From: Candidatus Harrisonbacteria bacterium CG10_big_fil_rev_8_21_14_0_10_40_38
GTDB lineage: Bacteria > Patescibacteriota > Minisyncoccia > UBA6257 > 1-14-0-10-40-38
Direction: 5' to 3'
Length of the DNA stretch: 55,080 nucleotides
NCBI GenBank assembly: GCA_002773535.1
Contig: PFAZ01000009.1
Coordinates: 100,739-155,818 of the forward strand
Shown: positions 1 to 55,080 of the stretch, one piece after another
Numbering within the stretch: position 1 is the first letter of the stretch
How the letters are laid out: each line of letters begins with the position of its first letter
Notes under the pieces: generated by a model
Databases searched by the model: none
Told to the model about the DNA's origin: nothing
The model's input: the letters and a program-made list of their open reading frames with translations, nothing else
Position numbers and translations under genes: made by a program

Positions 1-1054
1 TAGTTGGTCTATTATCGCCATTTAATCCAAGAAATACCTCTTCTCCTTGAAGGACTTTAAGACTATCTATTAAATATCTCCAGTTAAATGTTATTTCTTT
101 AAACTCTAATCCATTTGTTTTAATTGGAACCAGATAACTATTTTCACCAACTTCGTGGTTTGCTGAATATATTTCCAAAACCTTACCACTTTCTTTAGCT
201 CGGAGTTTTATATCAACAACCTTATCTGACACACTACTAACGAGCTTCACAGCATTCATAAACTTATCACGATCGGTTATAAGCTCTGTTTCGATTGTTT
301 TAGGGATAATCTGCTCGTAGTCCGGATACTGGCCATCTATGAGGCGTGAGATAATTTCTTGGTTATCACTTTCAAAGAGGATTTGGTTCTCATCAACTTT
401 AATTCTTACATTCTCTCCGTCTTTAACCATTCTTATAATTTCCTGAATTGTTTTAAGTGGAATAATAGCCTTAAAACCTCTATCCATACTTGTTTTAAAT
501 TGATAATCATAAAGTGTTTTTTCGGCGAGTCTGAAAATATCTGTAGCAACTAACTTAAGTATTGTTATTTGGAAATCAAATAATACACCACTTATTTCTG
601 GTCTTATTTCCGATATGTGAGCGGCTGATACTATTTCCGAAAGAGATTGTTTTAAAACCCCACCGTCCATTTCTATATCTCCTTCTTTTGCTTCAACTTG
701 AGGGATGATAGGGAATTCATCTGCCTTGATACCTTGGAGATTAGCTTGATAGCTATCTGTTTTAATTATCAACGTCTGATCTATTGTTTCTAGGTTAACC
801 CTTTCACTATCAATGTGTGAGATGATACCCCTTAGAGCATTTAACGGAACTGTTATTTTTCCTTTTTCGATAATTTTGCAGTTTATAAATTTATTAATTC
901 CTATTTCCAGATTCGTTGCCGAAATTTTCATTTTGCCGTTATCTACATCAATGAATATATTTCTTAAGACTGGTAGTGCCGCATTATCCATTACTATTCT
1001 TTCAACAGCAGCAAGTCCGTTTTTTAAGTTGTCTCTTAATATAATTAATTTCAT
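1..1054 (-). CDS. dnaN: DNA polymerase III beta clamp (3' end runs off the window)
   Basis: Not in ORF track. ATG at 1054 reads MKLIILRDNLKNGLAAVERIVMDNAALPVLRNIFIDVDNGKMKISATNLEIGI, a typical DnaN N-terminus; frame still open at base 2; directly downstream of dnaA. Confidence 0.95.
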   Translation of the reverse strand, partial: MKLIILRDNLKNGLAAVERIVMDNAALPVLRNIFIDVDNGKMKISATNLEIGINKFINCKIIEKGKITVPLNALRGIISHIDSERVNLETIDQTLIIKTDSYQANLQGIKADEFPIIPQVEAKEGDIEMDGGVLKQSLSEIVSAAHISEIRPEISGVLFDFQITILKLVATDIFRLAEKTLYDYQFKTSMDRGFKAIIPLKTIQEIIRMVKDGENVRIKVDENQILFESDNQEIISRLIDGQYPDYEQIIPKTIETELITDRDKFMNAVKLVSSVSDKVVDIKLRAKESGKVLEIYSANHEVGENSYLVPIKTNGLEFKEITFNWRYLIDSLKVLQGEEVFLGLNGDNRPT

Positions 1055-1249
1055 ATTATTAATTAAACTAGTAGTTGTTAGTTAGTCGAACAACTTGTTA
1101 GAAATCGTAAAAAATCTTTTCTTTACCTCGTTAATTTTAATTACTAGTGTTGTTAATATCGTATTAATATCTATGTATAACTTTTTAACAATTTCAATAT
1201 CGGTTTTTTTTCTTACACACTACTCTTGTGTTATTACATTTGTTATCAA
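1055..1249. other. AT-rich dnaA-dnaN intergenic region, candidate part of oriC
   Basis: 195-bp AT-rich spacer with a one-mismatch DnaA-box-like 9-mer TTTTTAACA (1182-1190). Position is typical of oriC; not proven. Confidence 0.45.
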
Positions 1250-2623
1250 CTAACTATCCCCACCGTCTTTCTCTATTAATTCTTTAATAGCCATTATTTT
1301 TTGATTTAGATTAGGATTTTTTTGTAGTTCTTTGGCAATTTTTTCATATGCATAAATTGCCGTAGTGTGGTCTCTTTTGCCTAATTTTCTACCAATATAT
1401 GGATATGAAAGTTTTAGTAAATCCCTTAAGAGATACATTGTTATCTGTCTTGATTCGGCAATTTCTTTTTTTCTAGATCTATTTAATATATCTATCGGCG
1501 ATATTTCGTAATATTCGGCAACAATTTTTATTATCTGATTTATATTAATACTTTTTATGGGTTTTTGAGTTGTTTCTTCTATTACCTTATTTACAATACT
1601 AGAAATTGATTCTTCATTATTTCTACTTTGGTAAAAAATTATTTTATTAATAACTCCCTCTAATTCTCTTATATTTTTCTGAACTTTTGATGCAATTGTA
1701 TTTATTGTCTCATCGTCTATATCTATTTGTTTTTCCTGTGTTTTTGATTTTATAATTGCACACCTTAGCTCATAGTCCGGGTATCCAATATCAGCTATCA
1801 TTCCACCCTCAAATCTAGACCTAAGTCTTTCTTCTAGTGTGGGGATAAATTTAGGAGCTCTATCGGAAGATATAATTATCTGTTTATTGTGTTCATAGAG
1901 TGCGTTAAAAGTATGGAAAAACTCTTCTTCTGTTGCTGTTTTTCCACCAATAAACTGAATATCATCAATCATTAAAACGTCTATAAGGCGATATTTTTCT
2001 TTAATAGTTTCCATTCTTTTATTTCTTATCGCCCAAATGACATCGTTTGTAAATTTTTCTGAAGATACATACTTAACCCTTACTTTTCCACGGTAAAGGT
2101 TTTTAATTGCGTTTCCTGTTGCTTGAATGAGGTGTGTTTTACCAAGACCTACACCTCCGTATATAAAAAGCGGATTATATTTTGTCCCAACTTCTTGGAT
2201 GATTGATTGAGTTGCGGCAAAAGCTAATTCATTTGATTTGCCGACTATAAATGAATTTAAATCGTATCTTTGGTTTAGATTTGTTTCTGGATCAACTTTA
2301 AATTCACTAAAACTTAGTTGACTCGTGTCTTCTTGTCGTTTTTTAATTATGTCGTTTTTAATTGAATTCGTTTGATTTTGAGGGACTACAATAAAATCAA
2401 TCTTTTTTGTGCTTTCATCGAGATTTCTCAAAGCTTTTAGTATTGTTTTATAGTATCTGTTTTCTATCCATTCTTTTGAAAAGTTATTTGGGAGGGCTAT
2501 GAGAGCATTTCCATCCTGTTTTTCTATTAGTCTGCTATTTCTAAACCATGTTACAAAATTTGGTCGTGAGATTTGTAATTCGATTTCCGCTAAGGCGGAC
2601 TGCCAAAATTTTTCGAGATCCAT
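1250..2623 (-). CDS. dnaA: Chromosomal replication initiator DnaA
   Basis: Walker A GGVGLGKTH, Walker B LMIDDIQF, RLRSRF, C-terminal RDHTT. Likely start MDLEKFWQ at 2623 (ORF track extends to GTG 2713). Confidence 0.98.
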   Translation of the reverse strand: MDLEKFWQSALAEIELQISRPNFVTWFRNSRLIEKQDGNALIALPNNFSKEWIENRYYKTILKALRNLDESTKKIDFIVVPQNQTNSIKNDIIKKRQEDTSQLSFSEFKVDPETNLNQRYDLNSFIVGKSNELAFAATQSIIQEVGTKYNPLFIYGGVGLGKTHLIQATGNAIKNLYRGKVRVKYVSSEKFTNDVIWAIRNKRMETIKEKYRLIDVLMIDDIQFIGGKTATEEEFFHTFNALYEHNKQIIISSDRAPKFIPTLEERLRSRFEGGMIADIGYPDYELRCAIIKSKTQEKQIDIDDETINTIASKVQKNIRELEGVINKIIFYQSRNNEESISSIVNKVIEETTQKPIKSININQIIKIVAEYYEISPIDILNRSRKKEIAESRQITMYLLRDLLKLSYPYIGRKLGKRDHTTAIYAYEKIAKELQKNPNLNQKIMAIKELIEKDGGDS

Positions 2624-2725
2624 GGGTTTATTTTTTTTAAATGTTTTAATAGCTCGTTCTATATATTTTACGCTTTCGTCTCTGTCTATAGAAGCAATCG
2701 ATTTTTCAGCCACATGTTAACTTTC

Positions 2726-2734
2726 TGTGGATAA
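2726..2734. promoter_or_regulatory. Perfect DnaA box
   Basis: TGTGGATAA (reverse complement of TTATCCACA) in the dnaA-rpmH divergent region. Confidence 0.85.
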
Positions 2735-2819
2735 CTATTATTTAAATTTCAAACTTCATGGTCTGATTTGCAGAAAAACCTTAGAACGTCTATCATGTAT
2801 TTTATGTTAATAATCTACT

Positions 2820-2828
2820 TGTGGATAG
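2820..2828. promoter_or_regulatory. DnaA box, one mismatch
   Basis: TGTGGATAG, same orientation as the perfect box. Confidence 0.6.
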
Positions 2829-2887
2829 CTTAGACAATTAGTTATTTTTCTTGTGTATTATTGATTTTACCTATATTTTAAATATCT

Positions 2888-3022
2888 ATGTCGCAAACAT
2901 ACCAACCTAAAAAGCGAAAGAGGGCCAGAACACACGGATTTCTAAAAAGAAGTAGGACAACCGGTGGTTCTAGGGTTCTAAAAAACCGAAGAAGAAAAGG
3001 AAGAGCTAAAATTTCGGTTTAG
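2888..3022 (+). CDS. rpmH: 50S ribosomal protein L34
   Basis: Below ORF-track cutoff. [44 protein letters not shown]; canonical position before rnpA. Confidence 0.97.
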
Positions 3023-3027
3023 TTTTT

Positions 3028-3342
3028 ATGCTCCCGAAGCGATATAAGCTTCCAATTCAGTCATTTGTATCTATTCGTGGTAAACGTAATAGTTCTCCAC
3101 ATTTTATTCTTGTCGTTTTTCCTGCAAAATGTTCTTATCCACGCTTTGGAGTGGTTATACCAAAAAAATATGCACAAAAAGCTGTGCAAAGGAATAAAAT
3201 AAAGAGGTTTTTCTTTGATTTTATTGAAGAAAACCTTAAAAACATTGCTTTGGGAGATTATTTATTGCGTGTTAGGTCTTCGATAGATGTGGAAAACCTG
3301 GGGATAATTAATAGCGAATTAAGTAATATTTTCTTTTTGTAG
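3028..3342 (+). CDS. rnpA: RNase P protein component
   Basis: MLPKRYKL start, RFGVVIPKK, AVQRNKIKR (RNR motif); synteny. Confidence 0.93.
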   Translation: MLPKRYKLPIQSFVSIRGKRNSSPHFILVVFPAKCSYPRFGVVIPKKYAQKAVQRNKIKRFFFDFIEENLKNIALGDYLLRVRSSIDVENLGIINSELSNIFFL

Positions 3343-3353
3343 AAAAATAATAT

Positions 3354-4115
3354 ATGTTTCACGAAATTTTTTATCGTCCTCTTCTAAACGCGCTTATATT
3401 TTTATATGAGCACGTAGCATTTAATGATTTTGGTGTAGCTATAATACTCCTGACTATTATTATTCGTCTTATATTATATCCATTATTTTATAAAAGCTTT
3501 AAAAGTCAGGCTCTAATTCAGAAAATACAACCAGAAATAAAAAAAATACAAAAGGAATTTAAGGATAAAAGAGATGTTCAAGCAGAAAAGCTTATGAACT
3601 TGTATCGAGATCATGGTATAAGCCCTTTTTCTACTTTGTTTCCGATATTTGCCATAATTATACAATTACCAATCCTTATAGCTCTCTATAGGGTCTTTTT
3701 AGGAGGTATTACCCCAGAGGTTTTTAGTGATTTGTATTCATTTGTCGCAAAACCAGATGTTTTGAATACTTCGTTGTTTGGCTTGATAAACCTTGAAAAT
3801 CCTAATATACTCATTGTTGGTTTAGCTGCAGTTTTTCAATATATACAAGGAAAGGTTAGTGTTGCCTCTCTTAAGGTGCGATCTAATAGTCCGGAAATTG
3901 AGGCGGCGGAGCGAATGGGAAAGACAATGGTTTTTGTAGGTCCATTGCTTACAATTGTTTTCTTTTATTCTCTTCCGGCGGCGATTGGTGTTTATTGGAC
4001 AACAACTTCGGTTTTTTCAATATTGCAGCAGCTATATATAAATAAAACCGCAAAAGATACTATTCATAAAAACCAAAATGGAGAATCTTCAGACAACAAT
4101 CCAACAACTTCTTGA
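3354..4115 (+). CDS. yidC: Membrane protein insertase YidC/Oxa1, short type
   Basis: GVAIILLTIIIRLILYPL, IQPEIKKIQ, IQLPILIALY, YWTTTSVFSILQQ. Confidence 0.95.
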   Translation: MFHEIFYRPLLNALIFLYEHVAFNDFGVAIILLTIIIRLILYPLFYKSFKSQALIQKIQPEIKKIQKEFKDKRDVQAEKLMNLYRDHGISPFSTLFPIFAIIIQLPILIALYRVFLGGITPEVFSDLYSFVAKPDVLNTSLFGLINLENPNILIVGLAAVFQYIQGKVSVASLKVRSNSPEIEAAERMGKTMVFVGPLLTIVFFYSLPAAIGVYWTTTSVFSILQQLYINKTAKDTIHKNQNGESSDNNPTTS

Positions 4116-4509
4116 GATAGGCGGTTTTCGTGAACCGTCTGTTTCTGTTGATGTTGAAACAAGGAAGGTTGAGATTTTTGTTAATGAGGGTGAATGGTTT
4201 AAAAAATGGCTTCCATCGTTAGTTTCTGACTTTGATCACTTAATGAGATTATTTGCTAAGAAACACGATACAAAGCCTTTTTTTGTTGATATAAATAGTT
4301 ATAGAAGAGAGAGGGAGAGAATTATTGTTGATCTTGCTAATGCTGCTGCTAGAAAAGCATCTATAGAAAAATCAGAAATAAGACTTCCGTCTATGAATGC
4401 TTATGAGCGGAGGCTTGTTCATGTGGCGCTTGCGATACATCCTGAAGTTAGAACCGAGAGCGAGGGAGAAGGGAAGACCAGGTGCGTGATTATAAGACCC
4501 ATAGTCTAA
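4078..4509 (+). CDS. jag: Jag/KhpB-like R3H RNA-binding protein, short
   Basis: MNAYERRLVH R3H motif, SEGEG, DINSYR; follows yidC. Confidence 0.85.
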   Translation: MENLQTTIQQLLEIGGFREPSVSVDVETRKVEIFVNEGEWFKKWLPSLVSDFDHLMRLFAKKHDTKPFFVDINSYRRERERIIVDLANAAARKASIEKSEIRLPSMNAYERRLVHVALAIHPEVRTESEGEGKTRCVIIRPIV

Positions 4510-4554
4510 GCTTTAGAGAAAAAATTTATAAGCTGTAACAAGTTTGGTTACGGC

Positions 4555-5592
4555 TTATATTTTTATTGAGTAGAGCTTGTTGTCGTAACGGTTTATGAAG
4601 AAGAGTTTTTCTTTATATATAGAAGGATTTTGTATGCTAATTGATTGTTGGTTTGTTGTAATAGTTTTAATTTCATCAGTCTCTATATTCCAGCTAACAA
4701 TGTTTTCTTCTAAGTTATTTTTTATATAGTCATCTGGTAGTAGTATATTATTTGTTGTTCTTGTTATACCACAAAAAATAATTTTTTTATTAGAAGTACA
4801 CTTAAATGGTATAGGCGCCCCTATGGGAAACTCTATTATGTTTTGGTTCGAGGTTAGAGAGGATTTTTTAAGTCCATCCTGAGAGTAATAAGAATCAATT
4901 CTTTGTTCATTGTTAAGCCAATGTGTTGTGAGACCGATTTTTTCATTAATGGTTTTAAATTTACCAGTATTTAGGTTGTAGCTAATAATAAATCCGCTAT
5001 GAAATCCAGATGGTTTGTCTGAAAAATATATTTCATTTTCATTGGGCCAAAATATATCACTTTCGGCTATGGGTAAAATGGAAAGTGTTTTTGAGTTTTT
5101 TGTTTTGATTGTAAAGACTTTGAGCTGTAAGTCACTTGTTATGTAGGCTATTTTTTCACCAGATGGATTCCACGCCACACCACTTGTTTTTTGTGGAAGT
5201 TGGATCCATTCCTTTTGTTGTAAGTTAAAGATTGAGAATGTTTTTTGAGCTTCACCATAACCTATTAGTAGATATTTTTTCTCCGGTGAAAATTCACTAT
5301 AAAATATGTCTTCTATTTCACTACCCGATAGAATTTCTTCATTATTATCTTGGTCAATTTTAGTGATGTTTCCATTTGTTAGAAGTTTTAGGACTTCGGT
5401 GTCGCTTACTACGTAATCAAGGAGATCTTCTTCGCTTTCTTTAGATAGAATATTTGAGTTTGTGTTATTTGATACGTTTGTGTTTGTATCTTTTTTTATA
5501 AAAAGATCTTTACCAAAATAGGACCAACTTAAATATAATGTAATTCCGAACAGGATTATTATTAATATTGTAATTATTGTTTTTTTAGTCAT
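4555..5592 (-). CDS. Membrane-anchored extracellular protein, probable TolB/WD40-like beta-propeller
   Basis: N-terminal TM, Asn-rich linker, repeats FSPEK, WNPSGEKIAY, FWPNENEIYF. Confidence 0.6.
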   Translation of the reverse strand: MTKKTIITILIIILFGITLYLSWSYFGKDLFIKKDTNTNVSNNTNSNILSKESEEDLLDYVVSDTEVLKLLTNGNITKIDQDNNEEILSGSEIEDIFYSEFSPEKKYLLIGYGEAQKTFSIFNLQQKEWIQLPQKTSGVAWNPSGEKIAYITSDLQLKVFTIKTKNSKTLSILPIAESDIFWPNENEIYFSDKPSGFHSGFIISYNLNTGKFKTINEKIGLTTHWLNNEQRIDSYYSQDGLKKSSLTSNQNIIEFPIGAPIPFKCTSNKKIIFCGITRTTNNILLPDDYIKNNLEENIVSWNIETDEIKTITTNQQSISIQNPSIYKEKLFFINRYDNKLYSIKI

Positions 5593-5595
5593 TTT

Positions 5596-6231
5596 TTAAT
5601 TACCACTAGCAGTACATCGATACAACCCATCTAATCTTTCGGCACAAGAACCAGTTTCAACGCCGTTTTTTTGAGTAAATAATGTGTATTTCCCATCCTT
5701 ACATGACCAACAGCCAGTTACCTTACAAGCTGATGAATTTGTGCAAACTTTTTTACATTCTGCTAAAGCAGATGACTCTGCTTCGCTCTGAGATTTTGTA
5801 AAATCTCCAAGGCCGAAATAACTCTCTGCACAATTTTCAGCTTTGATTGGTTCAACACCTGGAACGTTAAGAAGAATGAGTTGAGGATTTATAAAGAATA
5901 ATATTGCCGAAGCTGACAGGAGAAGAATAAGACCTAGTATGGCGCTTTTAATTCTATCTGCAGATTCCTCAATTTTTGAGGGGTTGCCTCTGGATATTGT
6001 GTATTGAATTCCTCCAATAACTATCATAAATATTGCAAGAATGCCTCCGGCATATAACGCGAATCTGAATATTGTGTAGAGGTAGTCTCCTATTGAAGTT
6101 GGTTCCGAGGTTCCTCCTGGAATTGGTACGGTAAGTTTGTAACCTTCTTGTGCTTGAGTTGTGTAGGTGCTAAATAAAGGGATGCCAATTATTAGCAAAA
6201 TGCCGTATATGATTATTTTTTTATTTTTCAT
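5596..6231 (-). CDS. VirB2/TrbC-like (T4SS pilin family) protein with Cys-rich C-terminal domain
   Basis: Signal peptide (AQA-Q), two hydrophobic helices with GGILAIFMIVIGGIQY and IKSAILGLILLLSASAILFFINP; 8 Cys in the tail. Confidence 0.7.
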   Translation of the reverse strand: MKNKKIIIYGILLIIGIPLFSTYTTQAQEGYKLTVPIPGGTSEPTSIGDYLYTIFRFALYAGGILAIFMIVIGGIQYTISRGNPSKIEESADRIKSAILGLILLLSASAILFFINPQLILLNVPGVEPIKAENCAESYFGLGDFTKSQSEAESSALAECKKVCTNSSACKVTGCWSCKDGKYTLFTQKNGVETGSCAERLDGLYRCTASGN

Positions 6232-6232
6232 A

Positions 6233-6904
6233 TTACTTTAAAATCACAAGTTTTAATTGCTTGTTCACTGATTCTGTAGAGTTTTTACTATTTTTTGCTA
6301 CAACGTAAGTTAATAATTGAGATTTGTTTATTAAATTACTAGTATTAGTAATAAGCGTAGTTTGATCTTTTGGTGATCCTTCGGCTTTTATGCCATTTAC
6401 TGACCAATTGATTATTAATTCATTTGGATTATTGATTGTGAAAAAATAAGGAATTGCTTTGAAAATAATCTGATTTGGTTGTATTTCGGGGAAAATATAA
6501 ATTTCTGGGTTAGTGGTCGGTATATTTATAGTTTTATTTAAATCGGCTCCTCTATAATTCATTATTTCAGCTCTTATGTTTTGATCGCTTTTTGCAGTTG
6601 TGGTTATGGTTACTTTACCCTTTCCTTTTCCAATCAAATTTATTCCGTCATACCAACGGATTTCATTGTTTGTTAAATTTGCAAATCTTCCACTATCTAA
6701 AAGTCCTACCACTAATGTTATTTCAGATCCTTGTATTGGTAGGGCTTTGCCTTCGTAAGTGGGCGGAATATAAGAATTTGCTTTCCATGTAATAAATAAT
6801 TCTGGTCCTGTTTGGGCTTTTGTTGTTTGGGCAACAAAAGTAATTACTGTAAATATAAATACGAGCAGGGCGATTTTGTTAAGATTTTTATAAATAAATG
6901 TCAT
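6233..6904 (-). CDS. Secreted hypothetical protein, beta-rich (Ig-like?)
   Basis: Signal peptide (KAQ-T), ITWKANSYIPPTYEGKALP; 1-bp spacing to neighbours. Confidence 0.55.
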   Translation of the reverse strand: MTFIYKNLNKIALLVFIFTVITFVAQTTKAQTGPELFITWKANSYIPPTYEGKALPIQGSEITLVVGLLDSGRFANLTNNEIRWYDGINLIGKGKGKVTITTTAKSDQNIRAEIMNYRGADLNKTINIPTTNPEIYIFPEIQPNQIIFKAIPYFFTINNPNELIINWSVNGIKAEGSPKDQTTLITNTSNLINKSQLLTYVVAKNSKNSTESVNKQLKLVILK

Positions 6905-7192
6905 TTAAACTTCGTTTATGATCTTCGCTTTTTTATTAGCTACTACAATTGTCATGATAACACCTGCGGTTACGCTGGGTAGCGCGCTTACAATAGGGAT
7001 TAAATCTATTAGATTTCCTGCCAAGCTCCATCTGCTTTTTACTCCTTTCATTTTAAAATAAAGCTGAAATCCTAACAATGATGCAGGAGCTGTTAGTAGG
7101 TTTATAACCGGAATCCAATTTATTGCATCTACTATAAGTGCGGCACAAACGAGGAGGTATGTTTCTATCGTTGAAAATTTTTTGTCACCCAT
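6905..7192 (-). CDS. Small integral membrane protein of the T4SS-like operon
   Basis: 95 aa, hydrophobic, IPVINLL and LIPIVSALP motifs; tightly coupled. Confidence 0.6.
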   Translation of the reverse strand: MGDKKFSTIETYLLVCAALIVDAINWIPVINLLTAPASLLGFQLYFKMKGVKSRWSLAGNLIDLIPIVSALPSVTAGVIMTIVVANKKAKIINEV

Positions 7193-7197
7193 TATTT

Positions 7198-8904
7198 TTA
7201 CTCGGATGATTTTTCTAATATTTGTTCCGGTTTTGTGGTTATTATTTTATCTTCAAGATATGAAGCAACTACTTGTATTGCTACGCGATTGAGTCCTGCA
7301 AAAAATAACCCTTGACCAACTTCTGATTCTAAGAGGAGGTTTTTTTCTCCGTCTGTGAGATTAAAGGTTTTTGCGACGACTTCGATTGTGGCGGGGGATT
7401 GCTTTAATAAAAGTTGAAGAGCGGAGTTTGTAATAATAGGGCGTCCGTAGGGTGATCTCATAAAGTCCTCAACGTCTTGGGTTATTGTTGTGACGCCGAG
7501 ATAATATTTTCTAGCTCTTTTTACCAAGCCGAATAAAAATGATGCTCCGTCTTCATATTTCATCATCCACCAAGCCTCATCAATTATCATCATTCTCTTT
7601 TTAAGATCAGCTCTAACAAGATTCCAGATGAAGTTAAGGACGATGTACATAGCTATGGGGCGAAGCTCGTCTTCGAGGTCTCTAATAGAAAAAACAATCA
7701 TTCTGTTTTTAATATCAACGTTTGTTGGGCTATTTAAAAACCCTGAATAACTTCCTTTTGTGTATTTGTATAATCTTTCGGCAAGACCGCGCCCACCCTC
7801 CATATTTCTTAGAACGGCTTCTAAATCTTGTAGTGTTGGTGGCTCAATATTGGAAAAATCTCTTCCGGGGACTATTTCTCTTGATGCGTAAGTTTCTGTT
7901 ACGGCTCTGTCTAAGAGGGATTCCTCGTCGACAGTCATCTTTCCCAACATAATCTTTAAAAGGCCTGTGAGTGTGATTACGTGTGAACGGAGGACATCGT
8001 TGGGGTCTTCTCCTTTTGGAATGATTGGCACATCAAATGGATTGATATGATTTCCGGATGATAGTGAGATTCTAAAAAAACTTCCACCAACGGCTTCTGC
8101 TAGTTTTTCGTATTCGTTTTCCGGATCAATGATTAAAATATCTACTCCCATCATAAGGAGACGAATGGCTTCGAGTTTTGTGGCATATGATTTACCAGAT
8201 CCGGATCTTGCAAAAATCGCCATATTATAATTTTCAAGCGAAAATCTATCGAAGATTATAAGAGAGTTATTATGCCTGTTTACGCCATATAAAATTCCAT
8301 TATCTGAAGTTAAGTCTACTGAAGCGAACGGGAAAAATGATGACAATGGACTTGAATTTAGAGGTGTAAGAACTTTTAATTTGTCGACTCCAACGGGAAG
8401 GGTTGATGAAAAACCATCGACTTGTTGGAAAAGCGCTGTTTTTGCGTATACTAATCTACTCTCTAGAAGTGTGGTTATTTCTGTTTCGGCGTCTGTTAGA
8501 GATTTAACGTCGTCTCCATATATTGTGATATACACACCGACCGAAAACATGTTTTCTTGCGCCTGTTGAAGGGAGTTCCTTAAGTTTTCAATGTCTTCTA
8601 TTGCGGTTTCTAACTCCGGGCTTCTAACTAACCCTTTTTCATTATTTTCATTTATTTGCGCTTCTACTTGTGCGGCTTTTTTCCGTAAATTTTTTAAAGC
8701 CATAGGGGTTTCGATCGGGTTTATATAAATAGAAATATCTAAGAGTTTAGGCATGTTAATAATGGGAGAGAACCATCCGGTTGATAGATATCTTGGATAG
8801 GTGAATATAAAAAATGTTTTTGCAAGTTTGTCGCCCAAACGTATGTAGTTTGCGGTTACTTCGATAGCTGCAGGAGCTATTATGTCTTGAATTTCTTTTT
8901 TCAT
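7198..8904 (-). CDS. VirB4/TraC-like secretion ATPase
   Basis: Walker A ARSGSGKS, IIDPENEY, Walker B IIDEAW, RARKY, TITQDVEDF, LLLKQ. Confidence 0.9.
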   Translation of the reverse strand: MKKEIQDIIAPAAIEVTANYIRLGDKLAKTFFIFTYPRYLSTGWFSPIINMPKLLDISIYINPIETPMALKNLRKKAAQVEAQINENNEKGLVRSPELETAIEDIENLRNSLQQAQENMFSVGVYITIYGDDVKSLTDAETEITTLLESRLVYAKTALFQQVDGFSSTLPVGVDKLKVLTPLNSSPLSSFFPFASVDLTSDNGILYGVNRHNNSLIIFDRFSLENYNMAIFARSGSGKSYATKLEAIRLLMMGVDILIIDPENEYEKLAEAVGGSFFRISLSSGNHINPFDVPIIPKGEDPNDVLRSHVITLTGLLKIMLGKMTVDEESLLDRAVTETYASREIVPGRDFSNIEPPTLQDLEAVLRNMEGGRGLAERLYKYTKGSYSGFLNSPTNVDIKNRMIVFSIRDLEDELRPIAMYIVLNFIWNLVRADLKKRMMIIDEAWWMMKYEDGASFLFGLVKRARKYYLGVTTITQDVEDFMRSPYGRPIITNSALQLLLKQSPATIEVVAKTFNLTDGEKNLLLESEVGQGLFFAGLNRVAIQVVASYLEDKIITTKPEQILEKSSE

Positions 8905-9608
8905 TATTCGTTTTCTATAGCATTTCTTCTTTCGACGACACTTGGGTTGTATAGATTATAAAAAAGGTCTAAAAGCTCGTCACCGTTTAGTGATACCGCT
9001 CTTAGCCCTATTTGATTTAAACCGCTTACCACCTGATCTACCCGGTGAGTTATTTGTTCTATATGGCGAGAAAGTTGTTTTTCATCGCTTTCGCCTGATT
9101 CTGGTAGTCTTTCGGTTGGTTTTCCTATTCCTTTCTTTTTAAGAACTCCGAAAATCTTGTCAGTTATTGCTTCTCCGCCTCCTGATAACTGAATTGGGTC
9201 ATAGGGGACAACTACGAAGTAGTTTTTAGCCATAATGGCATTTTCGCCGACAAATGATTTAATAAATTCACGGTATTCGGATATTTGATTTTTTAGAAGC
9301 CCATTTTCTTCTTCGGATTCTCGTAAAACCAGTCTCTCTAAATAATTATCAACGTTTAGTTTTCTTGAGTGTATAAAAATCTGGATAGAAAAATCGAGGG
9401 AGTTTAAAAAACTTTGAAAGGATCCGATAATCATTTCCTGTTCATCTTCTGATTTGAGGTCAAAATTTATACCGGAGATCATCAGAATTTGGCGAAGGCC
9501 TCCGCTTTTTAAGAGAAGGGTGTTTCCCTGAACGCCTTTGATTTCGATAAATTTTTGAGAAGGAAGAGCACCTCCTTTATCTGGCATTTTTTCTTTTGTT
9601 TCGGCCAT
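8904..9608 (-). CDS. Hypothetical protein resembling a VirB4/TraC N-terminal module
   Basis: INFDLKSEDEQE, FLNSLDFSIQIFIHSRKLN; stop overlaps the ATPase start (TAATG). Confidence 0.6.
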   Translation of the reverse strand: MAETKEKMPDKGGALPSQKFIEIKGVQGNTLLLKSGGLRQILMISGINFDLKSEDEQEMIIGSFQSFLNSLDFSIQIFIHSRKLNVDNYLERLVLRESEEENGLLKNQISEYREFIKSFVGENAIMAKNYFVVVPYDPIQLSGGGEAITDKIFGVLKKKGIGKPTERLPESGESDEKQLSRHIEQITHRVDQVVSGLNQIGLRAVSLNGDELLDLFYNLYNPSVVERRNAIENE

Positions 9609-9626
9609 AGCAATAGTATACCAGAG

Positions 9627-10157
9627 TTAATAATCAACTCTCTTTGCTTCATCTCGCTCACCAGAGAGCCGTCTTATTGTTTCAAATGATGGTGGTTTTG
9701 GCTTATCTGATTTTTTAATTGGGGTGAATTTTGGCAAGGTAAAAAGCTTGCTTAACTTTTCTCTTTGTTCTATCGGGTGGGTTGTGGTGGTTATTTTAAG
9801 GAATAAATCTTTTAGAGGCGCTTTTTTCCCTTCGGGCGTCTGTATTTTTGGCAATTCTGGCAGGGAGATTTGTTTTTCTATGCGTTTCCAGAGATATAAC
9901 CTTGGTTTCCAGAGATATATAAATGCGGAAACGGCTATTTTTGAAAGCGGTTGTCCATTTATTTTTGCAAAGGCGAAGGCAGCTGCTATTCCTCCGGCAA
10001 TGACTGCGATAATCGCCCAAAGCCATGGCTTAAAGACAAAAAGGAGGATAAAAACCGGGATTCCCGCAGCAGCGAGAATAAGAAATTGTTTTAACGTAAG
10101 CGGCCCAACAATTTTCGGGGACATGTCTATGAATTGTGGTACCTGAAATTGTTGCAT
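9627..10157 (-). CDS. PrgI-family (VirB3-like) membrane protein
   Basis: MQQFQVPQFID, KIVGPLTLKQF, two TM helices, INGQP, PRLYLW. Confidence 0.8.
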   Translation of the reverse strand: MQQFQVPQFIDMSPKIVGPLTLKQFLILAAAGIPVFILLFVFKPWLWAIIAVIAGGIAAAFAFAKINGQPLSKIAVSAFIYLWKPRLYLWKRIEKQISLPELPKIQTPEGKKAPLKDLFLKITTTTHPIEQREKLSKLFTLPKFTPIKKSDKPKPPSFETIRRLSGERDEAKRVDY

Positions 10158-10160
10158 GTA

Positions 10161-10243
10161 AATTAGTTTAAAATTAAAAAATCAAAATGAAAAACGACAA
10201 TTTAAAATGCAAAAAGTTTTGATATTTTGCAGATAATATAATT
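10161..10243. repeat. Degenerate A-rich/T-rich heptamer inverted-repeat element
   Basis: AAAATTA AAAAATC AAAATGA AAAACGA CAATTTA AAATGCA followed by TTTTGATA TTTTGCA. Confidence 0.55.
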
Positions 10244-10313
10244 ATGAGCTACTGGGAGTAGTTCGTAAACTTATTAAAGTAGCTAGTTAACTATTTTAGT
10301 TGCGGTTGATATA

Positions 10314-11090
10314 TTAGTCGCTGTAGTGGACAATGCGAGTTTTTTGATCGGAAGATTTTTTATTGTCGGAAGACTCTACGTCAACTGAAACTTCCTTGTC
10401 TCCAAATCCAAAAGTTGGACGAGGGTCGAAATTAACGGATGGTTTTTGGGGTGGGGCCGTAGGGGTGAATAGCGGTTTTGTTTCGTGGAGTATAAATGGT
10501 TTATCTTCCTCAACTGGTTTTTGTTCGGGGGAAGGTTTTGTGGTTTGTGGTTCTGGGTTGAATTTTGGTACTGCTGGAGGAGGGGGTGTTGTTTGGATTG
10601 GTTTTTTAATATCTGTGAAGCTATTTTCTTTGTGTTGTTCTGGAAAAACTGGTTTTGGAGTAGCGGGTATGATTTTTGGAGTAGGATCTGGGGCTGATTT
10701 TATCTCAACTTTTTGAGAGCCTATATCCATTATTTTTTGAGTTGGTTGAGCTGATTTATTTAGTACATCTTTTGCATTTATTCCTGATTTTTCAAGCTCG
10801 CTTTCTATTGGTTTTAATATTTTTTTATAAACATCTTTTGCTGTGTTTTCTGCTTCTTCTTGAGGTATGTCTAATTCATTGATTAATTCTTCCTGAAATC
10901 TATCTGGTTTTATATTTTCGGTTACAACTTTTGTGATTATTTCAGCAAGAGTGCTCAAATATATGCCATCTGCGCCAAGGCGTTTATTTGTTTCTATTAT
11001 TACGTCAGTTACTTCTTCTCCTACGAGCCAATCTTTAACATTTTGAGGGAGGGCTTCAAATGCTGGACGAAGATTTATTTGTGAGCTCAT
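10314..11090 (-). CDS. Cytoplasmic hypothetical protein, helical N-domain plus Pro-rich tail
   Basis: 258-aa ORF overlapping the upstream stop (ATGA); ends RIVHYSD. Confidence 0.6.
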   Translation of the reverse strand: MSSQINLRPAFEALPQNVKDWLVGEEVTDVIIETNKRLGADGIYLSTLAEIITKVVTENIKPDRFQEELINELDIPQEEAENTAKDVYKKILKPIESELEKSGINAKDVLNKSAQPTQKIMDIGSQKVEIKSAPDPTPKIIPATPKPVFPEQHKENSFTDIKKPIQTTPPPPAVPKFNPEPQTTKPSPEQKPVEEDKPFILHETKPLFTPTAPPQKPSVNFDPRPTFGFGDKEVSVDVESSDNKKSSDQKTRIVHYSD

Positions 11091-13192
11091 GGTTGTGACG
11101 ATGGGTTAATTATACGCTGACTTAGTACTTGGTATTGTTTGAAAGCGTCTTTTTGTTCTTGTGTGGCTCCAGAAATTTCTTTGTCTCTGTTAGTAAAATG
11201 TCCTTTAAGGGTTGTTTGTAGCGCGCTTACGCGGGTTTTATCGTTTACGGCTTTAGCTTCTTTAATTTCAGATTGGGTTTTCGCAATTTCACTACTTATG
11301 TCTTTTAGTTTACTTCCGAGTAGGTTTTCGAGAGCTTGTTGCATTTTTTCTATCTGGCCAGTGCTTCCTCTGCTATATACTGCTCCGATTTGGCTTGGGC
11401 TTAGTGAGAGGACAACATCTTTGTCTTTAAATGCGTCTGAATCAACGTCTGTAATTTTTTCGGGTTTGATTTTTTTAACTTGTTTTGAAATAACCTCTGA
11501 TTTACTAAGTACGTTACCTTTGTCATCTTTCTGGTTAGGCATAAGCTCTGGGGCAAGATGTGGATTTGCGGAAAGTATGTCTTTTACTTCTTTAATATCT
11601 TTTGCTTCTGTACCCGGATTGGTAGATTTTACGGCATTAATAAATTCTCTGAGGCGATCTCCTTTTTCTGATTCTGGTAGGCCTTTTGTGAGTCCTGATA
11701 ACTCACCACGTTTAATTGATGCATTTAAAAGGGCAACTTTTTGTATATTGCTCATTGTGTTAAAGATGCCTTTGCCTGTATTTTGAACTTTTACAAAATC
11801 TCTATTAGTGAGATTATCGAAGTTATTTTTCTGGTATTCTTCAATCTCGGCTTTTCTTGATGTTTTTTCGGTAAGCTTACTTGCGGCAACTTTTGCGCCT
11901 GGGATGGTTCTGATACCTGGGAGTGTGAGAAGTCTGGCAGTTCTGTCTGCAATACCTCTGCCAAGAGGTTTAGCAACGTATTTTTCTCCAATGGCTTTAC
12001 CGGCTTTAGCGGGAGCGAGTGCCACTCCTTTTATTGTTCCCGTTACTCCACCAAGTACTCTATTTTTTATATTAGTTGCGGTTGCGAGGGCGCCTTTTGA
12101 TCCGGCGATGCCCATTGCATTTCCAGCCCAGAGCGCCATGGCAAATATGCCAATTTTAATTAGCATCGCTATTAATCCACCAAACCCTGATTGTTGTAAG
12201 ATGTTGTTGTCTATAGCAAGAGCGGATTCACTTCCGATTGCGGCTGTTTTTACAAATATATCAGTTGATTCTGCTGTTAGTATCCCTAGATATAGAAAAA
12301 ATGTTACTGCTGGAAGGAAGAAATTCCACCTAAGGAATGTATTCCACCACTGAGACCAGTATTTATTCATGGCAGGAACTATCCATGCTAACCAAACAAG
12401 GGGCATAACAATAATTAGGGCTGTGAGTACCAGTAGACGAATTAAAAACATTAGGGCGACTCCGAAGAAAATTACGGCTATGAGTGTGGCAAATACTACG
12501 GATAGTCCTAAAGATACAAGTACTGAAAAAAATGCTGCTCCGAATTGTTTAAAATTACCCACAAGACCAAGGTTGGATGTGTCTTTTACTTGTAAAAGTT
12601 GTTGTGGATTAAAACTTGCAGCGAGTCCGGTTGCTAGATCACCTATATTGTCCGGATCTGATTTTTGTATAAAGAAGAATCCTATAACGTTATTAAAATC
12701 TATAATCGCTCCTGCTATCGCAAAGCTGAAATTTACAAGTACTGCGGCGACAATAAGGCGATAGAGGAAAGTTTTTGTTTCATATCCTGATGTTCGAAGA
12801 ATTGTTGAAAATGCGACAAATATTATTGCAAGAACAAAACCGAGGTTAGAAAAAGTAAGGAGAATTCTAAAACCCTCTCGGACTACTTCAAGAGTCATGA
12901 GTTGACCACTCATTATGACTAGTGTGTTTATTATTCCTCCTGAGAATGAGATAAATACACCAACTATATAGAATATCCAGTTGAGTATTTGTAGGGCGGC
13001 ATCATTTAAGAATCCGGCCAGATAGCATCCTAAATCAAGATAACTACCACATCCATCAACTGCTTCTTCTTGAGTTTGAGGACCTTGAGGAGGCTCGGGA
13101 ACTTCTTGGGCGTAAATGGGGGAGACTAATAAAATTCCAATCGCAAGTCCAGTTAAGGCTCCTATTAAAAATTTTTTATTTCTTCTTTTCAT
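11087..13192 (-). CDS. VirB6/TrbL-like polytopic membrane protein with long charged C-terminal domain
   Basis: Several TM helices, RLIVAAVLVNFSFAIAGAIIDF, RLLVLTALIIVMPLVWLAWIVP, WSQWWNTFLRWNFF. Confidence 0.7.
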   Translation of the reverse strand: MKRRNKKFLIGALTGLAIGILLVSPIYAQEVPEPPQGPQTQEEAVDGCGSYLDLGCYLAGFLNDAALQILNWIFYIVGVFISFSGGIINTLVIMSGQLMTLEVVREGFRILLTFSNLGFVLAIIFVAFSTILRTSGYETKTFLYRLIVAAVLVNFSFAIAGAIIDFNNVIGFFFIQKSDPDNIGDLATGLAASFNPQQLLQVKDTSNLGLVGNFKQFGAAFFSVLVSLGLSVVFATLIAVIFFGVALMFLIRLLVLTALIIVMPLVWLAWIVPAMNKYWSQWWNTFLRWNFFLPAVTFFLYLGILTAESTDIFVKTAAIGSESALAIDNNILQQSGFGGLIAMLIKIGIFAMALWAGNAMGIAGSKGALATATNIKNRVLGGVTGTIKGVALAPAKAGKAIGEKYVAKPLGRGIADRTARLLTLPGIRTIPGAKVAASKLTEKTSRKAEIEEYQKNNFDNLTNRDFVKVQNTGKGIFNTMSNIQKVALLNASIKRGELSGLTKGLPESEKGDRLREFINAVKSTNPGTEAKDIKEVKDILSANPHLAPELMPNQKDDKGNVLSKSEVISKQVKKIKPEKITDVDSDAFKDKDVVLSLSPSQIGAVYSRGSTGQIEKMQQALENLLGSKLKDISSEIAKTQSEIKEAKAVNDKTRVSALQTTLKGHFTNRDKEISGATQEQKDAFKQYQVLSQRIINPSSQP

Positions 13193-13201
13193 ACGGTTGT
13201 T

Positions 13202-14128
13202 TTATATCCCTAGCAAACCGTCACCATTTTCAATGACTTTGTTTATAGCGGCATTAGCTATTGCTGTTATATATTCGGAGATTTCCTTAGCTGAAATAAT
13301 TGGACCCACTATTCCTGCATCTATTGCTATACCGCTTACGGCATCAGCTACAAATGTCCCTGGGGTTGTTGTTATACAGGTATTTTGGATGTCGCCGGGT
13401 ATCCCGTCTCCATCAATGTCGCTTGCTAAGGCGTCGTCTGTTGATATAGAACTGCCGCCAGATCCATAATTTGGATCTTCGTCACATCTTTTTGTTCCAA
13501 GATATCCTGATCCTGCCAATGCTTCATTTAGTGCGTTTGCTTGGGCTTCAGCTCTTCGATTTAGAATTTCATTTGAGGTAATAATAGTTACGCCATAGAA
13601 ATTGTTTTGAGGTTTTAGGGATTCATGAAATGCAATCCAACCTCCATCACGAAAGTCGTTATAAAAACCGTTTATGTTTTCCACTACATCTGTGAGTGTG
13701 CAAGTTACTTGATTTTGAAATCTTTTAACAGGGAAGAGATATATATCTACCTGAAAACGAAATGGGTCACAAAGCCAATTTGTGTAAGGGTTTGATCTTA
13801 AAAAATCTCCGACTGCTCTGTCTCCGGCTTCTTCGAGAAACCCTCCCCAATCTGTAACAAATTTTGGCTTTCCTCCCCCTTGAATCCATACGATTATTTG
13901 GTCTACTAACTCGTCTAATATCTGTCTTTTTACTATGGCTAGGCCAATTTCCTGAAGATATGACCATAAATCATTTTGATACTGCGATGGATCAAAAACA
14001 GGAACGTTTGTGCCTATACCGATCGGCGCTGGAAAACCTTGGGCGTGGGCTTTAGTGGGGCTTGTAATAAAGCTTCCTATAAGACTTGTTAATACCAGAA
14101 AAACTATTATTTGTTTAAAAAAATTCAT
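13202..14128 (-). CDS. Secreted hypothetical protein of the T4SS-like operon
   Basis: Signal peptide (AHA-Q), WIQGGGKPKFVTDWGGFL, four Cys. Confidence 0.6.
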   Translation of the reverse strand: MNFFKQIIVFLVLTSLIGSFITSPTKAHAQGFPAPIGIGTNVPVFDPSQYQNDLWSYLQEIGLAIVKRQILDELVDQIIVWIQGGGKPKFVTDWGGFLEEAGDRAVGDFLRSNPYTNWLCDPFRFQVDIYLFPVKRFQNQVTCTLTDVVENINGFYNDFRDGGWIAFHESLKPQNNFYGVTIITSNEILNRRAEAQANALNEALAGSGYLGTKRCDEDPNYGSGGSSISTDDALASDIDGDGIPGDIQNTCITTTPGTFVADAVSGIAIDAGIVGPIISAKEISEYITAIANAAINKVIENGDGLLGI

Positions 14129-14130
14129 TT

Positions 14131-14910
14131 TTAGCTATTTTTCTCAAAAATTAACTCAGCTTCTTTTTTGAGGTTTTTGAATTTTTCGCTGATATTGGGG
14201 AGTTCTTCTAAACCAATGAGGGCTTTTACGGGATCTGTTTGAATATTGCTTAGTGATATGTAGATTTCTTTTTGAAGCGTTAAAAGACTCACTTGTTTTA
14301 AGTGTATTTCTGAAATTTCTTCTGGGACTTCTATTTTGTATAGTGCAGTAATGAGGTTTTGGATTCCTTCGGCAGATTTCTTTAAATCACTACTATTGGG
14401 TTCTGATGTTGGGAGTATGGTAGATCTTCCATATTTACTGATTATTTCACTGAAATTTTCTGAATATTTTTTTAATGATTCTTTTGGATTTTGGCTTTTT
14501 ACTACATTAAAGTCTGAAATATTAATTTTTGGGGCTTCGAATACGTTTAATCCAAGGTCGTTTATTTTTTCTAGACCGAGTTTCTGAACCATTTCTTCTG
14601 GGGAACTTGGATGGTCGGAATTTGTGTTCTCTTTTAATAAGTTAAGTGATGAGTCTTTTGAAAATGAGGAGCTGATTTGCTCCGCGAGTAGGGCTGTGAG
14701 GTTGATTTCTGTTTTATTAAGGCTATCAATGTTTTGTTTTTCAAAGCCTTTTTTTGGAATTTCTTCTACGTATGAGTTTTTTTCTATAAACGAGTCGTAA
14801 TTATCTTTAAGAGATATTGTTTTCTGTCTAACTGCATTTGTTCCGATAATAAAAACAGCTGTGATAAGTGAGCCAGTAATAATTACTATGGCAAATAACT
14901 TGTTCTTCAT
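14131..14910 (-). CDS. Membrane-anchored helical hypothetical protein
   Basis: N-terminal TM; LYKIEVPEEISEIHL and DPVKAL motifs. Confidence 0.6.
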   Translation of the reverse strand: MKNKLFAIVIITGSLITAVFIIGTNAVRQKTISLKDNYDSFIEKNSYVEEIPKKGFEKQNIDSLNKTEINLTALLAEQISSSFSKDSSLNLLKENTNSDHPSSPEEMVQKLGLEKINDLGLNVFEAPKINISDFNVVKSQNPKESLKKYSENFSEIISKYGRSTILPTSEPNSSDLKKSAEGIQNLITALYKIEVPEEISEIHLKQVSLLTLQKEIYISLSNIQTDPVKALIGLEELPNISEKFKNLKKEAELIFEKNS

Positions 14911-14957
14911 GCGCGCGTTTCACTTGGACGGAGTTTTCCCCAAGTTTTGCACAATTA

Positions 14958-15749
14958 TTATATCACGCGCTTTTGTATTGTTTTTGTGATATTTATTAAC
15001 ACCTTCATATCGGTGTTTTGGGGGCGGTCGTTTAAATCCATTCCGTTTTCTTTAATGATTTTTTCTGCATCTTCTTTATTCATATTAAACCCATCTCGTA
15101 TGTTGTTTAAAAGCGTTTTTCTTGGTTGTCTGAAAAGCAGTTTTACTGTTTTAAAATAAGCGTCGATGTTTTCTATTTCAGTCTCTTTTTTTGGTGTGAT
15201 TTCTATAATTGCGCCTCTGACTTTTGGTGGGGGATTAAAATCGCTCTGATTTAACCGCATTAGTATTTTTGAATCTGCCCAAACTCCTGTTATTGCCGAT
15301 AAAAGGTTCATGTTTGGGGCTTTTGCCTCTATTCTTTCGGCAACTTCTTCTTGAATGAGAAGTGTTATTTTCTCAGGTTTTATTGGGTTTTCGCTTAGAA
15401 TTCTTAAGAGTTTGCCAGTTATGTAGTACGGAATGTTGCCTATTAGTTTATATCTACTGTTTTTATAGTTTTTTAGGAATTTCAAAGCATCGTCTGTAAT
15501 TATTTCGGTGTTTTGGAGATTCTCTTTTTTTAGTTTTTCTGCAAGCGAACAGTCTTTTTCTATGGCAATAAGGCTGCAGTTTTTTTCGTGACAGATTTTT
15601 GAAATTTCTTTTGTTAAGAAACCCTTTCCTGGTCCAATTTCGATTATCGTGTCTCCATCGTTGGGGGAAGCAGAATTAATTGTTTCAATTACAGCTTTTT
15701 TTGATTTAAGAAAATGTTGCCCTAATGGTTCTCTTGTATTTTTTTTCAT
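14958..15749 (-). CDS. rsmA: 16S rRNA adenine dimethyltransferase KsgA/RsmA
   Basis: LGQHFL, IEIGPGKG, IEKD, GNIPYYIT, FNPPPKV, FRQPRKTL. Confidence 0.97.
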   Translation of the reverse strand: MKKNTREPLGQHFLKSKKAVIETINSASPNDGDTIIEIGPGKGFLTKEISKICHEKNCSLIAIEKDCSLAEKLKKENLQNTEIITDDALKFLKNYKNSRYKLIGNIPYYITGKLLRILSENPIKPEKITLLIQEEVAERIEAKAPNMNLLSAITGVWADSKILMRLNQSDFNPPPKVRGAIIEITPKKETEIENIDAYFKTVKLLFRQPRKTLLNNIRDGFNMNKEDAEKIIKENGMDLNDRPQNTDMKVLINITKTIQKRVI

Positions 15750-15802
15750 ACTTCTTTGATTTGGATTTCTCTCGTAAGCATTTTATCATTACTAGTAATC
15801 TT

Positions 15803-16987
15803 GTGTTTAAAATAATTCTTTTAACTTTGGCGACAGCTGCTGCAATCGTTGTGACAGGCCTCTTATTTTTTGGGGGTCACCTGTTGCCCAATTCCTCATT
15901 ACCGGAATCTTCTCAGAATTCACTACCTATTACTAGTCCGTCTATTAGCAACAGTCCTTCGACTTCTCCTTTAGGGGAAGACTCTGGTAATACGTTAGTT
16001 GCGGGTAGTCAGAACACACCCCGCCCTTCACCAGCTCCTTCTTTAAAGGTGGGTTCGTATTTTTCACCAACTCCTTCGCTGTTTTCATCACCAACTCCTT
16101 CTTTGGGCGCGAGTATAGTCCCAAGTCCCAGTGGTTCGCCATCTACTGATGATGTGTTACCTCTACCAGTTGTTGCTGATACAGAAATAAATATCTCGGA
16201 AAATGGCGCAGGGACAATAGCGCAATATCTGGATGTGTTTTCTGCTGAGGCAAAAAATGTATCTTTTGATTTCAACCGCTTTTCTTTAATTACTCGTGAT
16301 GAATATGGGATGATTATTTTACCAGACGTTTTAGTGTCGATGGGGATTAATGCTGAAAATTTTTCTGAAGTTCAGCAGTCTTTGTCTGTTTATAAAGATT
16401 TTTTAAATGCAAAGATTTCTTTCTTAAAAACAATTCCTGTTACTGGTGACGCAAAAGAAATAAGTAGGTCAATGATTGCGACTGATATTTTAACCATTTC
16501 TCTTATCGATACGGCTCTTTCCAGTGACAAGTCTATTGAAGAAATATCGGATTACTATCAAAAATACGAGAATTCAATAAAATATTATGCCAAATCTTTT
16601 CAGCGGGGGATTTCTGTTTCTTATCCAATTCGTGATTTTTTGAGGAAAATGGCCACTCTTTTGCCAATTTCTCAAACTGCTTTTGCTCAGAGCGTGACTG
16701 GTCTTGGGTTTGGTGGGCTTATAACAGCGATTCAGGAATGCACTTGCACAGCCGGGTTTTTGCTTTGGCTATCACCGGGATATAATCCGGCTCCCGGAGT
16801 TTGGACGTTTTTCTTGAGTTATGTGACTATCGCTTCACCGCTTCTTTTTGCATATCATTCACCAATTCCCGGCGCTTGGATTTTGGGTAATTATCTTCCT
16901 GCTCCCGGACCTTGTCTTAGCGCGGCTTTGTGTGTTCCCGAGGGCGCGTTTATTGGGATTATCGAATATGCTGGGACTAGTTTGTGA
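15803..16987 (+). CDS. Membrane-anchored protein: Ser/Pro linker, helical domain, Cys-rich C-terminal domain
   Basis: ORF 15725-16987; likely start GTG 15803, which avoids the rsmA overlap. GFGGLI..ECTCT..GAWILGNY..C..C..GTS. Confidence 0.65.
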   Translation: MFKIILLTLATAAAIVVTGLLFFGGHLLPNSSLPESSQNSLPITSPSISNSPSTSPLGEDSGNTLVAGSQNTPRPSPAPSLKVGSYFSPTPSLFSSPTPSLGASIVPSPSGSPSTDDVLPLPVVADTEINISENGAGTIAQYLDVFSAEAKNVSFDFNRFSLITRDEYGMIILPDVLVSMGINAENFSEVQQSLSVYKDFLNAKISFLKTIPVTGDAKEISRSMIATDILTISLIDTALSSDKSIEEISDYYQKYENSIKYYAKSFQRGISVSYPIRDFLRKMATLLPISQTAFAQSVTGLGFGGLITAIQECTCTAGFLLWLSPGYNPAPGVWTFFLSYVTIASPLLFAYHSPIPGAWILGNYLPAPGPCLSAALCVPEGAFIGIIEYAGTSL

Positions 16988-16993
16988 CGAGTC

Positions 16994-18745
16994 TTATTCT
17001 ATGTATGTAGTTTCCTCGTCTGGGAGACTATCAAATCCTCCTCCAATGTGTTCGTATTTGATAAATTTCTCAGGTATATCGTAAAGAAATTGAGATGGTA
17101 CGCCGTAATAGAAGATCGAGAGTTTTTCACGCGCTCTTGTCATGGCTACATATAGCAGTCGGCGTTCTTCTTCAAAACTTTCTCTGTAATCGAGGGATCT
17201 CTGGTGTGGTATTAATCCTTCAGCGCATCCGGATATAAAAACTTCATTAAACTCGAGGCCTTTTGCCATGTGTATGGTCATAAGAGAAACCGGATGCCTG
17301 TTTTTTTCTGCGCTTATTTTACTTGGAGAGTCTGTTGATCCTAATAGCGAAACTTTTTCTAAAAATGTTTCTAATGAGTCAAATTCTCCGGAAAAAATTA
17401 TGAGTTCATGGAGGTTTTCCATTCTTTCCTCTACGTTTTGAAATTTAGATTCAAGACGTGAGGCATATTCTGATTCTTCCAAAAAAAACTCTATAGCTTC
17501 TTTTGGGGAAAGTTTGCCACCTTCTTTTGTGAGCTTTTCAACAATGTTTAAAAGTTTTGATTTTGGGATTATTTTGCCGAGTCTTTCTATGCTAATTGAG
17601 TCTTTCGGGTTCGCTGCGATTCTGAGAGCTGATATAACATCCTTAACTTCTTTTCTGTCATAAAATCTGATGCCGCCGAATATTTTGTAGGGAATATTGT
17701 TTGTGATAAGAGCTTGCTCTATTGCGCGTGACTGCGCGTTTGTTCTGTACAGGATTGCTTTGTCTTCGGTGCTTTTTTTGAGTTTGTCCGCAATCCAATA
17801 TGCTTCGCCGTCAGGACTCATAGTTCCTACGACGCTTATTGGTTCCCCGGTTTTATTTTCTGTCCAGAGATTTTTTTTACGCTGAAGTTTGTTTTTTGAA
17901 ATTAGCGCGCTTGCGGCCCCGATAATGTTTCCAGTGGATCTGTAGTTTTGATCTAGTGTAACAACTTTGGCGGTTCCCCATGTGTTTTCAAAATCTAAAA
18001 CGTTTTTTATATCTGCATGGCGCCATCCGTAAATTGCCTGAGCATCGTCTCCGACAACGTTTACATTTTTTTTATTTCCTGCGAGGAGTTTAATGAGTTC
18101 GTGTTGCGCTGGGTTTGTGTCCTGATACTCATCCACTAAAATATGAGAAAATTTTTCTTCGTATTTTTTTCTGATTTCTTTTTTGTTTGCTAGGAGAGAG
18201 ACGGTTTTTTCTATTAAGTCATCAAAATCAAAAGCGTTATTTTTTTTCAACATGTCCTCATATTCTTCGTAAATTGCATACATCCCTTCATTTAAGAAAG
18301 AATACGGGTCTTCAAATGTGCTTTTTATTTTTGATATTTTTCCAGCGATAACCGCGGGTTTATATTTTTCGCCTCGCGCATTTATATTTTTTATTGCTTT
18401 TCTGATTGCTGAGAGCGTGTCATCACTGTCGAATATAGTGAAAGAACGGGTTCGGTTATAAAAGGCTGCCTCTTCGCGGAGGAGTCGTGACCCAAACGCG
18501 TGAAAGGTTCCTATAAATGGTCCACTATTTGGATTGATTGCGTATTCAACCCTTTTTAGCATTTCTGACGCGGCTTTGTTAGTGAATGTGATCGCGACTA
18601 TTTGTTCTGCCGGCACTCCACTTTCAATTAGTTTTAAAAGTCGCGCAGTTAAAGTTCTGGTTTTTCCAGAGCCAGCTCCTGCAATTATTAGCATTGGGCC
18701 GTTTTTGTGTGTAATTGCCTCTTGTTGCCTTTGATTTAGCTCCAT
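16994..18745 (-). CDS. pcrA: ATP-dependent DNA helicase UvrD/PcrA
   Basis: AGAGSGKT, TFTNKAA, DEYQDTN, VGDDAQAIYGWR, QNYRST, HMAKGLEF, EERRLLYVAMTRA. Likely start MELNQRQ at 18745. Confidence 0.96.
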   Translation of the reverse strand: MELNQRQQEAITHKNGPMLIIAGAGSGKTRTLTARLLKLIESGVPAEQIVAITFTNKAASEMLKRVEYAINPNSGPFIGTFHAFGSRLLREEAAFYNRTRSFTIFDSDDTLSAIRKAIKNINARGEKYKPAVIAGKISKIKSTFEDPYSFLNEGMYAIYEEYEDMLKKNNAFDFDDLIEKTVSLLANKKEIRKKYEEKFSHILVDEYQDTNPAQHELIKLLAGNKKNVNVVGDDAQAIYGWRHADIKNVLDFENTWGTAKVVTLDQNYRSTGNIIGAASALISKNKLQRKKNLWTENKTGEPISVVGTMSPDGEAYWIADKLKKSTEDKAILYRTNAQSRAIEQALITNNIPYKIFGGIRFYDRKEVKDVISALRIAANPKDSISIERLGKIIPKSKLLNIVEKLTKEGGKLSPKEAIEFFLEESEYASRLESKFQNVEERMENLHELIIFSGEFDSLETFLEKVSLLGSTDSPSKISAEKNRHPVSLMTIHMAKGLEFNEVFISGCAEGLIPHQRSLDYRESFEEERRLLYVAMTRAREKLSIFYYGVPSQFLYDIPEKFIKYEHIGGGFDSLPDEETTYIE

Positions 18746-19805
18746 GGTAATCTTTTTTGGTATTAGTACTATACTCCAAAAACTGCAAAGAAGCAGTGTT
18801 ATATCAGCGGTAATTCCTGTAGCGCTTGTAATAGCTGGTTTGTTTGCGGGATTTATTAGTTCTAGTGACCCATCCGTACTTTCGGCAAAGTCACAGAACG
18901 TTGTTTTTGGCGGCCCTGAAAGCGTGGCTTTTGCAGCTACACCTAAAGAGGGTCTCGCTTTATTTGAGAGCGTTACGCCATCTTCAGAGATTGGTCTCGA
19001 AGGCACATTGCCCGAGGAACAAGTTGCGTCGTTAGTTGGTGATGCATATCTTGTGAATCCAAATCACCCTCTTTCAGGAACACTTCCTACGAGAGGAGAT
19101 ACTTTAATACATACGGTACAGTCGGGAGATACTCTTTCCGGGATTGCTGCGGAGTATGGGATTTCTTTAAATACGCTCCTTTGGGCAAATTCTGATAAGT
19201 TGAAGGGAGGGTACTTACCAGTCGGAACAGAGGTTATCATCCTCCCTGTTTCTGGGGTACTACATAGAGCGCGAGAAGGTGAGACTATTAGATCAATTTC
19301 CGCTTTGTATGGAGTTCCTGAGGAAAAAATTATTGAGGTAAATAGATCTTCTGTGTCGCAACTTGTTGCGGGTACTATGCTTGTTATTCCCGGTGGGAGA
19401 CCAAGGACGACGCCTTCGTCTCAAAGTGTAAAATTACCTTCAATTCCTGGGTATTTTACTCTTCCTGCTACCGGCTGGAATTGGGGAGAGATTCATCCAT
19501 ATAATGCAGTGGATATAGCGAATGCATGTGGTACGCCTATATACGCTGCTCAAGAGGGGCTTGTTACAAGAATCGGGTCGCCGACGCAGTGGAATGGCGG
19601 ATATGGTGGTTTTATTGAAATAGAACACCCAAATAAAACACTTACAAGATACGCGCACCTGCAGGAAATACTTGTTGCTCCGGGTGATTATGTTTCTAAA
19701 AAACAAAACATCGCAGAGATGGGAAATACAGGGAATGTTCACGGAAACCCTGGGTGTCATCTCCACTTCGAAGTTGACGGAGCAAAAAATCCTCTTGCAA
19801 GGTAA
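18744..19805 (+). CDS. LysM plus M23 family peptidoglycan endopeptidase
   Basis: LysM HTVQSGDTLSGIA; M23 HPYNAVD, YAHL, HLHFEV. Start uncertain. Confidence 0.92.
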   Translation: MVIFFGISTILQKLQRSSVISAVIPVALVIAGLFAGFISSSDPSVLSAKSQNVVFGGPESVAFAATPKEGLALFESVTPSSEIGLEGTLPEEQVASLVGDAYLVNPNHPLSGTLPTRGDTLIHTVQSGDTLSGIAAEYGISLNTLLWANSDKLKGGYLPVGTEVIILPVSGVLHRAREGETIRSISALYGVPEEKIIEVNRSSVSQLVAGTMLVIPGGRPRTTPSSQSVKLPSIPGYFTLPATGWNWGEIHPYNAVDIANACGTPIYAAQEGLVTRIGSPTQWNGGYGGFIEIEHPNKTLTRYAHLQEILVAPGDYVSKKQNIAEMGNTGNVHGNPGCHLHFEVDGAKNPLAR

Positions 19806-19817
19806 CGCTTTGATTTT

Positions 19818-20399
19818 ATGATTCAGGCGCTATCAGGAACACTAATAGCGAAGAGGCCGAGTAAACTTATTGTTGATATCGGTCCTGTTGCGTTTGGTGT
19901 TTATGTTTCAGAAAATGTTTTGGCAAATTCCCCTGAGATCGGAAGTAAAATAAAACTTTTTTCATATTTACACGTAAGAGAAGATGCTCTGGAACTTTAT
20001 GGTTTTTTAGATGAAAGAGAGTTGGATCTTTTTAAAAAACTGCATGGTATTTCAGGAATCGGTCCTAAGTCAGCGCTTAGTATACTTGGCGTTGCTCCGA
20101 TCGAACAATTAGTTTCGGCGATAAACGTGGGGAAGGCAGATCTTCTTTCTCGGGCGAGCGGTGTTGGAAAAAAGACTGCAGAGAGGATAGTGCTTGAGCT
20201 TAAAGGTAAATTATCTTTTCAGTCTTCGGCTGAAGCGCTAAATATTTTTGAGTCAGATGTTGAACTCGAGGAGACTTTGGTTGGACTTGGGTATACAAGA
20301 GCTCATGTAAAGATGGTAATTTCAAAAATTGATCCATCTGTGAGTGGGTTTAAAGATAGGCTAAAAGAGGCTTTAAAAAACATGAAAACAATGCCCTAG
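19818..20399 (+). CDS. ruvA: Holliday junction branch migration protein RuvA
   Basis: HVREDALELYGF, ISGIGPKSAL, GVGKKTAERIVLELK. Confidence 0.96.
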   Translation: MIQALSGTLIAKRPSKLIVDIGPVAFGVYVSENVLANSPEIGSKIKLFSYLHVREDALELYGFLDERELDLFKKLHGISGIGPKSALSILGVAPIEQLVSAINVGKADLLSRASGVGKKTAERIVLELKGKLSFQSSAEALNIFESDVELEETLVGLGYTRAHVKMVISKIDPSVSGFKDRLKEALKNMKTMP

Positions 20400-20420
20400 A
20401 CTTATCTACTGATTTGGGGC

Positions 20421-20448
20421 TTGATTTTTTCTGTGCATTTGATATAAT
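20421..20448 (+). promoter_or_regulatory. Sigma70-type promoter
   Basis: TTGATT-N16-TATAAT with extended -10 TG. Confidence 0.6.
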
Positions 20449-20540
20449 AACTTACAGTTCTTCGAAAAGGGTTTTCGCTTGGCGAAGCGTTCGTCCACCC
20501 TTTTTTGGAAGACGTGTGTTCTTTCAGGGGAAAGTGTGTC

Positions 20541-20864
20541 ATGTCGTACGAAGAAGCAGGAGTGGAGGATCGTCAGGTTGGTTTGGTGTACAGGATGGAA
20601 GATGCCGTGCAAGAGGAAGAGTTTGATCGTGAGCTCAAGATGAGGTGTCAGTGCGGCGGAGTGTGTGACTGTGGCGAAGTGTCGGTTTTTTCCCAAAGAG
20701 AGAAGAAATACGACAGTCGTGTCGATCGGTGGGTGAAAAAAACGTGTAGGGAAAAGAATCTCGAAGTTCCTGAGGAGCTTCGAGGGTCGCAGTCGCCCCC
20801 CCTCTTTTTAGTGAGAGATGAAGAAGCTCTCGGCTACGTGACGCAGCTTTTCGGGATGGCATGA
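20541..20864 (+). CDS. Orphan 107-aa protein with CxCxxxCxC motif
   Basis: ORF 20505-20864, likely ATG 20541; has its own promoter and terminator; GC-richer than flanks by eye. Confidence 0.55.
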   Translation: MSYEEAGVEDRQVGLVYRMEDAVQEEEFDRELKMRCQCGGVCDCGEVSVFSQREKKYDSRVDRWVKKTCREKNLEVPEELRGSQSPPLFLVRDEEALGYVTQLFGMA

Positions 20865-20906
20865 AGAAAGAAGGCCCGCGCTATAAATTAGCGTAGGCAA
20901 ATGGGA

Positions 20907-20930
20907 GCCCTGTACCGGTTGGTACAGGGC
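20907..20930 (+). terminator. Perfect 10-bp hairpin
   Basis: GCCCTGTACC-GGTT-GGTACAGGGC; U-tract weak. Confidence 0.55.
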
Positions 20931-20970
20931 CCAAACTTTATTTATATAATGGAATTGTAATATTATTTGA

Positions 20971-22197
20971 GTGGTTTTTATGAAATTTTTGAAGAATATA
21001 TATCACTACCTTTTGGCTTTTTTAGGTTCTGTTTTTTACGGAAATCCATCTAAAAAACTTTATGTTATAGGCGTTACCGGAACAAAGGGAAAATCCAGTA
21101 CGGTGAGTCTTTTGGGGGATATATTGAAACGTTCTGGTGAAAAAGTTGCAGTCTTGTCTTCTGCGACTGTTTTTGCGGGAGACTATGTTCTTAAAAAGAA
21201 AACTAGCAATACGATGCCTGGGAGGTTTTTTATACAAAAATTTTTAAGGAGAGCTGTAATAGAAAAATGTAAATATGCAATTGTTGAAGTTACTTCACAG
21301 GGAGTTCTTCAGTATAGGCATAGGTTTATAGGTTTTGATGCGGCGATTTTTTTAAATATTCACCCGGAACATATTGAGGCACATGGATCGTTTGAGGCTT
21401 ATCGGGACGCAAAAGTTTCTTTTTTTAGATATATTGCATTTAATTCTAAAAAGAAAAATTTATTTTTTTTGGTTAATAGAAATGATGCGGAGTCAAAGTT
21501 TTTTATAGATGTGGTGAATGGGAAGGGCAGGGTGGTTTATTTTGATGAAAAAGATTTTAGTGATAGGTTTTTTCCGGAAAATACTCATATGAGTTATTGG
21601 TTTGCCAGTGACTTTAATAAAGAAAATGCTGCGGCTGCGGGAATAATGGTTTTGGAGCTTGGTGTTTCTCCGGAATTTATCTCTGAAACACTTAGGTCAT
21701 TTTCAGGTGTTCCGGGAAGGTTTGAAGTAGTTTCGCATTCGCCAAGAGTGATAGTTGATTATGCTCACACGCCGCATTCATTAGAAAAACTTTATCGATT
21801 TTTGAATGAAACCAGAAAAGATAAATCCTCGAAACTTATTTGTGTTTTGGGCTCATGCGGTGGAGGGCGCGATGTATGGAAGAGGCCCGTTTTTGGAAAA
21901 ATCGCATCTGAAAGATGTCAGGCGATATTTCTTACCGATGAAGACTCTTATGATGAGGATAGGCAGAAAATAATTTCTGATATTAGATCGGGGATATCCC
22001 AAGAATTTCCAAAAGAAAATATTTTTGAATTTTTAGATAGAGGAGAAGCAATATCGCGTGCGATTAAATTTGCAGACAAGGATGATACAGTTGTTATTTC
22101 CGGAAAGGGAAATGAACAATGGTTGCATTTAAGTCGTGGTAGAAAAATTCCTTGGAGTGATAGCGAGATTGCCAAAAATTGTATTGATGGTATTTAG
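20971..22197 (+). CDS. murE: Mur ligase, MurE type
   Basis: GVTGTKGKSS, EVTSQG, NIHPEHIEAH, VPGRFE, VDYAHTP, GGGRD..KRP, GKGNE. Confidence 0.85.
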   Translation: MVFMKFLKNIYHYLLAFLGSVFYGNPSKKLYVIGVTGTKGKSSTVSLLGDILKRSGEKVAVLSSATVFAGDYVLKKKTSNTMPGRFFIQKFLRRAVIEKCKYAIVEVTSQGVLQYRHRFIGFDAAIFLNIHPEHIEAHGSFEAYRDAKVSFFRYIAFNSKKKNLFFLVNRNDAESKFFIDVVNGKGRVVYFDEKDFSDRFFPENTHMSYWFASDFNKENAAAAGIMVLELGVSPEFISETLRSFSGVPGRFEVVSHSPRVIVDYAHTPHSLEKLYRFLNETRKDKSSKLICVLGSCGGGRDVWKRPVFGKIASERCQAIFLTDEDSYDEDRQKIISDIRSGISQEFPKENIFEFLDRGEAISRAIKFADKDDTVVISGKGNEQWLHLSRGRKIPWSDSEIAKNCIDGI

Positions 22198-22242
22198 GTA
22201 AAGAATATTTGGATTTTTGCCGTTTGGGTTTACAATTCTCTT

Positions 22243-23592
22243 ATGCAGATTACTTTTCATGGTGGAGCTCGTATTGTAACGGGTTCTAATTATCTTCTTG
22301 AGCATGAGGGAGCAAGTATTTTAATTGATTGTGGCCTTCATCAGGGTCCAAATTATTGTGAAAAACATAATTGGAATAAATTTCCGTATGATCCGTCTTC
22401 GATTTTGGCTGTTTTTGTGACGCATGCGCACATAGACCACACCGGAAGGTTACCTAAACTTTTTAAAGATGGTTTTCGAGGTACGGTTTATTCGACGCCT
22501 CCTACGAGGGATTTTGCAAATCTTTTACTTCTTGATTCTGATCATATACTCGCCGAAGAAGCACGAAGATTTAAATTTGAACCACTTTATTCCGCGGATG
22601 ATGTCGGTGGACTAATGGAGAGATGGAAAGGAATTCCGTATCATGAGTCGATTGAAGTCGGGCCGTTTAAAGTGACACTACATAATGCTGGTCATATACT
22701 CGGGTCGTGTTTTATTTCCGTTGAGGCAGGGGGGGAGGTGGTTTTGTTTTCTGGGGATTTAGGAAATTCACCAGCTCCTATTATCGGAGCCCGTGAAATA
22801 TTTGAAGGGAAGGCGACTTATTGTCTTATTGAATCGACTTATGGAGATCGTATTCACGAGAAACTTCCAGAGAGAAAAGATATTTTAGAGAATATGATCG
22901 AGGATACAATAAAGAAAGGTGGAACTCTTTTAATTCCCGCATTTGCAATGGAAAGGACGCAGGAGCTTTTGTACGAACTTAATGATCTTGTGAATAATGG
23001 AAGAGTTCCTAAGGTACCAATTTTTTTAGATAGCCCGCTTGCGATAAAACTAACTTCTGTTTATCAGAACTACACCGATTACTTTACAGAAGAGACACAA
23101 AGAATAATCGCTGGGGGTGATAATATTTTTTCGTTTCCTGGATTAAAGCAAACCCTGACAACAGAAGAGTCAAAATCTATAAATGAAGTCCCTTCGCCGA
23201 AAGTTATTATTGCCGGTTCAGGTATGTCTCATGGCGGGCGAATAGTTCATCATGAAAAAAAATATTTATCTGATCCAAAGAGTACGTTATTTATTGTTGG
23301 TTATCAGGCGCATGGGTCTTTAGGTAGACAGATTTTGGATGGCGCAAGTTCGGTCAGAATCTTAGGTGAGGATGTCCCCATAAGGGCTGGTGTTGTGGCA
23401 GTCGGAGGTTATAGCGCTCACGCTGACCAACCTCAACTTTTAGAGTGGCTTAAACCTCTTAGAACTGACCTTAAAAAAGTATTTGTTGTACAAGGAGAAG
23501 AGGAGGCAAGTAAGGCACTTTCTCAGAAAATTGTTGACGAACTAGCAATTCACACAGTCATCCCCAACGAAGGTGACACGGCGGTGCTATAA
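22243..23592 (+). CDS. MBL-fold beta-CASP ribonuclease (YSH1-like)
   Basis: THAHIDH, AGHILG, SGDLG, ESTYG, YSAHAD. Confidence 0.9.
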   Translation: MQITFHGGARIVTGSNYLLEHEGASILIDCGLHQGPNYCEKHNWNKFPYDPSSILAVFVTHAHIDHTGRLPKLFKDGFRGTVYSTPPTRDFANLLLLDSDHILAEEARRFKFEPLYSADDVGGLMERWKGIPYHESIEVGPFKVTLHNAGHILGSCFISVEAGGEVVLFSGDLGNSPAPIIGAREIFEGKATYCLIESTYGDRIHEKLPERKDILENMIEDTIKKGGTLLIPAFAMERTQELLYELNDLVNNGRVPKVPIFLDSPLAIKLTSVYQNYTDYFTEETQRIIAGGDNIFSFPGLKQTLTTEESKSINEVPSPKVIIAGSGMSHGGRIVHHEKKYLSDPKSTLFIVGYQAHGSLGRQILDGASSVRILGEDVPIRAGVVAVGGYSAHADQPQLLEWLKPLRTDLKKVFVVQGEEEASKALSQKIVDELAIHTVIPNEGDTAVL

Positions 23593-23604
23593 TAGGTTTG
23601 CTTT

Positions 23605-24216
23605 ATGCAGAAACTAAAGAAATTATCTCGGCAAAAAGAGGAATTAGTAAGGCCCTATTGTCTTCGCTGTAAAATAGGCGTTTCTGGAGCTGCGGAAACC
23701 GGTCATTGCGCAATTGATGCGGTTGAAAAAGCTGAAGCTGTTGGAAGGGAGATCGCGCGAGCCGGCCTCGTTCTTGTAACCGGAGCGACGACGGGAATGC
23801 CATATTGGTCAGCAAAAGGCGCCAAAGAAGAGGGTGGCATGGTGATAGGCTTGTCGCCAGCTTCCTCAGAGGCAGCTCATGTAAAAACTTATCATCTTCC
23901 TGTTGATTATCACGATGTCATTGTTTACACGGGTTTTGAATATTCTGGTAGAAATCTTCTTCTTACAAGATCGGTTGATGCGGTTGTGGTTATATGTGGA
24001 AGAATCGGGACTTTAAATGAATTTACTATCGCCTATGAAGACCATAAACCGATTGGTATTTTAGAGGGAAGTGGTGGAACTGCCGATATGATAAGAGAGA
24101 TTGTTGAGACTTCAAAGAGGGGGCCGGGGAAAATCGTTTATTCAAGCGACCCGAAAGAGCTGATTAAAAAACTTACTGAACTTATAGAGCATGAGAAAGA
24201 AAAGTATATTAGTTAA
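23605..24216 (+). CDS. LOG-family (TIGR00725-like) nucleotide-binding protein
   Basis: IGVSGAA, LVTGA, GRNLLL, GRIGTLNEF. Confidence 0.8.
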   Translation: MQKLKKLSRQKEELVRPYCLRCKIGVSGAAETGHCAIDAVEKAEAVGREIARAGLVLVTGATTGMPYWSAKGAKEEGGMVIGLSPASSEAAHVKTYHLPVDYHDVIVYTGFEYSGRNLLLTRSVDAVVVICGRIGTLNEFTIAYEDHKPIGILEGSGGTADMIREIVETSKRGPGKIVYSSDPKELIKKLTELIEHEKEKYIS

Positions 24217-24220
24217 AAAT

Positions 24221-24667
24221 ATGAAAACAAAGAAAAAAACAATTAAAAAGAAAACCGTAACTTCAAAAAGAAAACCCTTGAAGGCCAAAGTTTCTAAAAC
24301 AAAAAAAGTAGTTAAGAAAAAAATAGCTCCGAAGAAATCTATTAGATCAAAAAAAGTAAAATCGAAGACAGGAAAAAAGTTGTCTACGGTGGGGAAAATG
24401 AAGGTTAAAAAAGCGAGCGCTGTTTTAAAACCTATTGGGCTTGTGACACATTATTATGACAAAATTGGTGTAGCTATAGTGTCTTTTAATAAAGCAGTTA
24501 GTTCTGGAATATCAGTTAGATTCAAGGGATCGACTACTGATTTTTTACAAACTATCTCATCGATGCAGCTGAATTATAAATCAGTTACTAGAGCTCCGAA
24601 GAGTAAGGAGATTGGTGTCAAAGTTAAAAACAGGGTGAGAGAAGGCGATTTTCTGTTCACTGCTTAA
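24221..24667 (+). CDS. Lys-rich tail fused to a small beta-barrel (EF-Tu domain II/U32 C-terminal-like)
   Basis: ORF 24191-24667, likely ATG 24221; IGLVTHYYDKIGVAIV, SMQLNYKSV, VREGD. Confidence 0.7.
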   Translation: MKTKKKTIKKKTVTSKRKPLKAKVSKTKKVVKKKIAPKKSIRSKKVKSKTGKKLSTVGKMKVKKASAVLKPIGLVTHYYDKIGVAIVSFNKAVSSGISVRFKGSTTDFLQTISSMQLNYKSVTRAPKSKEIGVKVKNRVREGDFLFTA

Positions 24668-24676
24668 AAAAATCTA

Positions 24677-25858
24677 ATGCGCTCTTTAATAAATAGTAAA
24701 TTCTTTAAGACATTTTTTCTTCCAGTAGGGTTTCTTTCGGGGACGATAATTGGAGCAGGTATATTTGCCTTGCCAGCGGTTTTTACTAGGGGCGGCGTTT
24801 TTGTTGGTCTTTCCTATTTGGTTTTTACATCAATTGCATATGTGATTGTTTTTCTTTTATATGGCGATGTAATACTTCGAACGACTGGGAAACATAGGTT
24901 TGTTGGATATGCAAGAAAGTATTTAGGGGATATAGCCGGAGCGTTGTCTGTTTTTATGACAATATTTGAGATGATTTTTGTGATGACAATATATCTGGTT
25001 TTATCTATTAGTTTTAGCAATCTAATCGCTCCGTCTCTGGATCCGCTTATCCCTCTTTTTATTTTTTGGGTTTTGGGATCGGCGACTATTTTCCTTAGTC
25101 TTAGGAGAATGGTTTTTTTGGAATTGCTTGTTGTGGTGGGAATGATTGCGATAGTTGTTTTTATCTTTTTTCTTGGTTTTGGAAATTTTATAGAGGAGTT
25201 GTTTTCAGGAGCACACATTCCGAGGTTCTCGGGCAATATATTATCTCTGCTCATACCGCTTAGTCCTATACTTTTTGCTTTTGGTGGCAGGGTTGCGATA
25301 CCATCTCTCATTGGTTACTTTAATCGACCAAAAACAAAGGAGAATGTTTATTTTATAAAACGGGCAATTGTTGGCGGTACGGTTTTACCGGCAGTGGTCT
25401 ATGTGTTGTTTGTTTTTGCCGTAATGGGTTTGTCGAGTAGCGTGTCGGATGATTCTGTGACTGGATTAATTGGGGTTGTGGCACCATCTCTTCTTTTTGT
25501 AATAGGAGCGCTCGGCCTGCTTTCTTTGTGGAGCTCTTATATAATTGTCGGACTTGATGTGGAGAGGAGTCTTTTTTATGACCTAAATTTCTCTTCGCTT
25601 ATTAGAATTGCGACTATTGTTTTTGCTCCGATGGCTTTGTATTTTTTTGGGTTACAAAATTTTCTTTCACTGGTTGGGATAGCCGGTGGTGTGTTTTTGG
25701 CTCTTGAAGGGCTTTTTATAATTGCTATATGGGTCAGGATGCAGAAAAAACTTAAAGGTTCACCACTTCTTATTTCAAAATATTCTTATACTGGAATCGT
25801 TTTTGCTTCTATAATATTTGCAACAGCATTTATTTATGAGCTATCGAAGTTGTCATAG
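24677..25858 (+). CDS. Aromatic amino acid permease (Trp/Tyr family)
   Basis: GTIIGAGIFALP; many TM helices. Confidence 0.8.
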   Translation: MRSLINSKFFKTFFLPVGFLSGTIIGAGIFALPAVFTRGGVFVGLSYLVFTSIAYVIVFLLYGDVILRTTGKHRFVGYARKYLGDIAGALSVFMTIFEMIFVMTIYLVLSISFSNLIAPSLDPLIPLFIFWVLGSATIFLSLRRMVFLELLVVVGMIAIVVFIFFLGFGNFIEELFSGAHIPRFSGNILSLLIPLSPILFAFGGRVAIPSLIGYFNRPKTKENVYFIKRAIVGGTVLPAVVYVLFVFAVMGLSSSVSDDSVTGLIGVVAPSLLFVIGALGLLSLWSSYIIVGLDVERSLFYDLNFSSLIRIATIVFAPMALYFFGLQNFLSLVGIAGGVFLALEGLFIIAIWVRMQKKLKGSPLLISKYSYTGIVFASIIFATAFIYELSKLS

Positions 25859-27220
25859 ATGAAGGTTTTAAGAGTTTTATTTTTTATATCGATTGCCCTC
25901 GTACCAATTGGGACACGGGTTATACTTTTCAAGTTCACTGGCGGGTTTCATGAGTATGAAGCCGTCTCTTTTTATTTGAGTGATGTTTTTGTTTTGGGTT
26001 TTATATTTTATTATTTAGGCTCTTACCTTAAAGCTTTTAAAAATTTTTTTTCAAATAAACTTAAATTATCTTTAGGGTCATTCTTATTTTTTTCTTTTGT
26101 TTCAATTTTTTTATCAATATCGTTTGGTCTTTCACTATATTCCCTTTTGAGACTTCTTGAGGTTGTTTTGTTTTCTATTTTTTCAGCGACAATTCTCCGG
26201 AAGGATGATTTTAAAAAAATATTTTTGATATTAGCTATATTTTCTGTCTTTGAGTCGTTTGTTGCGATAGGACAGTTTGTTTTGCAGAAGGATGTAGGAC
26301 TTCAGTTTCTTGGCGAATCACATTTAGGGATTTTCCCCGGAATAAGTAAGGTGCCTGCTGGAGGAGGGGTTTTACTTCGTGCTTATGGTACATTCCCACA
26401 CCCAAATATTTTAGGCGCGTTTTTACTTACTGGCCTTGTGTCTCTTTTGTATTTTTATTTTTTAACTTCGATTGAACCGGGCCGGAAATACTTTACGGGA
26501 GCGATAAGGCGGCTTTTTATTTCTGTTGGACTTTTCTTTGTGATTTTTGGGATAACTCTTACTTTTTCTAGAACTGCATGGATTCTCGCATTTTTAGTTG
26601 TTGCGTCTTTTGTTTTGTATGGGTTTTTGAGGCCGAGAGGGATTGTTTCAAGTCGACTCTATGGTCTTGGTAGCTGGTTTTTAAAATATCGCTCGAGATC
26701 GTTGGCGCTTAGATTAATTACTATTTCTGTGTTTTTTGTTTATTTGTTTAGCGTTCCTTTTGGAGATGTTTTTGTGCCTAGGGCGAGCGTGTCTATCGGC
26801 GAACCGTCGGTTTCTTATAGAGTTGTCTACAATAAGATGGCGCTTCATATAATCAAAGAACACCCTCTTGGTGTCGGGATTGGGTCAGAGGTGATAACCG
26901 CCTATAAGGAAAAAATTTTTGAAGGATATCACTTAACTGAGAGTTGGCAGTGGCAGCCGATACATAATATTTATCTTTTAGCGGCTAGCGAGATAGGTGT
27001 CCTCGGCGCTCTCGGCTTTCTATTGTTTTTTGTTTTTATTTTTTTAAATTTATTAAAGAAAGATTTTACTCATGAAAAATTTTCGGTTGCGGTTTTAATT
27101 TTTGCATTTTTACTTTTTGGCTTGGTTGATCATTTTTTTTGGACGCTTCAGCAGGGCAGGTTGATGTTCTGGCTTGTGGTGGTTTTGGCTATTTTTATAT
27201 CTAATAAGCAAAGGAATTAG
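25859..27220 (+). CDS. O-antigen ligase (Wzy_C)-family membrane protein
   Basis: RAYGTFPHPNILG, TFSRTAW, PLGVGIG, PIHNIYL. Confidence 0.85.
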   Translation: MKVLRVLFFISIALVPIGTRVILFKFTGGFHEYEAVSFYLSDVFVLGFIFYYLGSYLKAFKNFFSNKLKLSLGSFLFFSFVSIFLSISFGLSLYSLLRLLEVVLFSIFSATILRKDDFKKIFLILAIFSVFESFVAIGQFVLQKDVGLQFLGESHLGIFPGISKVPAGGGVLLRAYGTFPHPNILGAFLLTGLVSLLYFYFLTSIEPGRKYFTGAIRRLFISVGLFFVIFGITLTFSRTAWILAFLVVASFVLYGFLRPRGIVSSRLYGLGSWFLKYRSRSLALRLITISVFFVYLFSVPFGDVFVPRASVSIGEPSVSYRVVYNKMALHIIKEHPLGVGIGSEVITAYKEKIFEGYHLTESWQWQPIHNIYLLAASEIGVLGALGFLLFFVFIFLNLLKKDFTHEKFSVAVLIFAFLLFGLVDHFFWTLQQGRLMFWLVVVLAIFISNKQRN

Positions 27221-27293
27221 TATTAAAAGGGAGGTGGTCTTTGTGGGGGGGTCAATATTTAGTGTGGGGCAATATTCTTGTTATACTGGATTT

Positions 27294-28544
27294 ATGAATA
27301 TTCTTAAGACTTTTCGGGTTTCGATGGCTTCGCCGAGGGGTGTTTTAGCCCGTCAGATGTCTTTTAGGATATTAAAGAGTATTGGGTTTGGGGTTTCACT
27401 TGGACTTGTTGTTGCTGGCTTTCTTTCGGATCTTATAGTTATGAAAATTATTGGGATTTTAACCTTAACCGGTTTTATCGGCGGGTTTTTTTATTATCGA
27501 AAGAGGCTTATAGAAAAATCAGAAGCGGATTATAGGGTGTTTTTAAAGGATTTTGTTTCTGGTCAGATTGTGGCGCCTTCGGTAAATTCTTTGCTTTCAG
27601 ATAATGAAGTGAGGGCGCGATCTATTGCGGCTCTGCGTCTTTTAGAGGATGAAAAACTACGAGACATCGAATCGTTTTTCACTGAAAGAGTTCCCGGTCA
27701 ACAGGCGGCTATTGCGCAAATATCTAAGGCTCTTAGAGAGAAAGCAAAAAATATAGGTAAATCTACGGGACCGTTTTTTAGTTTTATGTTCGCGGGTCCA
27801 GTTGGTGTCGGGAAGCTTGAAGCTGCTGGGGCGGTTTCAGAATATTATTTTGGCAGTGATGAATTTTTAATAAAGTTTGATATGGCAAAGTTTGTAAGAG
27901 GTGATTCTGCAATAAGATTTTTTGGTTCTCCAGATAATCCAAGTGATGGAGTTTTAGCTCGAGCACTTTCTTCAAAGCAGAGATATGTTCTTTTGTGCGA
28001 TAACTTTGATATGACTCATCCTGACATAAAGAATATGTTCCTGAAAATTTTAGAAGATCCTGATTTTTTACGGAAATCAAAAATACCGGTTTCTTTTACA
28101 AATGCGATTTTAATTTTTTCTTTCAATATACTTTCGCCTCAATCAATAGTTTCTCCAAATGCGTTACCGGCGGATTTTGAGAAGGCTATCGTATCGCGTA
28201 CCAAAGCTTTATTTTCTCCTGAGTTTGTTTCAGCAGTTTCTCTTTGTTCTATATTTCATCCGCTTAGCCAAGACGGGGTGACATCTGCTGTGAGTTGTAA
28301 TCTATCAAGGCTTTCGCGAGTGTTATCTGAAACGCAGGGTATTAATGTTTCGTTTGATTCTTCTGCTGTGACAGCTGCGGCGAAAATCGGGTATGACTCT
28401 GCGTTTGGTCTGCGTCCACTAAAAGATGCTGTCTCTGCTAAAATAAGAAACAAGATAGCAGATGGGTTCGTAGAAGGTTCGATTAAGAAAGGATCTAAAT
28501 TAAAAGTCGGTTATTCGGATAACGATTTCGTTTTTTATGTTTAG
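27294..28544 (+). CDS. Membrane-anchored single ClpB/ClpC D2-like AAA+ domain, degenerate
   Basis: RVPGQQAAI, FMFAGPVGVGKLE, IKFDM, VSFTNAILIF, GYDSAFGLRPLK. Likely start ATG 27294. Confidence 0.8.
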   Translation: MNILKTFRVSMASPRGVLARQMSFRILKSIGFGVSLGLVVAGFLSDLIVMKIIGILTLTGFIGGFFYYRKRLIEKSEADYRVFLKDFVSGQIVAPSVNSLLSDNEVRARSIAALRLLEDEKLRDIESFFTERVPGQQAAIAQISKALREKAKNIGKSTGPFFSFMFAGPVGVGKLEAAGAVSEYYFGSDEFLIKFDMAKFVRGDSAIRFFGSPDNPSDGVLARALSSKQRYVLLCDNFDMTHPDIKNMFLKILEDPDFLRKSKIPVSFTNAILIFSFNILSPQSIVSPNALPADFEKAIVSRTKALFSPEFVSAVSLCSIFHPLSQDGVTSAVSCNLSRLSRVLSETQGINVSFDSSAVTAAAKIGYDSAFGLRPLKDAVSAKIRNKIADGFVEGSIKKGSKLKVGYSDNDFVFYV

Positions 28545-29193
28545 TCATATTAATAGGGTAGTTAAGTTAATGGTTATAACCGATTTCTTTGTGAATTCGG
28601 CCTTTGGTTCTTTTGCTCCAATCTTTGCTATTTTTATCGCAGATAGAATTGCTGTCGGAAACAGCGCGCCTGAAATAGCTGGATTTGCGACATCGGTGTA
28701 TTGGATAGTAAAATCTGCTGTTCAGCTGCCGATAGCCAGATTTTTAGACAGGATTGATGGTGATAGAGCAAAATTTTGGGCTGTGTTTATAGGTTATATC
28801 TGTTCAGGATTTGTGCCATTTTTTTATACTCTGATTTCTGCGCCATGGCATTTGTATGTTCTTCAAGGTTTTTTGGGTTTGTGTATGGCTTTTGCAGTTC
28901 CTGCTTGGTATGGCTTATTTACCAGACACGTTGATAAGTGGCGTATTAGTTTTGAGTGGAGTTTAGAGAGTGTTTTTTCTGTTGGGATAGCCACTGCTCT
29001 TGCGAGCGCTTTTGGCGGTTATGCAGCAAGAGTTTTTGGATTTGATGCGGTATTTATTGGTGCGAGTGTCTTGGCAATTTTATCTTCATTCCTTTTTGTT
29101 TTCTTATATAAAGATTTAACTGGAGAAAAAAAGCCGCCGCTTCAGAGAGTTTTTCCTGAAAGACGCCATAGAAGACTGCAGAGCCATAAATAG
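28537..29193 (+). CDS. Half-size MFS transporter
   Basis: 218 aa, about 6 TM, motif A-like ARFLDRIDG. Confidence 0.7.
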   Translation: MFSHINRVVKLMVITDFFVNSAFGSFAPIFAIFIADRIAVGNSAPEIAGFATSVYWIVKSAVQLPIARFLDRIDGDRAKFWAVFIGYICSGFVPFFYTLISAPWHLYVLQGFLGLCMAFAVPAWYGLFTRHVDKWRISFEWSLESVFSVGIATALASAFGGYAARVFGFDAVFIGASVLAILSSFLFVFLYKDLTGEKKPPLQRVFPERRHRRLQSHK

Positions 29194-29215
29194 CTTGTGA
29201 ATTGTTTTTGTTTTT

Positions 29216-30976
29216 ATGCCAACCAATGAGGATATTGCTAAAGTTCTGGGCGAGATTGGAGAATATCTTGCTATGCAGGATGTTCCATTTAAACCACGTG
29301 CATATGAAAAAGTAGCAGAAACAATCAGATCTCTTTCTGAATCTGTTTCGGAGATGTATAAGAAAGGCGGTTTATCTGCTGTTAAAAATATTCCCGGTGT
29401 TGGTGCGTCGATCGCAGAGAGTATTGAGGAATTTATTAAAAAAGGAAAAATCGCTTATCACGAAGAACTAAAACGAGGAGCGCCTGTAAATTTAGCGGAG
29501 TTGAGAAGGGTTGAGGGTTTAGGTCCGAGAAAGATTAAAATACTTTATCAGAAACTTGGAATCAGGACACTTTCTGATCTTAAGAAGGCCGCGACTAGTC
29601 ATAAGATAAGATCTCTCGAGGGATTTGGAGAGAAGACGGAAGAGAATATATTAAAAGGGATTGAATTTGTTAATGCATCAGGTGACCGAAAAATTCTTGG
29701 ATTTATTTTGCCGGATATTAGAGTTATTGAGGATAACTTAAAAAAAATAAAAGGAGTGAGCAAAGTTGTGGTTGCTGGGTCTACAAGAAGGAGGCGTGAG
29801 ACAATAGGAGATATTGATTTTCTAGTGGTTTCAGAAAAATCGGAACCGGTTATGGATTTTTTTGTGAATATGCCCGAGGTTGCAAGGATCATGGCGAAGG
29901 GACCTACAAAATCAATGGTTCACCTTAAGAGTGGTCTTGATGCGGATATAAGAGTTGTGCCAAAAGAGTCATATGGTGCGGCGCTTAATTATTTTACAGG
30001 CTCAAAGGATCATAACGTTGCGCTTCGGAAACTTGCAATAGAAAAGGGTTATAAATTGAATGAATATGGTCTTTTTAAGATTAAAGGAAAAGGTGGGGGC
30101 GAGGAAAAAATTGCCGGTGATACCGAAGAGGGAATTTATAAAGCGCTTGGTCTTCCATATATAGAACCCGAGCTTAGGGAAATGATGGGGGAAATAGAGG
30201 CGGCAAAATCGGGAAAGCTGCCGAAACTTATAGACTATAAAGATTTAAAAGGTGATCTTCAAGTACAGACTTCGTGGACTGACGGGTCTGCGTCTATAGA
30301 AGAGATGGCTATTGCAGCTTACGAACAGGGGCTTTCTTATATGGTTGTGACTGACCACACAAAGCGTCTCGCGATGACTCATGGGCTTGATGACGAGAGT
30401 GTTTTAAAACAAGGGAAGGAGATAGATAAGGTAAATCAGAAATTAAAAGAAAAAAAGATTAAATTTTATATTTTAAAGGGAACGGAGTGCGATATTTTAA
30501 AAGACGGCAGTTTGGATTTATCTGACAAGGTATTAGCTACGCTGGATGTTGTCGGGGTGTCGGTGCATTCGTATTTTAATCTTCCGATTAATGAGCAGAC
30601 AAAAAGAGTGGAAAAGGCAATAAGAAATAAAAATGTAGATATATTTTTTCACCCTACGGGAAGACTTATCAATAAGAGGAGCGCCTACGAAATAGATATG
30701 GAAAGAATTATCAAAGTTGCCGGGGAGACTGGAACAGTCCTTGAGATTGATGCGTATCCTGACAGGCTAGATATGAATTATGAATATATAAGACAATGTG
30801 TTGAATCTGGGGTGAAGATGTCTATTGATTCTGATGCTCATGCGACGACCCACTTTCAATATTTGGAATTTGGCATAGATCAGGCTAGGCGAGGTTGGGC
30901 TGAAAAGGAGGATATCATAAATGCTTGGCCGATGGAGAAAATGCTTTCGATGCTGAAAGGGGAGACTAACGACTAA
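29216..30976 (+). CDS. polX: DNA polymerase X with PHP domain
   Basis: KPRAYEKVA, GLGPRK, GSTRR, GDIDFL, FTGSKDHN, TDH, DSDAH. Confidence 0.93.
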   Translation: MPTNEDIAKVLGEIGEYLAMQDVPFKPRAYEKVAETIRSLSESVSEMYKKGGLSAVKNIPGVGASIAESIEEFIKKGKIAYHEELKRGAPVNLAELRRVEGLGPRKIKILYQKLGIRTLSDLKKAATSHKIRSLEGFGEKTEENILKGIEFVNASGDRKILGFILPDIRVIEDNLKKIKGVSKVVVAGSTRRRRETIGDIDFLVVSEKSEPVMDFFVNMPEVARIMAKGPTKSMVHLKSGLDADIRVVPKESYGAALNYFTGSKDHNVALRKLAIEKGYKLNEYGLFKIKGKGGGEEKIAGDTEEGIYKALGLPYIEPELREMMGEIEAAKSGKLPKLIDYKDLKGDLQVQTSWTDGSASIEEMAIAAYEQGLSYMVVTDHTKRLAMTHGLDDESVLKQGKEIDKVNQKLKEKKIKFYILKGTECDILKDGSLDLSDKVLATLDVVGVSVHSYFNLPINEQTKRVEKAIRNKNVDIFFHPTGRLINKRSAYEIDMERIIKVAGETGTVLEIDAYPDRLDMNYEYIRQCVESGVKMSIDSDAHATTHFQYLEFGIDQARRGWAEKEDIINAWPMEKMLSMLKGETND

Positions 30977-31055
30977 AGACTAACAACTGACGACTGAAAA
31001 CTTACAACTTACAACTAACGACTGAAAACTTACAACTTACAACTAACGACTGGCG
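30965..31055. repeat. Array of 13 ACTNNNN heptamers
   Basis: ACTAACG ACTAAAG ACTAACA ACTGACG (ACTGAAA ACTTACA ACTTACA ACTAACG)x2 ACTGGCG. Confidence 0.95.
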
Positions 31056-31104
31056 ACAATGGTGCTTTTGGGTGGGATGTGTTATGATAGGCGGCATCAG
31101 ACAT

Positions 31105-31650
31105 ATGCAGAAAATTCTTTCAGCAGGAATCATTGTTTTTCGTAGGACGAGAGAGGGGGTAAAATTTTTAATCCTTTATCACGGAAGAAACTACTGGAAT
31201 TTTCCAAAAGGTAAGATTGAAAGCGAGGAGAGGAGCTGGCAGACTGCCCTTAGGGAAGTAAGGGAGGAAACCGGGCTAAAATCTACAGAGCTTTCGTTTG
31301 TTGGCGGGTTTAAGACCCATGAGCGTTTTACCTATCGAAGAGGAAAAGACAGAGTTTTTAAGTTGGTAACTCTTTATCTCGCAGAAACCAATCAGCCCAG
31401 AATAGTCGTTTCCCATGAGCATGAGGGGTATGGCTGGTTTACGTTTGGTGAGGCAAAAAAAGTTTTATCAAAGTACCAAGATAGTTTAAATATTCTTACA
31501 AGAGCATATGACTTCCTTCGAAGCAAAGGTATACCAAGTCGTGAGCGAAATACCCAAGGGCCAAGTACTCACGTACAAAGAAGTAGCCATCCTCGCAGGC
31601 CGGTCCCGAGCGTACAGGGCAGTGGGGAACATAATGAACAAAAATCCTGA
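31105..31650 (+). CDS. NUDIX hydrolase (Ap4A hydrolase-like)
   Basis: SAGIIVF, WNFPKGKIE..ALREVREETGL Nudix box, SHEH. Likely ATG 31105. Confidence 0.9.
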   Translation: MQKILSAGIIVFRRTREGVKFLILYHGRNYWNFPKGKIESEERSWQTALREVREETGLKSTELSFVGGFKTHERFTYRRGKDRVFKLVTLYLAETNQPRIVVSHEHEGYGWFTFGEAKKVLSKYQDSLNILTRAYDFLRSKGIPSRERNTQGPSTHVQRSSHPRRPVPSVQGSGEHNEQKS

Positions 31651-31795
31651 TACTAAAATCGTGCCGTGTCATAGGGTTGTGAGATCTGACGGCAGGGCGG
31701 GCGGTTATGCTTCAGGAACTCCTGAAAAAATAGAGCGACTGAAAAAAGAAGGAGTTTTGTTTGATGGTGAAATGATTATAAAAAACCCGCGCTAG
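31508..31795 (+). CDS. ogt: O6-alkylguanine DNA alkyltransferase, C-terminal domain only
   Basis: IPKGQVLTY, RAVG, VPCHRVV, LKKEG. Confidence 0.88.
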   Translation: MTSFEAKVYQVVSEIPKGQVLTYKEVAILAGRSRAYRAVGNIMNKNPDTKIVPCHRVVRSDGRAGGYASGTPEKIERLKKEGVLFDGEMIIKNPR

Positions 31796-31807
31796 GCGCG
31801 GGTTTTT
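31781..31807. terminator. Bidirectional intrinsic terminator
   Basis: AAAAACCCGCGC-TAG-GCGCGGGTTTTT between convergent genes. Confidence 0.85.
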
Positions 31808-31826
31808 TATTTGTCAGTGAAAAAAG

Positions 31827-32171
31827 TTATTTAACACTTACTGTTATTTTTTTAAATACTTCCGGTTCGTGTTCTGCAATATCCGCCAGTATTTTTCTAT
31901 CCAGTTTAATATTTGCTTTTTTGAGTTCAGAGATAAGAGTGGAGTAATTTGTGCCTTCTAATTTTGCGGCGGCGCCAATCTTAACTTGCCAGAGTTTTCT
32001 TGCATCGCGCTTCTTTTCCTTTCTTCCTCGAAAAGCATTTGTCCAAGCGTGGAGTAGGGCTTCTTTGGCAGCTCTTTCTTTTGATTTTCTTCCCCACTTA
32101 AATCCTTTTGTGTATTTAAGGATTTTTTCTCGTTTCTTGTGGGCTATTGTTCCTCGTTTTACTCGTGTCAT
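31827..32171 (-). CDS. rplT: 50S ribosomal protein L20
   Basis: MTRVKRG, LDRKILADIA. Confidence 0.98.
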   Translation of the reverse strand: MTRVKRGTIAHKKREKILKYTKGFKWGRKSKERAAKEALLHAWTNAFRGRKEKKRDARKLWQVKIGAAAKLEGTNYSTLISELKKANIKLDRKILADIAEHEPEVFKKITVSVK

Positions 32172-32181
32172 GTTTTTGTAT

Positions 32182-32376
32182 TTAAATCTCTTTCTTCATG
32201 CTTTCGAAATCACTTTTGTGGAGAGCTCGATCCGCTTTTTTTCTAAGTTTTTGACCGCTACTCTTTTTTGCCTTGAAATGGGCTATGCCCATTGGTCGGC
32301 GGATAACTTTTCCATTTCTGGTTATCCTAATTCTACTTTTTAGGCTCTTTTTCATAGTTGATGCTGTACCTGCCAT
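32182..32376 (-). CDS. rpmI: 50S ribosomal protein L35
   Basis: RIRITRNGKV, HFKAKKS; lies between infC and rplT. Confidence 0.9.
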   Translation of the reverse strand: MAGTASTMKKSLKSRIRITRNGKVIRRPMGIAHFKAKKSSGQKLRKKADRALHKSDFESMKKEI

Positions 32377-32442
32377 GTTGTTTTTTACGAAATAAATACC
32401 ACTACTACACCGTGTAGCGGCTTAACCCGCGTGAAATGTATT

Positions 32443-32988
32443 TTACCGTTTTGTTATCTGAATCGTCAAGCCCCTGCCGCCGAAGCGTGGTTCGCCAAGG
32501 ATATTGTGCTCAATGGTTATCATTTTGAGAAATTCTGACAGTTTTTGTTTTGCCCAGTCTTTATTGGCTTTTTCACGGCCTCTTAAAACCATCATTATGG
32601 TTACAGGGCGACCTTCTTCGAGGAATTCGTTGGCTTTTTTAGCCTTGAGTTCTAGGTCGTTTTTAGCGGATCTTATACTCACTTGTACCTGTTTGGCTTC
32701 AACGGTTTTCTGTTTAATTGCGTTTTGTTTTTGCCTTTTTTCTTCTTCGTAGCGGAATTTGTCAAAGCTGGTTATTTTTGCAACAGGTGGCTTTGCGGAG
32801 GCGGATATCTCAATTAAATCTAACCCTCGTTCTTTTGCGAGGGCTATTGCTTTGTCGCGATCCATTATGCCTAGATTCTCTCCTTTTTCGCTTAAAACTC
32901 TTACTTCGGGAGAATCTATGCGTTCGTTTATACGAGGCTGGATTCGCGGCTGGTAAAATCTTTTTTGTTTTTGATATCTTCTAGCCAA
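32443..32988 (-). CDS. infC: Translation initiation factor IF-3
   Basis: RINERI, GLDLIEI, PPVAKI, KFRYE, RGRE; TTG start. Confidence 0.96.
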   Translation of the reverse strand: MARRYQKQKRFYQPRIQPRINERIDSPEVRVLSEKGENLGIMDRDKAIALAKERGLDLIEISASAKPPVAKITSFDKFRYEEEKRQKQNAIKQKTVEAKQVQVSIRSAKNDLELKAKKANEFLEEGRPVTIMMVLRGREKANKDWAKQKLSEFLKMITIEHNILGEPRFGGRGLTIQITKR

Positions 32989-33015
32989 GGTTATGGGGAG
33001 TATAGCTTAGGAGGC

Positions 33016-33050
33016 GTAAAATGTAAAATGCGACATGAAATATGAAAATA
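33016..33050. repeat. Five degenerate heptamers upstream of infC
   Basis: GTAAAAT GTAAAAT GCGACAT GAAATAT GAAAATA. Confidence 0.55.
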
Positions 33051-33056
33051 AGGGTT

Positions 33057-34052
33057 TTATGCTTTTGGTTCGAGAGTTGTTGTATTTATAACTTTGTCTA
33101 TTTTTAAAATTCTGCCGAGAGATTCTATGTCTCCAACTTTTACAAATGTTGGGAGGCCAATGAGACACGAGCCGCGAAGGCGTACGGCTGCGCCACCAGA
33201 GTTTCCTTTTTCGATTTTTGCCGAAGTGACGTAATAGTCGTCTTCAATACTTGAGGTGATGCCTTCTGTTACCGTAACGTCGTTTGAGGAACCCGTGACC
33301 GGGTAGCCTAAGATGAGAATTTTATCTCCGACTTTTGAGGAGTTGGCAGGGCAGATGGACATTGTATTTGGGAGAGATGTGAATGGGTTTGATACTTGTT
33401 TTGTGGTGAGATAGGCAAAGTCATATGTTTTGTTTGATTTTGCGGTTATGACTTCGATGGGACTAGAGGATAGATTTGGTAGGTGAGCGGTACAGCTTGT
33501 GGCTGAATATTCTTGGTCTTCGATAACGTGACGGTTTGTAAAAATGCGTATAGCGTTTCCGGGGATAAGGTAACCGGAACCGGAACCTGTGCGAGTGATT
33601 TTTGATCCGGTGGCGTCATTTTCTAGAGAGCAGGAAACTTTGAACACGTATTTTTCCCACTCGGAGACGACTTGGGCGATATCTGGGTCGAGCGAGTTTT
33701 TTGTATCGGTGAGATTTTTTTCGAGGGATGAGATTTTTGACTGTTGGGTTTGAAACTCTTTATCTTTATCAGATAACTTAGTTTCTATTCCTGCGAGTCC
33801 TTCGTTTATTTTTGTTTGAGTTTCTTCACCTTCGATTTTCACTATGCCAAGTTCGCTTTCGAGAAGCTTCATGCTTTCACTTTGTTTAATAATCAATTCA
33901 TCACGAGTTTTTTCTCTGTCTAAAAGAGCGAGTGTTGTTTTGCGCTCGATTTTATTTGCGTGAATGATTGCAGAACCGCCGATAAGGAGGGAGAGAAGGG
34001 TGCCAAAAGTAAGAGTAGATGTGATTATGTGAATGAGGCGTGATTTTTTCAT
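33057..34052 (-). CDS. Membrane-anchored trypsin-like serine protease with coiled-coil stalk, no PDZ
   Basis: TNRHVI, YDFA, GNSGG triad. Likely start MKKSR at 34052. Confidence 0.88.
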   Translation of the reverse strand: MKKSRLIHIITSTLTFGTLLSLLIGGSAIIHANKIERKTTLALLDREKTRDELIIKQSESMKLLESELGIVKIEGEETQTKINEGLAGIETKLSDKDKEFQTQQSKISSLEKNLTDTKNSLDPDIAQVVSEWEKYVFKVSCSLENDATGSKITRTGSGSGYLIPGNAIRIFTNRHVIEDQEYSATSCTAHLPNLSSSPIEVITAKSNKTYDFAYLTTKQVSNPFTSLPNTMSICPANSSKVGDKILILGYPVTGSSNDVTVTEGITSSIEDDYYVTSAKIEKGNSGGAAVRLRGSCLIGLPTFVKVGDIESLGRILKIDKVINTTTLEPKA

Positions 34053-34104
34053 GAGTGTTTTAATTATAGACGAGTGAGGGGTTAATTTGTACAAATTTGT
34101 TTTA

Positions 34105-34141
34105 CATAGCAAATTTTGATGATCGTCAGGATTTGTTAGGT
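34105..34141. repeat. 37-bp direct repeat, copy 1
   Basis: CATAGCAAATTTTGATGATCGTCAGGATTTGTTAGGT, identical to 34628-34664. Confidence 0.97.
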
Positions 34142-34230
34142 TGGGTTTTAGATAAGTGAATATCCTTCGACTTCTTGTAGTCGCTTTTGGTATTTTTACT
34201 ATTTTATTTATTGTTTTTATTGTGGGTAAA

Positions 34231-34262
34231 AATAAAAAAAGCGCACGGGATTGTCCGTGCGC
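34231..34262 (-). terminator. Intrinsic terminator of the 76-aa gene
   Basis: GCGCACGG/CCGTGCGC stem followed by a T-tract on the minus strand. Confidence 0.8.
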
Positions 34263-34285
34263 GTGGGGTAGTGGGGTTTAGAAAT

Positions 34286-34516
34286 CTATGCTTCCATTAT
34301 TTTTCTGGCTTTATGTACCGTGGTTTGTGATATGTCTTTTTGTTCAAACATTTCCCCATGGAGAACCCAGAGAAGTACTTCATCGTGGTCGGCGTTGCGA
34401 CTCTTGTCTTTTGACATACCGGTTTCTATGTCGATGCCACGACTTTCGAGAAAGAGCGCGATTTCTCTATAGAGGTTTTTATATTCTTCTTCTTCGCTAA
34501 TCAGCCAACTTTCCAT
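34286..34516 (-). CDS. Orphan 76-aa acidic protein
   Basis: AAGGAG SD (34528-34533), own promoter and terminator. Confidence 0.75.
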   Translation of the reverse strand: MESWLISEEEEYKNLYREIALFLESRGIDIETGMSKDKSRNADHDEVLLWVLHGEMFEQKDISQTTVHKARKIMEA

Positions 34517-34562
34517 GATTTCTATTTCTCCTTTTTCTGTTGTGGGGTGAAGATGTTTTGTG

Positions 34563-34591
34563 ATGGTATAATTATTTTTTATTTATGTCAA
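34563..34591 (-). promoter_or_regulatory. Sigma70 promoter of the 76-aa gene
   Basis: TTGACA-N17-TACCAT. Confidence 0.75.
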
Positions 34592-34627
34592 ATGGGTGAG
34601 GTGGTTTGTGGGGGGTGTTAGTTTTCG

Positions 34628-34664
34628 CATAGCAAATTTTGATGATCGTCAGGATTTGTTAGGT
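34628..34664. repeat. 37-bp direct repeat, copy 2
   Basis: Identical to 34105-34141. Confidence 0.97.
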
Positions 34665-34764
34665 GAGGGTGGTCCTTCGGCGCAGCTTAGGGCCTCGCTT
34701 AGCTCGGGTTCGCATGCGGATATTTTAGCAGAAAACGCGGGGTGATTTGTGGGGTTATTTGTCA

Positions 34765-35040
34765 TCAAAATATGAGGTGCCTTTTTTTTATTAAAGCTAA
34801 AAATTGTTTTAACAATGCTAGGCCAGCACCAATCGAGGCAAAAATACCGATGAAAAGAGAAATTACTACCCATTTTCCAATTTCAAAATTCACCACTTGT
34901 TTAATAAGAATATGCCAGGAGACAATCCCGTTTGGTGCTACAAGGGTTTTCGGAGGAAGCTCAATTTTCTGCTCACCTTCTTTTAAAAGATAGGTGCATC
35001 CATCAAATTTATTCACTAAATCAATTGTTTCTCCAATTTT
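34765..35040 (-). CDS. Hypothetical protein with C-terminal TM helix; start uncertain, possibly a remnant
   Basis: Part of ORF 34765-35127 outside ssrA; WVVISLFIGIFASIGAGLALL. Confidence 0.45.
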   Translation of the reverse strand, partial: KIGETIDLVNKFDGCTYLLKEGEQKIELPPKTLVAPNGIVSWHILIKQVVNFEIGKWVVISLFIGIFASIGAGLALLKQFLALIKKRHLIF

Positions 35041-35060
35041 TAAATTTAAGTGTGTATGTA

Positions 35061-35080
35061 GCTCCGATGGTGATCGGAGC
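35061..35080 (-). terminator. Hairpin 3' of tmRNA
   Basis: GCTCCGAT-GGTG-ATCGGAGC; no clear U-tract. Confidence 0.5.
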
Positions 35081-35096
35081 ACTGAAATTTCTAGTG

Positions 35097-35444
35097 TGGA
35101 GATGGTGGGAGTTGCGCCCACGTACAAGAAGATTTTCCGGAAACGTCTACAAGCTTAGTTTTGCCTTGCGGCCAAACGAAGTGCATTCATTGGTTTTCGA
35201 CTATTCGTCGGCGGATGCGAACCCGAATAGCTTAGCTTCATTTATAACACCAGCGACCTTCTATGAAGCCTCAAAGACTGATGCCCTCCGAGGAGGGTGA
35301 ACTCTAGACTTTACGCAAAAGCGAAAGCTGGAGTCCTGCTAACATTTGTGTTGGCAGTTAAATTTTTTGAACCGGATTTACGAGACAGTTCACCTCGGCT
35401 TGCAATTTCACGGTTGATGCTCCTAGTCGAATCTCGGCATCCCC
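35097..35444 (-). ncRNA. ssrA: tmRNA (one-piece)
   Basis: 5' GGGGATG pairs with 3' CATCTCC-A (G3.U70); tag frame ANTNVSRTPAFAFA* at 35355-35311 after TAACT; immediately downstream of smpB. Confidence 0.95.
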
Positions 35445-35455
35445 ATGTATTTAAC

Positions 35456-35487
35456 CACTAGTAACTAGTCATTAGTTATTAGCACTA
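35456..35487. repeat. Heptamer repeat between smpB and ssrA
   Basis: CACTAGT AACTAGT CATTAGT TATTAGC. Confidence 0.6.
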
Positions 35488-35943
35488 GCGGCGACGAGTT
35501 GATTTTAATGTTCGGTCTATGTGGCGATCTGTGTCGCGCTTTTTTATTGTTTCGCGTTTGTCAGCTTTCTTTTTTGACTTTGCGAGCGCGATTTCGAGTT
35601 TTACAAGACCGCGCTTATTATACATCTTCGTTGGCACTATTGTCAATCTTTCTCCTGCCACTTTTTCAACTAAATATGCTATTTCTTTTGATTTCATGAG
35701 AAGGCGGCGGGTGCGTTTTTGGTCATAGTCTTTTGGGGTGTTATCTGCCTGATAGGGAGGGATGTCGGTGCCCGTGAGGAAGAGTTCTCCGTTTTCGGGG
35801 CGAACAAAAGAGCCTGCGAGGCCTGCGCGTCCTTTTTTTGCCGCTTTTACTTCGAAGCCTTTTAGTTCAATACCTGCTTCAAAAGTCTCTATAATATCGT
35901 AGTCAAAGCGAGCGCGTCTGTTTTCTGATAGAATTTCCATCAT
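35485..35943 (-). CDS. smpB: SsrA-binding protein
   Basis: NRRARFDY, AGIELKGFEVK, RTRRLL, KKADKRETIKKRD. Confidence 0.98.
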   Translation of the reverse strand: MMEILSENRRARFDYDIIETFEAGIELKGFEVKAAKKGRAGLAGSFVRPENGELFLTGTDIPPYQADNTPKDYDQKRTRRLLMKSKEIAYLVEKVAGERLTIVPTKMYNKRGLVKLEIALAKSKKKADKRETIKKRDTDRHIDRTLKSTRRR

Positions 35944-36001
35944 TATTATTATAGCGGTGTGGCTTCTCTAAATGCCAATACGCCGTTATACTCCATATAA
36001 A

Positions 36002-36706
36002 ATGCGTAATTCTTCAAAAGATAAGTTAAGGCTGTCGCCGTCGGCGTTAAATGTGTTTCTGGACTGTCAGAGGTGTTTTTGGCTCGAGTATGGGGCAGGG
36101 GTGCATAGGCCAAGAGGCCCGTTCCCTTCGCTTCCGAGCGGGATGGATATCCTTATTAAAAAATATTTTGATAGTTACAGGGCGGTTGGGAAATTGCCGC
36201 CAGAGATTGAGAGGCAGGTTTCGGGTTATCTTTTTTCGGATACGGAGTTACTTAATAAGTGGAGGAGTTGGAGGAGTGGGCTTTCGTACTATGACAGAGA
36301 TCTTGGTGCAGTCCTTGTTGGGGCGATTGACGACTGTCTTGTAGAAAATGAAAGATATATACCGATTGATTATAAGACGAGGGGATTTGATCTAGCTGAC
36401 GGGGGAGAAAGTTTTTATCAGAACCAGATGAATTGCTACTCATTTCTTTTAGATACTAACGGCATGAAGCAGCCTTCGTATGCGTATCTTGCGTATTTTA
36501 TTCCACGGGAAATAAAGAAAGGAGCTGATGTGAGGTTTTCGGTTCATGTTAAAAAATTAAATACTTTTCCAGAGGATGCGTTAAATACATTTCGAAAGGC
36601 GGTAAAATTATTAAGAAGCCCAATACCTAGTCATGATGATTCGTGTCAATTTTGTACGTGGAATTCAAAAGGGGTTAATAATCAGGGAGTGAAAACTAAG
36701 AGCTAA
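36002..36706 (+). CDS. PD-(D/E)XK nuclease, Cas4/RecB-like, standalone
   Basis: LSPSAL, CQRCFW, GAIDD, IDYKT, QMNCY, CQFC. Likely ATG 36002. Confidence 0.85.
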   Translation: MRNSSKDKLRLSPSALNVFLDCQRCFWLEYGAGVHRPRGPFPSLPSGMDILIKKYFDSYRAVGKLPPEIERQVSGYLFSDTELLNKWRSWRSGLSYYDRDLGAVLVGAIDDCLVENERYIPIDYKTRGFDLADGGESFYQNQMNCYSFLLDTNGMKQPSYAYLAYFIPREIKKGADVRFSVHVKKLNTFPEDALNTFRKAVKLLRSPIPSHDDSCQFCTWNSKGVNNQGVKTKS

Positions 36707-36719
36707 AAATACCAATAAT

Positions 36720-38330
36720 ATGATAAAGAGAATTGAAGAGATAATAAAAAAAGCTGTAGGCGAAGATGCTGTCTTTACAGTTGAGGTTCCGCCGGATCAA
36801 AAGATGGGCGACTACATGACAAACGTTGCTCTTCGGGTTGCTTCGACTTTGAAAAAATCTCCCGAAGAAGCGGCTAGGGAAATTGCAGAGAAAATAATAA
36901 AGGCAGATAAGGGAAAAATGTTTTCGGATGTTTCTGTTGCCGGTCCAGGGTTTATAAACTTTTTTGTTAACCCAAAGTTTTTTTATGAGGAACTTTCTGA
37001 AATGTTACGGATGGGAGACGAGTATGGTGGAAGCGATGAGGGAAATGGAAAAAAAGTGAGAATTGAGTATGTTTCCGCGAACCCAACTGGGCCAATACAT
37101 ATAGGCAATCTTCGTGGAGGCCCGATAGGTGAGACTTTGGCAAGGGTTTTTGAAAAGAGCGGGTTTAAGGTGCTTCGAGAATACGTGCACAATGACGCGG
37201 GAACACAAGTTGAAAAACTTGGTGAGACTTTGTGGTATTGGTATGAAAAGTTAAGAGGAAATGAAGCTTCGTTTCCTGATGGCGGATATAGGGGAGATTA
37301 TGGCAAAGAGGTGGCGGAAGCAGTTGCGGAAGCTCTGGGGCCAAACCTTGAGAAATCTCAAATATCTGAAATTATCGCGTTTGGGTTAAATCATATATTT
37401 GAAGAGAATAAAGAAACATTAAAAAGAATTGGGATTACTTTTGATAAGATAGTTTCCGAGAGTAATTTGATTTCTTCCGGAGCGACAGAGGAGGTGGTTT
37501 CTGAAATGAAGTCTCTCAATGTTACCAAGGAAAGAGATGGCGCGCTTTGGTTTGTTCCTAATGATGAATTTTTGTCTGATAGGGAGAGTGTGATTGTGAG
37601 GAGCTCCGGTCAGCCGACGTATTTTGCTTCTGATATTGCGTACCATAAGGAAAAATTTACTTCTGGGTATGATCTGGTTTTTGATATATTTGGAAGCAAT
37701 CACCATGGCCATGCGCCAAAACTTCAGGCGCTTACAAAACTTTTTGGATTTAATCCTCAAAATTTTATCGTCCTTTTGTATCAATATGTTCGAATAAAGA
37801 GAGGCGATGAGGCGGTGACGATGTCTAAGAGAGCTGGAACATATGTGACCGCAAAAGAAGTTTTAGATGAGGTGGGGCCTGACAATGTGATTTTCTTTTT
37901 ACTGATGCATTCTCTGACAACACATATAGACTTTGATCTTGATCTCGCAAAAAAGAAGTCGCTCGAAAACCCTGTTTACTATGTGCAGTATGCTTATGTA
38001 AGGGCGAAGAGGATATTAGAGGAGTCGGGAATGGAACCTATGGTTTCTGATCTCTCACTTTTAAACACGCAACCTGAACTTGCGCTTATCAAAAAACTTT
38101 CGAATTTTCCTGAAGTGGTTTCGATGGTTTGTAAAACTTATGAGGTTCACAGGATAACGCATTATGCTACAGAGCTAGCGAGGGAATTTCATTCATTTTA
38201 TGAAAAGACGAGGGTTTTGGTAGACGATAAAGATTTGTCTATGGCAAGACTTAACCTAGTGAGGTCGGTTGTGATAGTTTTAGCCAATACACTAAACTTG
38301 ATTGGAGTATCAAAACCAGAAAGTATGTAA
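36720..38330 (+). CDS. argS: Arginyl-tRNA synthetase
   Basis: EYVSANPTGPIHIGN, TYFASDIAYH, MSKRAG, YVQYAY. Confidence 0.98.
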   Translation: MIKRIEEIIKKAVGEDAVFTVEVPPDQKMGDYMTNVALRVASTLKKSPEEAAREIAEKIIKADKGKMFSDVSVAGPGFINFFVNPKFFYEELSEMLRMGDEYGGSDEGNGKKVRIEYVSANPTGPIHIGNLRGGPIGETLARVFEKSGFKVLREYVHNDAGTQVEKLGETLWYWYEKLRGNEASFPDGGYRGDYGKEVAEAVAEALGPNLEKSQISEIIAFGLNHIFEENKETLKRIGITFDKIVSESNLISSGATEEVVSEMKSLNVTKERDGALWFVPNDEFLSDRESVIVRSSGQPTYFASDIAYHKEKFTSGYDLVFDIFGSNHHGHAPKLQALTKLFGFNPQNFIVLLYQYVRIKRGDEAVTMSKRAGTYVTAKEVLDEVGPDNVIFFLLMHSLTTHIDFDLDLAKKKSLENPVYYVQYAYVRAKRILEESGMEPMVSDLSLLNTQPELALIKKLSNFPEVVSMVCKTYEVHRITHYATELAREFHSFYEKTRVLVDDKDLSMARLNLVRSVVIVLANTLNLIGVSKPESM

Positions 38331-38333
38331 TTT

Positions 38334-41300
38334 ATGCTTAGAGATATCAAACAATTTTTTTTGCCGGAAATAGAAGAAAAGGTTCTTTCTTATTGGAAGG
38401 AGAACCAGATTTTTGAAAAATCGGTAAATAAAAAAAGATCTAAAACTTTTGTTTTTTATGAGGGTCCGCCTACTGCAAATGGTAAGCCGGGGATTCATCA
38501 TGTGCTTGCGAGGAGTTTTAAGGATATCGTATTGCGATACAAAACGATGAGAGGGTACTCGGTTCCGCGAAGAGCCGGGTGGGATACTCATGGGTTGCCT
38601 GTCGAGATAGCTGTAGAGAAAGAGCTTGGACTAAAATCGAAAAAAGAAATCGAAACCTATGGGGTGGCTGAGTTTAATAAGAAGTGCAAGGAATCGGTTT
38701 GGAAATATAAAGAAGACTGGGAGAGGCTGACCGAAAGAATCGGGTTTTGGCTAGATATGAAAAACCCATATATCACTTATGAGGCTTCTTATATGGAAAC
38801 TCTGTGGTGGATTTTGCAAAGCGCCTGGAAAAAGAAGCTACTTTATAAAGGGCATAGGATAGTGCCGTGGTGCACAAGATGCGGGACAGCTTTGTCTTCA
38901 CATGAGTTGGCGCAAGGGTATCACGAAGTGACTGATACTTCGGTGTATGTGAAATTTAGAATTAAGAATAATGAATTAAGAATTAAGGGGCATGGTTTGC
39001 CGGTTTATATATTATCGTGGACGACGACACCTTGGACGCTGCCGGGTAACGTTGCTCTAGCTGTAGGGGAAGATATTGATTATGTTGCGATTCAGAAAGA
39101 TGGTGAGATTTTAATCGCTGCAAAAGAATCTCCTTTGGGTAAAGAAGTAAGCGAGTCGGGGGAGGTAAAAGAAAATCTAAAAGGGAAAGACTTAATCGGA
39201 TTGGAATATGAGTCGCTTTTTGAAGTACCTTTTCTTAAAGGTGAAAAATCTTATCGTGTTTATGCTGCTGACTTTGTGACAACGACTGATGGAACGGGTG
39301 TGGTTCATACGGCTGTGATGTATGGGGAAGATGACTATAAGCTTGGTTCTCAAATCGGATTGCCCCAAGCTCACACAGTTGATGAAGAGGGAAGATTTGT
39401 TTCGCAAGTTGGGGAACTAAAACACATGTACGCAAAAGCTCCTGAAACAGAGTCAAAAATAATCGAGCTTCTTTCGGGGAGAGGATTTTTGCTTAAAAAA
39501 CAGCCGTATACTCACGAATATCCTTTTTGTTGGAGATGCGATACACCACTTCTCTACTACGCGAGAGAATCGTGGTTTATAAGGATGAGTTCTCTTCGGG
39601 ATAAGCTCATAGAAAAGAATAAAAATATTTCTTGGACTCCAGAACATCTTCAGGAAGGAAGGTTTGGGGAGTGGCTCCGTGAAGTAAAGGATTGGAATCT
39701 TTCACGCGAGAGATTTTGGGGGACGCCGCTTCCTGTGTGGGAGTGTTCTTCGTGTGGTGAGACTGAAGTTATAGGCGGAGTTTCTGATTTAAAGAAAAAG
39801 GGAATTGTTCCGAATGAATTTTTCTTTATAAGGCATGGGGAGTCTGATCACAATGTAAAAAGATTTACCGGCCCTGCTGATGATTCGGAGGGACATGCGT
39901 CAAACCTAACAGAGAAGGGACGTGAACAGGTTGCGAGAGCTGCAAGGTCACTGCGGTCAAAGAAAATTGATATCATCATTACTTCGCCTTTAAAAAGAGC
40001 TAAGGAGACGGCAGAGATTGTCGGGTTTTATACTGGCGCGCGCATAATAACAAGCGAGCTTATACGGGAGATAAACCCCGGATCTTTTGTTGGAAAAACA
40101 ATTGCGGAGCATAATGCGTTTTTTAAAAATCGTCTTGATAGATTTAATATAGCGCCTGAAGGAGGTGAGACGTGGCGTGAGGTGATGAGGAGACTCGCAA
40201 AGTTTGTAAAAGAAGTTCAAGAAAATCATCCAGGAAAGAAAATCGTTGTTGTAAGTCACGGCGACCCTTTATGGATTTTAAAGGGTATGTACGAGGCAAA
40301 ATCGAAGGAGGATTTTTTGTCCGTGACTTATCCGAAAGTCGGAAAAATTTATCCTATTTCTGTTTCTGCTGTGCCATTTAACACAGATGGCGAAGTTGAT
40401 ATTCATAAGCCATTTATCGACAGCGTTCTTTTGAAGTGTCCGAAGTGTTCGGATTCTATGAGGAGAGTTAAAGAAATAATTGATGTTTGGTTTGATTCGG
40501 GTGGTATGCCTTTTGCTCAAGCGCATTTTCCTTTTAGTAAAAAACTAAAACTTAAAGGGGGATCTGAATTTAAATTTGTTTATCCTGCTGATTATATCTG
40601 TGAGGCGGTTGATCAGACTCGAGGATGGTTTTACACACTACTTGCTGAAGCTGTTGTTTTAGGAAAACCTGCGCCGTATAAGAATGTGATTTCTTTGGGT
40701 CATGTTCTTGATAAGAATGGGCAGAAGATGTCCAAGTCGAAAGGAAATGTTATTGATCCATGGGATGCGGCAGATAGGCACGGAGTTGATGTAATTAGGT
40801 GGTATTTTTATACGGTTAATGACCCCGGTGAGCCGAAGAGATTTAATGAGGCTGATGTTATGAAGACTTATAGAAGTTTTCATCTTCTTGCTTATAACTC
40901 ATATTCGTTTTTGAGAACTTATCTGTCGCCATCTGTTTCTAAAACCGATCCGAAAAAATCTCCAAATATTTTGGATAAATGGATTCTTGTTCTGTGGAAT
41001 GAAACAATCACTTCTGTTACAGCTTCTCTTGAAAAGTATCAGATAGGTACTGCGGCAAAGGCGTTGGATTCTTTTCTTGGTGATTTATCACGTTGGTACA
41101 TAAGGCGTTCGAGAAAGAGGTTTTCTGATTCTTCGAGTGAGGACTTTGCTTTTGCTGCTGCGACTTTAACGTTTGTGCTTCGAGATTTTTCAAAGGCGCT
41201 TGCTCCGTTCTGTCCGTTTATTTCTGAGGCGATTTATAAGTCGATTATCAATGGAGCAAAAGAAAAAGGGGAGTTGTCGGTTCATCTTGAGGATTGGCCT

Positions 41301-41855
41301 AAATTTTCTGAACTAAAACGCAAACCTTCTGTAATTTCTGAAATGGAAGAGGTTCGCAATATTGCCAACTTGGCTTTAGCTGCGAGAACAACCGCAGGGA
41401 TAAAAGTTAAGCAGCCGCTCGCTGCATTAGTAGTTAAGAATCAGAATTCGAAAATAAAAGGTAATCAGGATTTGATCGATGTTCTTAAAGACGAGGTTAA
41501 CGTGAAAGAAGTAGTTTTTAATTCTTCTATCACGGAGGAGGTGGAGCTTGATACAAATATCACCCCTGAACTTTATGAAGAGGGCATGATAAGAGAGCTT
41601 ACAAGACTTGTGCAGCAGGTAAGGCAGGATGCGAAATATAAAGTGACGGATATAATTAATCTTTCTTTGTTCGTGTATCCAGAATTAAAAACTGTGATAC
41701 AGAAACACATGGAGACTTTTAAGAAGACTGTTAAAGCAAAAGATATTGACATGAGACAGTTTGAGGAAGAAAGACGTGGAGGTGTGTTTGATGCAGAAGT
41801 GGAAACGGAATTTGAGGGGAAAAAAATATCGGTTGCCGTGAGAAAGATTTCATAA
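38334..41855 (+). CDS. ileS: Isoleucyl-tRNA synthetase type 2 with inserted histidine-phosphatase domain
   Basis: GPPTANG, WDTHGLPVE, WTTTPWTLP, DWNLSRERFWG, EAVDQTRGWF, KMSKS. Confidence 0.97.
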   Translation: MLRDIKQFFLPEIEEKVLSYWKENQIFEKSVNKKRSKTFVFYEGPPTANGKPGIHHVLARSFKDIVLRYKTMRGYSVPRRAGWDTHGLPVEIAVEKELGLKSKKEIETYGVAEFNKKCKESVWKYKEDWERLTERIGFWLDMKNPYITYEASYMETLWWILQSAWKKKLLYKGHRIVPWCTRCGTALSSHELAQGYHEVTDTSVYVKFRIKNNELRIKGHGLPVYILSWTTTPWTLPGNVALAVGEDIDYVAIQKDGEILIAAKESPLGKEVSESGEVKENLKGKDLIGLEYESLFEVPFLKGEKSYRVYAADFVTTTDGTGVVHTAVMYGEDDYKLGSQIGLPQAHTVDEEGRFVSQVGELKHMYAKAPETESKIIELLSGRGFLLKKQPYTHEYPFCWRCDTPLLYYARESWFIRMSSLRDKLIEKNKNISWTPEHLQEGRFGEWLREVKDWNLSRERFWGTPLPVWECSSCGETEVIGGVSDLKKKGIVPNEFFFIRHGESDHNVKRFTGPADDSEGHASNLTEKGREQVARAARSLRSKKIDIIITSPLKRAKETAEIVGFYTGARIITSELIREINPGSFVGKTIAEHNAFFKNRLDRFNIAPEGGETWREVMRRLAKFVKEVQENHPGKKIVVVSHGDPLWILKGMYEAKSKEDFLSVTYPKVGKIYPISVSAVPFNTDGEVDIHKPFIDSVLLKCPKCSDSMRRVKEIIDVWFDSGGMPFAQAHFPFSKKLKLKGGSEFKFVYPADYICEAVDQTRGWFYTLLAEAVVLGKPAPYKNVISLGHVLDKNGQKMSKSKGNVIDPWDAADRHGVDVIRWYFYTVNDPGEPKRFNEADVMKTYRSFHLLAYNSYSFLRTYLSPSVSKTDPKKSPNILDKWILVLWNETITSVTASLEKYQIGTAAKALDSFLGDLSRWYIRRSRKRFSDSSSEDFAFAAATLTFVLRDFSKALAPFCPFISEAIYKSIINGAKEKGELSVHLEDWPKFSELKRKPSVISEMEEVRNIANLALAARTTAGIKVKQPLAALVVKNQNSKIKGNQDLIDVLKDEVNVKEVVFNSSITEEVELDTNITPELYEEGMIRELTRLVQQVRQDAKYKVTDIINLSLFVYPELKTVIQKHMETFKKTVKAKDIDMRQFEEERRGGVFDAEVETEFEGKKISVAVRKIS

Positions 41856-41888
41856 AAAAAACAGCCCCGCAGAGCGGGGTTGTTTTTT
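41855..41888. terminator. Bidirectional terminator ileS/rnj
   Basis: AAAAAAACAGCCCCGC-AGA-GCGGGGTTGTTTTTT. Confidence 0.85.
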
Positions 41889-43647
41889 ATATCTCGATTA
41901 TTACGGGAAGGATCATCGGTCTTCGCTTGGTTTTTTGGTAAATAAGTTGTCCTATTTGATTTCTTATCATACCTTTGACGTAATCCGGGTTTGCTTCTTG
42001 TTTTGGCATTTTGCCAATAACGAGCCGAAGCTTTCTTCTAATCTCATCTAAGATTTCCCGATTTTCTTTTAGATAGATAAATCCGCGTGAAATGATGTCG
42101 GGATTTTTGATGAGTCGACCAGATGATTTTTCAATAGTTGCAATTACAACTATCATACCTTCGTTTGCGAGAACAACTCTGTCGCGAAGAACTACTTCTT
42201 CTACATCTCCTACGCCAAGACCGTCTACCATTACATAGTTAGCTGGAGCTTTTTCTTCGAGCATCTTTGCGTCGTTCTTTTCCAGACTTAACGCATCGCC
42301 ATTATCCAAGAGAATGACGTTTTCTTTTGGAATGTTTGCCGCAGCGGCTAACTTTTTGAATTGGGCACGGAAAAGGTAATATCCGTGAATGGGCACAACG
42401 TATTTTGGCTTTATCATTTTCATTACGAGTTTTAGGTCTTCCTGATGAGCGTGTCCTGATGTATGGATGTCTAAAAGCTTTGAGTTGTATATTTCATCCA
42501 CTTGTCTGGCAATGTTGTCTTGAAGTGATTGGACACTTCTCTCGTTTCCTGGAACTACGGATGAGGAGAATATAACTGTGTCACTTCGTTTTAAACTCAC
42601 TAATCTGTGTTCCCTGTTTACGATTCTCATAAGCCCTGCATTTGGTTCACCTTGTGAGCCTGTAGTCAGGATGATGATTTTTTCATCTTTGTGTTTATGA
42701 ATTTCTTCGAGAGGAATGACCAGGTCTTTGGCGTATTTAACGTAGCCTAATTGTTGAGCAATGAGGAAATTGTCTTTCATCGATCTTCCGTTTAGGGCTA
42801 TTTTGCGTCCTAGTTTTTCTCCGATTTTAATAATCTCAAAGAGACGAGTTAGGAGCGAAGCGAAGGTTGCAACAATAATGCGTCCTTTTGCTTGCGCCAT
42901 GAGTTCGTAGAGGTTGTCGCCAACGTTTTCTTCTGACGAAGAGAAGCCTGGTCGCATGGCATTTGTGCTGTCCATAAAAACGGTGTGAATACCTTTTTTG
43001 CCTGCGATTTCAAACGCTTCTAAATCAACCGGTTTACCTTCTTTATTAACTTTAAGTCGGAAGTCGCCGAAGCTGACCATGTTTCCAACCGGTGTTTCGA
43101 GGATAAATCCAAGAGCATCGGGGATTGTATGGTCAACGGTGAAAAAATCAGCTGAAAAGTATTTACCAACTTTTACTCTGCTTCCGTGTTTAACGACTTC
43201 AAATTTTAGTTTTGGAGCGTTTATAAATTCTGCATGGCGTCTTTGTACCACTGCTTTTGTAAAGTCAGCAGTGTATATGGTTGGATTACCGAGTTTTTCG
43301 ATGAGGTAATGAATAGCGGCGATGTGGTCGTAGTGACCATGAGTCAAAAATATCCCTTTGATATTTTGCTTTTTGGATTCTAGATAGGAAATGTTTGGGA
43401 TGATGTAATCAATACCCGGTGTTTCTTCTTCTGGAAATTGTATACCAACATCTACTAAAACTATTTCATCTTTGTATTCGAAGAAGTAGCAGTTTCTGCC
43501 AATTTCTTCTAGTCCTCCGAGTGCAATAAATTTTACTGCATCATCTGACTTTTTTTCTGTAACTTTTTTTTCAGATTCTATAGGCGGTTTTCTTGTAGAA
43601 ATTCTTTTTCGTACTACTGGCCTTCTTTTTCTTTCTGTTTCTTGCAT
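41887..43647 (-). CDS. rnj: Ribonuclease J
   Basis: GGLEEIGRN, THGHYDH, DSTN, GSQGEP, HTSGHA, RRPMILPVIIEI. Confidence 0.97.
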   Translation of the reverse strand: MQETERKRRPVVRKRISTRKPPIESEKKVTEKKSDDAVKFIALGGLEEIGRNCYFFEYKDEIVLVDVGIQFPEEETPGIDYIIPNISYLESKKQNIKGIFLTHGHYDHIAAIHYLIEKLGNPTIYTADFTKAVVQRRHAEFINAPKLKFEVVKHGSRVKVGKYFSADFFTVDHTIPDALGFILETPVGNMVSFGDFRLKVNKEGKPVDLEAFEIAGKKGIHTVFMDSTNAMRPGFSSSEENVGDNLYELMAQAKGRIIVATFASLLTRLFEIIKIGEKLGRKIALNGRSMKDNFLIAQQLGYVKYAKDLVIPLEEIHKHKDEKIIILTTGSQGEPNAGLMRIVNREHRLVSLKRSDTVIFSSSVVPGNERSVQSLQDNIARQVDEIYNSKLLDIHTSGHAHQEDLKLVMKMIKPKYVVPIHGYYLFRAQFKKLAAAANIPKENVILLDNGDALSLEKNDAKMLEEKAPANYVMVDGLGVGDVEEVVLRDRVVLANEGMIVVIATIEKSSGRLIKNPDIISRGFIYLKENREILDEIRRKLRLVIGKMPKQEANPDYVKGMIRNQIGQLIYQKTKRRPMILPVIIEI

Positions 43648-43776
43648 ATCTTAATTTTACTTAATAATTTTTTAAAGTTGCGCTTTAAACCTTTAATTTA
43701 AATCGACCTACTAGGTTTTTTTGAACGCTACTTCTTACTTTTTAATTTTGGATTATATTTTTATATTTTTATCCAG

Positions 43777-43860
43777 TGGGCAGAGAGGGACTTGAACCCT
43801 CAAGCCTTTGCAGGCACAGGCTCCTGAAGCCTGCGTGTTTGCCAATTTCACCACCTGCCC
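43777..43860 (-). tRNA. tRNA-Leu(CAG)
   Basis: GGGCAGG/TCTGCCC acceptor, CAGGC-TTCAGGA-GCCTG anticodon arm, long variable arm, TTCAAGT; CCA not encoded. Confidence 0.96.
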
Positions 43861-43866
43861 TAAGGT

Positions 43867-45522
43867 TTACTTAATAACTCTTTTTGTTTTCAGGTACCAT
43901 TTTTCTATGTGATCAAACCTATTTGATGGGGATGGTATTAGTTTTTCATCGAAACCACCAAGGTTTTTTGTAATAGCGTATAGATAAGTTGGGGAGTATA
44001 GGAAGACAACGGGAAAATCGTTTCTGATTAGCGTCTGAAGTTTCTTTATATCATTTTCTCTTGACGGACCGTCGAAGTTTTTTCTTATTGATTCCAGTAA
44101 TGAGTCTACTGTTTTGTTTTCATACATGGCAAGGTTTAGGCCAGGATGAAACCTTTCCGATGAATGCCAAAAAGAAAATATGTCAGGATTTCCTTTTAAG
44201 ATGTTTCCAAAGAGAATCATGTCGTAATTTCTTGTTTTGATTACATTACCCGTTATTTCACTAGGGCTTAAAGTTACAAGATTTATGTGTATACCAATTG
44301 ATTCCCAGTTTTTTGCAATCCTATCGGCTGTCTCTATCAGAAAATCTATATTTGGGACAACTAATTCAAATTCCAATTTTGATTCTTCGCCGCCAAGTTT
44401 TTTTGTTCTGACCCCATCTTCATTTTCTAGCCACCCCGCTTCATCAAGGATTTGCTTTGCGTCTTCTGTGTTATATTCGGTTGGCTTTAGATTTGAGTCA
44501 TACCCTTCGATTCCCGGGTATATGGGGCTGTCTACTTTTTTTGCTTCGCCATCGAAAACTTCGGATATTACACTCTCTATATCAACTGATTTTGTTAGAG
44601 CTTCCCGGATTGCTTTGTCTTTTAAGATTGGGGCAGTGCTGCCATTGAAAAATACTGCGTAATATCTTGGGATGTCGAGTTTTAGCAGATCGTGACCAAT
44701 TTTTACGTTCTTCGCTTCGCTTGACGTGATGCTTCCGAGGCCATCTATTTCACGATGATTGAATGCGTCAATAGCTTCGCTCTTATTTGAGAAAAATTTT
44801 ATGTTCAAGTTTTTAATAAATGGTTTTTCTCCGATGTAGTACTCATTTTGAGAGAGGTGATACTCTTCAATGAAACCGATTTTTTTTCTGTCATATCCAT
44901 TAAATGCGTAAGGGCCACTACTTACGGGTTCGAGGTTGTAATCAGATAATTTGAGGTTTGCTGATGGGATTCCTTCAAAGATGTGTTTTGGGATTATTTT
45001 GAGGGTTTTAAGGTTTTCTAAAAAGAATGCATACGGGGTTTTAAGGGAGAATCTTACTTCCATTTCGTTTATCTTTTCAACTTTAACTCCTTCCCATGTT
45101 ATCGTGTACGGTGAATTTGTTTCCGGGTCTTGTATCGTTTCAATTGTGAAAACAACATCGTCGCCGTTTAGCGGTTCGCCGTCGCTCCACTTTAATCCAT
45201 CCTTTAATTCAATAGTCCATGTGCGATGGTCATCGCTTACGCTGTATTTTTCGGCTAGTTCTGTTATATCGCTGAAAAGTATCTCCATTAAGTCTTTATC
45301 GACTTCATTATTTGCGCTAAGTATCGGGTTTATGACAACAGGTTGACCAATAAGACCTTCGATAAAGGTGCCGCCTTCTTTTGGGGTGATGCTTGTTTTT
45401 GTGTAATAAATATACAGCCCATTAACAATAAGAGCGATAAATAAAACAGCTAAAGCTATCTGGAATGAAAGCTTCTCGCGTTTTGTAAATGAGTTAAAGA
45501 TTGCTTGTAATTTTTCGAGCAT
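43867..45522 (-). CDS. Family 5 (OppA/DppA-like) substrate-binding protein with TM anchor
   Basis: WSDGEPLNGDDVVFT, PVSSGPY, FWHSS, PGLNL. Confidence 0.9.
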   Translation of the reverse strand: MLEKLQAIFNSFTKREKLSFQIALAVLFIALIVNGLYIYYTKTSITPKEGGTFIEGLIGQPVVINPILSANNEVDKDLMEILFSDITELAEKYSVSDDHRTWTIELKDGLKWSDGEPLNGDDVVFTIETIQDPETNSPYTITWEGVKVEKINEMEVRFSLKTPYAFFLENLKTLKIIPKHIFEGIPSANLKLSDYNLEPVSSGPYAFNGYDRKKIGFIEEYHLSQNEYYIGEKPFIKNLNIKFFSNKSEAIDAFNHREIDGLGSITSSEAKNVKIGHDLLKLDIPRYYAVFFNGSTAPILKDKAIREALTKSVDIESVISEVFDGEAKKVDSPIYPGIEGYDSNLKPTEYNTEDAKQILDEAGWLENEDGVRTKKLGGEESKLEFELVVPNIDFLIETADRIAKNWESIGIHINLVTLSPSEITGNVIKTRNYDMILFGNILKGNPDIFSFWHSSERFHPGLNLAMYENKTVDSLLESIRKNFDGPSRENDIKKLQTLIRNDFPVVFLYSPTYLYAITKNLGGFDEKLIPSPSNRFDHIEKWYLKTKRVIK

Positions 45523-45560
45523 GAAGCGTGCTATCTTTTGCTATCAACCCAAGTGCTTTT

Positions 45561-45779
45561 TTAGGAAAGAAGGCTTATGAGCGAGAGCGCAGCGAAAACT
45601 GCTATCAATACGAGTGTTACAATAAAAATGATTTTTTCAAATCCACGTCGTGTCTGATAAAAACCGCCATCAACTCCGCCGCCAAAAAGGCCGGAACTAC
45701 CAACCGCTCTTTCCTGTATTAAAATAACAGCTATTAGAGCCAATGATACTATTGCTTGGATTATATTAAGTAATGACAT
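45561..45779 (-). CDS. secG: Preprotein translocase subunit SecG
   Basis: Two TM, ILIQER..GLFGG..TRRGFEK. Confidence 0.92.
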   Translation of the reverse strand: MSLLNIIQAIVSLALIAVILIQERAVGSSGLFGGGVDGGFYQTRRGFEKIIFIVTLVLIAVFAALSLISLLS

Positions 45780-46126
45780 TATTTTTTCGTCGTTCCTCTC
45801 AAAATTATGTTAATTGCTGTAATAATCAGGGTTGCGTAGAGGAGCGGTAAGAACCCCCTAATTGTAAGGCTTGTTGACATAATGTCAAGTATGTAAAGGA
45901 TTGCGCTGTTTATAACGAGGGAAAAGAGCCCTAGGGTGAGAATGATAACGGGTGTCAAAATAAACTTGATTACGGGCCTTATAACAAGGTTTACGGCGGT
46001 CAGGAGGGCGCCTACTATCAAGTATCCCTTTGCTGTAGGGGTTATTTCAAATCCTGTCACAAAGTATACAGCCGCGAAGAGGGCTACGATATTTACTATG
46101 TAGGTGGTTATTATTTTATACAGCAT
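45779..46126 (-). CDS. 4-TM membrane protein (YvlD/phage-holin-4 family)
   Basis: NLVIRPVIKFILTPVIILTLGLFSLVIN. Confidence 0.85.
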   Translation of the reverse strand: MLYKIITTYIVNIVALFAAVYFVTGFEITPTAKGYLIVGALLTAVNLVIRPVIKFILTPVIILTLGLFSLVINSAILYILDIMSTSLTIRGFLPLLYATLIITAINIILRGTTKK

Positions 46127-46132
46127 GAACTT

Positions 46133-47689
46133 TTATGCTAACCGATGGAGTAAACTTTCTCCAGTCATATCTTTTGGTTTTGGAATCTCCATAATTTCGA
46201 GAATTGTTGGAGCAACATCGGCTAGTATACCGACGGCTTCTTCTTCTATTCTATCTATCTCTGCTTCGTCTTTTTTTCTTTCAAATCCACTACCTATCAG
46301 GTGAAGCGGTACGAAATTTGGATCGTGGGTTGTCTGGATTCTACCAGTGTATGGATCTAGCATGCGTTCTACATTGCCGTGATCTGATGTGATGATAAGG
46401 ATTGAATTTGTTTCGAGGCAGGCCTTTGTGATTTTTTCCATTTCACCATCAATTATTTTTATCGCTTGGAGGGCGGCATCATAGTTTCCGGTATGGCCCA
46501 TGATATCGGGATTTGCATAATTTGCGACAATGAAATTAAAACCTTCTTCTGATAGTGAGTCCGTTATTCTTCTCGTAATCTCTTTAGCCATCATTTCGGG
46601 GGCATCATCTTTTTTAGGTATGTTTTGTGATGGGATGATGATTCGATATTCGCCTTTAAATGGTTTTTCTTTGTATCCATTTAAAAAGAATGTGACGTGG
46701 TTGTATTTTTCTGTTTCTGATATATGAAGTTGGAGCTTGTTTTCTTCTGAAAGGACTTTTGCAAGGGGGGTGTCGACCGTGTCGCTTGGAAAGGCGACAG
46801 GAACATCAAATTCGTTTCCGTAGTGCGTCATTGTTCCGACATATAAATTTTTAAGTTCTTTGATTGGAAACTCTCCAAAATCTTTAATGCAAAAAGGTGA
46901 TGCAAGTTCACGGATGTTGTCTTCTCTAAAATTAAAGAAAAGTACTGCGTCATTATTTCCAATGCATTTTGCACCATTTCCTACTCTGGCCGGTTCAATG
47001 AATCTGTCGTCGAGACCTCTTTTGTAATAATCATCAATAAATTCATCAAGATTTTCTGTAACGAGCCCCCCGCCTGTAAGGACTTCATAAACTTTTTCGG
47101 TTCTTTGCCAATGCCGTTCCTGATCCATGGCATAATAACGTCCTGATATGGTGGATATTTTGCCAATGCCAAGATCGTCCGATAGATTTTTTACTTTTTC
47201 CAATCTAGTTTTGACGCTTTTTGGTGGGCTGTCTTTTCCGTCGCTTATGAAATGAAAAGTGATATTTGATACATTGTTTTTCTTTGCGGCGGAAATGAGG
47301 GCAAAGAGGTGTTCTTCTGATGAATCTATATTGCTTTCTGATAGAGTGCCGATGAGGTGCAGGGTACTCTTTTGTTTTTTTACGTGATTAAATGCTTGGA
47401 GAAATACGTTGTTTTGGAAGAAGCTTCCGTTTCTTATGCTTAGGGTTATCTTTGGGTAGTGTTGATATATTATTTTTCCGGCGCCTATGTTGACGTGCCC
47501 AACTTCACTATTTCCTTCTTCTTCCCACGGAAGACCAACTGCTATACCAGATGACTGTAGGGCGCCATATCTGTAGTTTTCTTTAATATATTGTATGAAT
47601 TTTGGCTGGGCTACATGAATAGGGTTTGAATAATCTTTTTGCCCTATTCCCCAACCATCTAAAATGATAAGTACTACAGTTCTCTGCAT
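46133..47689 (-). CDS. gpmI: 2,3-BPG-independent phosphoglycerate mutase family protein, divergent
   Basis: LDGWG, GNSEVGH, ETEKY, DIMGHTG, TSDHGNVE. Confidence 0.85.
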   Translation of the reverse strand: MQRTVVLIILDGWGIGQKDYSNPIHVAQPKFIQYIKENYRYGALQSSGIAVGLPWEEEGNSEVGHVNIGAGKIIYQHYPKITLSIRNGSFFQNNVFLQAFNHVKKQKSTLHLIGTLSESNIDSSEEHLFALISAAKKNNVSNITFHFISDGKDSPPKSVKTRLEKVKNLSDDLGIGKISTISGRYYAMDQERHWQRTEKVYEVLTGGGLVTENLDEFIDDYYKRGLDDRFIEPARVGNGAKCIGNNDAVLFFNFREDNIRELASPFCIKDFGEFPIKELKNLYVGTMTHYGNEFDVPVAFPSDTVDTPLAKVLSEENKLQLHISETEKYNHVTFFLNGYKEKPFKGEYRIIIPSQNIPKKDDAPEMMAKEITRRITDSLSEEGFNFIVANYANPDIMGHTGNYDAALQAIKIIDGEMEKITKACLETNSILIITSDHGNVERMLDPYTGRIQTTHDPNFVPLHLIGSGFERKKDEAEIDRIEEEAVGILADVAPTILEIMEIPKPKDMTGESLLHRLA

Positions 47690-47751
47690 AGTTTTATTCT
47701 AAAGTGGCTTTGTTTTATACACTAGGGGATAGAACTCCACAGCAACCAATA

Positions 47752-47780
47752 TTGACGCTCTAGAGTTAGAGTAATATAAA
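47752..47780 (+). promoter_or_regulatory. Sigma70 promoter for rny
   Basis: TTGACG-N17-TATAAA. Confidence 0.7.
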
Positions 47781-47798
47781 GGTATTATACCTTTATAT
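47774..47798. promoter_or_regulatory. Perfect 12-1-12 palindrome, operator-like
   Basis: ATATAAAGGTAT-T-ATACCTTTATAT. Confidence 0.6.
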
Positions 47799-47903
47799 GA
47801 GCCGAATTATGTTATTAACTAATATTTTTACTTTTTCCAGCGTGTTTTCAGGGAATATTTTCACTAGACCCTTTTTTCATGTTAGGAAATTTCTTTCAAA
47901 AAT

Positions 47904-49427
47904 ATGTCAGAAAATATATTCCCAATTCTTGGAGCTTTACTCGTTGGTCTTCTTGTCGGTTACGTTATACGTAGGATTGCAGTAGGTCAGAGAGCGAGTT
48001 CTATTGAGCAAAAATTAAAACTACAGGTTGAAGAAGCGAAGCAAAATGCTCAAGCCGTTCTTTTGGAGGCGAAAGAAAAAGCAGCAGTTTTTTTAGATGA
48101 TGCAAAAAAGGAGGAAAAGGAGAGACAGCAGCAATTGGACAAATTGGCTGATAGATTAATAAAACGCGAGGAGCTTATTGAACAACAAGTAAGACAAGTG
48201 TCTTCTAAGGAAGAGCATCTCGAAGGTGAGTTGGCTAAATTGGCAAAGCTAAAAACCGAAACGGAAGAAAAACAGTCAAAATTGGCTGGGGAGCTGGAGC
48301 GTATAACGGGGTTAAGTCTTGAGGATGCAAAGAAAGAGTTATTTTCAAAAATAGAGGATGAATATAAACAGGAATTACCATCGCTTGTACAAAAACTCGA
48401 AAAGGAAAGGAGGGATGAGATAGAAAAGAGGAGTCAGGAAATTATAACCACTGCTATACAACGGTATGCCCGTACGCATGTTGCTGAAATCACTACATCA
48501 GTATTTCATCTCCCAAATGAGGATTTGAAGGGTAAAATTATAGGACGTGAGGGAAGAAATATAAGAGCATTGGAAAGACTTACCGGTGTTGAAATTATTG
48601 TTGATGAAGCGCCTGATAGCATAGTTCTTTCATCTTTTGACCCTTTGAGGAGAGAAATTGCAAGAATGACTTTAGAAAAACTTATTAAAGACGGGAGAAT
48701 TCAGCCGGCGAAGATCGAAGAAAAGGTAGAGGAATCACGACAAGAGTTAACAAAAAGAATGCAGGCCATTGGGGAGCAGGCAGCTCTCGAGGTTGGTGTT
48801 GTAGGTCTTTCTAAGGAACTTCTTCAGCTTTTAGGGAGATTACATTTTAGGACGAGCTATGGTCAGAATGTTCTTGTTCATTCAGTTGAAATGGCTCATA
48901 TATCAGCAATGATTGCTGCGGAGTTGGGCGCTAACATTGAGGTCGCGAAAAAAGGAGCTCTTTTGCACGATATCGGCAAAGCGATAAGTCACGAGGTTGA
49001 AGGAACTCATGTTGAACTTGGGAGAAAGCTTCTTAAAAAATATTCTGTTGAAGAGCCGGTTATAAGAGCTATGGAGTCTCATCATGAGGATTATCCATTT
49101 TCTACTCCGGAGTCATATATTGTTGCAGCTGCTGATGTTTTGTCGGCTGCAAGGCCTGGGGCGAGGAGAGACACTGTTGAGAGTTATATTAAAAGATTGG
49201 AGGAGTTGGAAAAAATCGTTAATCAATTTGATGGTGTAAGAAATTCTTATGCACTTTCGGCAGGGCGTGAGGTGAGAGTTTTTGTTGTTCCTGAAAAAAT
49301 AGATGATTTTCGTGCGCTTCAGCTTGCAAAAGATATTGCTGCTAAAATTCAGTCGGAGATGAAGTACCCCGGTGAGATAAAGGTTAATGTTATTCGCGAA
49401 CTTAGGGCTGTGGAATTCGCAAGATAG
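47904..49427 (+). CDS. rny: Ribonuclease Y
   Basis: N-terminal TM, coiled coil, KH (IIGREGRNI), HD (LLHDIGK). Confidence 0.98.
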   Translation: MSENIFPILGALLVGLLVGYVIRRIAVGQRASSIEQKLKLQVEEAKQNAQAVLLEAKEKAAVFLDDAKKEEKERQQQLDKLADRLIKREELIEQQVRQVSSKEEHLEGELAKLAKLKTETEEKQSKLAGELERITGLSLEDAKKELFSKIEDEYKQELPSLVQKLEKERRDEIEKRSQEIITTAIQRYARTHVAEITTSVFHLPNEDLKGKIIGREGRNIRALERLTGVEIIVDEAPDSIVLSSFDPLRREIARMTLEKLIKDGRIQPAKIEEKVEESRQELTKRMQAIGEQAALEVGVVGLSKELLQLLGRLHFRTSYGQNVLVHSVEMAHISAMIAAELGANIEVAKKGALLHDIGKAISHEVEGTHVELGRKLLKKYSVEEPVIRAMESHHEDYPFSTPESYIVAAADVLSAARPGARRDTVESYIKRLEELEKIVNQFDGVRNSYALSAGREVRVFVVPEKIDDFRALQLAKDIAAKIQSEMKYPGEIKVNVIRELRAVEFAR

Positions 49428-49433
49428 CACTTG

Positions 49434-49463
49434 TTGGCGTAAACCCCTTATATTTGCTATACT
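49434..49463 (+). promoter_or_regulatory. Promoter for hup
   Basis: TTGGCG-N18-TATACT with extended -10 TG. Confidence 0.55.
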
Positions 49464-49522
49464 TTCGTCAGGTATTAGGAAAAGGTCGATGAGCTACTAT
49501 ATGGCTATTTATTGTATTGCTT

Positions 49523-49798
49523 ATGAAAAAAGATGGACTCGTTGACGCGGTAATGAATGCCGCGGCTATCCCAACAAAAAAACAGGCACAGGAAGCCGTT
49601 GAAGCGGTGTTTGATACCATTGTTAAAACTATGGGCCGCGGAGAAGAGGTTGCTATTGCCGGTTTCGGCACATTTCGTGTCGCAAAGCGTGCAGCTCGTG
49701 AGGGGCGTAACCCAAAGACAGGTGAAAAGATTATGATCGCGGCTTCAATTAAGCCAAAATTCCGAGCTGGTAAGCTTCTAAAAGAAGCAGTTAACTAG
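49523..49798 (+). CDS. hup: DNA-binding protein HU
   Basis: GFGTF, RAAREGRNPKTGE, PKFRAGKLLKEAV. ATG 49523. Confidence 0.97.
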   Translation: MKKDGLVDAVMNAAAIPTKKQAQEAVEAVFDTIVKTMGRGEEVAIAGFGTFRVAKRAAREGRNPKTGEKIMIAASIKPKFRAGKLLKEAVN

Positions 49799-49810
49799 TT
49801 TCGACTTTCC

Positions 49811-49857
49811 AAATAAACAAAGCACCCCCCGCCGAAGCGGGGGTGCTTTGTTTATTT
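49811..49857. terminator. Long bidirectional terminator
   Basis: AAATAAACAAAGCACCCCCCGC-CGAA-GCGGGGGTGCTTTGTTTATTT. Confidence 0.9.
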
Positions 49858-50734
49858 ATTGGGTTTTGATTATCAACAAGAATCCTTTGTAGGCGTCTTT
49901 TAGTGATGAGATTGTGTTTTCTATGTAAGTTCTTGTTGATGGTGATGGTGTCGGGGTAATTGATGTTGGTGGCGTTGGTGTTGTTGTCGGTGTGGGGGAT
50001 GCGAGTGGTGGTGTTGCTGATATTAGGTTTGTTGGAGATGGTTTAGTGGATGGTGCCGGTGATTCGGAGATTTTTATAATATTCCATTTTTTTATAAAAA
50101 CTTCTTTTGCCAAGGCGCTGTATTTTTCAGCTTCTTTTATAGCATTTGAAGAATCTTCGAAAATTTTTGATTTTTCCTCATCTGTTTCAATGATTTTTTT
50201 GTAAGCAGATGATATTTTGTCGAGTCTGTTGTTTGCGATGTTTGTGATTTCCTGTGTTTGCCAAACAAGTATTAGGTTAAAAATATTTTTTGCTTCTAAA
50301 TTATATTTATCCTCTCTCCAGTTTTTTATATCTGATGCGATTTTGTAAATTGTTTGTAGGTCTTTTGCGTCTTCTACTTCTTTGTAGGTGTCAGTAATAT
50401 ACTGACTAAAAGAGTCTAGATCTTTGGAGATTTCATCTTTTATGATTTCCAAATCTTCTGATGGTTTTTCTATTTTGGAAATTTTTTCATTGAAGTTTTT
50501 TATTTCGATAGTTGAAATGTCTAATACTCGCAGTAGTACGCTGCGTTTTAGCTCGAGTTCGAGTTCTTTTTTTGCTGTGACTGATTTAGTTATGTTTGCT
50601 TCATTGGCGTCGGTTTTTAGGGAGATTTCTGGTGATGCTGTTTGTGCGTGAGCATTATTTACTGCAAGAAAAAATATAAGCATCAGAGTGCTTATCAGCA
50701 TTGAGTAATATTTTTTTGCCTTTTTTAGTTCCAT
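49856..50734 (-). CDS. Secreted helical protein with Pro/Thr-rich linker
   Basis: Signal peptide (AHA-Q); overlaps the upstream gene end. Confidence 0.65.
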   Translation of the reverse strand: MELKKAKKYYSMLISTLMLIFFLAVNNAHAQTASPEISLKTDANEANITKSVTAKKELELELKRSVLLRVLDISTIEIKNFNEKISKIEKPSEDLEIIKDEISKDLDSFSQYITDTYKEVEDAKDLQTIYKIASDIKNWREDKYNLEAKNIFNLILVWQTQEITNIANNRLDKISSAYKKIIETDEEKSKIFEDSSNAIKEAEKYSALAKEVFIKKWNIIKISESPAPSTKPSPTNLISATPPLASPTPTTTPTPPTSITPTPSPSTRTYIENTISSLKDAYKGFLLIIKTQ

Positions 50735-51129
50735 GTTTCCTGTTCGGGTTGTGTGTTTTTTGTGTCGTCTATTTTATCGAGTATTGACGCTACCTCAGCA
50801 GCAGATTCTGAAAAATATTGGGCGTCTTTGAGCTCAATTCTAAATTCAAGATTTTTGGCTTCTGCTTGAAGAGTTTCTCTACTTGTTGTGTTGCCTCCGG
50901 TAAATAGTTTTATATAACTAAATGTTCCTAAACCCACTATAAGAAAGGCCGCAAAACCAATTGCAAAGGGTGAAAATATTAATCTCGGTTTTTGTGTGTA
51001 TGCTTTTTCTGATACATCGAGATTGTTTTTGCTGTTTAGTATTCTTTGAAGTGAATATTGTTTGAAATTTTCTGAAATTTCAATTTGTTCAGCGTTGGTT
51101 TTAAGTATTTTTGAAATTTGTTCTTCCAT
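50725..51129 (-). CDS. Single-pass membrane protein, probable anti-sigma factor
   Basis: Directly downstream of the ECF sigma gene; central TM. Confidence 0.55.
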   Translation of the reverse strand: MEEQISKILKTNAEQIEISENFKQYSLQRILNSKNNLDVSEKAYTQKPRLIFSPFAIGFAAFLIVGLGTFSYIKLFTGGNTTSRETLQAEAKNLEFRIELKDAQYFSESAAEVASILDKIDDTKNTQPEQETWN

Positions 51130-51135
51130 ATTGCT

Positions 51136-51717
51136 TTAAAGCATCTCTTGTATGTTGGGAAAAATTGATTTTGTTTTTGGTTTTTTGCTCGAAAGTTTTT
51201 TTAGAGTGTTTATTGCTCTGTGTTGCATGAGCCTCACCGCGCCTTCGCTTTTCTTCATAACCTTTGCGATATCTTTGTGGCTCTGATCGTTCATGAATCT
51301 CATCAATATAACGTCTTGTTGATCAGGTGTTAGCTTTTGAATAAGAGACTTAACTTTTTCGATGGACAATATATTTTCCAGATCAAGTTCTATATTTGAA
51401 TCAGACTTCAAGAAGTCTCCTTCGATTTCATCTACAGATGTGTGATTTTTTTTGGTTCTGTAGTGATCAATTACTTTATTTCTCGCTATCTGGTATAACC
51501 AGCTTGAAAATGGGAATCCTTTGTCTGTGTATGTGCCAATGCTCTGCCATGCGCTCACGAAGACCTCGTGAGTAAGGTCTTCGGCCTCTTGAGTTTGGCT
51601 AACCCTCATATATATAAATCGGTATATTGGGGTGATATAGTGATTATATAGGGCCTCAAAAGCCTTACTTTCACCGGATTTTGCTTCTTGTATTAGGTTT
51701 TTTTCCCTTTCTAACAT
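51136..51717 (-). CDS. ECF sigma-70 family factor
   Basis: AEDLTHEVF, FSSWLYQIARNKVIDHYR, LTPDQQDVILMRF, SEGAVRLMQHRA. Likely ATG 51717. Confidence 0.95.
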   Translation of the reverse strand: MLEREKNLIQEAKSGESKAFEALYNHYITPIYRFIYMRVSQTQEAEDLTHEVFVSAWQSIGTYTDKGFPFSSWLYQIARNKVIDHYRTKKNHTSVDEIEGDFLKSDSNIELDLENILSIEKVKSLIQKLTPDQQDVILMRFMNDQSHKDIAKVMKKSEGAVRLMQHRAINTLKKLSSKKPKTKSIFPNIQEML

Positions 51718-51722
51718 AATAA

Positions 51723-51748
51723 AACGAATGGCGAGATCTTTAGTTACT
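51723..51748 (-). promoter_or_regulatory. Candidate ECF autoregulatory promoter
   Basis: AGTAAC-N16-CGTT ending 5 nt before the sigma ATG. Confidence 0.5.
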
Positions 51749-51803
51749 GTTATACCTATGTTATCATCATAAACGATTTTCATCTATTTTTGCCACAATT
51801 TAT

Positions 51804-52508
51804 ATGGACAAGCCAGCTATTCTTACAGTTGAAAAACTCAGGGTCTCTTTTGACCATAACGTCATTTTGTCTGACCTAAGTTTCACTGTTTCACGAGGTG
51901 GAACAGTCGCAATCATAGGACCAAATGGAGCGGGGAAGACCGCGCTTTTTAGATCGCTTATTGGGAGCATACCCCATAAGGGATCTGTTACCTGGGCGCC
52001 GGGAGTTCGGATTGGTTATGTTCCACAGAAGCTTGGGATTGATAGAAACCTGTCGGTTACTCTTCGCGACTTTCTTTCTTTTAAGAGGAGTATATTACAT
52101 TTACCCGAGTTGGTTATTCCGGAGGTTCTTCGCTATGTTCATTTGGGAGAAGACAAGCTCAATGTTCCGCTTGGTGGACTTTCTGGCGGTGATCTGCAAA
52201 GAGCGCTTGTTGCCCTTGCTCTTATAGGCAACCCAGATGTTTTGCTTTTTGACGAACCAACTGCGGGAGTTGATCTTCCGGGAGAGGAGAGGATATATCA
52301 CACGCTACATGAACTTCAGGATAGATATGGCATAACACTTATCTTTATATCTCACGATCTTAACCTTGTTTATCGATATGCTGATACGGTTATCTGTCTT
52401 AATCGGTCTTTGGTTTGTTTTGGAAGCCCCGAAGAGACTTTAAATGAGGACGTTTTAGATAAGCTTTACGGCTCGAAAATTCATCACCACCTACACCAAC
52501 ATGAATGA
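51804..52508 (+). CDS. znuC: Zn/Mn ABC transporter ATPase
   Basis: GPNGAGKT, IGYVPQ, LSGGDLQR, DEPT, His-rich tail. Confidence 0.85.
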   Translation: MDKPAILTVEKLRVSFDHNVILSDLSFTVSRGGTVAIIGPNGAGKTALFRSLIGSIPHKGSVTWAPGVRIGYVPQKLGIDRNLSVTLRDFLSFKRSILHLPELVIPEVLRYVHLGEDKLNVPLGGLSGGDLQRALVALALIGNPDVLLFDEPTAGVDLPGEERIYHTLHELQDRYGITLIFISHDLNLVYRYADTVICLNRSLVCFGSPEETLNEDVLDKLYGSKIHHHLHQHE

Positions 52509-53274
52509 TCAGGTTTTACAAATATTGTCTTTGGGGCTTATGTCACTTGTGGCTGCTGCTTCTGGTCTCATTGGAGTTTTTGCTCTGACGAGGAGGATGA
52601 CTTTGGCTGCTGATGCAATTTCTCATATCGCTCTTCCAGGTATCGGCATTGCTTTGCTTTTAAAAATAGATCCTGTAATAGGAGCTGCAGTTATGCTCGT
52701 TGCTGGAGCTTTTGTTGTTTGGGCTCTTGAGAAAAAGACAAAAATTTCAACAGAGGCTGTTATAGGAATTTTGTTTACCGCATCTCTTGCGATAGGAAGC
52801 ATTATCATACCGGTAGAGGAAGATCTTTTAGATGCCCTGTTTGGGGAGGCGGCTATCTTTAACTCTTTGGAGCTTGCTCTTGGGATTCCTCTCGCAATTA
52901 TTATTATCTTTCTTGTTCTTAAATATAAAGACAAATTTACGCTTTCGTTTATTTCGCCGGATATTGCGAGGACGTCTGGTTTGTCCGTTTCAAAATTAGA
53001 TCTTTTATATCTTTTACTTTTTGTAGGAACCATTGTTCTTGGGCTTAAATTTTTAGGGGCTTTGCTTATGGGGTCACTTATAATTGTTCCGGCTGCGGTG
53101 TCTCGAAATATCGCAAGAAGTTTTTCTTCGGATTTGCTCATATCACTTCTTGTTGCTGTGTTTTCTGCGTTTGTTGGATTTGTTGTTGCTGCGCATTACG
53201 GAATAGCAACAGGCCCTGCAATTATCATGGTTGCGGCAGGACTGTTTTTTGTAAGCGTGTTTTTCAGTGAGTAG
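52501..53274 (+). CDS. znuB: Zn/Mn ABC transporter permease
   Basis: ADAISHIALPG, GALLMGSLIIVPA, TGPAII. Confidence 0.85.
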   Translation: MNDQVLQILSLGLMSLVAAASGLIGVFALTRRMTLAADAISHIALPGIGIALLLKIDPVIGAAVMLVAGAFVVWALEKKTKISTEAVIGILFTASLAIGSIIIPVEEDLLDALFGEAAIFNSLELALGIPLAIIIIFLVLKYKDKFTLSFISPDIARTSGLSVSKLDLLYLLLFVGTIVLGLKFLGALLMGSLIIVPAAVSRNIARSFSSDLLISLLVAVFSAFVGFVVAAHYGIATGPAIIMVAAGLFFVSVFFSE

Positions 53275-53304
53275 TTTTATTTTCCTGCTTGATTCCTTTT
53301 TAAG

Positions 53305-53378
53305 TGGAGCGGGTAAGGGGAATCGAACCCCTGTCTTGACCATGGCAAGGTCGCGTATTACCACTATACTATACCCGC
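53305..53378 (-). tRNA. tRNA-Gly(GCC)
   Basis: GCGGGTA/TACCCGC acceptor, TTGCCAT loop, TTCGATT, encoded CCA. Confidence 0.97.
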
Positions 53379-53425
53379 GAATCTTCTTAGAAAAAGATAC
53401 ACAGAATTTATTTCGCGCGCAAGTT

Positions 53426-53584
53426 TTATTTTGTTGGTGGGGGTTCTTTTGGGCCGTTTACAAATGGAGTTCCTTTTGGTCCTGTAAAATCTTTTTTTGA
53501 TTCGATTTGTTTTTGATTTATGAAAAAAAATATTGCTGTTATTGCAATGACTGAAACTATTGCGGCTATTATTATTTTTTTCAT
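53426..53584 (-). CDS. 52-aa membrane-anchored peptide with Gly/Pro-rich tail
   Basis: Not in ORF track. MKKIIIAAIVSVIAITAIFFFINQKQIESKKDFTGPKGTPFVNGPKEPPPTK; fills the gap between FemABX and tRNA-Gly. Confidence 0.7.
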   Translation of the reverse strand: MKKIIIAAIVSVIAITAIFFFINQKQIESKKDFTGPKGTPFVNGPKEPPPTK

Positions 53585-53628
53585 ATAGATTGATAATGAT
53601 TTACTATAATAATATAGGAAAACGTTTT

Positions 53629-54678
53629 ATGAATATAATCGAAGTACGCGAAGATGACAGGGATTTATGGAATTCTTTTGTTGGTGAAAATTTTCCGCCG
53701 GTAGGTGGGTTTTTGCAATCTTGGGAATGGGGAGAGTTTAAGGGAGTTCTTAGTCACCCTGTAAAAAGATTTTATATGGAGTCTGGAGGGGGGTGGATTC
53801 TCGCATTTACGATAGAAGACCATTCTATATCTTTTGGTTTGCGGTATGAATATGCACCGAGGGGCCCCGTGTTTGCAAAGCATATTTTAGAAAATCCAAA
53901 GGAACTGGTTTCTGTGATTAAAGTTTTTAAGGATTATCTAAAGAAAACATATCCGGGTGTAACTTTTGTGCGGCTTGAGCCACCAATTAGTGAACAGTTG
54001 TCGTATCTTTTAAAAACAGATTTTAATTTCCCCAAATATTATATCCAGCCTAGATTTAATAGTGTTGTTAATCTAAAAAATAGTGATGATGAAATATTTA
54101 AATCTTTTTCGAGGGATATGAGGCATGATATCCGAGCAGCGGAGAAGCGTGGAGTTAATGCCGTCATGAATTCGTCTCTAGATGAAAAAGAAATGAGTTT
54201 ATTTTTAGGAATGCAGAGAGATACATCGAAAAGAGCCGGCAAAGAGGTTTATCCGAGTAAAAAATATTATGAAACCTTGTTTGATAAGTTGCCTCCGGAA
54301 GAAATGAGGGGGGACAGGTTAACTCTGACGGTGGGCGCTTTTATTGCATCTTATGACGGTGAACCTGTAGCGATTCATCTTGTAGTGTTTTTTGCGGATA
54401 CCGCGACTTATCTATATGGAGCTTCTTTTTCAGGTAAGCCTTCTTCAAAGGCGACATCGTATCTTCATTGGTATGCGATGTGCGAAGCAAAGCGTCTTGG
54501 ATATTTTTGGTATGATATAGGAGGGATAGATCAAAAACGTTGGCCGAGTCTTTCTTATTTTAAAAGTCAGTTTGGTGGAAAAGTTGTAAGCTATCTTGGA
54601 AATATTGATCTTGTTTTAAAACCTTTTTCTTATGATTCGTATAATTTTATGAGACGGATAAAATACCCTGATATGTGA
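53629..54678 (+). CDS. FemABX-family peptidoglycan bridge aminoacyltransferase
   Basis: FLQSWEWGEFK, YAPRGP, RHDIRAAEKRG, TYLYGAS, YDIGGI, FKSQFGG. Likely ATG 53629. Confidence 0.92.
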   Translation: MNIIEVREDDRDLWNSFVGENFPPVGGFLQSWEWGEFKGVLSHPVKRFYMESGGGWILAFTIEDHSISFGLRYEYAPRGPVFAKHILENPKELVSVIKVFKDYLKKTYPGVTFVRLEPPISEQLSYLLKTDFNFPKYYIQPRFNSVVNLKNSDDEIFKSFSRDMRHDIRAAEKRGVNAVMNSSLDEKEMSLFLGMQRDTSKRAGKEVYPSKKYYETLFDKLPPEEMRGDRLTLTVGAFIASYDGEPVAIHLVVFFADTATYLYGASFSGKPSSKATSYLHWYAMCEAKRLGYFWYDIGGIDQKRWPSLSYFKSQFGGKVVSYLGNIDLVLKPFSYDSYNFMRRIKYPDM

Positions 54679-54683
54679 TAGAT

Positions 54684-54718
54684 GTGGCCAGTGCTGTATC
54701 TTTTTTTACACTGGCCAC
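54684..54718. terminator. 10-bp inverted repeat between convergent genes
   Basis: GTGGCCAGTG-N15-CACTGGCCAC. Confidence 0.5.
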
Positions 54719-54722
54719 TTGG

Positions 54723-54845
54723 CTATTGTTTCCATAGCCTAACTTTCGGTTGTACTCTTCGGAGAGTTTTTTCACATCCCCTGAAAAGTGTTGCGATAAC
54801 TCCGAGTAGTATCAGAGAGATTGCAAGTGATATTACAAACCCCAT
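54723..54845 (-). CDS. 40-aa single-TM peptide with basic tail
   Basis: Not in ORF track. MGFVISLAISLILLGVIATLFRGCEKTLRRVQPKVRLWKQ; AAGGAG 6 nt upstream. Confidence 0.65.
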   Translation of the reverse strand: MGFVISLAISLILLGVIATLFRGCEKTLRRVQPKVRLWKQ

Positions 54846-55018
54846 GTCACTCTCCTTATTGGGTTTCCGGTGAGTGAAGATCTAATTTTAGTGTAACAGC
54901 TTTTTCTAAATTTATCTGTGAGTTTTTTACCTTCTTGATTCTTGGTGTGGTTTTCGACACAATACTTAAGGCATATTAATACGTCCTCGTCCCGCAGTAA
55001 CGGGACTCGGGATTTCAC

Positions 55019-55080
55019 GCCCTCGTCGTTCAACGGATAGGACGCAAGATTGCGGATCTTGTAATAGAGGTTCGATTCCT
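55019..55080 (+). tRNA. tRNA-Arg(GCG), truncated by the window end
   Basis: D arm GTTC-AACGGATA-GGAC, CAAGA-TTGCGGA-TCTTG, AGAGG-TTCGATT-CCT. Confidence 0.92.

Follow-up and report, generated by a model that had tools for sequence, protein, structure and literature searches.

The window, the whole stretch of 55,080 nt of DNA that was analysed, contains a PolX-family DNA polymerase gene followed on the same strand by a Nudix hydrolase gene, with a tandem array of heptamers at the junction. The features of this locus are given below, with the evidence for each in brackets.

29216-30976, + strand: PolX-family DNA polymerase gene, 586 aa (ORF list, translation, Pfam)
30965-31055, + strand: ACT array of 13 heptamers (sequence, TRF, weight-matrix scan)
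30974-30976, + strand: polX stop codon TAA, positions 3-5 of unit 2 (sequence)
30993-31020, + strand: first copy of a 28-bp block (identity check; TRF period 28)
31021-31048, + strand: second copy of the 28-bp block (identity check)
31056-31104, + strand: G/T-rich rest of the spacer, up to the likely start of the Nudix gene (sequence)
31105-31650, + strand: Nudix hydrolase gene (ORF list, translation, Pfam PF00293)

The PolX ORF has the Pfam domains pol-beta thumb and palm, HHH and PHP, and its final three codons and stop fall within the array. The last unit is separated by 49 nt from ATG 31105, the likely start of the Nudix gene; the protein then begins MQKILSAGII..., in line with the Nudix N-termini of relatives, and an open frame extends back to GTG 31072 as well. 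A scan of the + strand between the two genes turned up neither a promoter nor a terminator consensus. Our own reading of the spacer remainder picks out a TG-n-TATGAT stretch at 31080-31088. The polX-Nudix spacer measures 128 nt in this genome, versus 3–18 nt in relatives. The PolX C-terminus of the relatives (...MLKxLK or ...LK(K)) is some 5 residues shorter, the gene studied here having five extra codons.

The 13 heptamers lie head-to-tail, all open with ACT, and their consensus is ACT-D-A-M-R. A sequence-only reading of this DNA had described the 13 ACT-initial units, an exact duplication of four of them and a polX stop inside unit 2, and all three observations were borne out: the array appears in the TRF output with 12.4 copies at period 7 and 2.6 copies at period 28 (95% identity, score 134), and the two 28-mers, a four-unit higher-order block, are identical. 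The same reading had called the strand C-rich against the local skew, in agreement with the base counts (23 C and 11 G in the array, versus 980 C and 1440 G in the surrounding 6 kb). A chance origin was rejected, since 20 shuffles of the window gave phased-trinucleotide runs of at most 3–5 units, versus 13 in the real array. As a series of head-to-tail 7-nt copies longer than expected by chance, the array is thus a heptanucleotide long simple-sequence repeat (SSR). A phage or mobile origin was rejected as well, as no phage match was obtained and the flanks occur only once in the genome; composite flanking modules are common to only about eight loci, all on C15. At the RNA level the array is unstructured (z = +2.3 relative to shuffles) and unpaired in the centroid structure, and the minimum free energy is 0 for most arrays of the genome. 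A known RNA family was rejected as its identity: Rfam 15 covariance models gave no match at E <= 1 in window positions 30700-31400, and in ten other array-bearing loci tRNA was the only match.

A genome-wide weight-matrix scan detected about 32 arrays with the degenerate unit ACT-D-A-M-R in this 760-kb genome of an ultra-small, Harrisonbacteria-like groundwater bacterium, about 31 of them besides the polX array, which was the top scorer (90.8). Among these arrays ACT is invariant and position 5 is A in 89% of units, whereas positions 4, 6 and 7 are variable. About 30 unit types occur across the genome, and the commonest array length is 4–5 units. Higher-order periods of 14, 21 and 28 nt are seen in other arrays too. 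The looser consensus ACT-D-A-H-R fits both this genome and its relatives, and the N4 part of the unit, which the search pattern did not fix, is alike in three further genera of the family and in one genome of another family.

Further heptamer families, unrelated to ACT, are present in the same genome, and differing families adjoin in a single 7-nt register. The sequence-only reading had proposed a shared period without shared sequence, which holds for these several families and fails for the 31 or so other arrays that share the ACT-D-A-M-R unit. It had also proposed that period 7 should exceed periods 5, 8 and 10 genome-wide, and by three measures it does. Phased runs numbered 53 at period 7, versus 2–10 at the other periods within 4–12. 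TRF at a score of at least 50 reported 15 repeats of period 7, nine of period 14, 14 of period 21 and three of period 28, versus 0–1 for periods 8 to 10. Intergenic autocorrelation had its maxima at lags 7, 14 and 21, and these were retained when the ACT arrays were masked. Among the polX loci of other organisms, totalling 0.92 Mb, period 7 is dominant as well, and repeat multiples are found in frame within ORFs. Since the period is enriched by three measures and carried by unrelated heptamers, the earlier suggestion of a generating mechanism, or of a protein reading a 7-nt periodicity, is reasonable in so far as it invokes something that preserves the period. However, most arrays do share sequence, the phenomenon is already in the literature (PMC4679880), and there was no sign of a reader among the proteins searched for (Rho, CSD, CsrA, Hfq, HutP and TRAP).

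Five other period-7 tracts had been noted in the window. Those at 33016, 35456 and 38958 are genuine (TRF and phased-run check), whereas those at 10170 and 41436 are weak and absent from the TRF output at score 30. Two of the genuine tracts were delimited:

33016-33050, + strand: period-7 tract of another family, GTAAAAT/GCGACAT/GAAATAT (TRF, ORF list)
38953-38987, + strand: five heptamers of the GAATTAA/AATTAAG family, in frame within an ORF and in the same orientation (TRF)

The former occupies the spacer between two minus-strand ORFs, and its family is also found at C15:103.7 kb.

The location of the arrays relative to genes is not random. An association with gene ends had been anticipated from the polX locus and is real: 11 of 18 arrays lie within the first 10% of their spacer, that is, at stop codons (p = 1.6e-7). 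Many are then followed by terminators or by 70–350 nt of spacer. Only the second arrays of two spacers extend to a start codon; in one case, a PspC-domain gene, the ATG lies 2 nt past the array and has no purine-rich motif ahead of it. Unit positions 3–5 read TAA or TGA in 57% of units, and stops are present in all three frames. Past the gene's own stop, a stop in every frame is reached after about 32 nt (median) with an array, versus about 126 nt for other genes of that strand. Arrays as compensation for missing backup stops on the G-rich strand were rejected, the distance to the next stop being equal for the genes of both strands. Shorter spacers behind the array-free strand found no support either (median spacer 26 versus 18.5 nt). 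The flanking genes include those for UvrA, PilC, a pilin-like protein, an ABC-2 permease, Sua5, RsmE, RmuC, a glycoside hydrolase and PolX, and no common functional theme was found.

The arrays also have a marked polarity. In 31 of 32 cases, on three contigs, ACT lies on the strand whose third codon positions are G-rich, and this is kept even between genes of opposite orientation. On the G-rich strand 14 of 383 genes have a sense array behind them, on the other strand none of 369 (p = 1e-4), and ACT arrays are 7–10 times commoner behind co-oriented genes than elsewhere; three ACT arrays are antisense, between genes of the other strand. The GAATTAT family is polar as well (8 of 9 arrays; 25 versus 4 heptamer copies on the G-rich strand), and at least one neighbouring gene of opposite orientation flanks four of its arrays on the G-rich strand, with two such genes flanking three of these. 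For the two families together, all six arrays lying between two other-strand genes retain their polarity. Spacers of the array strand are otherwise T/G-rich (259 TTTTTG versus 59 CAAAAA), whereas the arrays are A/C-rich. The third-position strand skew itself (about 0.3) has one and the same sign on either side of the dnaA region and of the terminus-like point at which gene orientations converge, and only its size steps. A skew with no sign change is also found in a second genus (G002), which has no long ACT arrays, whereas in G005 the skew flips normally. The uniform polarity points to a strand-specific step in the making or the retention of the arrays.

Comparison with relatives pointed to turnover, as the arrays were not conserved at the two orthologous sites inspected, polX and pilC. 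An ACT-type array past the polX stop was found in only one of 160 polX loci of relatives (L017), where it is an insertion relative to the sister locus L016. The orthologous pilC spacer has an ACT array in the genome studied here, a different heptamer family in G005 and no array in eight other relatives; in one additional locus the sequence broke off ahead of the stop. In genome and metagenome collections, the nearest PolX relatives were 65% identical, and a degenerate DNA pattern for the polX end had no match in metagenomes.

Potential readers of the array were looked for in the genome, which is 99.8% complete. Domains of the CSD, CsrA and Hfq types were not found there, and such readers were rejected. 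The sole classic candidate encoded is a 4-domain ribosomal protein S1 (C12:58454-59452). The 16S rRNA has no CCUCC and SD-like motifs are barely enriched ahead of starts, so that initiation may depend on unstructured leaders. Base pairing between the array and the 3' tail of 16S rRNA was rejected: the units read in the sense of that tail (GACUAA) and are not its complement, which makes an SD-like role impossible. Established devices were considered too, namely a Rho loading site, a target of TRAP- or HutP-type attenuators, and a phase-variation SSR. Targets of TRAP and HutP consist of periodic triplets, a layout that the triplets of the array resemble, and the array RNA has more C than G and is unstructured. 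However, no match to the Rho RNA-binding domain (Rho_RNA_bind) was found in the genome, although the control search matched nine of 14 reference genomes, and a rut site was rejected on this ground. TRAP and HutP (PF02081, PF09021) were not found either, and the conserved triplet of the sense strand is ACU, not GAG/UAG. For phase variation, the array is wrongly placed: it lies past the polX stop, outside the reading frame apart from the final three codons of the gene, and is not spanned by any promoter consensus. With no Rfam match in addition, this group of explanations is largely refuted, and we consider it extremely improbable. As most of the usual RNA-binding candidates are absent, these results and the features of the arrays narrow the explanations to anchored slippage, a reader of the S1 type and a strand-specific process acting on DNA.

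The reading we favour, to which we would give about an even chance, is that the array is a heptanucleotide microsatellite grown by anchored slippage in a tolerant, co-transcribed spacer. Such arrays would originate and lengthen by 7 nt or multiples thereof at a time, through replication slippage or unequal exchange, and the invariant ACT would be the short homology at which the slipped strand re-anneals. Units that keep this anchor would continue to be copied, while positions 4, 6 and 7 would drift. The polX array may have been born in a short polX-Nudix operon spacer, which would have grown from a few nt to 128 nt; the old polX stop would have been overrun, and the end of polX shifted by five codons to the TAA of unit 2. 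Most probably, one transcript carries the array together with the polX and Nudix genes. Its RNA, unstructured, G-poor, almost devoid of start codons and with stops in all three frames, would be inert in translation, a property that would account for its tolerance right behind a stop codon. We take such growth to be neutral; a dedicated reader protein is not needed. The exact 28-bp duplication, which looks like a recent event of the slippage type, argues for this scheme, as do the period-7 excess independent of unit sequence, the turnover at orthologous spacers (L017 versus L016, and pilC) and the lack of a theme among neighbouring genes. Other observations fit it less well. The same columns are conserved at about 32 non-homologous loci, for which a protein reading ACU is an equally good explanation. 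The A/C-rich arrays persist against the prevailing composition bias, which suggests selection or a very high turnover. Finally, simple tolerance does not predict the contrast of 14 of 383 versus 0 of 369 genes between strands with similar spacer lengths.

The array might instead act in cis as RNA, as a single-stranded landing pad with a 7-nt pitch in the polX-Nudix mRNA. Read by a multi-OB-fold protein, with S1 as the candidate, it would set downstream translation, the hand-over of ribosomes after termination, or mRNA stability. Retention of ACT and A5 at some 32 loci and recurrence of the degenerate unit in other genera would be expected of such an element. The arrays adjoin stops and, as second arrays of a spacer, reach the next start (the PspC-domain gene, for example), the usual length of 4–5 units could suit a 4-domain S1, and unstructured leaders may matter in a genome with this 16S tail. 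A similar proposal exists for TAACTGA repeats (PMC4679880) and for Nostoc heptamers (bioRxiv 10.1101/2022.06.06.494920). Yet an RNA element predicts neither the polarity relative to the DNA strand, nor the three antisense arrays, nor the complete lack of sense arrays behind genes of the other strand. The 49 nt before the Nudix start, and the terminators or long spacers after many arrays, also speak against it. With the absence of conservation at orthologous sites, of a common function and of CSD, CsrA and Hfq, we regard an RNA role as possible but rather unlikely. Polarity is what a DNA-level element would account for: the arrays would result from, or serve, a strand-specific process acting along the whole chromosome and also responsible for the non-flipping GC skew, such as unidirectional or strand-displacing replication, or repeated exposure of one strand. 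The 31 of 32 ACT arrays on the G-rich strand, the polar GAATTAT arrays, the six of six between other-strand genes and the constant sign of the skew through dnaA and the convergence point, likewise in G002 but not in G005, are consistent with it. However, few arrays lie in informative contexts, and the 7- to 10-fold ACT excess behind co-oriented genes means that the orientation of transcription matters too. G002 has the skew anomaly but no long ACT arrays, and neither a known mechanism nor a candidate protein was identified, which makes this explanation decidedly unlikely. Slightly less probable still is its extension to this group of Patescibacteria as a whole, in which unidirectional or strand-displacing replication, or recurrent single-strand exposure, could yield both the skew and polar, slippage-prone arrays that mark the process. 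If the polarity does track a strand asymmetry that ignores the origin, the arrays would indicate an undescribed trait of replication or DNA handling in ultra-small bacteria.

Taken on its own, the polX array is an ordinary case of a repeat class known from bacteria, the heptanucleotide repeats, which include the TAACTGA repeats and the simple-sequence repeats. The cyanobacterial STRR heptamers are reportedly of the same kind, with period 7 over-represented, many units, a mainly intergenic location and slippage proposed as their origin. Among long SSRs of prokaryotes, heptanucleotides form the commonest class, for which polymerase slippage has been proposed (Mrazek et al. 2007, as reported in PMC4679880). 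As far as that account goes, these SSRs resemble the present arrays in the over-representation of period 7 against neighbouring periods, which holds in this genome, in the many units per genome and in the mainly intergenic location.

The TAACTGA repeats of marine Beggiatoaceae, some Cyanobacteria and Bacteroidetes (MacGregor 2015, PMC4679880) are, like the ACT arrays, intergenic tandem heptamers, mostly in one orientation relative to genes; both have stops in all three frames, and neither has a known binding protein. In the ACT register TAACTGA reads ACTGATA, within the looser ACT-D-A-H-R consensus, but this unit accounts for none of the 13 units of the polX array and for one of the 129 units of the weight-matrix set. 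TAACTGA repeats have an exact single unit in 2–6 copies per set and lie in forward orientation a few nt upstream of start codons, over the ribosome-binding site, whereas the polX array is degenerate, has 13 units, begins in the last codons of the upstream gene and stops 49 nt short of the next start. In addition, the polarity of ACT arrays tracks the DNA strand, unlike that of TAACTGA repeats. The contiguous heptamers upstream of recF and recO in Nostoc PCC 7120 have the unit TTTTGAA and lie near starts or promoters, in promoter and leader regions, unlike the ACT arrays; reporter output changed on their deletion, and a binding partner, so far unidentified, was postulated (bioRxiv 10.1101/2022.06.06.494920). 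In the Vibrio cholerae ctxAB promoter, the number of TTTTGAT heptads matters and they are read by DNA-binding proteins (bioRxiv 10.1101/2021.05.14.444153), so that a 7-bp tandem array can serve as a protein-binding site. As described in that source, these heptads are a double-stranded promoter element upstream of the gene, whereas the polX array follows a stop. Compared with the heptanucleotide SSRs and STRR heptamers, the arrays described here are found in a Patescibacteria genome of 0.76 Mb, combine a 3-nt anchor with a variable 4-nt part, abut stop codons and have one polarity throughout the chromosome. With about 30 arrays that start sharply at stops, they make a compact and clean case of this repeat class.

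The array that separates polX from the following Nudix gene (likely start ATG at window position 31105) consists of 13 consecutive heptamers at window 30965–31055, every one of which begins with ACT. The units follow each other in the order ACTAACG, ACTAAAG, ACTAACA, ACTGACG, ACTGAAA, ACTTACA twice, ACTAACG, ACTGAAA, ACTTACA twice, ACTAACG and ACTGGCG, so that the 28-mers at 30993–31020 and 31021–31048 are identical, an exact duplication of four units. TRF described the array as period 7 (12.4 copies) and as period 28 (2.6 copies, 95% identity), and 20 shuffles of the window yielded at most five phased units. The preceding gene is a 586-aa ORF (29216–30976; gene calls are longest ORFs, so start positions are approximate) encoding a PolX polymerase with pol-beta thumb and palm, HHH and PHP domains, and its TAA stop occupies positions 3–5 of unit 2. 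The array holds 23 C versus 11 G, whereas the surrounding DNA holds 980 C versus 1440 G. All that the sequence-only reading had said of the array (ACT units, 28-bp duplication, stop within unit 2, C-richness against the skew) was thus confirmed. Scanning the + strand of the polX–Nudix interval for consensus promoters and terminators revealed none.

That reading had made its interpretation depend on an excess of period 7 over periods 5, 8 and 10 genome-wide, and period 7 was enriched in every measure used on this assembly (760 kb, 16 contigs, 99.8% complete). The window corresponds to C12:100739–155818 of the assembly. TRF arrays scoring at least 50 numbered 15, 9, 14 and 3 at periods 7, 14, 21 and 28, and 0, 1 and 0 at periods 8, 9 and 10. 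Runs of at least five phased identical trinucleotides were found 53 times at period 7, versus 2 to 10 times at the other periods among 4–12. Across intergenic DNA (61 kb), self-matches were most frequent at lags 7, 14 and 21; with ACT arrays masked, the rate was still 0.294 at lag 7, versus about 0.286 at adjacent lags (standard error 0.0019). Periods 7, 14 and 21 also dominate in the polX loci of other organisms, mostly of candidate phyla (0.92 Mb in all), where some of the arrays fall within polX ORFs. In many relatives the polX frame itself contains period-7 tracts of 30–35 nt, which recur at two sites (around residues 285 and 400). Their units differ (AAATTCA, AAGTTAC, AGGGTTT), and the tracts resemble heptamers inserted in frame within loops. 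Examples, in three relatives' polX loci, are:

L117:3197–3231, in-frame polX tract
L027:4191–4223, in-frame polX tract
L104:2835–2869, in-frame polX tract

A genome search for ACT/AGT phased at period 7 returned 24 arrays of at least four exact units, and a weight-matrix scan 32 ACT arrays, most commonly of 4–5 units; the array after polX is the longest. Their degenerate unit is ACT-D-A-M-R, with A (34%), T (42%), G (23%) and hardly any C (2%) at position 4, A in 89% at position 5, A (51%) or C (33%) at position 6, and A (62%) or G (32%) at position 7. The proposal of a shared period without shared sequence is therefore to be amended, since most arrays do share this unit, but several other heptamer families exist: GAATTAT/GAATTAA, GTGGAAT/GCGACAT, and CTAATT-rich and CCAAAT-rich tracts, besides young perfect arrays such as TTTTGAT and TTTGGAA. 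Some spacers contain different families in succession, in one common 7-nt register. Five GAATTAA/AATTAAG heptamers lie in sense orientation inside a long ORF (window 38953–38987). About eight spacers on contig C15 have common composite mosaic modules adjoining ACT arrays: a GC-rich module ending ...CTCGCTTCGCTCGG, a CTAATT/CCAAAT-rich module of about 80 nt, and a 38-nt TAAGCCACTAG... module.

C15:56478–56511, 159443–159492 and 170118–170167, composite-module sites
C15, at 149.3, 159.5, 170.2, 229.2 and 290.2 kb, CTAATT-rich modules

Two small structured transcription units lie one after the other in a gene-free 650-nt spacer on the same contig, downstream of a pair of ACT arrays (L093:2950–3210, minus strand; C15:~148950–149210). 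Both have a promoter of TTGACA type and a GC hairpin with a T-run after it, and neither matched Rfam at gathering score.

An association with gene ends, proposed as a check, was found. Among the 18 ACT arrays lying behind a co-oriented gene, 11 were located within the initial 10% of the spacer (binomial p = 1.6e-7; KS p = 9e-6), and in five the stop codon is within the array. In two-array spacers, the second array reaches the next start. An intrinsic-terminator-like hairpin comes after several of the arrays, which places these in 3' untranslated RNA. No function is common to the flanking genes.

Array orientation follows the DNA strand. The third-codon-position GC skew, computed on the + strand of each contig, has one sign per contig for genes of both orientations, and 31 of the 32 arrays carry ACT on the G-rich strand (C12 +, C15 −, C7 −). 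A sense array is found behind 14 of 383 genes on that strand versus none of 369 on the other (Fisher p = 1e-4), spacer lengths being similar on the two. The GAATTAT family behaves likewise (8 of 9 arrays on the G-rich strand; 25 versus 4 heptamer copies). Because polarity is kept by three ACT arrays between genes of the other strand, and by three GAATTAT arrays between two opposite-orientation genes, it follows the strand itself, while abundance peaks behind co-oriented genes. The arrays are A/C-rich and other spacer sequence on the same strand is T/G-rich, so they persist against the prevailing composition. Neither simple tolerance nor an RNA-level role accounts for this strand polarity, which we consider the most interesting residue of the analysis.

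Within a contig the skew changes in size only, by steps of about 10.6 standard errors each:

C12, ~104.6 kb (~window 3880), step from +0.23 to +0.41, adjoining dnaA (C12:101988–103451)
C15, ~91 kb, step from −0.24 to −0.37, where gene orientation converges

It reads as a constant chromosome-wide part of about 0.31 plus a normal replication part of about 0.08. The C-rich strand carries the 16S rRNA gene, the ribosomal-protein operon and dnaA. At dnaA the skew sign flips normally in the relative G005; there is no flip in the relative G002.

PolX is 58–65% identical to that of Candidatus Harrisonbacteria, Jorgensenbacteria, Wolfebacteria and Colwellbacteria genomes, and no close strain was found in the collections searched (closest PolX, 65%). 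Relatives' PolX ends in ...EKMLKxLK plus 0–4 residues; here GETND is added, its last three codons made of array units. The distance from polX stop to Nudix start is 3–18 nt in four relatives' loci (L020, L035, L041, L105) versus 128 nt here. The array has thus lengthened what was a short gap between the two cistrons, and the stop is now provided by it. Among 160 polX loci, an ACT-type tract behind the stop was found only in L017, within an insertion of about 115 nt that starts directly at a stop codon and that the sister locus L016 lacks. Behind the polX stop, these Wolfebacteria-like loci (L016:4725–4800, L017:4745–4935) contain first a GC hairpin and then a dead duplicate of the final ~10 polX codons, which is a displaced gene end; the L017 insert, directly after this remnant's stop, has heptamer arrays at both borders, in inverted orientation to each other. 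The orthologous pilC spacer contains an ACT array in the source genome, a GAATAAG/GAATTAA-type array starting at the stop in G005, of another genus (L186, G005:C6), and none in the eight other family members with a recovered spacer. Arrays therefore come and go, and start at stops whatever their unit. A pattern of six phased ACT matched 19 times in the source genome and 0–5 times per genome in 40 relatives; its reversed control gave no match in the source genome. The arrays of three genomes of the same family (G007, G008, G009) and of G028 show the same preferences in the four bases after ACT, which the search pattern left unconstrained: no C at positions 4 and 7, mostly A at 5. These arrays occur in various contexts (before starts, after stops, antisense).

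The sequence-only reading had offered a generating mechanism or a protein reading 7-nt periodicity. Five findings point to a generator that advances in steps of 7 nt: a block of four units is duplicated exactly, higher-order periods span several units, arrays turn over at orthologous spacers, period 7 is in excess across unrelated units, and multiples of the repeat lie in frame inside ORFs. Among the long simple-sequence repeats of prokaryotes, heptanucleotides are reported to be the commonest, with slippage as the proposed cause (PMC4679880). If slippage requires 3–4 nt of terminal homology, units keeping the anchor would be the ones copied, and ACT would stay conserved beside variable positions with no reader required. 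A protein reading ACU would explain the same conservation. As RNA the array would be unstructured: folding of 30950–31110 is worse than that of 199 of 200 dinucleotide shuffles (z = +2.3), the array is unpaired throughout the centroid structure, and for most arrays the minimum free energy is 0. Searches of the genome for candidate readers found no Rho, cold-shock domain, CsrA, Hfq, HutP or TRAP; three proteins contain S1 domains, namely one of 360 aa with four such domains, PNPase and one more. Rfam gave no match in window 30700–31400 (E ≤ 1), and only a tRNA in ten other array-bearing loci. The evidence favours the 7-nt-step generator, with the ACU reader as the alternative for ACT conservation. 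Judged from the unit types, units are nearly free of ATG, GTG and TTG and have no purine-rich runs, and TAA or TGA is present in 57% of them, so that every frame is closed within a few units.

The 16S rRNA tail past helix 45 reads GACTAATTAAGC (C7:~19660–19700, 3' end), with no CCTCC nearby, and its first 7 nt are an ACT-family unit. TAATTA and AATTAG peak 4–6-fold at −16 to −9 upstream of predicted starts; for GGAG and AGGA the enrichment is only about 2-fold. Complementarity of at least 6 nt to the tail occurs at −22 to −4 in 69 of 703 genes versus 21–25 in control regions, and not one of 200 shuffled tails reached 69. These signals may reflect a Shine-Dalgarno pairing of a non-canonical kind, made of A and U only.

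Among described systems, the TAACTGA repeat of Beggiatoaceae, Cyanobacteria and Bacteroidetes (PMC4679880) comes closest, and it matches the loose consensus of the present arrays. That repeat is exact, short and placed just upstream of start codons, whereas the array after polX is none of these; it does have all the testable properties of the general heptanucleotide simple-sequence-repeat class. The present analysis contributes stop-codon statistics, a strand-based polarity, the history of one copy and the exclusion of candidate readers.

What the first reader, a model, noticed from the sequence alone, without database searches (positions are those of the whole stretch)
34105..34664. Identical 37-bp hairpin repeats with attC-like features delimit a 523-bp cassette 3' of tmRNA
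Exact copies lie at 34105-34141 and 34628-34664. On the gene strand each begins ACCTAAC, a perfect RYYYAAC inverse core, and ends GCTATG(T/C) where attC has GTTRRRY. The opposite strand folds into a 13-bp stem (TAGCAAATTTTGA/TCAGGATTTGTTA) using three G.T pairs, which become A.C mismatches on the gene strand; attC has the same bottom-strand bias. The layout ssrA - ORF - repeat - ORF - repeat - protease resembles a small cassette array at a known integration hotspot. Caveats: much shorter than known attC, GCT instead of GTT, and no recombinase in the window. It may be a new minimal recombination site or a relic target duplication.
Basis: partly seen in the sequence, partly recalled or inferred. 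Interest (0 to 1): 0.8.

Follow-up and report, generated by a model that had tools for sequence, protein, structure and literature searches.

The report
Orphan palindromes of a mini-PaaX family
The two identical 37-base repeats are real but are not integron attC sites: they are two degenerate copies of an 11-member family of CGATCG-centred palindromes that lie between genes in this ultra-small (CPR) bacterium and also bracket the gene of a small PaaX-like DNA-binding protein, their most likely partner.

Summary
Observation confirmed. Exact 37-mers lie at 34105-34141 and 34628-34664. They bracket a self-contained unit (promoter, 76-aa ORFan, terminator) between ssrA and a trypsin-like protease.

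The attC/integron reading fails. The sites are too short, have no extrahelical bases, and have a conserved rather than variable centre. The cassette has its own promoter and terminator. The genome's IntI-like recombinase lacks the IntI-specific insertion.

The repeats belong to a family of 11 palindromes of 32-40 bp in this 760-kb genome, with none in a reversed-genome control. Consensus: ACC-TARCAnnTTTTGACGATCGTCAAAAnnTGYTA-GGT. Two copies bracket the genome's only mini-PaaX gene (winged helix plus Cas2-like PaaX_M domain). Homologues of that gene in other CPR genomes are likewise bracketed by CGATCG-centred palindromes with lineage-specific arms.

The apparent G.T wobble comes from unlike arms. 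The left arm is the local type. The right arm is identical to the arm used in another CPR genome.

Best reading (about 0.6): double-stranded binding sites of the mini-PaaX dimer, copied locally. Arm-to-arm covariation, hybrid arms and four gene-bracketing pairs (P about 3e-5) leave a REP-like or recombination role open.

The parts
34105..34141 (.). Repeat copy 1. The palindrome core is 34107-34138, TAGCAAATTTTGA-TGATCG-TCAGGATTTGTTA. It lies 54 nt upstream of the protease start and 148 nt downstream of the ORF76 stop.
   Evidence: Exact match. Family score 21 of 22. Fold results.
34628..34664 (.). Repeat copy 2, identical to copy 1. The core is 34630-34661. It lies 113 nt upstream of the ORF76 start, beyond the ORF76 promoter, and about 100 nt downstream of the ORF118/120 stop.
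34563..34591 (-). Sigma-70-type promoter of ORF76, TTGACA-17-TACCAT. It lies between repeat 2 and ORF76.
   Evidence: 10 of 12 matches.
34286..34516 (-). ORF76, an acidic 76-aa ORFan with an AGGAG ribosome-binding site. No Pfam or NCBIfam family matches it, and it has no homologue among 5.8 billion proteins apart from itself.
34241..34262 (-). Intrinsic terminator of ORF76: an 8-bp stem with 7 G-C pairs, followed by TTTTTTT. It lies between ORF76 and repeat 1.
33057..34052 (-). Membrane-anchored trypsin-like serine protease (331 aa), the gene downstream of repeat 1.
   Evidence: Pfam PF13365 at 2.4e-14. Closest homologues are at most 38% identical.
34765..35121 (-). ORF of about 118-120 aa with a C-terminal hydrophobic segment and no family match. 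Its 5' end overlaps the tmRNA 3' end, so the true start may lie further downstream.
35094..35444 (-). tmRNA (ssrA).
   Evidence: Rfam RF00023, 117 bits. ARAGORN missed it.
32443..32988 (-). infC, the far border of the variable ssrA-infC gap.

Best explanation
The two 37-nt repeats are orphan, slightly degenerate copies of this genome's family of CGATCG-centred palindromes of 32-40 bp. There are 11 copies, all intergenic. The family is tied to the genome's single mini-PaaX protein, which combines a winged helix with a PaaX_M/Cas2-like domain. It is encoded on another contig (G000:C15:221769-222302), and its gene is itself bracketed by two family copies.

The most likely mechanism is binding on double-stranded DNA. 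A mini-PaaX dimer sits on the dyad. Each winged helix reads one outer arm (TARCAnnT), and the invariant CGATCG lies at the centre. At its own gene the upstream palindrome coincides with a promoter (TTAACA-16-TAAAAT), which implies autorepression. At orphan sites such as these two, the bound protein would modulate or insulate neighbouring transcription units, here the protease gene and ORF76.

The two window copies are identical because one was copied from the other recently, by local duplication or short-tract conversion. Their four G.T mismatches arise because the left arm is the local type and the right arm is a TAACAAATCCTGA type. No strand-specific hairpin needs to be invoked.

Shown: family membership, the link to mini-PaaX loci across genomes, arm covariation, and the positions relative to the promoter and terminator. 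Inferred: protein binding, any regulatory effect, and the mode of copying.
For: Family size: 11 sites score at least 18 of 22 against the degenerate consensus, and a reversed genome gives 0. A stricter pattern gives 5-8 own-genome hits with 0 control hits.

Link to the protein: sites at C15:221691 and C15:222384 bracket the only mini-PaaX gene. Pfam gives PF20803 PaaX_M at 1.3e-14 plus weak winged-helix hits.

Same architecture elsewhere: it occurs in a distant genome where the protein is 42% identical and the arms are nearly the same (L010/L005). In 9 of 12 mini-PaaX loci from other genomes, CGATCG-centred palindromes with different, lineage-specific arms lie next to the gene, and in six of them they lie on both sides.

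Autoregulation: the upstream palindrome of mini-PaaX reads TTAACA-16-TAAAAT, 10 of 12 matches to a promoter.

DNA-level role: both window copies lie outside the ORF76 transcription unit, upstream of its promoter and downstream of its terminator. This argues for a DNA-level role over an mRNA-level one. The gene-strand hairpin is negligible at -3.6 kcal/mol.

Hybrid arms: the right arm TCAGGATTTGTTA equals the arm of the perfect palindrome TAACAAATCCTGACGATCGTCAGGATTTGTTA found in other CPR contigs. The left arm equals the local perfect type apart from one C>T change.

Earlier notes of this scan reached the same general reading on other windows. They are leads, not independent evidence.
Against: No binding data exist.

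The genes next to the 11 sites form no coherent regulon: protease, ORFan, msrA, pheS, uppP, M16 peptidase, a DUF218 module and a tRNA.

Distances from site to start codon vary from about 30 to more than 140 nt. The window copies sit upstream of the -35 region, which is not a classical repressor position.

A single protein does not explain why copies within one genome are individually perfect palindromes that differ from each other. Arm covariation shows 94% paired cells, 8 of 14 pairs with changes on both sides, and 0 of 500 shuffles as high.

It also does not explain why a palindrome sits downstream of the regulator gene in six of the 12 loci from other genomes, or why 8 of the 11 sites form four gene-bracketing pairs (P about 3e-5).

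These features point to structure-dependent or copying processes acting in addition to binding.
Confidence: 0.6

Rival explanations
1. The palindromes are site-specific recombination sites with a 13-6-13 layout like lox or dif. They would be used by one of the two Xer-like tyrosine recombinases or by the Cas2-fold domain of mini-PaaX. Genes bracketed by two copies (ORF76, msrA, the DUF218 module, mini-PaaX itself) would then be insertable and excisable modules. That would be a minimal system analogous to integrons or pdif modules, but not an integron.
For: The architecture is two 13-bp arms around a 6-bp centre.

Hybrid sites combine arms of different types, joined at the centre. This occurs here and three times in G401 (CCTGAC|GATC|GGCGAT, in both orientations).

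There are four bracketing pairs (P about 3e-5).

The ssrA-infC gap is variable among relatives.

The two window copies are in direct orientation.

In L010 a 105-nt direct repeat that includes two palindromes flanks the mini-PaaX gene.

Two Xer-like recombinases are encoded, one of them IntI-like by score.
Against: No empty site, inversion or alternative junction appears in five assemblies of the species, which are all 100% identical over 2.5 kb.

The palindromic centre gives no directionality.

No recombinase is adjacent to any site.

The gap's other genes (ORF118/120 and the protease) are not delimited by palindromes at the ssrA and infC borders.

Hybrid arms can also arise by a few transitions.

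The G401 copies are embedded in dispersed repeats of at least 92 nt and in a 161-bp tandem duplication, so ordinary duplication explains them.
Confidence: 0.15
2. The palindromes are REP/REPIN-like selfish or structural elements. They would spread as units into intergenic DNA and be kept symmetric by hairpin or cruciform formation, through templated correction of quasi-palindromes. Mini-PaaX would be the partner that maintains or disperses them, by analogy with RAYT. They would have no gene-specific regulatory role.
For: All 11 copies are intergenic. Nine of the ten copies with a defined upstream gene lie within about 115 nt of its stop; repeat 1 lies 148 nt from the ORF76 stop.

Arm covariation is strong.

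Identical copies carry identical defects, both in the window and in G401.

The partner gene is flanked by its own repeats, as in REPtrons.

Distribution is patchy: this arm type occurs in 3 of 401 genomes of the order.

The neighbouring genes are incoherent as a regulon.
Against: Copy number is low (11).

No HUH/Y1 transposase flanks the repeats. The only IS200-like fragment (C15:216510-216824) is 1.7 kb from the nearest site.

No in-gene insertions or target-site duplications are seen in this genome.

This reading overlaps the best explanation more than it excludes it.
Confidence: 0.17
3. They are genuine integron attC sites that delimit a cassette, recombined as folded bottom strands by an integron integrase.
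For: The - strand begins ACCTAAC, which fits RYYYAAC. The + strand ends GTTAGGT, which fits GTTRRRY. Perfect family members carry both boxes. G.T pairs are confined to one strand. The + strand has positive GC skew locally, so it may be the lagging-strand template (weak).
Against: The sites are 37 bp, against 57-141 bp for known attC sites (figure from my own knowledge).

The stem is continuous, with no extrahelical bases or unpaired central spacer.

Most family members are perfect palindromes, so there is no strand choice.

The centre is conserved while the arms vary across genomes, the reverse of attC.

The cassette has its own promoter and terminator.

There is no array and no attI.

The IntI-like protein scores 209 bits, below the cutoff of 265. 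It aligns to VchIntIA (2a3v) in two pieces that skip the IntI-specific segment at about residues 211-241.
Confidence: 0.02
4. They act as RNA hairpins, either as intrinsic terminators or 3'-end stabilisers of upstream genes, or as an antisense small RNA from the + strand.
For: The + strand RNA hairpin is stable (-13.4 and -19.2 kcal/mol). Some other family copies are followed by T-runs on the gene strand and are flagged as terminator-like.
Against: On the gene strand the window copies fold at only -3.6 and -4.2 kcal/mol and have no T-run. ORF76 already has a canonical terminator upstream of copy 1. No + strand gene or promoter feeds the hairpins. Rfam finds nothing there. Only 3-4 of the 11 copies have a nearby T-run.
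Confidence: 0.04

Closest known systems
PaaX repressor and its operator (E. coli / Pseudomonas; Pfam PF07848 + PF20803 + PF08223)
   Same: The partner protein has a winged-helix N-terminus followed by the PaaX central Cas2-like domain (PF20803, 1.3e-14). It is associated with dyad-symmetric DNA sites, and one of these overlaps its own promoter.
   Different: The protein has about 178 aa and no PaaX_C domain. It scores 19 bits against the TIGR02277 cutoff of 265. Its sites are near-perfect palindromes of 32-44 bp centred on CGATCG. They are dispersed (11 copies) and lie on both sides of the gene. No phenylacetate genes are involved.
REP/REPIN-RAYT systems (REPtrons) of Proteobacteria
   Same: Dispersed intergenic palindromes show compensatory arm changes, the gene of the presumed partner protein is flanked by its own repeats, and each lineage has its own repeat type.
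   Different: The partner is not an HUH/Y1 transposase. Copy number is low. The repeats are perfect palindromes with a conserved centre, whereas REPs have a conserved 5' GTAG. Mobility is not shown.
Integron attC sites / CALIN cassette arrays
   Same: The sites are palindromic, their ends match RYYYAAC/GTTRRRY, and they bracket a single small ORF in a variable region.
   Different: See the membership test. Length, extrahelical bases, variable centre, promoterless cassettes, arrays and a true IntI are all lacking.
Xer sites: dif, and pdif modules of Acinetobacter plasmids
   Same: Two protein-binding arms surround a 6-bp centre, gene modules are bracketed by such sites, and Xer-like recombinases are present in the genome.
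   Different: There is no sequence similarity to dif. The arms are 13 bp rather than 11 bp. The centre is palindromic. The sites are chromosomal and dispersed. Recombination is untested.
HIP1 (GCGATCGC) highly iterated palindrome of cyanobacteria
   Same: It shares the CGATCG core.
   Different: HIP1 is an 8-mer present in thousands of copies, including inside genes. Here the core sits in 32-40-bp palindromes with 11 copies. CGATCG itself is not over-represented: 78 observed against about 107 expected from base composition (my calculation).

Membership tests
Integron attC site | R'' (RYYYAAC) and R' (GTTRRRY) core boxes at the two ends | tested here: inconclusive
   In the window copies only one box per reading direction fits: ACCTAAC on the - strand, which is GTTAGGT on the + strand. 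The other end reads GCTATG(T/C). Three perfect family copies carry both boxes. In other genomes the arms lack AAC/GTT altogether.
Integron attC site | Length of about 57-141 bp, with a variable central region (VTS) between conserved L/R boxes | tested here: not met
   The sites are 32-40 bp. The centre CGATCG is the most conserved part and the inner arms are the variable part.
Integron attC site | Extrahelical bases and an unpaired central spacer on the folded bottom strand, which give strand selectivity | tested here: not met
   The stem is a continuous 14 bp with only G.T wobbles. Five of the 11 family copies are perfect palindromes.
Integron attC site | Integron integrase carrying the IntI-specific additional domain in the genome | tested here: not met
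   Two tyrosine recombinases are encoded. The better match to TIGR02249 scores 209 bits, below the cutoff of 265. It aligns to VchIntIA (2a3v) in two pieces that omit about residues 211-241.
Integron attC site | Promoterless cassettes in a contiguous array next to attI/Pc | tested here: not met
   ORF76 has its own promoter and terminator inside the bracket. A single ORF is bracketed. There are no palindromes at the ssrA or infC borders.
CGATCG-centred palindrome family associated with mini-PaaX (CPR) | Dyad-symmetric site of 30-48 bp centred on CGATCG whose arms match the genome's own family | tested here: met
   The window copies score 21 of 22 against the family consensus. Their centre is TGATCG, one C>T change. 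Four arm positions are unlike between the two arms.
CGATCG-centred palindrome family associated with mini-PaaX (CPR) | A mini-PaaX gene (winged helix + PaaX_M) in the same genome is bracketed by copies of the same family | tested here: met
   Sites at C15:221691 and C15:222384 flank the gene at C15:221769-222302. The same arrangement occurs in other genomes.
CGATCG-centred palindrome family associated with mini-PaaX (CPR) | The sites are physically bound by the protein | not testable with these tools
   This needs EMSA, footprinting or DAP-seq.
REP/RAYT (REPtron) | An HUH/Y1 (IS200-like) RAYT gene flanked by inverted REPs | tested here: not met
   The only IS200-like fragment (C15:216510-216824) is not flanked by the palindromes. 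The flanked gene is mini-PaaX.
Rho-independent terminator | A G+C-rich stem directly followed by a U-run on the transcribed strand | tested here: not met
   Neither window copy has a T-run on the - strand, and the - strand hairpin is only -3.6 and -4.2 kcal/mol. The real terminator of ORF76 is at 34241-34262.
ssrA-targeted genomic island | A direct repeat of the ssrA 3' end at the distal border, and an integrase next to ssrA | tested here: not met
   The last 21 nt of tmRNA occur once in the window at up to 3 mismatches. There is no integrase in the window.

The most novel reading that the evidence does not exclude
CPR bacteria may possess a minimal, integrase-independent or Xer-dependent cassette system. 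In this reading, the 32-40-bp CGATCG-centred palindromes are cut or exchanged at their centre, either by the Cas2-fold domain of mini-PaaX or by the truncated IntI-like/Xer recombinases. Single genes bracketed by two copies (here ORF76, and elsewhere in this genome msrA, the DUF218 module and mini-PaaX itself) would be inserted into and excised from variable gaps such as ssrA-infC. The hybrid-arm sites would be the recombination products.
Probability: 0.12. Interest if true: 0.85.

Novelty: new variant of a known kind. Interest (0 to 1): 0.55.

Why it matters
Almost nothing is known about gene regulation or genome plasticity in Patescibacteria (CPR). This finding links an anonymous repeat next to ssrA to a concrete protein-DNA pair that can be tested: one small winged-helix/Cas2-fold protein and 11 defined sites in a 760-kb genome.

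If the sites are operators, they give a rare handle on a CPR regulon. If they are copied or recombined, they would be a new type of palindrome-handling system built on the Cas2 fold, and a possible route by which accessory genes enter variable gaps.

The result also shows that attC-like end motifs can arise by coincidence in unrelated palindromes. This is relevant to integron and CALIN surveys of metagenomes.

The two literature searches I ran returned no paper that describes the system.

Tried and rejected
1. attC/integron: rejected on the membership test.
2. Classic ssrA island: there is no duplicate of the ssrA 3' end and no integrase.
3. Terminator or small RNA: no T-run, a weak gene-strand hairpin, and no Rfam hit.
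4. Longer segmental duplication: homology stops within about 42 nt.
5. Exact or 3-mismatch copies in 60 relatives: none. This arm type occurs in only 3 of 401 genomes of the order and in none of 11 same-family genomes.
6. Viral contigs: no match.
7. ORF76 homologues: none. Pfam and NCBIfam: nothing for ORF76 or ORF118/120.
8. Strain-level presence or absence: five assemblies of the species are 100% identical over 33000-35500. The nearest protease homologue is 38% identical, so no sister species is available.
10. CGATCG palindromes in the ssrA-infC gaps of relatives: none found.
11. Replication-strand argument from GC skew: the + strand skew is positive, but this is too weak to use either way.
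12. Literature: two full-text searches returned no paper that describes this pairing.

Full report
OBSERVATION

The 37-mer CATAGCAAATTTTGATGATCGTCAGGATTTGTTAGGT occurs exactly twice in the window, at 34105-34141 and 34628-34664. Both copies are on the + strand, and 100 shuffles gave no match. Similarity reaches 42 nt at 95% and does not extend further. So the repeated unit is the element itself and not a longer duplicated segment.

All genes here are on the - strand:
- smpB, 35943-35485
- tmRNA, 35444-35094 (Rfam 117 bits; ARAGORN missed it)
- an ORF of about 118 aa
- repeat 2
- ORF76, 34516-34286
- repeat 1
- a membrane-anchored trypsin-like protease, 34052-33057 (PF13365)
- infC, rpmI, rplT

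So is the + strand stem with G.T pairs. As RNA the + strand folds at -13.4 and -19.2 kcal/mol, against -3.6 and -4.2 for the - strand. As ssDNA the values are -5.1 against -2.5.

ORF76 is a complete transcription unit inside the bracket. It has the promoter TTGACA-17-TACCAT at 34591-34563, an AGGAG ribosome-binding site, and a G+C-rich terminator with T7 at 34262-34241. Both repeats therefore lie outside that unit.

WHAT THE REPEATS BELONG TO

The core is an imperfect palindrome, TAGCAAATTTTGA-TGATCG-TCAGGATTTGTTA. I searched a self-complementary degenerate version of it, TARCAAATYYTGAYGATCRTCARRATTTGYTA. This found perfect 32-bp palindromes in other CPR contigs. Variant A is TAACAAATCCTGACGATCGTCAGGATTTGTTA. 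It occurs in a MAG labelled Saccharibacteria and in several metagenome contigs. Variant B is TAGCAAATTTTGACGATCGTCAAAATTTGCTA. The variant B contigs proved identical to other parts of the window's own genome.

The window copies are hybrids. Their left arm is variant B with one C>T change, and their right arm is variant A. All four arm differences are transitions, which is why they appear as G.T on one strand and A.C on the other. Other imperfect family copies show transversions or the opposite bias. The strand-specific wobble is therefore not a family property.

In the whole 760-kb genome, a position-wise scan finds 11 sites and none in the reversed genome:
- C12:134845 and C12:135368 (this finding)
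- C15:127807 and C15:129254
- C15:201859
- C15:214003 and C15:214772
- C15:221691 and C15:222384
- C15:263948
- C15:329979

The extended consensus is (t/c)ACC-TARCAnnTTTTGACGATCGTCAAAAnnTGYTA-GGT(a/g). All sites are intergenic. They lie 31-148 nt after an upstream stop codon and about 30 to more than 140 nt before a downstream start codon. Compared with the perfect copies (ssDNA -13.5 to -16.1 kcal/mol), the window copies are the weakest hairpins of the family.

THE PARTNER PROTEIN

In contig L010, variant A palindromes lie on both sides of a 201-aa gene, together with a second type, TAACAAATCTCGCCGATCGGCGAGATTTGTTA. The window's genome has one homologue of that gene, 42% identical, at C15:221769-222302. 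It is also bracketed by family copies, at 221691 and 222384.

Both proteins combine weak winged-helix matches with the PaaX central Cas2-like domain (PF20803, about 1e-14). They fall far below the PaaX equivalog cutoff. I call them mini-PaaX.

I looked at 12 mini-PaaX loci from other genomes of the family and order. In nine of them, palindromes centred on CGATCG but with quite different arms lie beside the gene. In six (G003, G005, G006, G015, G014, G401) they lie on both sides. The alignment shows a conserved SRLKKQGLI helix and an invariant FDIPE...LQKSVW block. The palindrome upstream of the own-genome mini-PaaX reads TTAACA-16-TAAAAT on the gene strand (10 of 12 matches). There, site and promoter coincide, which is the usual layout of an autorepressor.

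I had reached this reading before consulting earlier notes of the scan. Those notes report the same module in many CPR genomes, and in this genome for the C15 palindromes and the DUF218 module. I treat them as leads. I re-tested the bracketing and the same-genome sites myself.

FEATURES A PLAIN OPERATOR DOES NOT EXPLAIN

- Across 18 distinct sites the two arms covary. 94% of cells are paired, 8 of 14 pairs change on both sides, and 0 of 500 shuffles reach the observed covariation. Slid controls give 31-51% paired. Within this one genome, which has one mini-PaaX, perfect palindromes of types CAAATT, CAATTT and CAGTTT coexist. Templated correction of quasi-palindromes by intra-strand template switching is established in E. 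coli (my own knowledge). It could produce this without any special enzyme, but it requires the DNA to fold.
- Hybrid sites exist. G401 has three copies of CCTGAC|GATC|GGCGAT in both orientations. However, those copies sit in dispersed repeats of at least 92 nt and in a 161-bp tandem duplication.
- Eight of the 11 sites form four neighbour pairs within 1.5 kb. They bracket ORF76, msrA, a three-gene DUF218 module and mini-PaaX. Random placement gives four or more such pairs with P about 3e-5.
- The neighbouring genes do not form an obvious regulon.

TESTS OF THE attC/INTEGRON READING

Some perfect family members do read ACCTAAC...GTTAGGT, which matches both attC core consensus boxes. Every other criterion fails:
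- The sites are 32-40 bp.
- The stems are continuous, with no extrahelical bases.
- The centre is conserved and the inner arms are variable.
- The arms lack AAC/GTT in other lineages.
- The cassette carries its own promoter and terminator.
- There is no array.

The genome encodes two tyrosine recombinases. One scores best against the integron-integrase model, but at 209 bits it is below the cutoff of 265. It aligns to VchIntIA (2a3v) in two pieces that skip about residues 211-241, the IntI-specific segment. The other is XerC/D-like. Neither is next to a palindrome. The ssrA 3' end is not duplicated, so there is no classic ssrA island.

IS THE BRACKETED UNIT AN INSERTION?

The synteny argS-(PD-(D/E)XK)-smpB-ssrA-[gap]-infC-rpmI-rplT holds across the family. 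The gap ranges from about 0.37 kb (G008) to about 4.1 kb (G005). It holds unrelated genes and no CGATCG palindromes in the relatives. So the gap is a variable region, but these comparisons are at genus level.

ORF76 has no homologue anywhere. Five independent assemblies of the species are 100% identical across 33000-35500. The nearest protease homologue is 38% identical, so no informative sister genome exists. Empty-site and circle junctions could therefore not be sought in reads. GC content of the bracketed segment (0.39) is not anomalous.

VERDICT

The most likely mechanism is that these are double-stranded binding sites of the mini-PaaX dimer, copied locally. Any effect on the flanking protease and ORF76 units is inferred and not shown (confidence about 0.6).

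A REP-like structural or selfish role (0.17) and a recombination-site role (0.15) remain open, and partly overlap with the best explanation. Genuine attC identity (0.02) and an RNA-level role (0.04) are unlikely.

In the literature library searched, no paper describes this pairing. I rate it a new variant of known kinds (regulator-operator and REP-like repeats). This window shows it as orphan copies bracketing an ORFan in the variable gap downstream of ssrA.

Noticed in passing
window 35094-35444 (-): ARAGORN does not report the tmRNA that Rfam finds at 117 bits. The ORF of about 118-120 aa downstream overlaps its 3' end by about 30 nt, so the true start of that ORF is probably later.
   Followed up: partly
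window 32988-35094, compared with L043-L049: The ssrA-infC gap is a variable region in this family. It ranges from about 0.37 kb with no gene (G008) to about 4.1 kb (G005). In the relatives it holds phosphoribosyltransferase-like and small Cys-rich ORFs, none related to the window's three genes.
   Followed up: partly
G000:C15:206887-207705 (outside the window): A tyrosine recombinase whose best matches are integron integrases (TIGR02249, 209 bits; PDB 2a3v), but which lacks the IntI-specific insertion. It lies within a 21-kb stretch that holds five of the 11 palindromes, a LexA-like gene (215689-216360) and an IS200-like TnpA fragment (216510-216824).
   Followed up: partly
G000:C15:222384-222415 (L023 2116-2147): The imperfect palindrome upstream of the mini-PaaX gene reads TTAACA-16-TAAAAT on the gene strand. 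Its two deviations from perfect symmetry create the better -10 box.
   Followed up: partly
L053 2091-2283 and L054 1892-1923 (G401:C1): Hybrid-arm palindromes sit inside a dispersed repeat of at least 92 nt that is present in both orientations, and inside a 161-bp tandem duplication. In L010 (760-900) and L006 (6218-6700) the palindromes adjoin long low-complexity tandem repeats.
   Followed up: no
L007 2657-2688 (also L008, L009, L015): In another organism, a perfect variant A palindrome starts 2 nt after the encoded CCA end of a tRNA gene.
   Followed up: no
window 34704-34718 versus 35212-35226: A 15-nt inverted match (93%) links the G+C-rich spacer beside repeat 2 to a region inside the tmRNA that looks, by eye, like its tag-coding part. 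It may be chance.
   Followed up: no
window 35972-36706 (+): A PD-(D/E)XK nuclease gene (PF12705) lies between smpB and argS. It is conserved at this position in several but not all family members.
   Followed up: no
G000:C15:201215-202640: A 1.4-kb stretch between aspS and fusA has no ORF of at least 70 aa and holds one perfect palindrome (201859). It may carry an unannotated RNA gene.
   Followed up: no

Follow-up and report, generated by a model that had tools for sequence, protein, structure and literature searches.

Few enzymes have been studied as thoroughly as aminoacyl-tRNA synthetases, and the prokaryotic ones are usually thought to bear only tRNA-binding or editing add-ons. Of the histidine phosphatases that are relevant here, PhoE is a broad-specificity phosphatase and PspA a phosphoserine phosphatase. 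Together with GpgP they share the branch-1 fold over about 190–210 aa and are free-standing, metabolic enzymes (PhoE/YhfR of Geobacillus stearothermophilus, 1H2E and 1EBB; PspA, 4IJ5/4IJ6; GpgP, Rv2419c, 4PZ9/4QIH). On the synthetase side, the type-2 (eukaryote/Thermus-like) isoleucyl-tRNA synthetases (IleRS2) of Priestia megaterium (8C8V) and T. thermophilus (1ILE) have a CP1 editing domain, a KMSKS loop and a DUF5915 C-terminus, and the T. thermophilus enzyme carries a zinc motif in CP3 (PMC7191050). Repeated, independent acquisition of an accessory domain has been described for CAAD, which occurs in cyanobacterial ValRS, IleRS, LeuRS, GluRS, ArgRS, MetRS and CysRS (PMC4893482). A second, unrelated small-molecule enzyme domain is hosted by the GNAT-bearing IleRS of family NF040702. 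Family NF005567 (bifunctional RNase H/acid phosphatase, of the M. tuberculosis Rv2228c type) joins a phosphatase domain of the His_Phos_1 family to a nucleic-acid enzyme, but end-to-end and not nested.

The window analysed in the current study is a 55,080 nt stretch (contig PFAZ01000009.1, nt 100739 – 155818) from Candidatus Harrisonbacteria bacterium CG10_big_fil_rev_8_21_14_0_10_40_38, an ultra-small bacterium of the CPR/Patescibacteria with a genome of 760 kb (99.8% complete). It contains an ileS gene in which a nested histidine phosphatase (HP) domain occupies a surface loop in the catalytic core of the synthetase. The features of the host gene and its upstream neighbour are as follows (positions are those of the window):

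36720..38330, + strand: argS, encoding ArgRS (536 aa), directly 5' of ileS with a 3-bp spacer (ORF list, sequence)
38334..41855, + strand: ileS, encoding a type-2 IleRS with nested phosphatase, 1173 aa (ORF list, TIGR00392)
38490..38501, + strand: class-I signature in non-canonical form, G53-I-H-H56, with GXHH replacing HXGH (sequence, alignment)
39744..39755, + strand: first half of the CP3 zinc knuckle, C471-S-S-C474 (sequence)
40437..40448, + strand: second half of the CP3 zinc knuckle, C702-P-K-C705 (sequence)
40725..40739, + strand: KMSKS loop of the synthetic site, intact, aa 798–802 (sequence)

The 1173-aa protein scores 866 bits with TIGR00392 (ileS; cut-off 621) and is the single match over the cut-off in a genome-wide profile search, i.e. 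the genome has one copy of IleRS. In Pfam, the tRNA-synt_1 match is split around His_Phos_1, and DUF5915 is present at the C-terminus. An AF2 model of the whole protein (pLDDT 91.7, pTM 0.86) has its best Foldseek matches in the IleRS2 structures 8C8V and 1ILE (E 1e-89; TMt 0.94 to 1ILE), with which it shares the fold, the CP1 editing domain, KMSKS and the DUF5915 C-terminus. In its CP3 zinc knuckle the protein is similar to T. thermophilus IleRS, and the GIHH signature is as in the GXHH subclass (motif read according to 10.1101/2023.01.31.526100). Unlike both known structures, the CP3 hairpin holds about 190 extra residues that form an independent enzyme domain. Among 113 full-length homologues with the same fusion, the editing motif WTTTPWT is found in every one and KMSKS in 95; GTGxVH is also conserved, and all four knuckle Cys occur together in 70. 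Going by these motifs, the host is the cell's housekeeping, editing-competent type-2 IleRS. It is neither MupA (NF000257; 784 bits) nor MupB (NF000258; 791 bits), both scores being under the cut-off of 1900, and is related to these only as a type-2 IleRS. Membership of NF040702 (ileS_w_GNAT) is likewise rejected (315 bits vs a cut-off of 1999; no GNAT domain in Pfam).

Features of the inserted domain are:

39813..40376, + strand: inserted branch-1 histidine phosphatase (His_Phos_1), aa 494–681 (Pfam, domain model, Foldseek, phmmer)
39831..39836, + strand: R500-H501 of the RHG motif, H501 being the predicted phospho-accepting nucleophile (invariant in 113/113)
39996..39998, + strand: R555, the predicted second phosphate-binding Arg (invariant in 113/113)
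40068..40070, + strand: E579 of REINPG, the predicted proton donor (E in 89, D in 24 of 113)
40257..40259, + strand: H642 of SHGDP, the predicted second catalytic His (invariant in 113/113)

A sequence-only reading of this DNA had placed a histidine-phosphatase domain, complete and with no catalytic motif missing, inside the split zinc knuckle, and this description was borne out. His_Phos_1 (PF00300) matches aa 497–654 at E 2.9e-37 (128.7 bits vs a cut-off of 21.7). The motifs lie where they had been placed, with R500-H501-G502 beginning at nt 39831 and S641-H642-G643 at nt 40254, and further motifs are SPLKRA (aa 551–556), REINPG (aa 578–583) and DIHKP (aa 689–693). The domain is flanked by CSSC (aa 471–474) and CPKC (aa 702–705). 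The size that had been given, about 185 aa, is right for the insert, the length of which is tightly constrained among homologues (interquartile range 188–192 aa), though C474 and C702 are 227 residues apart; compared with insert-less relatives, the extra segment covers approximately aa 491–688. Chance cannot account for such a set of features.

Modelled on its own (pLDDT 89.7), the domain aligns with PhoE, PspA, GpgP and CobC (TMq 0.76–0.85; Foldseek E ~1e-14). Its Foldseek neighbours (6S2Q, 1H2E with TMq 0.85, 4IJ6 with TMq 0.85, 4QIH, 9MMH and 6E4B) are small-molecule phosphatases throughout. By phmmer, the nearest solved sequences are PhoE 1EBB and 1H2E (E 4e-15, about 30% identity), followed by PspA and GpgP. 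In that alignment R555 coincides in position with R59 of PhoE, and E579 with the PhoE glutamate of 'lrEihlg'. The insert has the same RHG...R...E...H set as PhoE, PspA and GpgP and a similar cap segment. Unlike them, it has a lineage-typical SHGDP after the second His, and it is nested in, or genetically coupled to, a synthetase. By profile, catalytic core and predicted fold, the insert belongs to the branch-1 histidine phosphatase superfamily, and the model shows it folding as a compact histidine phosphatase of the small-molecule type. It is probably an active phosphomonoesterase that works via a phospho-histidine intermediate, as its full set of catalytic residues suggests.

The top NCBIfam matches of the insert are phosphatase and mutase families, every one of them under its equivalog cut-off. 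The best is NF005567 (98 bits vs 326), of which the insert is not a member. Identity as a dPGM is rejected (TIGR01258, 43.4 vs 81.7; NF038349, 95.5 vs 225), as are the named phosphatases CobC (TIGR03162, 82 vs 163), PspA (NF045917, 80 vs 350), SixA (TIGR00249, 41 vs 74.5) and GpmB (NF002901, 57 vs 261). Since no equivalog cut-off is reached, a substrate assignment cannot be transferred, nor can one be read off the sequence; the sequence-only reading had likewise settled on no single substrate.

An identical protein is recorded on 3 contigs, and the same fusion was found in 134 of 201 species genomes sampled from the organism's own class and in about 22 of ~285 genomes sampled elsewhere in the phylum. 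Homologous fusions make up at least 306 protein clusters. Any two of the 113 full-length homologues share, on average, 39% identity over the insert and 47% over the remaining protein, and the two values are correlated across pairs (r = 0.62). S551 and R620 are, like R500, H501, R555 and H642, invariant in all 113; E612 is kept in 112, and position 579 is acidic in every case. Selection was judged by this invariance of catalytic residues against the 39% background identity, as relatives are 40–55% identical and synonymous sites are saturated. These comparisons show a fusion of long standing that has been passed on vertically and is kept by purifying selection in about two-thirds of the species of the class. 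About a quarter of the class genomes have no IleRS-type HP at all, so the function of the HP is accessory.

These data also bear on whether the insert is a catalytically dead structural element, or an artefact of assembly or annotation, which is extremely improbable. The zinc-knuckle Cys are lost in about 30% of the homologues, and a hairpin that tolerates change would be compatible with such an element, but catalytic residues that are invariant or conservatively replaced at this level of divergence are not, and an artefact is contradicted by the continuous reading frame, the confident model, a G+C content that matches the rest of the gene (0.42 vs 0.40) and the sharing of the fusion by so many species. 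Of the two outcomes that had been named beforehand as fatal to the sequence-only reading, an assembly chimera is rejected by the recurrence of the fusion across contigs, class and phylum, and an absence of purifying selection by the conserved catalytic residues.

The same phosphatase lineage is found in four layouts: inserted in CP3, inserted beside the anticodon-binding domain, encoded by a separate gene that overlaps the 5' end of ileS, and encoded by one approximately 2 kb upstream of it. The second is represented by an IleRS (L016) in which the HP is flanked by the catalytic domain and Anticodon_1. In 4 genomes of one family (L007, L008, L009, L012) ileS has no insert, and its start is overlapped or directly adjoined by a separate HP gene (5955..6509 in L007). 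The order argS-HP-X-ileS is seen in another family (L010, L011); the argS-(HP)-ileS order is conserved in relatives that have the HP as a separate gene (L007, L010). R500-H501 is kept also in the free-standing forms. All ileS-linked layouts fall within the IleRS-type HP clade (SH-aLRT 96–99).

Other synthetases have acquired comparable domains. Among free PhoE-like proteins, the HPs inserted at the same knuckle of ValRS group as a clade of their own (SH-aLRT 93–98), and an AlaRS has an HP at aa 223–403, apparently a singleton in the genome collection. On the tree and domain positions, other HP lineages have been captured separately by ValRS, and once by AlaRS. Every host identified in the samples of class and phylum is an aminoacyl-tRNA synthetase, apart from one protein (L013) in which a dPGM-type domain is fused to a 2-hydroxyacid dehydrogenase, an unrelated metabolic fusion within the class. 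The overall picture is like that of CAAD (PMC4893482) in that one accessory domain occurs in several class I synthetases of one phylum, has free homologues and uses more than one insertion site. It is unlike CAAD in that the guest is, by its motifs, a catalytically intact hydrolase, sits mostly inside the catalytic core, and has a class II enzyme, AlaRS, among its hosts. The CURT1/CAAD membrane domain was sought in the host IleRS with Pfam and not found, so that the parallel with CAAD is confined to the evolutionary pattern. Also seen, in a single case, was an IleRS (L004) that carries both a NUDIX domain and an HP; like the GNAT-bearing NF040702 proteins, it hosts a second, unrelated small-molecule enzyme domain, and in both cases this guest differs from the HP in fold and chemistry. 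The sequence-only reading did not anticipate the free HP genes adjacent to ileS, the separate captures by ValRS and AlaRS, the use of another insertion site in IleRS, or a NUDIX domain inserted together with an HP.

In hundreds of species, and in several layouts, one HP lineage is tied to IleRS, which points to a working partnership that is new to the literature. We consider it fairly probable that the HP is a dedicated partner of IleRS acting on a small, diffusible substrate of nucleotide type that is linked to the aminoacylation cycle. Under this proposal, a PhoE-like branch-1 HP nested in the tip of the CP3 zinc-knuckle hairpin would be held close to IleRS at 1:1 stoichiometry, as a partner and not as a passenger. 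Given the variable attachment geometry and the free-standing forms, its substrate is most likely a small, diffusible phosphomonoester. Candidates from the aminoacylation cycle would be AMP or another NMP, a 2'- or 3'-phosphorylated nucleotide, or some by-product or inhibitor of the synthetic site that carries a phosphate, while a phosphate on a tRNA bound within the same complex would be a less likely target. A small-molecule substrate alone leaves the choice of IleRS over other adenylate-forming enzymes unexplained, and a hairpin that is structurally permissive could, in place of function, account for part of the preference for IleRS and ValRS.

A partnership of this kind has to be weighed against simple metabolic moonlighting, in which an ordinary phosphatase or mutase uses an essential, well-expressed host gene as a vehicle, unlinked to aminoacylation (roles such as sugar-phosphate, phosphoserine or cofactor biosynthesis may be imagined in a streamlined genome). 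The domain in IleRS is the only His_Phos_1 of the genome, its closest characterised relatives are metabolic phosphatases, and the class also contains the dehydrogenase fusion, which is metabolic and unrelated; all three facts speak for a passenger. We nevertheless regard a passenger as quite unlikely: the lineage-specific tie to ileS persists through four layouts, overlapping genes included, the identified hosts are otherwise all aminoacyl-tRNA synthetases, ValRS and AlaRS captured other HP lineages separately, and iPGM already covers the mutase step of glycolysis.

The last point belongs to a series of gap-filling roles that were checked in the genome. A needed phosphoglycerate mutase is rejected, as iPGM occurs in the organism's own genome and in 160 of the 201 class genomes, most fusion bearers included; moonlighting in that capacity, suggested earlier, is weakened accordingly. 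Soluble PPase was not found in the genome, where a membrane H+-PPase is present, and the soluble and membrane types complement each other across the class. The insert as a missing pyrophosphatase is rejected by the presence of the H+-PPase and by soluble PPase in at least 20 fusion-bearing genomes, so that the pattern is not exclusive. A dead-end AMP pool that would need the insert is also rejected, as the genome has adenylate kinase (ADK). A RelA_SpoT domain was sought in the genome and not found, and the earlier idea of alarmone (ppGpp-type) turnover loses ground in a cell that lacks this synthetase domain. The HP is thus probably not the cell's phosphoglycerate mutase, nor a general pyrophosphatase, nor an enzyme of ppGpp turnover.

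More specific to the synthetase is repair of tRNA ends, in which the HP would work on the tRNA that the synthetase is holding. IleRS, ValRS and AlaRS, the known hosts, all bind tRNA, and the CP3 site lies within the catalytic core. There are also precedents for the chemistry, since in the E. coli CCA-adding enzyme the HD domain acts on tRNA ends both as a phosphatase and as a 2',3'-cyclic phosphodiesterase, and toxic RelA-SpoT homologues (FaRel2, CapRel) pyrophosphorylate the tRNA CCA end. This placement is not general, however, as the HP of one IleRS lies beside the anticodon-binding domain, away from the catalytic-core site, and in other families it is a free protein. A basic, RNA-binding-like surface, sought via the net charge of the insert, was not seen (net charge ~0 per residue), and the closest structures are all small-molecule phosphatases with a capped pocket. 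Neither is there a reason why tRNA-Ile and tRNA-Val alone should need such repair, and the explanation as a whole is unlikely. In particular, repair of a tRNA 3'-phosphate in cis, one of the functions first proposed, is less likely because insertion sites vary and free-standing forms exist. Nucleotide turnover, which had been proposed alongside it, is still a candidate.

A broader version, which we find doubtful, has a hitherto unrecognised phosphatase step built into tRNA charging in Patescibacteria. A dedicated HP lineage, nested in IleRS or co-translated with it, would act on a macromolecular or active-site-bound substrate, with the ValRS and AlaRS lineages serving alike. The substrate might then be a phosphate or pyrophosphate that blocks the acceptor end of the tRNA, a phosphate with which a toxin kinase has modified the synthetase, or a phosphorylated inhibitor lodged in the synthetic site. 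The HP would be an on-board repair or defence module of translation, and the NUDIX and GNAT domains of other IleRSs might be variations on the same theme.

Defence or detoxification can also be considered by itself, with the HP destroying or disarming a phosphorylated natural inhibitor or toxic by-product directed against the synthetic site of IleRS or ValRS, or removing the phosphate left by a kinase toxin on the synthetase (e.g. on the KMSKS serine). In GltX and TrpS the KMSKS-equivalent loop is a target of HipA-type kinases, and aminoacyl-nucleotide antibiotics are detoxified by GNAT or HIT enzymes. A patchy distribution, repeated separate captures and the nesting of other enzyme domains (NUDIX, GNAT) in IleRS would fit such a role. 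So would the signature motif, which is GXHH in 71 of the 113 fusion IleRSs and suggests inhibitor pressure on the active site, GXHH having been found to confer mupirocin hyper-resistance in tested IleRS2 (10.1101/2023.01.31.526100). The link between insert and GXHH is not strict, however, as 37 of the 113 have the canonical HxGH, and SixA-type protein phosphatases are absent among the closest structures. Phosphorylated inhibitors of IleRS or ValRS are not known to us, nor is a kinase directed at IleRS, and this role is very unlikely.

The preferred reading, of a dedicated partner with a small nucleotide-type substrate, concerns an independent, apparently intact hydrolase in the catalytic core of the sole IleRS in most species of a very large class. 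Linkage in several layouts, together with the ValRS and AlaRS captures, is hard to explain without some connection between the phosphatase and aminoacylation, and to our knowledge no functional connection between the two reactions has been described. Literature searches for a phosphatase-in-IleRS architecture found nothing, and the text of a recent survey of 97,678 IleRS sequences contains neither 'phosphatase' nor 'Patescibacteria'; large IleRS surveys are silent on these proteins. The enzyme partnership is real, conserved and seemingly unpublished. The identity of the substrate would bring to light either a new step in the maintenance or defence of translation, or a new way of coupling nucleotide metabolism to protein synthesis in genome-reduced symbionts. 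With regard to nucleotides, a MazG gene lies directly 3' of a free HP gene in one case (L006, a single observation), and this association and that of the NUDIX domain hint faintly in the same direction. The fusion proteins themselves are annotated merely as 'class I tRNA ligase family protein'.

The ileS gene of the window encodes a protein in which the Pfam domain tRNA-synt_1 (E 1.6e-113) is split in two stretches, followed C-terminally by Anticodon_1 and then DUF5915, and which reaches 866 bits with TIGR00392, the NCBIfam ileS equivalog (cut-off 621). A histidine phosphatase (HP) domain lies between the two stretches, as the sequence-only reading had proposed; that reading is supported overall, and all of its motifs were found, with RHG and SHG starting exactly where it had placed them. 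The features of the locus are as follows (all on the plus strand).

argS, a 3-bp spacer, then ileS: gene order
38334..41855: ileS, an open frame of 1173 aa
38490..38501: signature motif G-I-H-H (GXHH in place of HXGH)
aa 471-474 and aa 702-705: CSSC and CPKC, the two halves of the zinc knuckle
aa 497-654: His_Phos_1, between both tRNA-synt_1 stretches (Pfam, E 2.9e-37)
starting at 39831: RHG (R500-H501-G502)
starting at 40254: SHG (S641-H642-G643)

The motifs SPLKRA, REINPG and DIHKP are also present, and comparison with insert-less relatives places the extra segment at approximately aa 491-688. As the genome (760 kb, 99.8% complete) has a single IleRS, this is the housekeeping enzyme and not a spare copy. 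The insert is also the only His_Phos_1 domain of the genome.

An assembly chimera, raised as one way in which the observation might fail, was not borne out: the identical protein is recorded on three contigs, the G+C fraction of the insert (0.42) matches that of the rest of the gene (0.40), and the fusion is common in the class. In an even sample of the class it occurs in 134 of 201 species genomes, scored as a match that spans the whole junction-insert-junction query and lies in an open frame of roughly 1100-1366 aa, and an even phylum sample adds about 22 genomes from outside the class. A protein search limited to residues 470-700 matched at least 306 clusters, the best 120 of which all combine PF00133 with PF00300 and come from sources named Jorgensen-, Brenner-, Colwell-, Specht- and Kaiserbacteria and Paceibacterota. 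Genomes of one class family (G019, G059, G091, G120, G147, G170 and G192) have 6-9 His_Phos_1 matches each and no IleRS fusion.

Across an alignment of 113 full-length homologues of the fusion, pairs share on average 39% identity in the insert and 47% in the remaining protein, and the two identities correlate across pairs (r = 0.62), as expected under co-inheritance. Insert length is tightly held (interquartile range 188-192 aa). R500, H501, S551, R555, R620 and H642 never vary, 112 homologues have E612, and residue 579, the predicted proton donor, is always acidic (89 E, 24 D). This invariance at 39% identity disposes of the suggestion that purifying selection might be absent and, together with the 134 genomes, excludes both a dead domain and an artefact. 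Among host motifs, KMSKS is kept in 95 of the 113, the editing motif WTTTPWT in all, and GTGxVH is conserved. All four knuckle cysteines occur together in only 70 homologues, so the zinc site is dispensable and the phosphatase residues are not.

Among solved proteins, PhoE/YhfR from Geobacillus stearothermophilus (1EBB, 1H2E; E 4e-15) is closest to the insert in sequence, followed by the phosphoserine phosphatase PspA (4IJ5) and glucosyl-3-phosphoglycerate phosphatase (4PZ9). The predicted model of the domain (pLDDT 89.7) superposes best on 1H2E and 4IJ6 (TMq 0.85), with 6S2Q, 4QIH, 9MMH and 6E4B as further neighbours; all six are small-molecule phosphatases, and SixA-type protein phosphatases are absent from the best 50 structural matches. 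A defence or dephosphorylation module, as another possible identity of the domain, is considered very unlikely. The insert is thus a PhoE-like histidine phosphatase, both complete and conserved. It belongs to PF00300 and to no named phosphatase equivalog, scoring below every such NCBIfam cut-off, and a substrate can thus not be transferred from the named families. Its likeness to PhoE-type enzymes predicts the same mode of action, and the insert would be an active phosphomonoesterase acting through phospho-H501.

The model of the whole protein (pLDDT 91.7, pTM 0.86) is confident and matches type-2 IleRS (8C8V, E 1e-89; 1ILE, TMt 0.94). The insertion site is the CP3 subdomain, which in Thermus thermophilus IleRS bears a zinc-binding motif (PMC7191050). 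The host enzyme belongs to the GXHH subclass of type-2 IleRS; among the 113 phosphatase-bearing enzymes, 71 have G/AxHH and 37 HxGH. In the IleRS2 enzymes tested, the GXHH swap leads to mupirocin hyper-resistance (10.1101/2023.01.31.526100).

The same HP lineage is found around IleRS in other layouts. Four genomes of one class family have an insert-less IleRS of 909-962 aa with an HP gene of 181-189 aa directly upstream, with either an overlap of 4 or 7 bases or a gap of a single base:

L007, 5955..9310: HP 5955..6509, ileS 6506..9310
L008, 6040..9488: HP 6040..6606, ileS 6600..9488
L009, 5981..9347: HP 5981..6550, ileS 6552..9347
L012, 3230..6501, minus strand: HP and ileS

In this family argS and a small HTH gene precede the HP gene, and recO lies downstream in L007. 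A second family (L010, L011) has the order argS-HP-(485-aa gene)-ileS, and in a third (L005, L006) HP is free and away from ileS; in L006 (locus 5976..6945) a MazG nucleotide pyrophosphohydrolase gene follows 7 bases after the free HP gene. In another class of the phylum, an IleRS (L016, 1030..4740, plus strand) has an ordinary short zinc knuckle and carries HP at aa 711-851, between the catalytic domain and Anticodon_1. A 1462-aa IleRS (L015, 1962..6350, plus strand) has two tandem HP domains at CP3, of different phylogenetic origin, and lacks the knuckle cysteines. In maximum-likelihood trees, IleRS-type HP of all layouts (CP3 inserts, ileS-adjacent, nearby and free genes, the L016 insert and the first L015 domain) forms one clade (SH-aLRT 96-99), within which free forms, with the same catalytic residues, are interleaved among inserts. 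The HP-IleRS association is hence lineage-specific, and independent of layout and of insertion itself. A further IleRS (L004, 1181..5278, plus strand, 1365 aa) combines NUDIX at aa 220-336 with HP at aa 648-843, and two genomes of its family have 1303-1304-aa frames that probably share this architecture.

With regard to function, HP would be a partner of IleRS, held near the enzyme in equal amounts. Three attachment geometries plus a free state, and small-molecule structural neighbours, make a small diffusible phosphomonoester the probable substrate, of nucleotide type and tied to the aminoacylation cycle; the NUDIX and MazG associations, single cases each, hint at the nucleotide type. A phosphate on the tRNA of the same complex is less likely as substrate. 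On average the insert carries no net charge, which leaves a nucleic-acid-binding surface unsupported, and repair of the tRNA end is considered unlikely. Of metabolic moonlighting, also suggested earlier, a role as glycolytic mutase is not needed, since the genome encodes iPGM (E 1.7e-60), which occurs in 160 of 201 class genomes. Alarmone (ppGpp) turnover is weakened as a proposal because this 99.8%-complete genome showed no RelA/SpoT synthetase domain; adenylate kinase is present. Soluble pyrophosphatase was likewise not found in it, and a gap-filling role for the insert was rejected: a membrane H+-PPase is present (G000:C12:49085-51046), and soluble PPase accompanies the fusion in at least 20 class genomes. 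Family-I soluble enzymes occur in only 45 of the 201 genomes and membrane H+-PPase in 124, the two being largely complementary. Taken as one joint claim, a predicted-active HP partner of IleRS with a small nucleotide-type substrate is favoured with moderate confidence; any one particular substrate is considered unlikely.

The only non-synthetase host in the class sample is a D-2-hydroxyacid dehydrogenase (PGDH-like; L013, 1102..2781, plus strand), to which a dPGM-type His_Phos_1 is joined end to end. This fusion is plainly metabolic and a different case from the synthetases. Its occurrence in the class speaks for the view of HP as a mere passenger enzyme; the persistence of the lineage-specific IleRS association across layouts speaks against this, and we regard it as quite unlikely.

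The protein is of a known kind, the synthetase with an accessory domain; what is new is the guest, a nested, predicted-active histidine phosphatase. Literature searches found no paper describing phosphatase-bearing synthetases, and in a 2026 survey of 97,678 IleRS sequences the words 'phosphatase' and 'Patescibacteria' are both absent. NF040702, the GNAT-bearing IleRS of NCBIfam, is similar in hosting an enzyme domain. The nearest evolutionary analogy is CAAD of cyanobacterial synthetases, a non-enzymatic membrane anchor that several class I enzymes have gained repeatedly (PMC4893482); HP in IleRS and ValRS was likewise acquired more than once. Two class genomes, one of which has the IleRS fusion as well, encode a ValRS whose homologous knuckle has His_Phos_1 between its two pairs of cysteines (L002, 1475..4246, 923 aa; L003, 1660..4419, 919 aa; both minus strand). 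A protein search matched at least 120 clusters of HP-bearing ValRS (Lipton-, Uhr-, Moran-, Wolfe- and Sungiibacteria), and 3 of 301 genomes of the phylum sample encode it. In the trees the ValRS inserts group in a clade apart (SH-aLRT 93-98), among free PhoE-like proteins and outside the IleRS type, indicating a separate capture at an equivalent structural site. Synthetases have thus captured histidine phosphatases more than once. AlaRS is a class II enzyme, with a fold unrelated to class I; in a Saccharibacteria MAG it carries HP at aa 223-403 of the catalytic domain (L014, 2145..4472, plus strand), apparently a singleton in the genome collection. A Woesearchaeota AlaRS (L021, 3001..3567) gave a 189-aa match to the AlaRS junction query, versus about 55-65 aa in ordinary AlaRS, and may have a different insert there, roughly 130 aa long.
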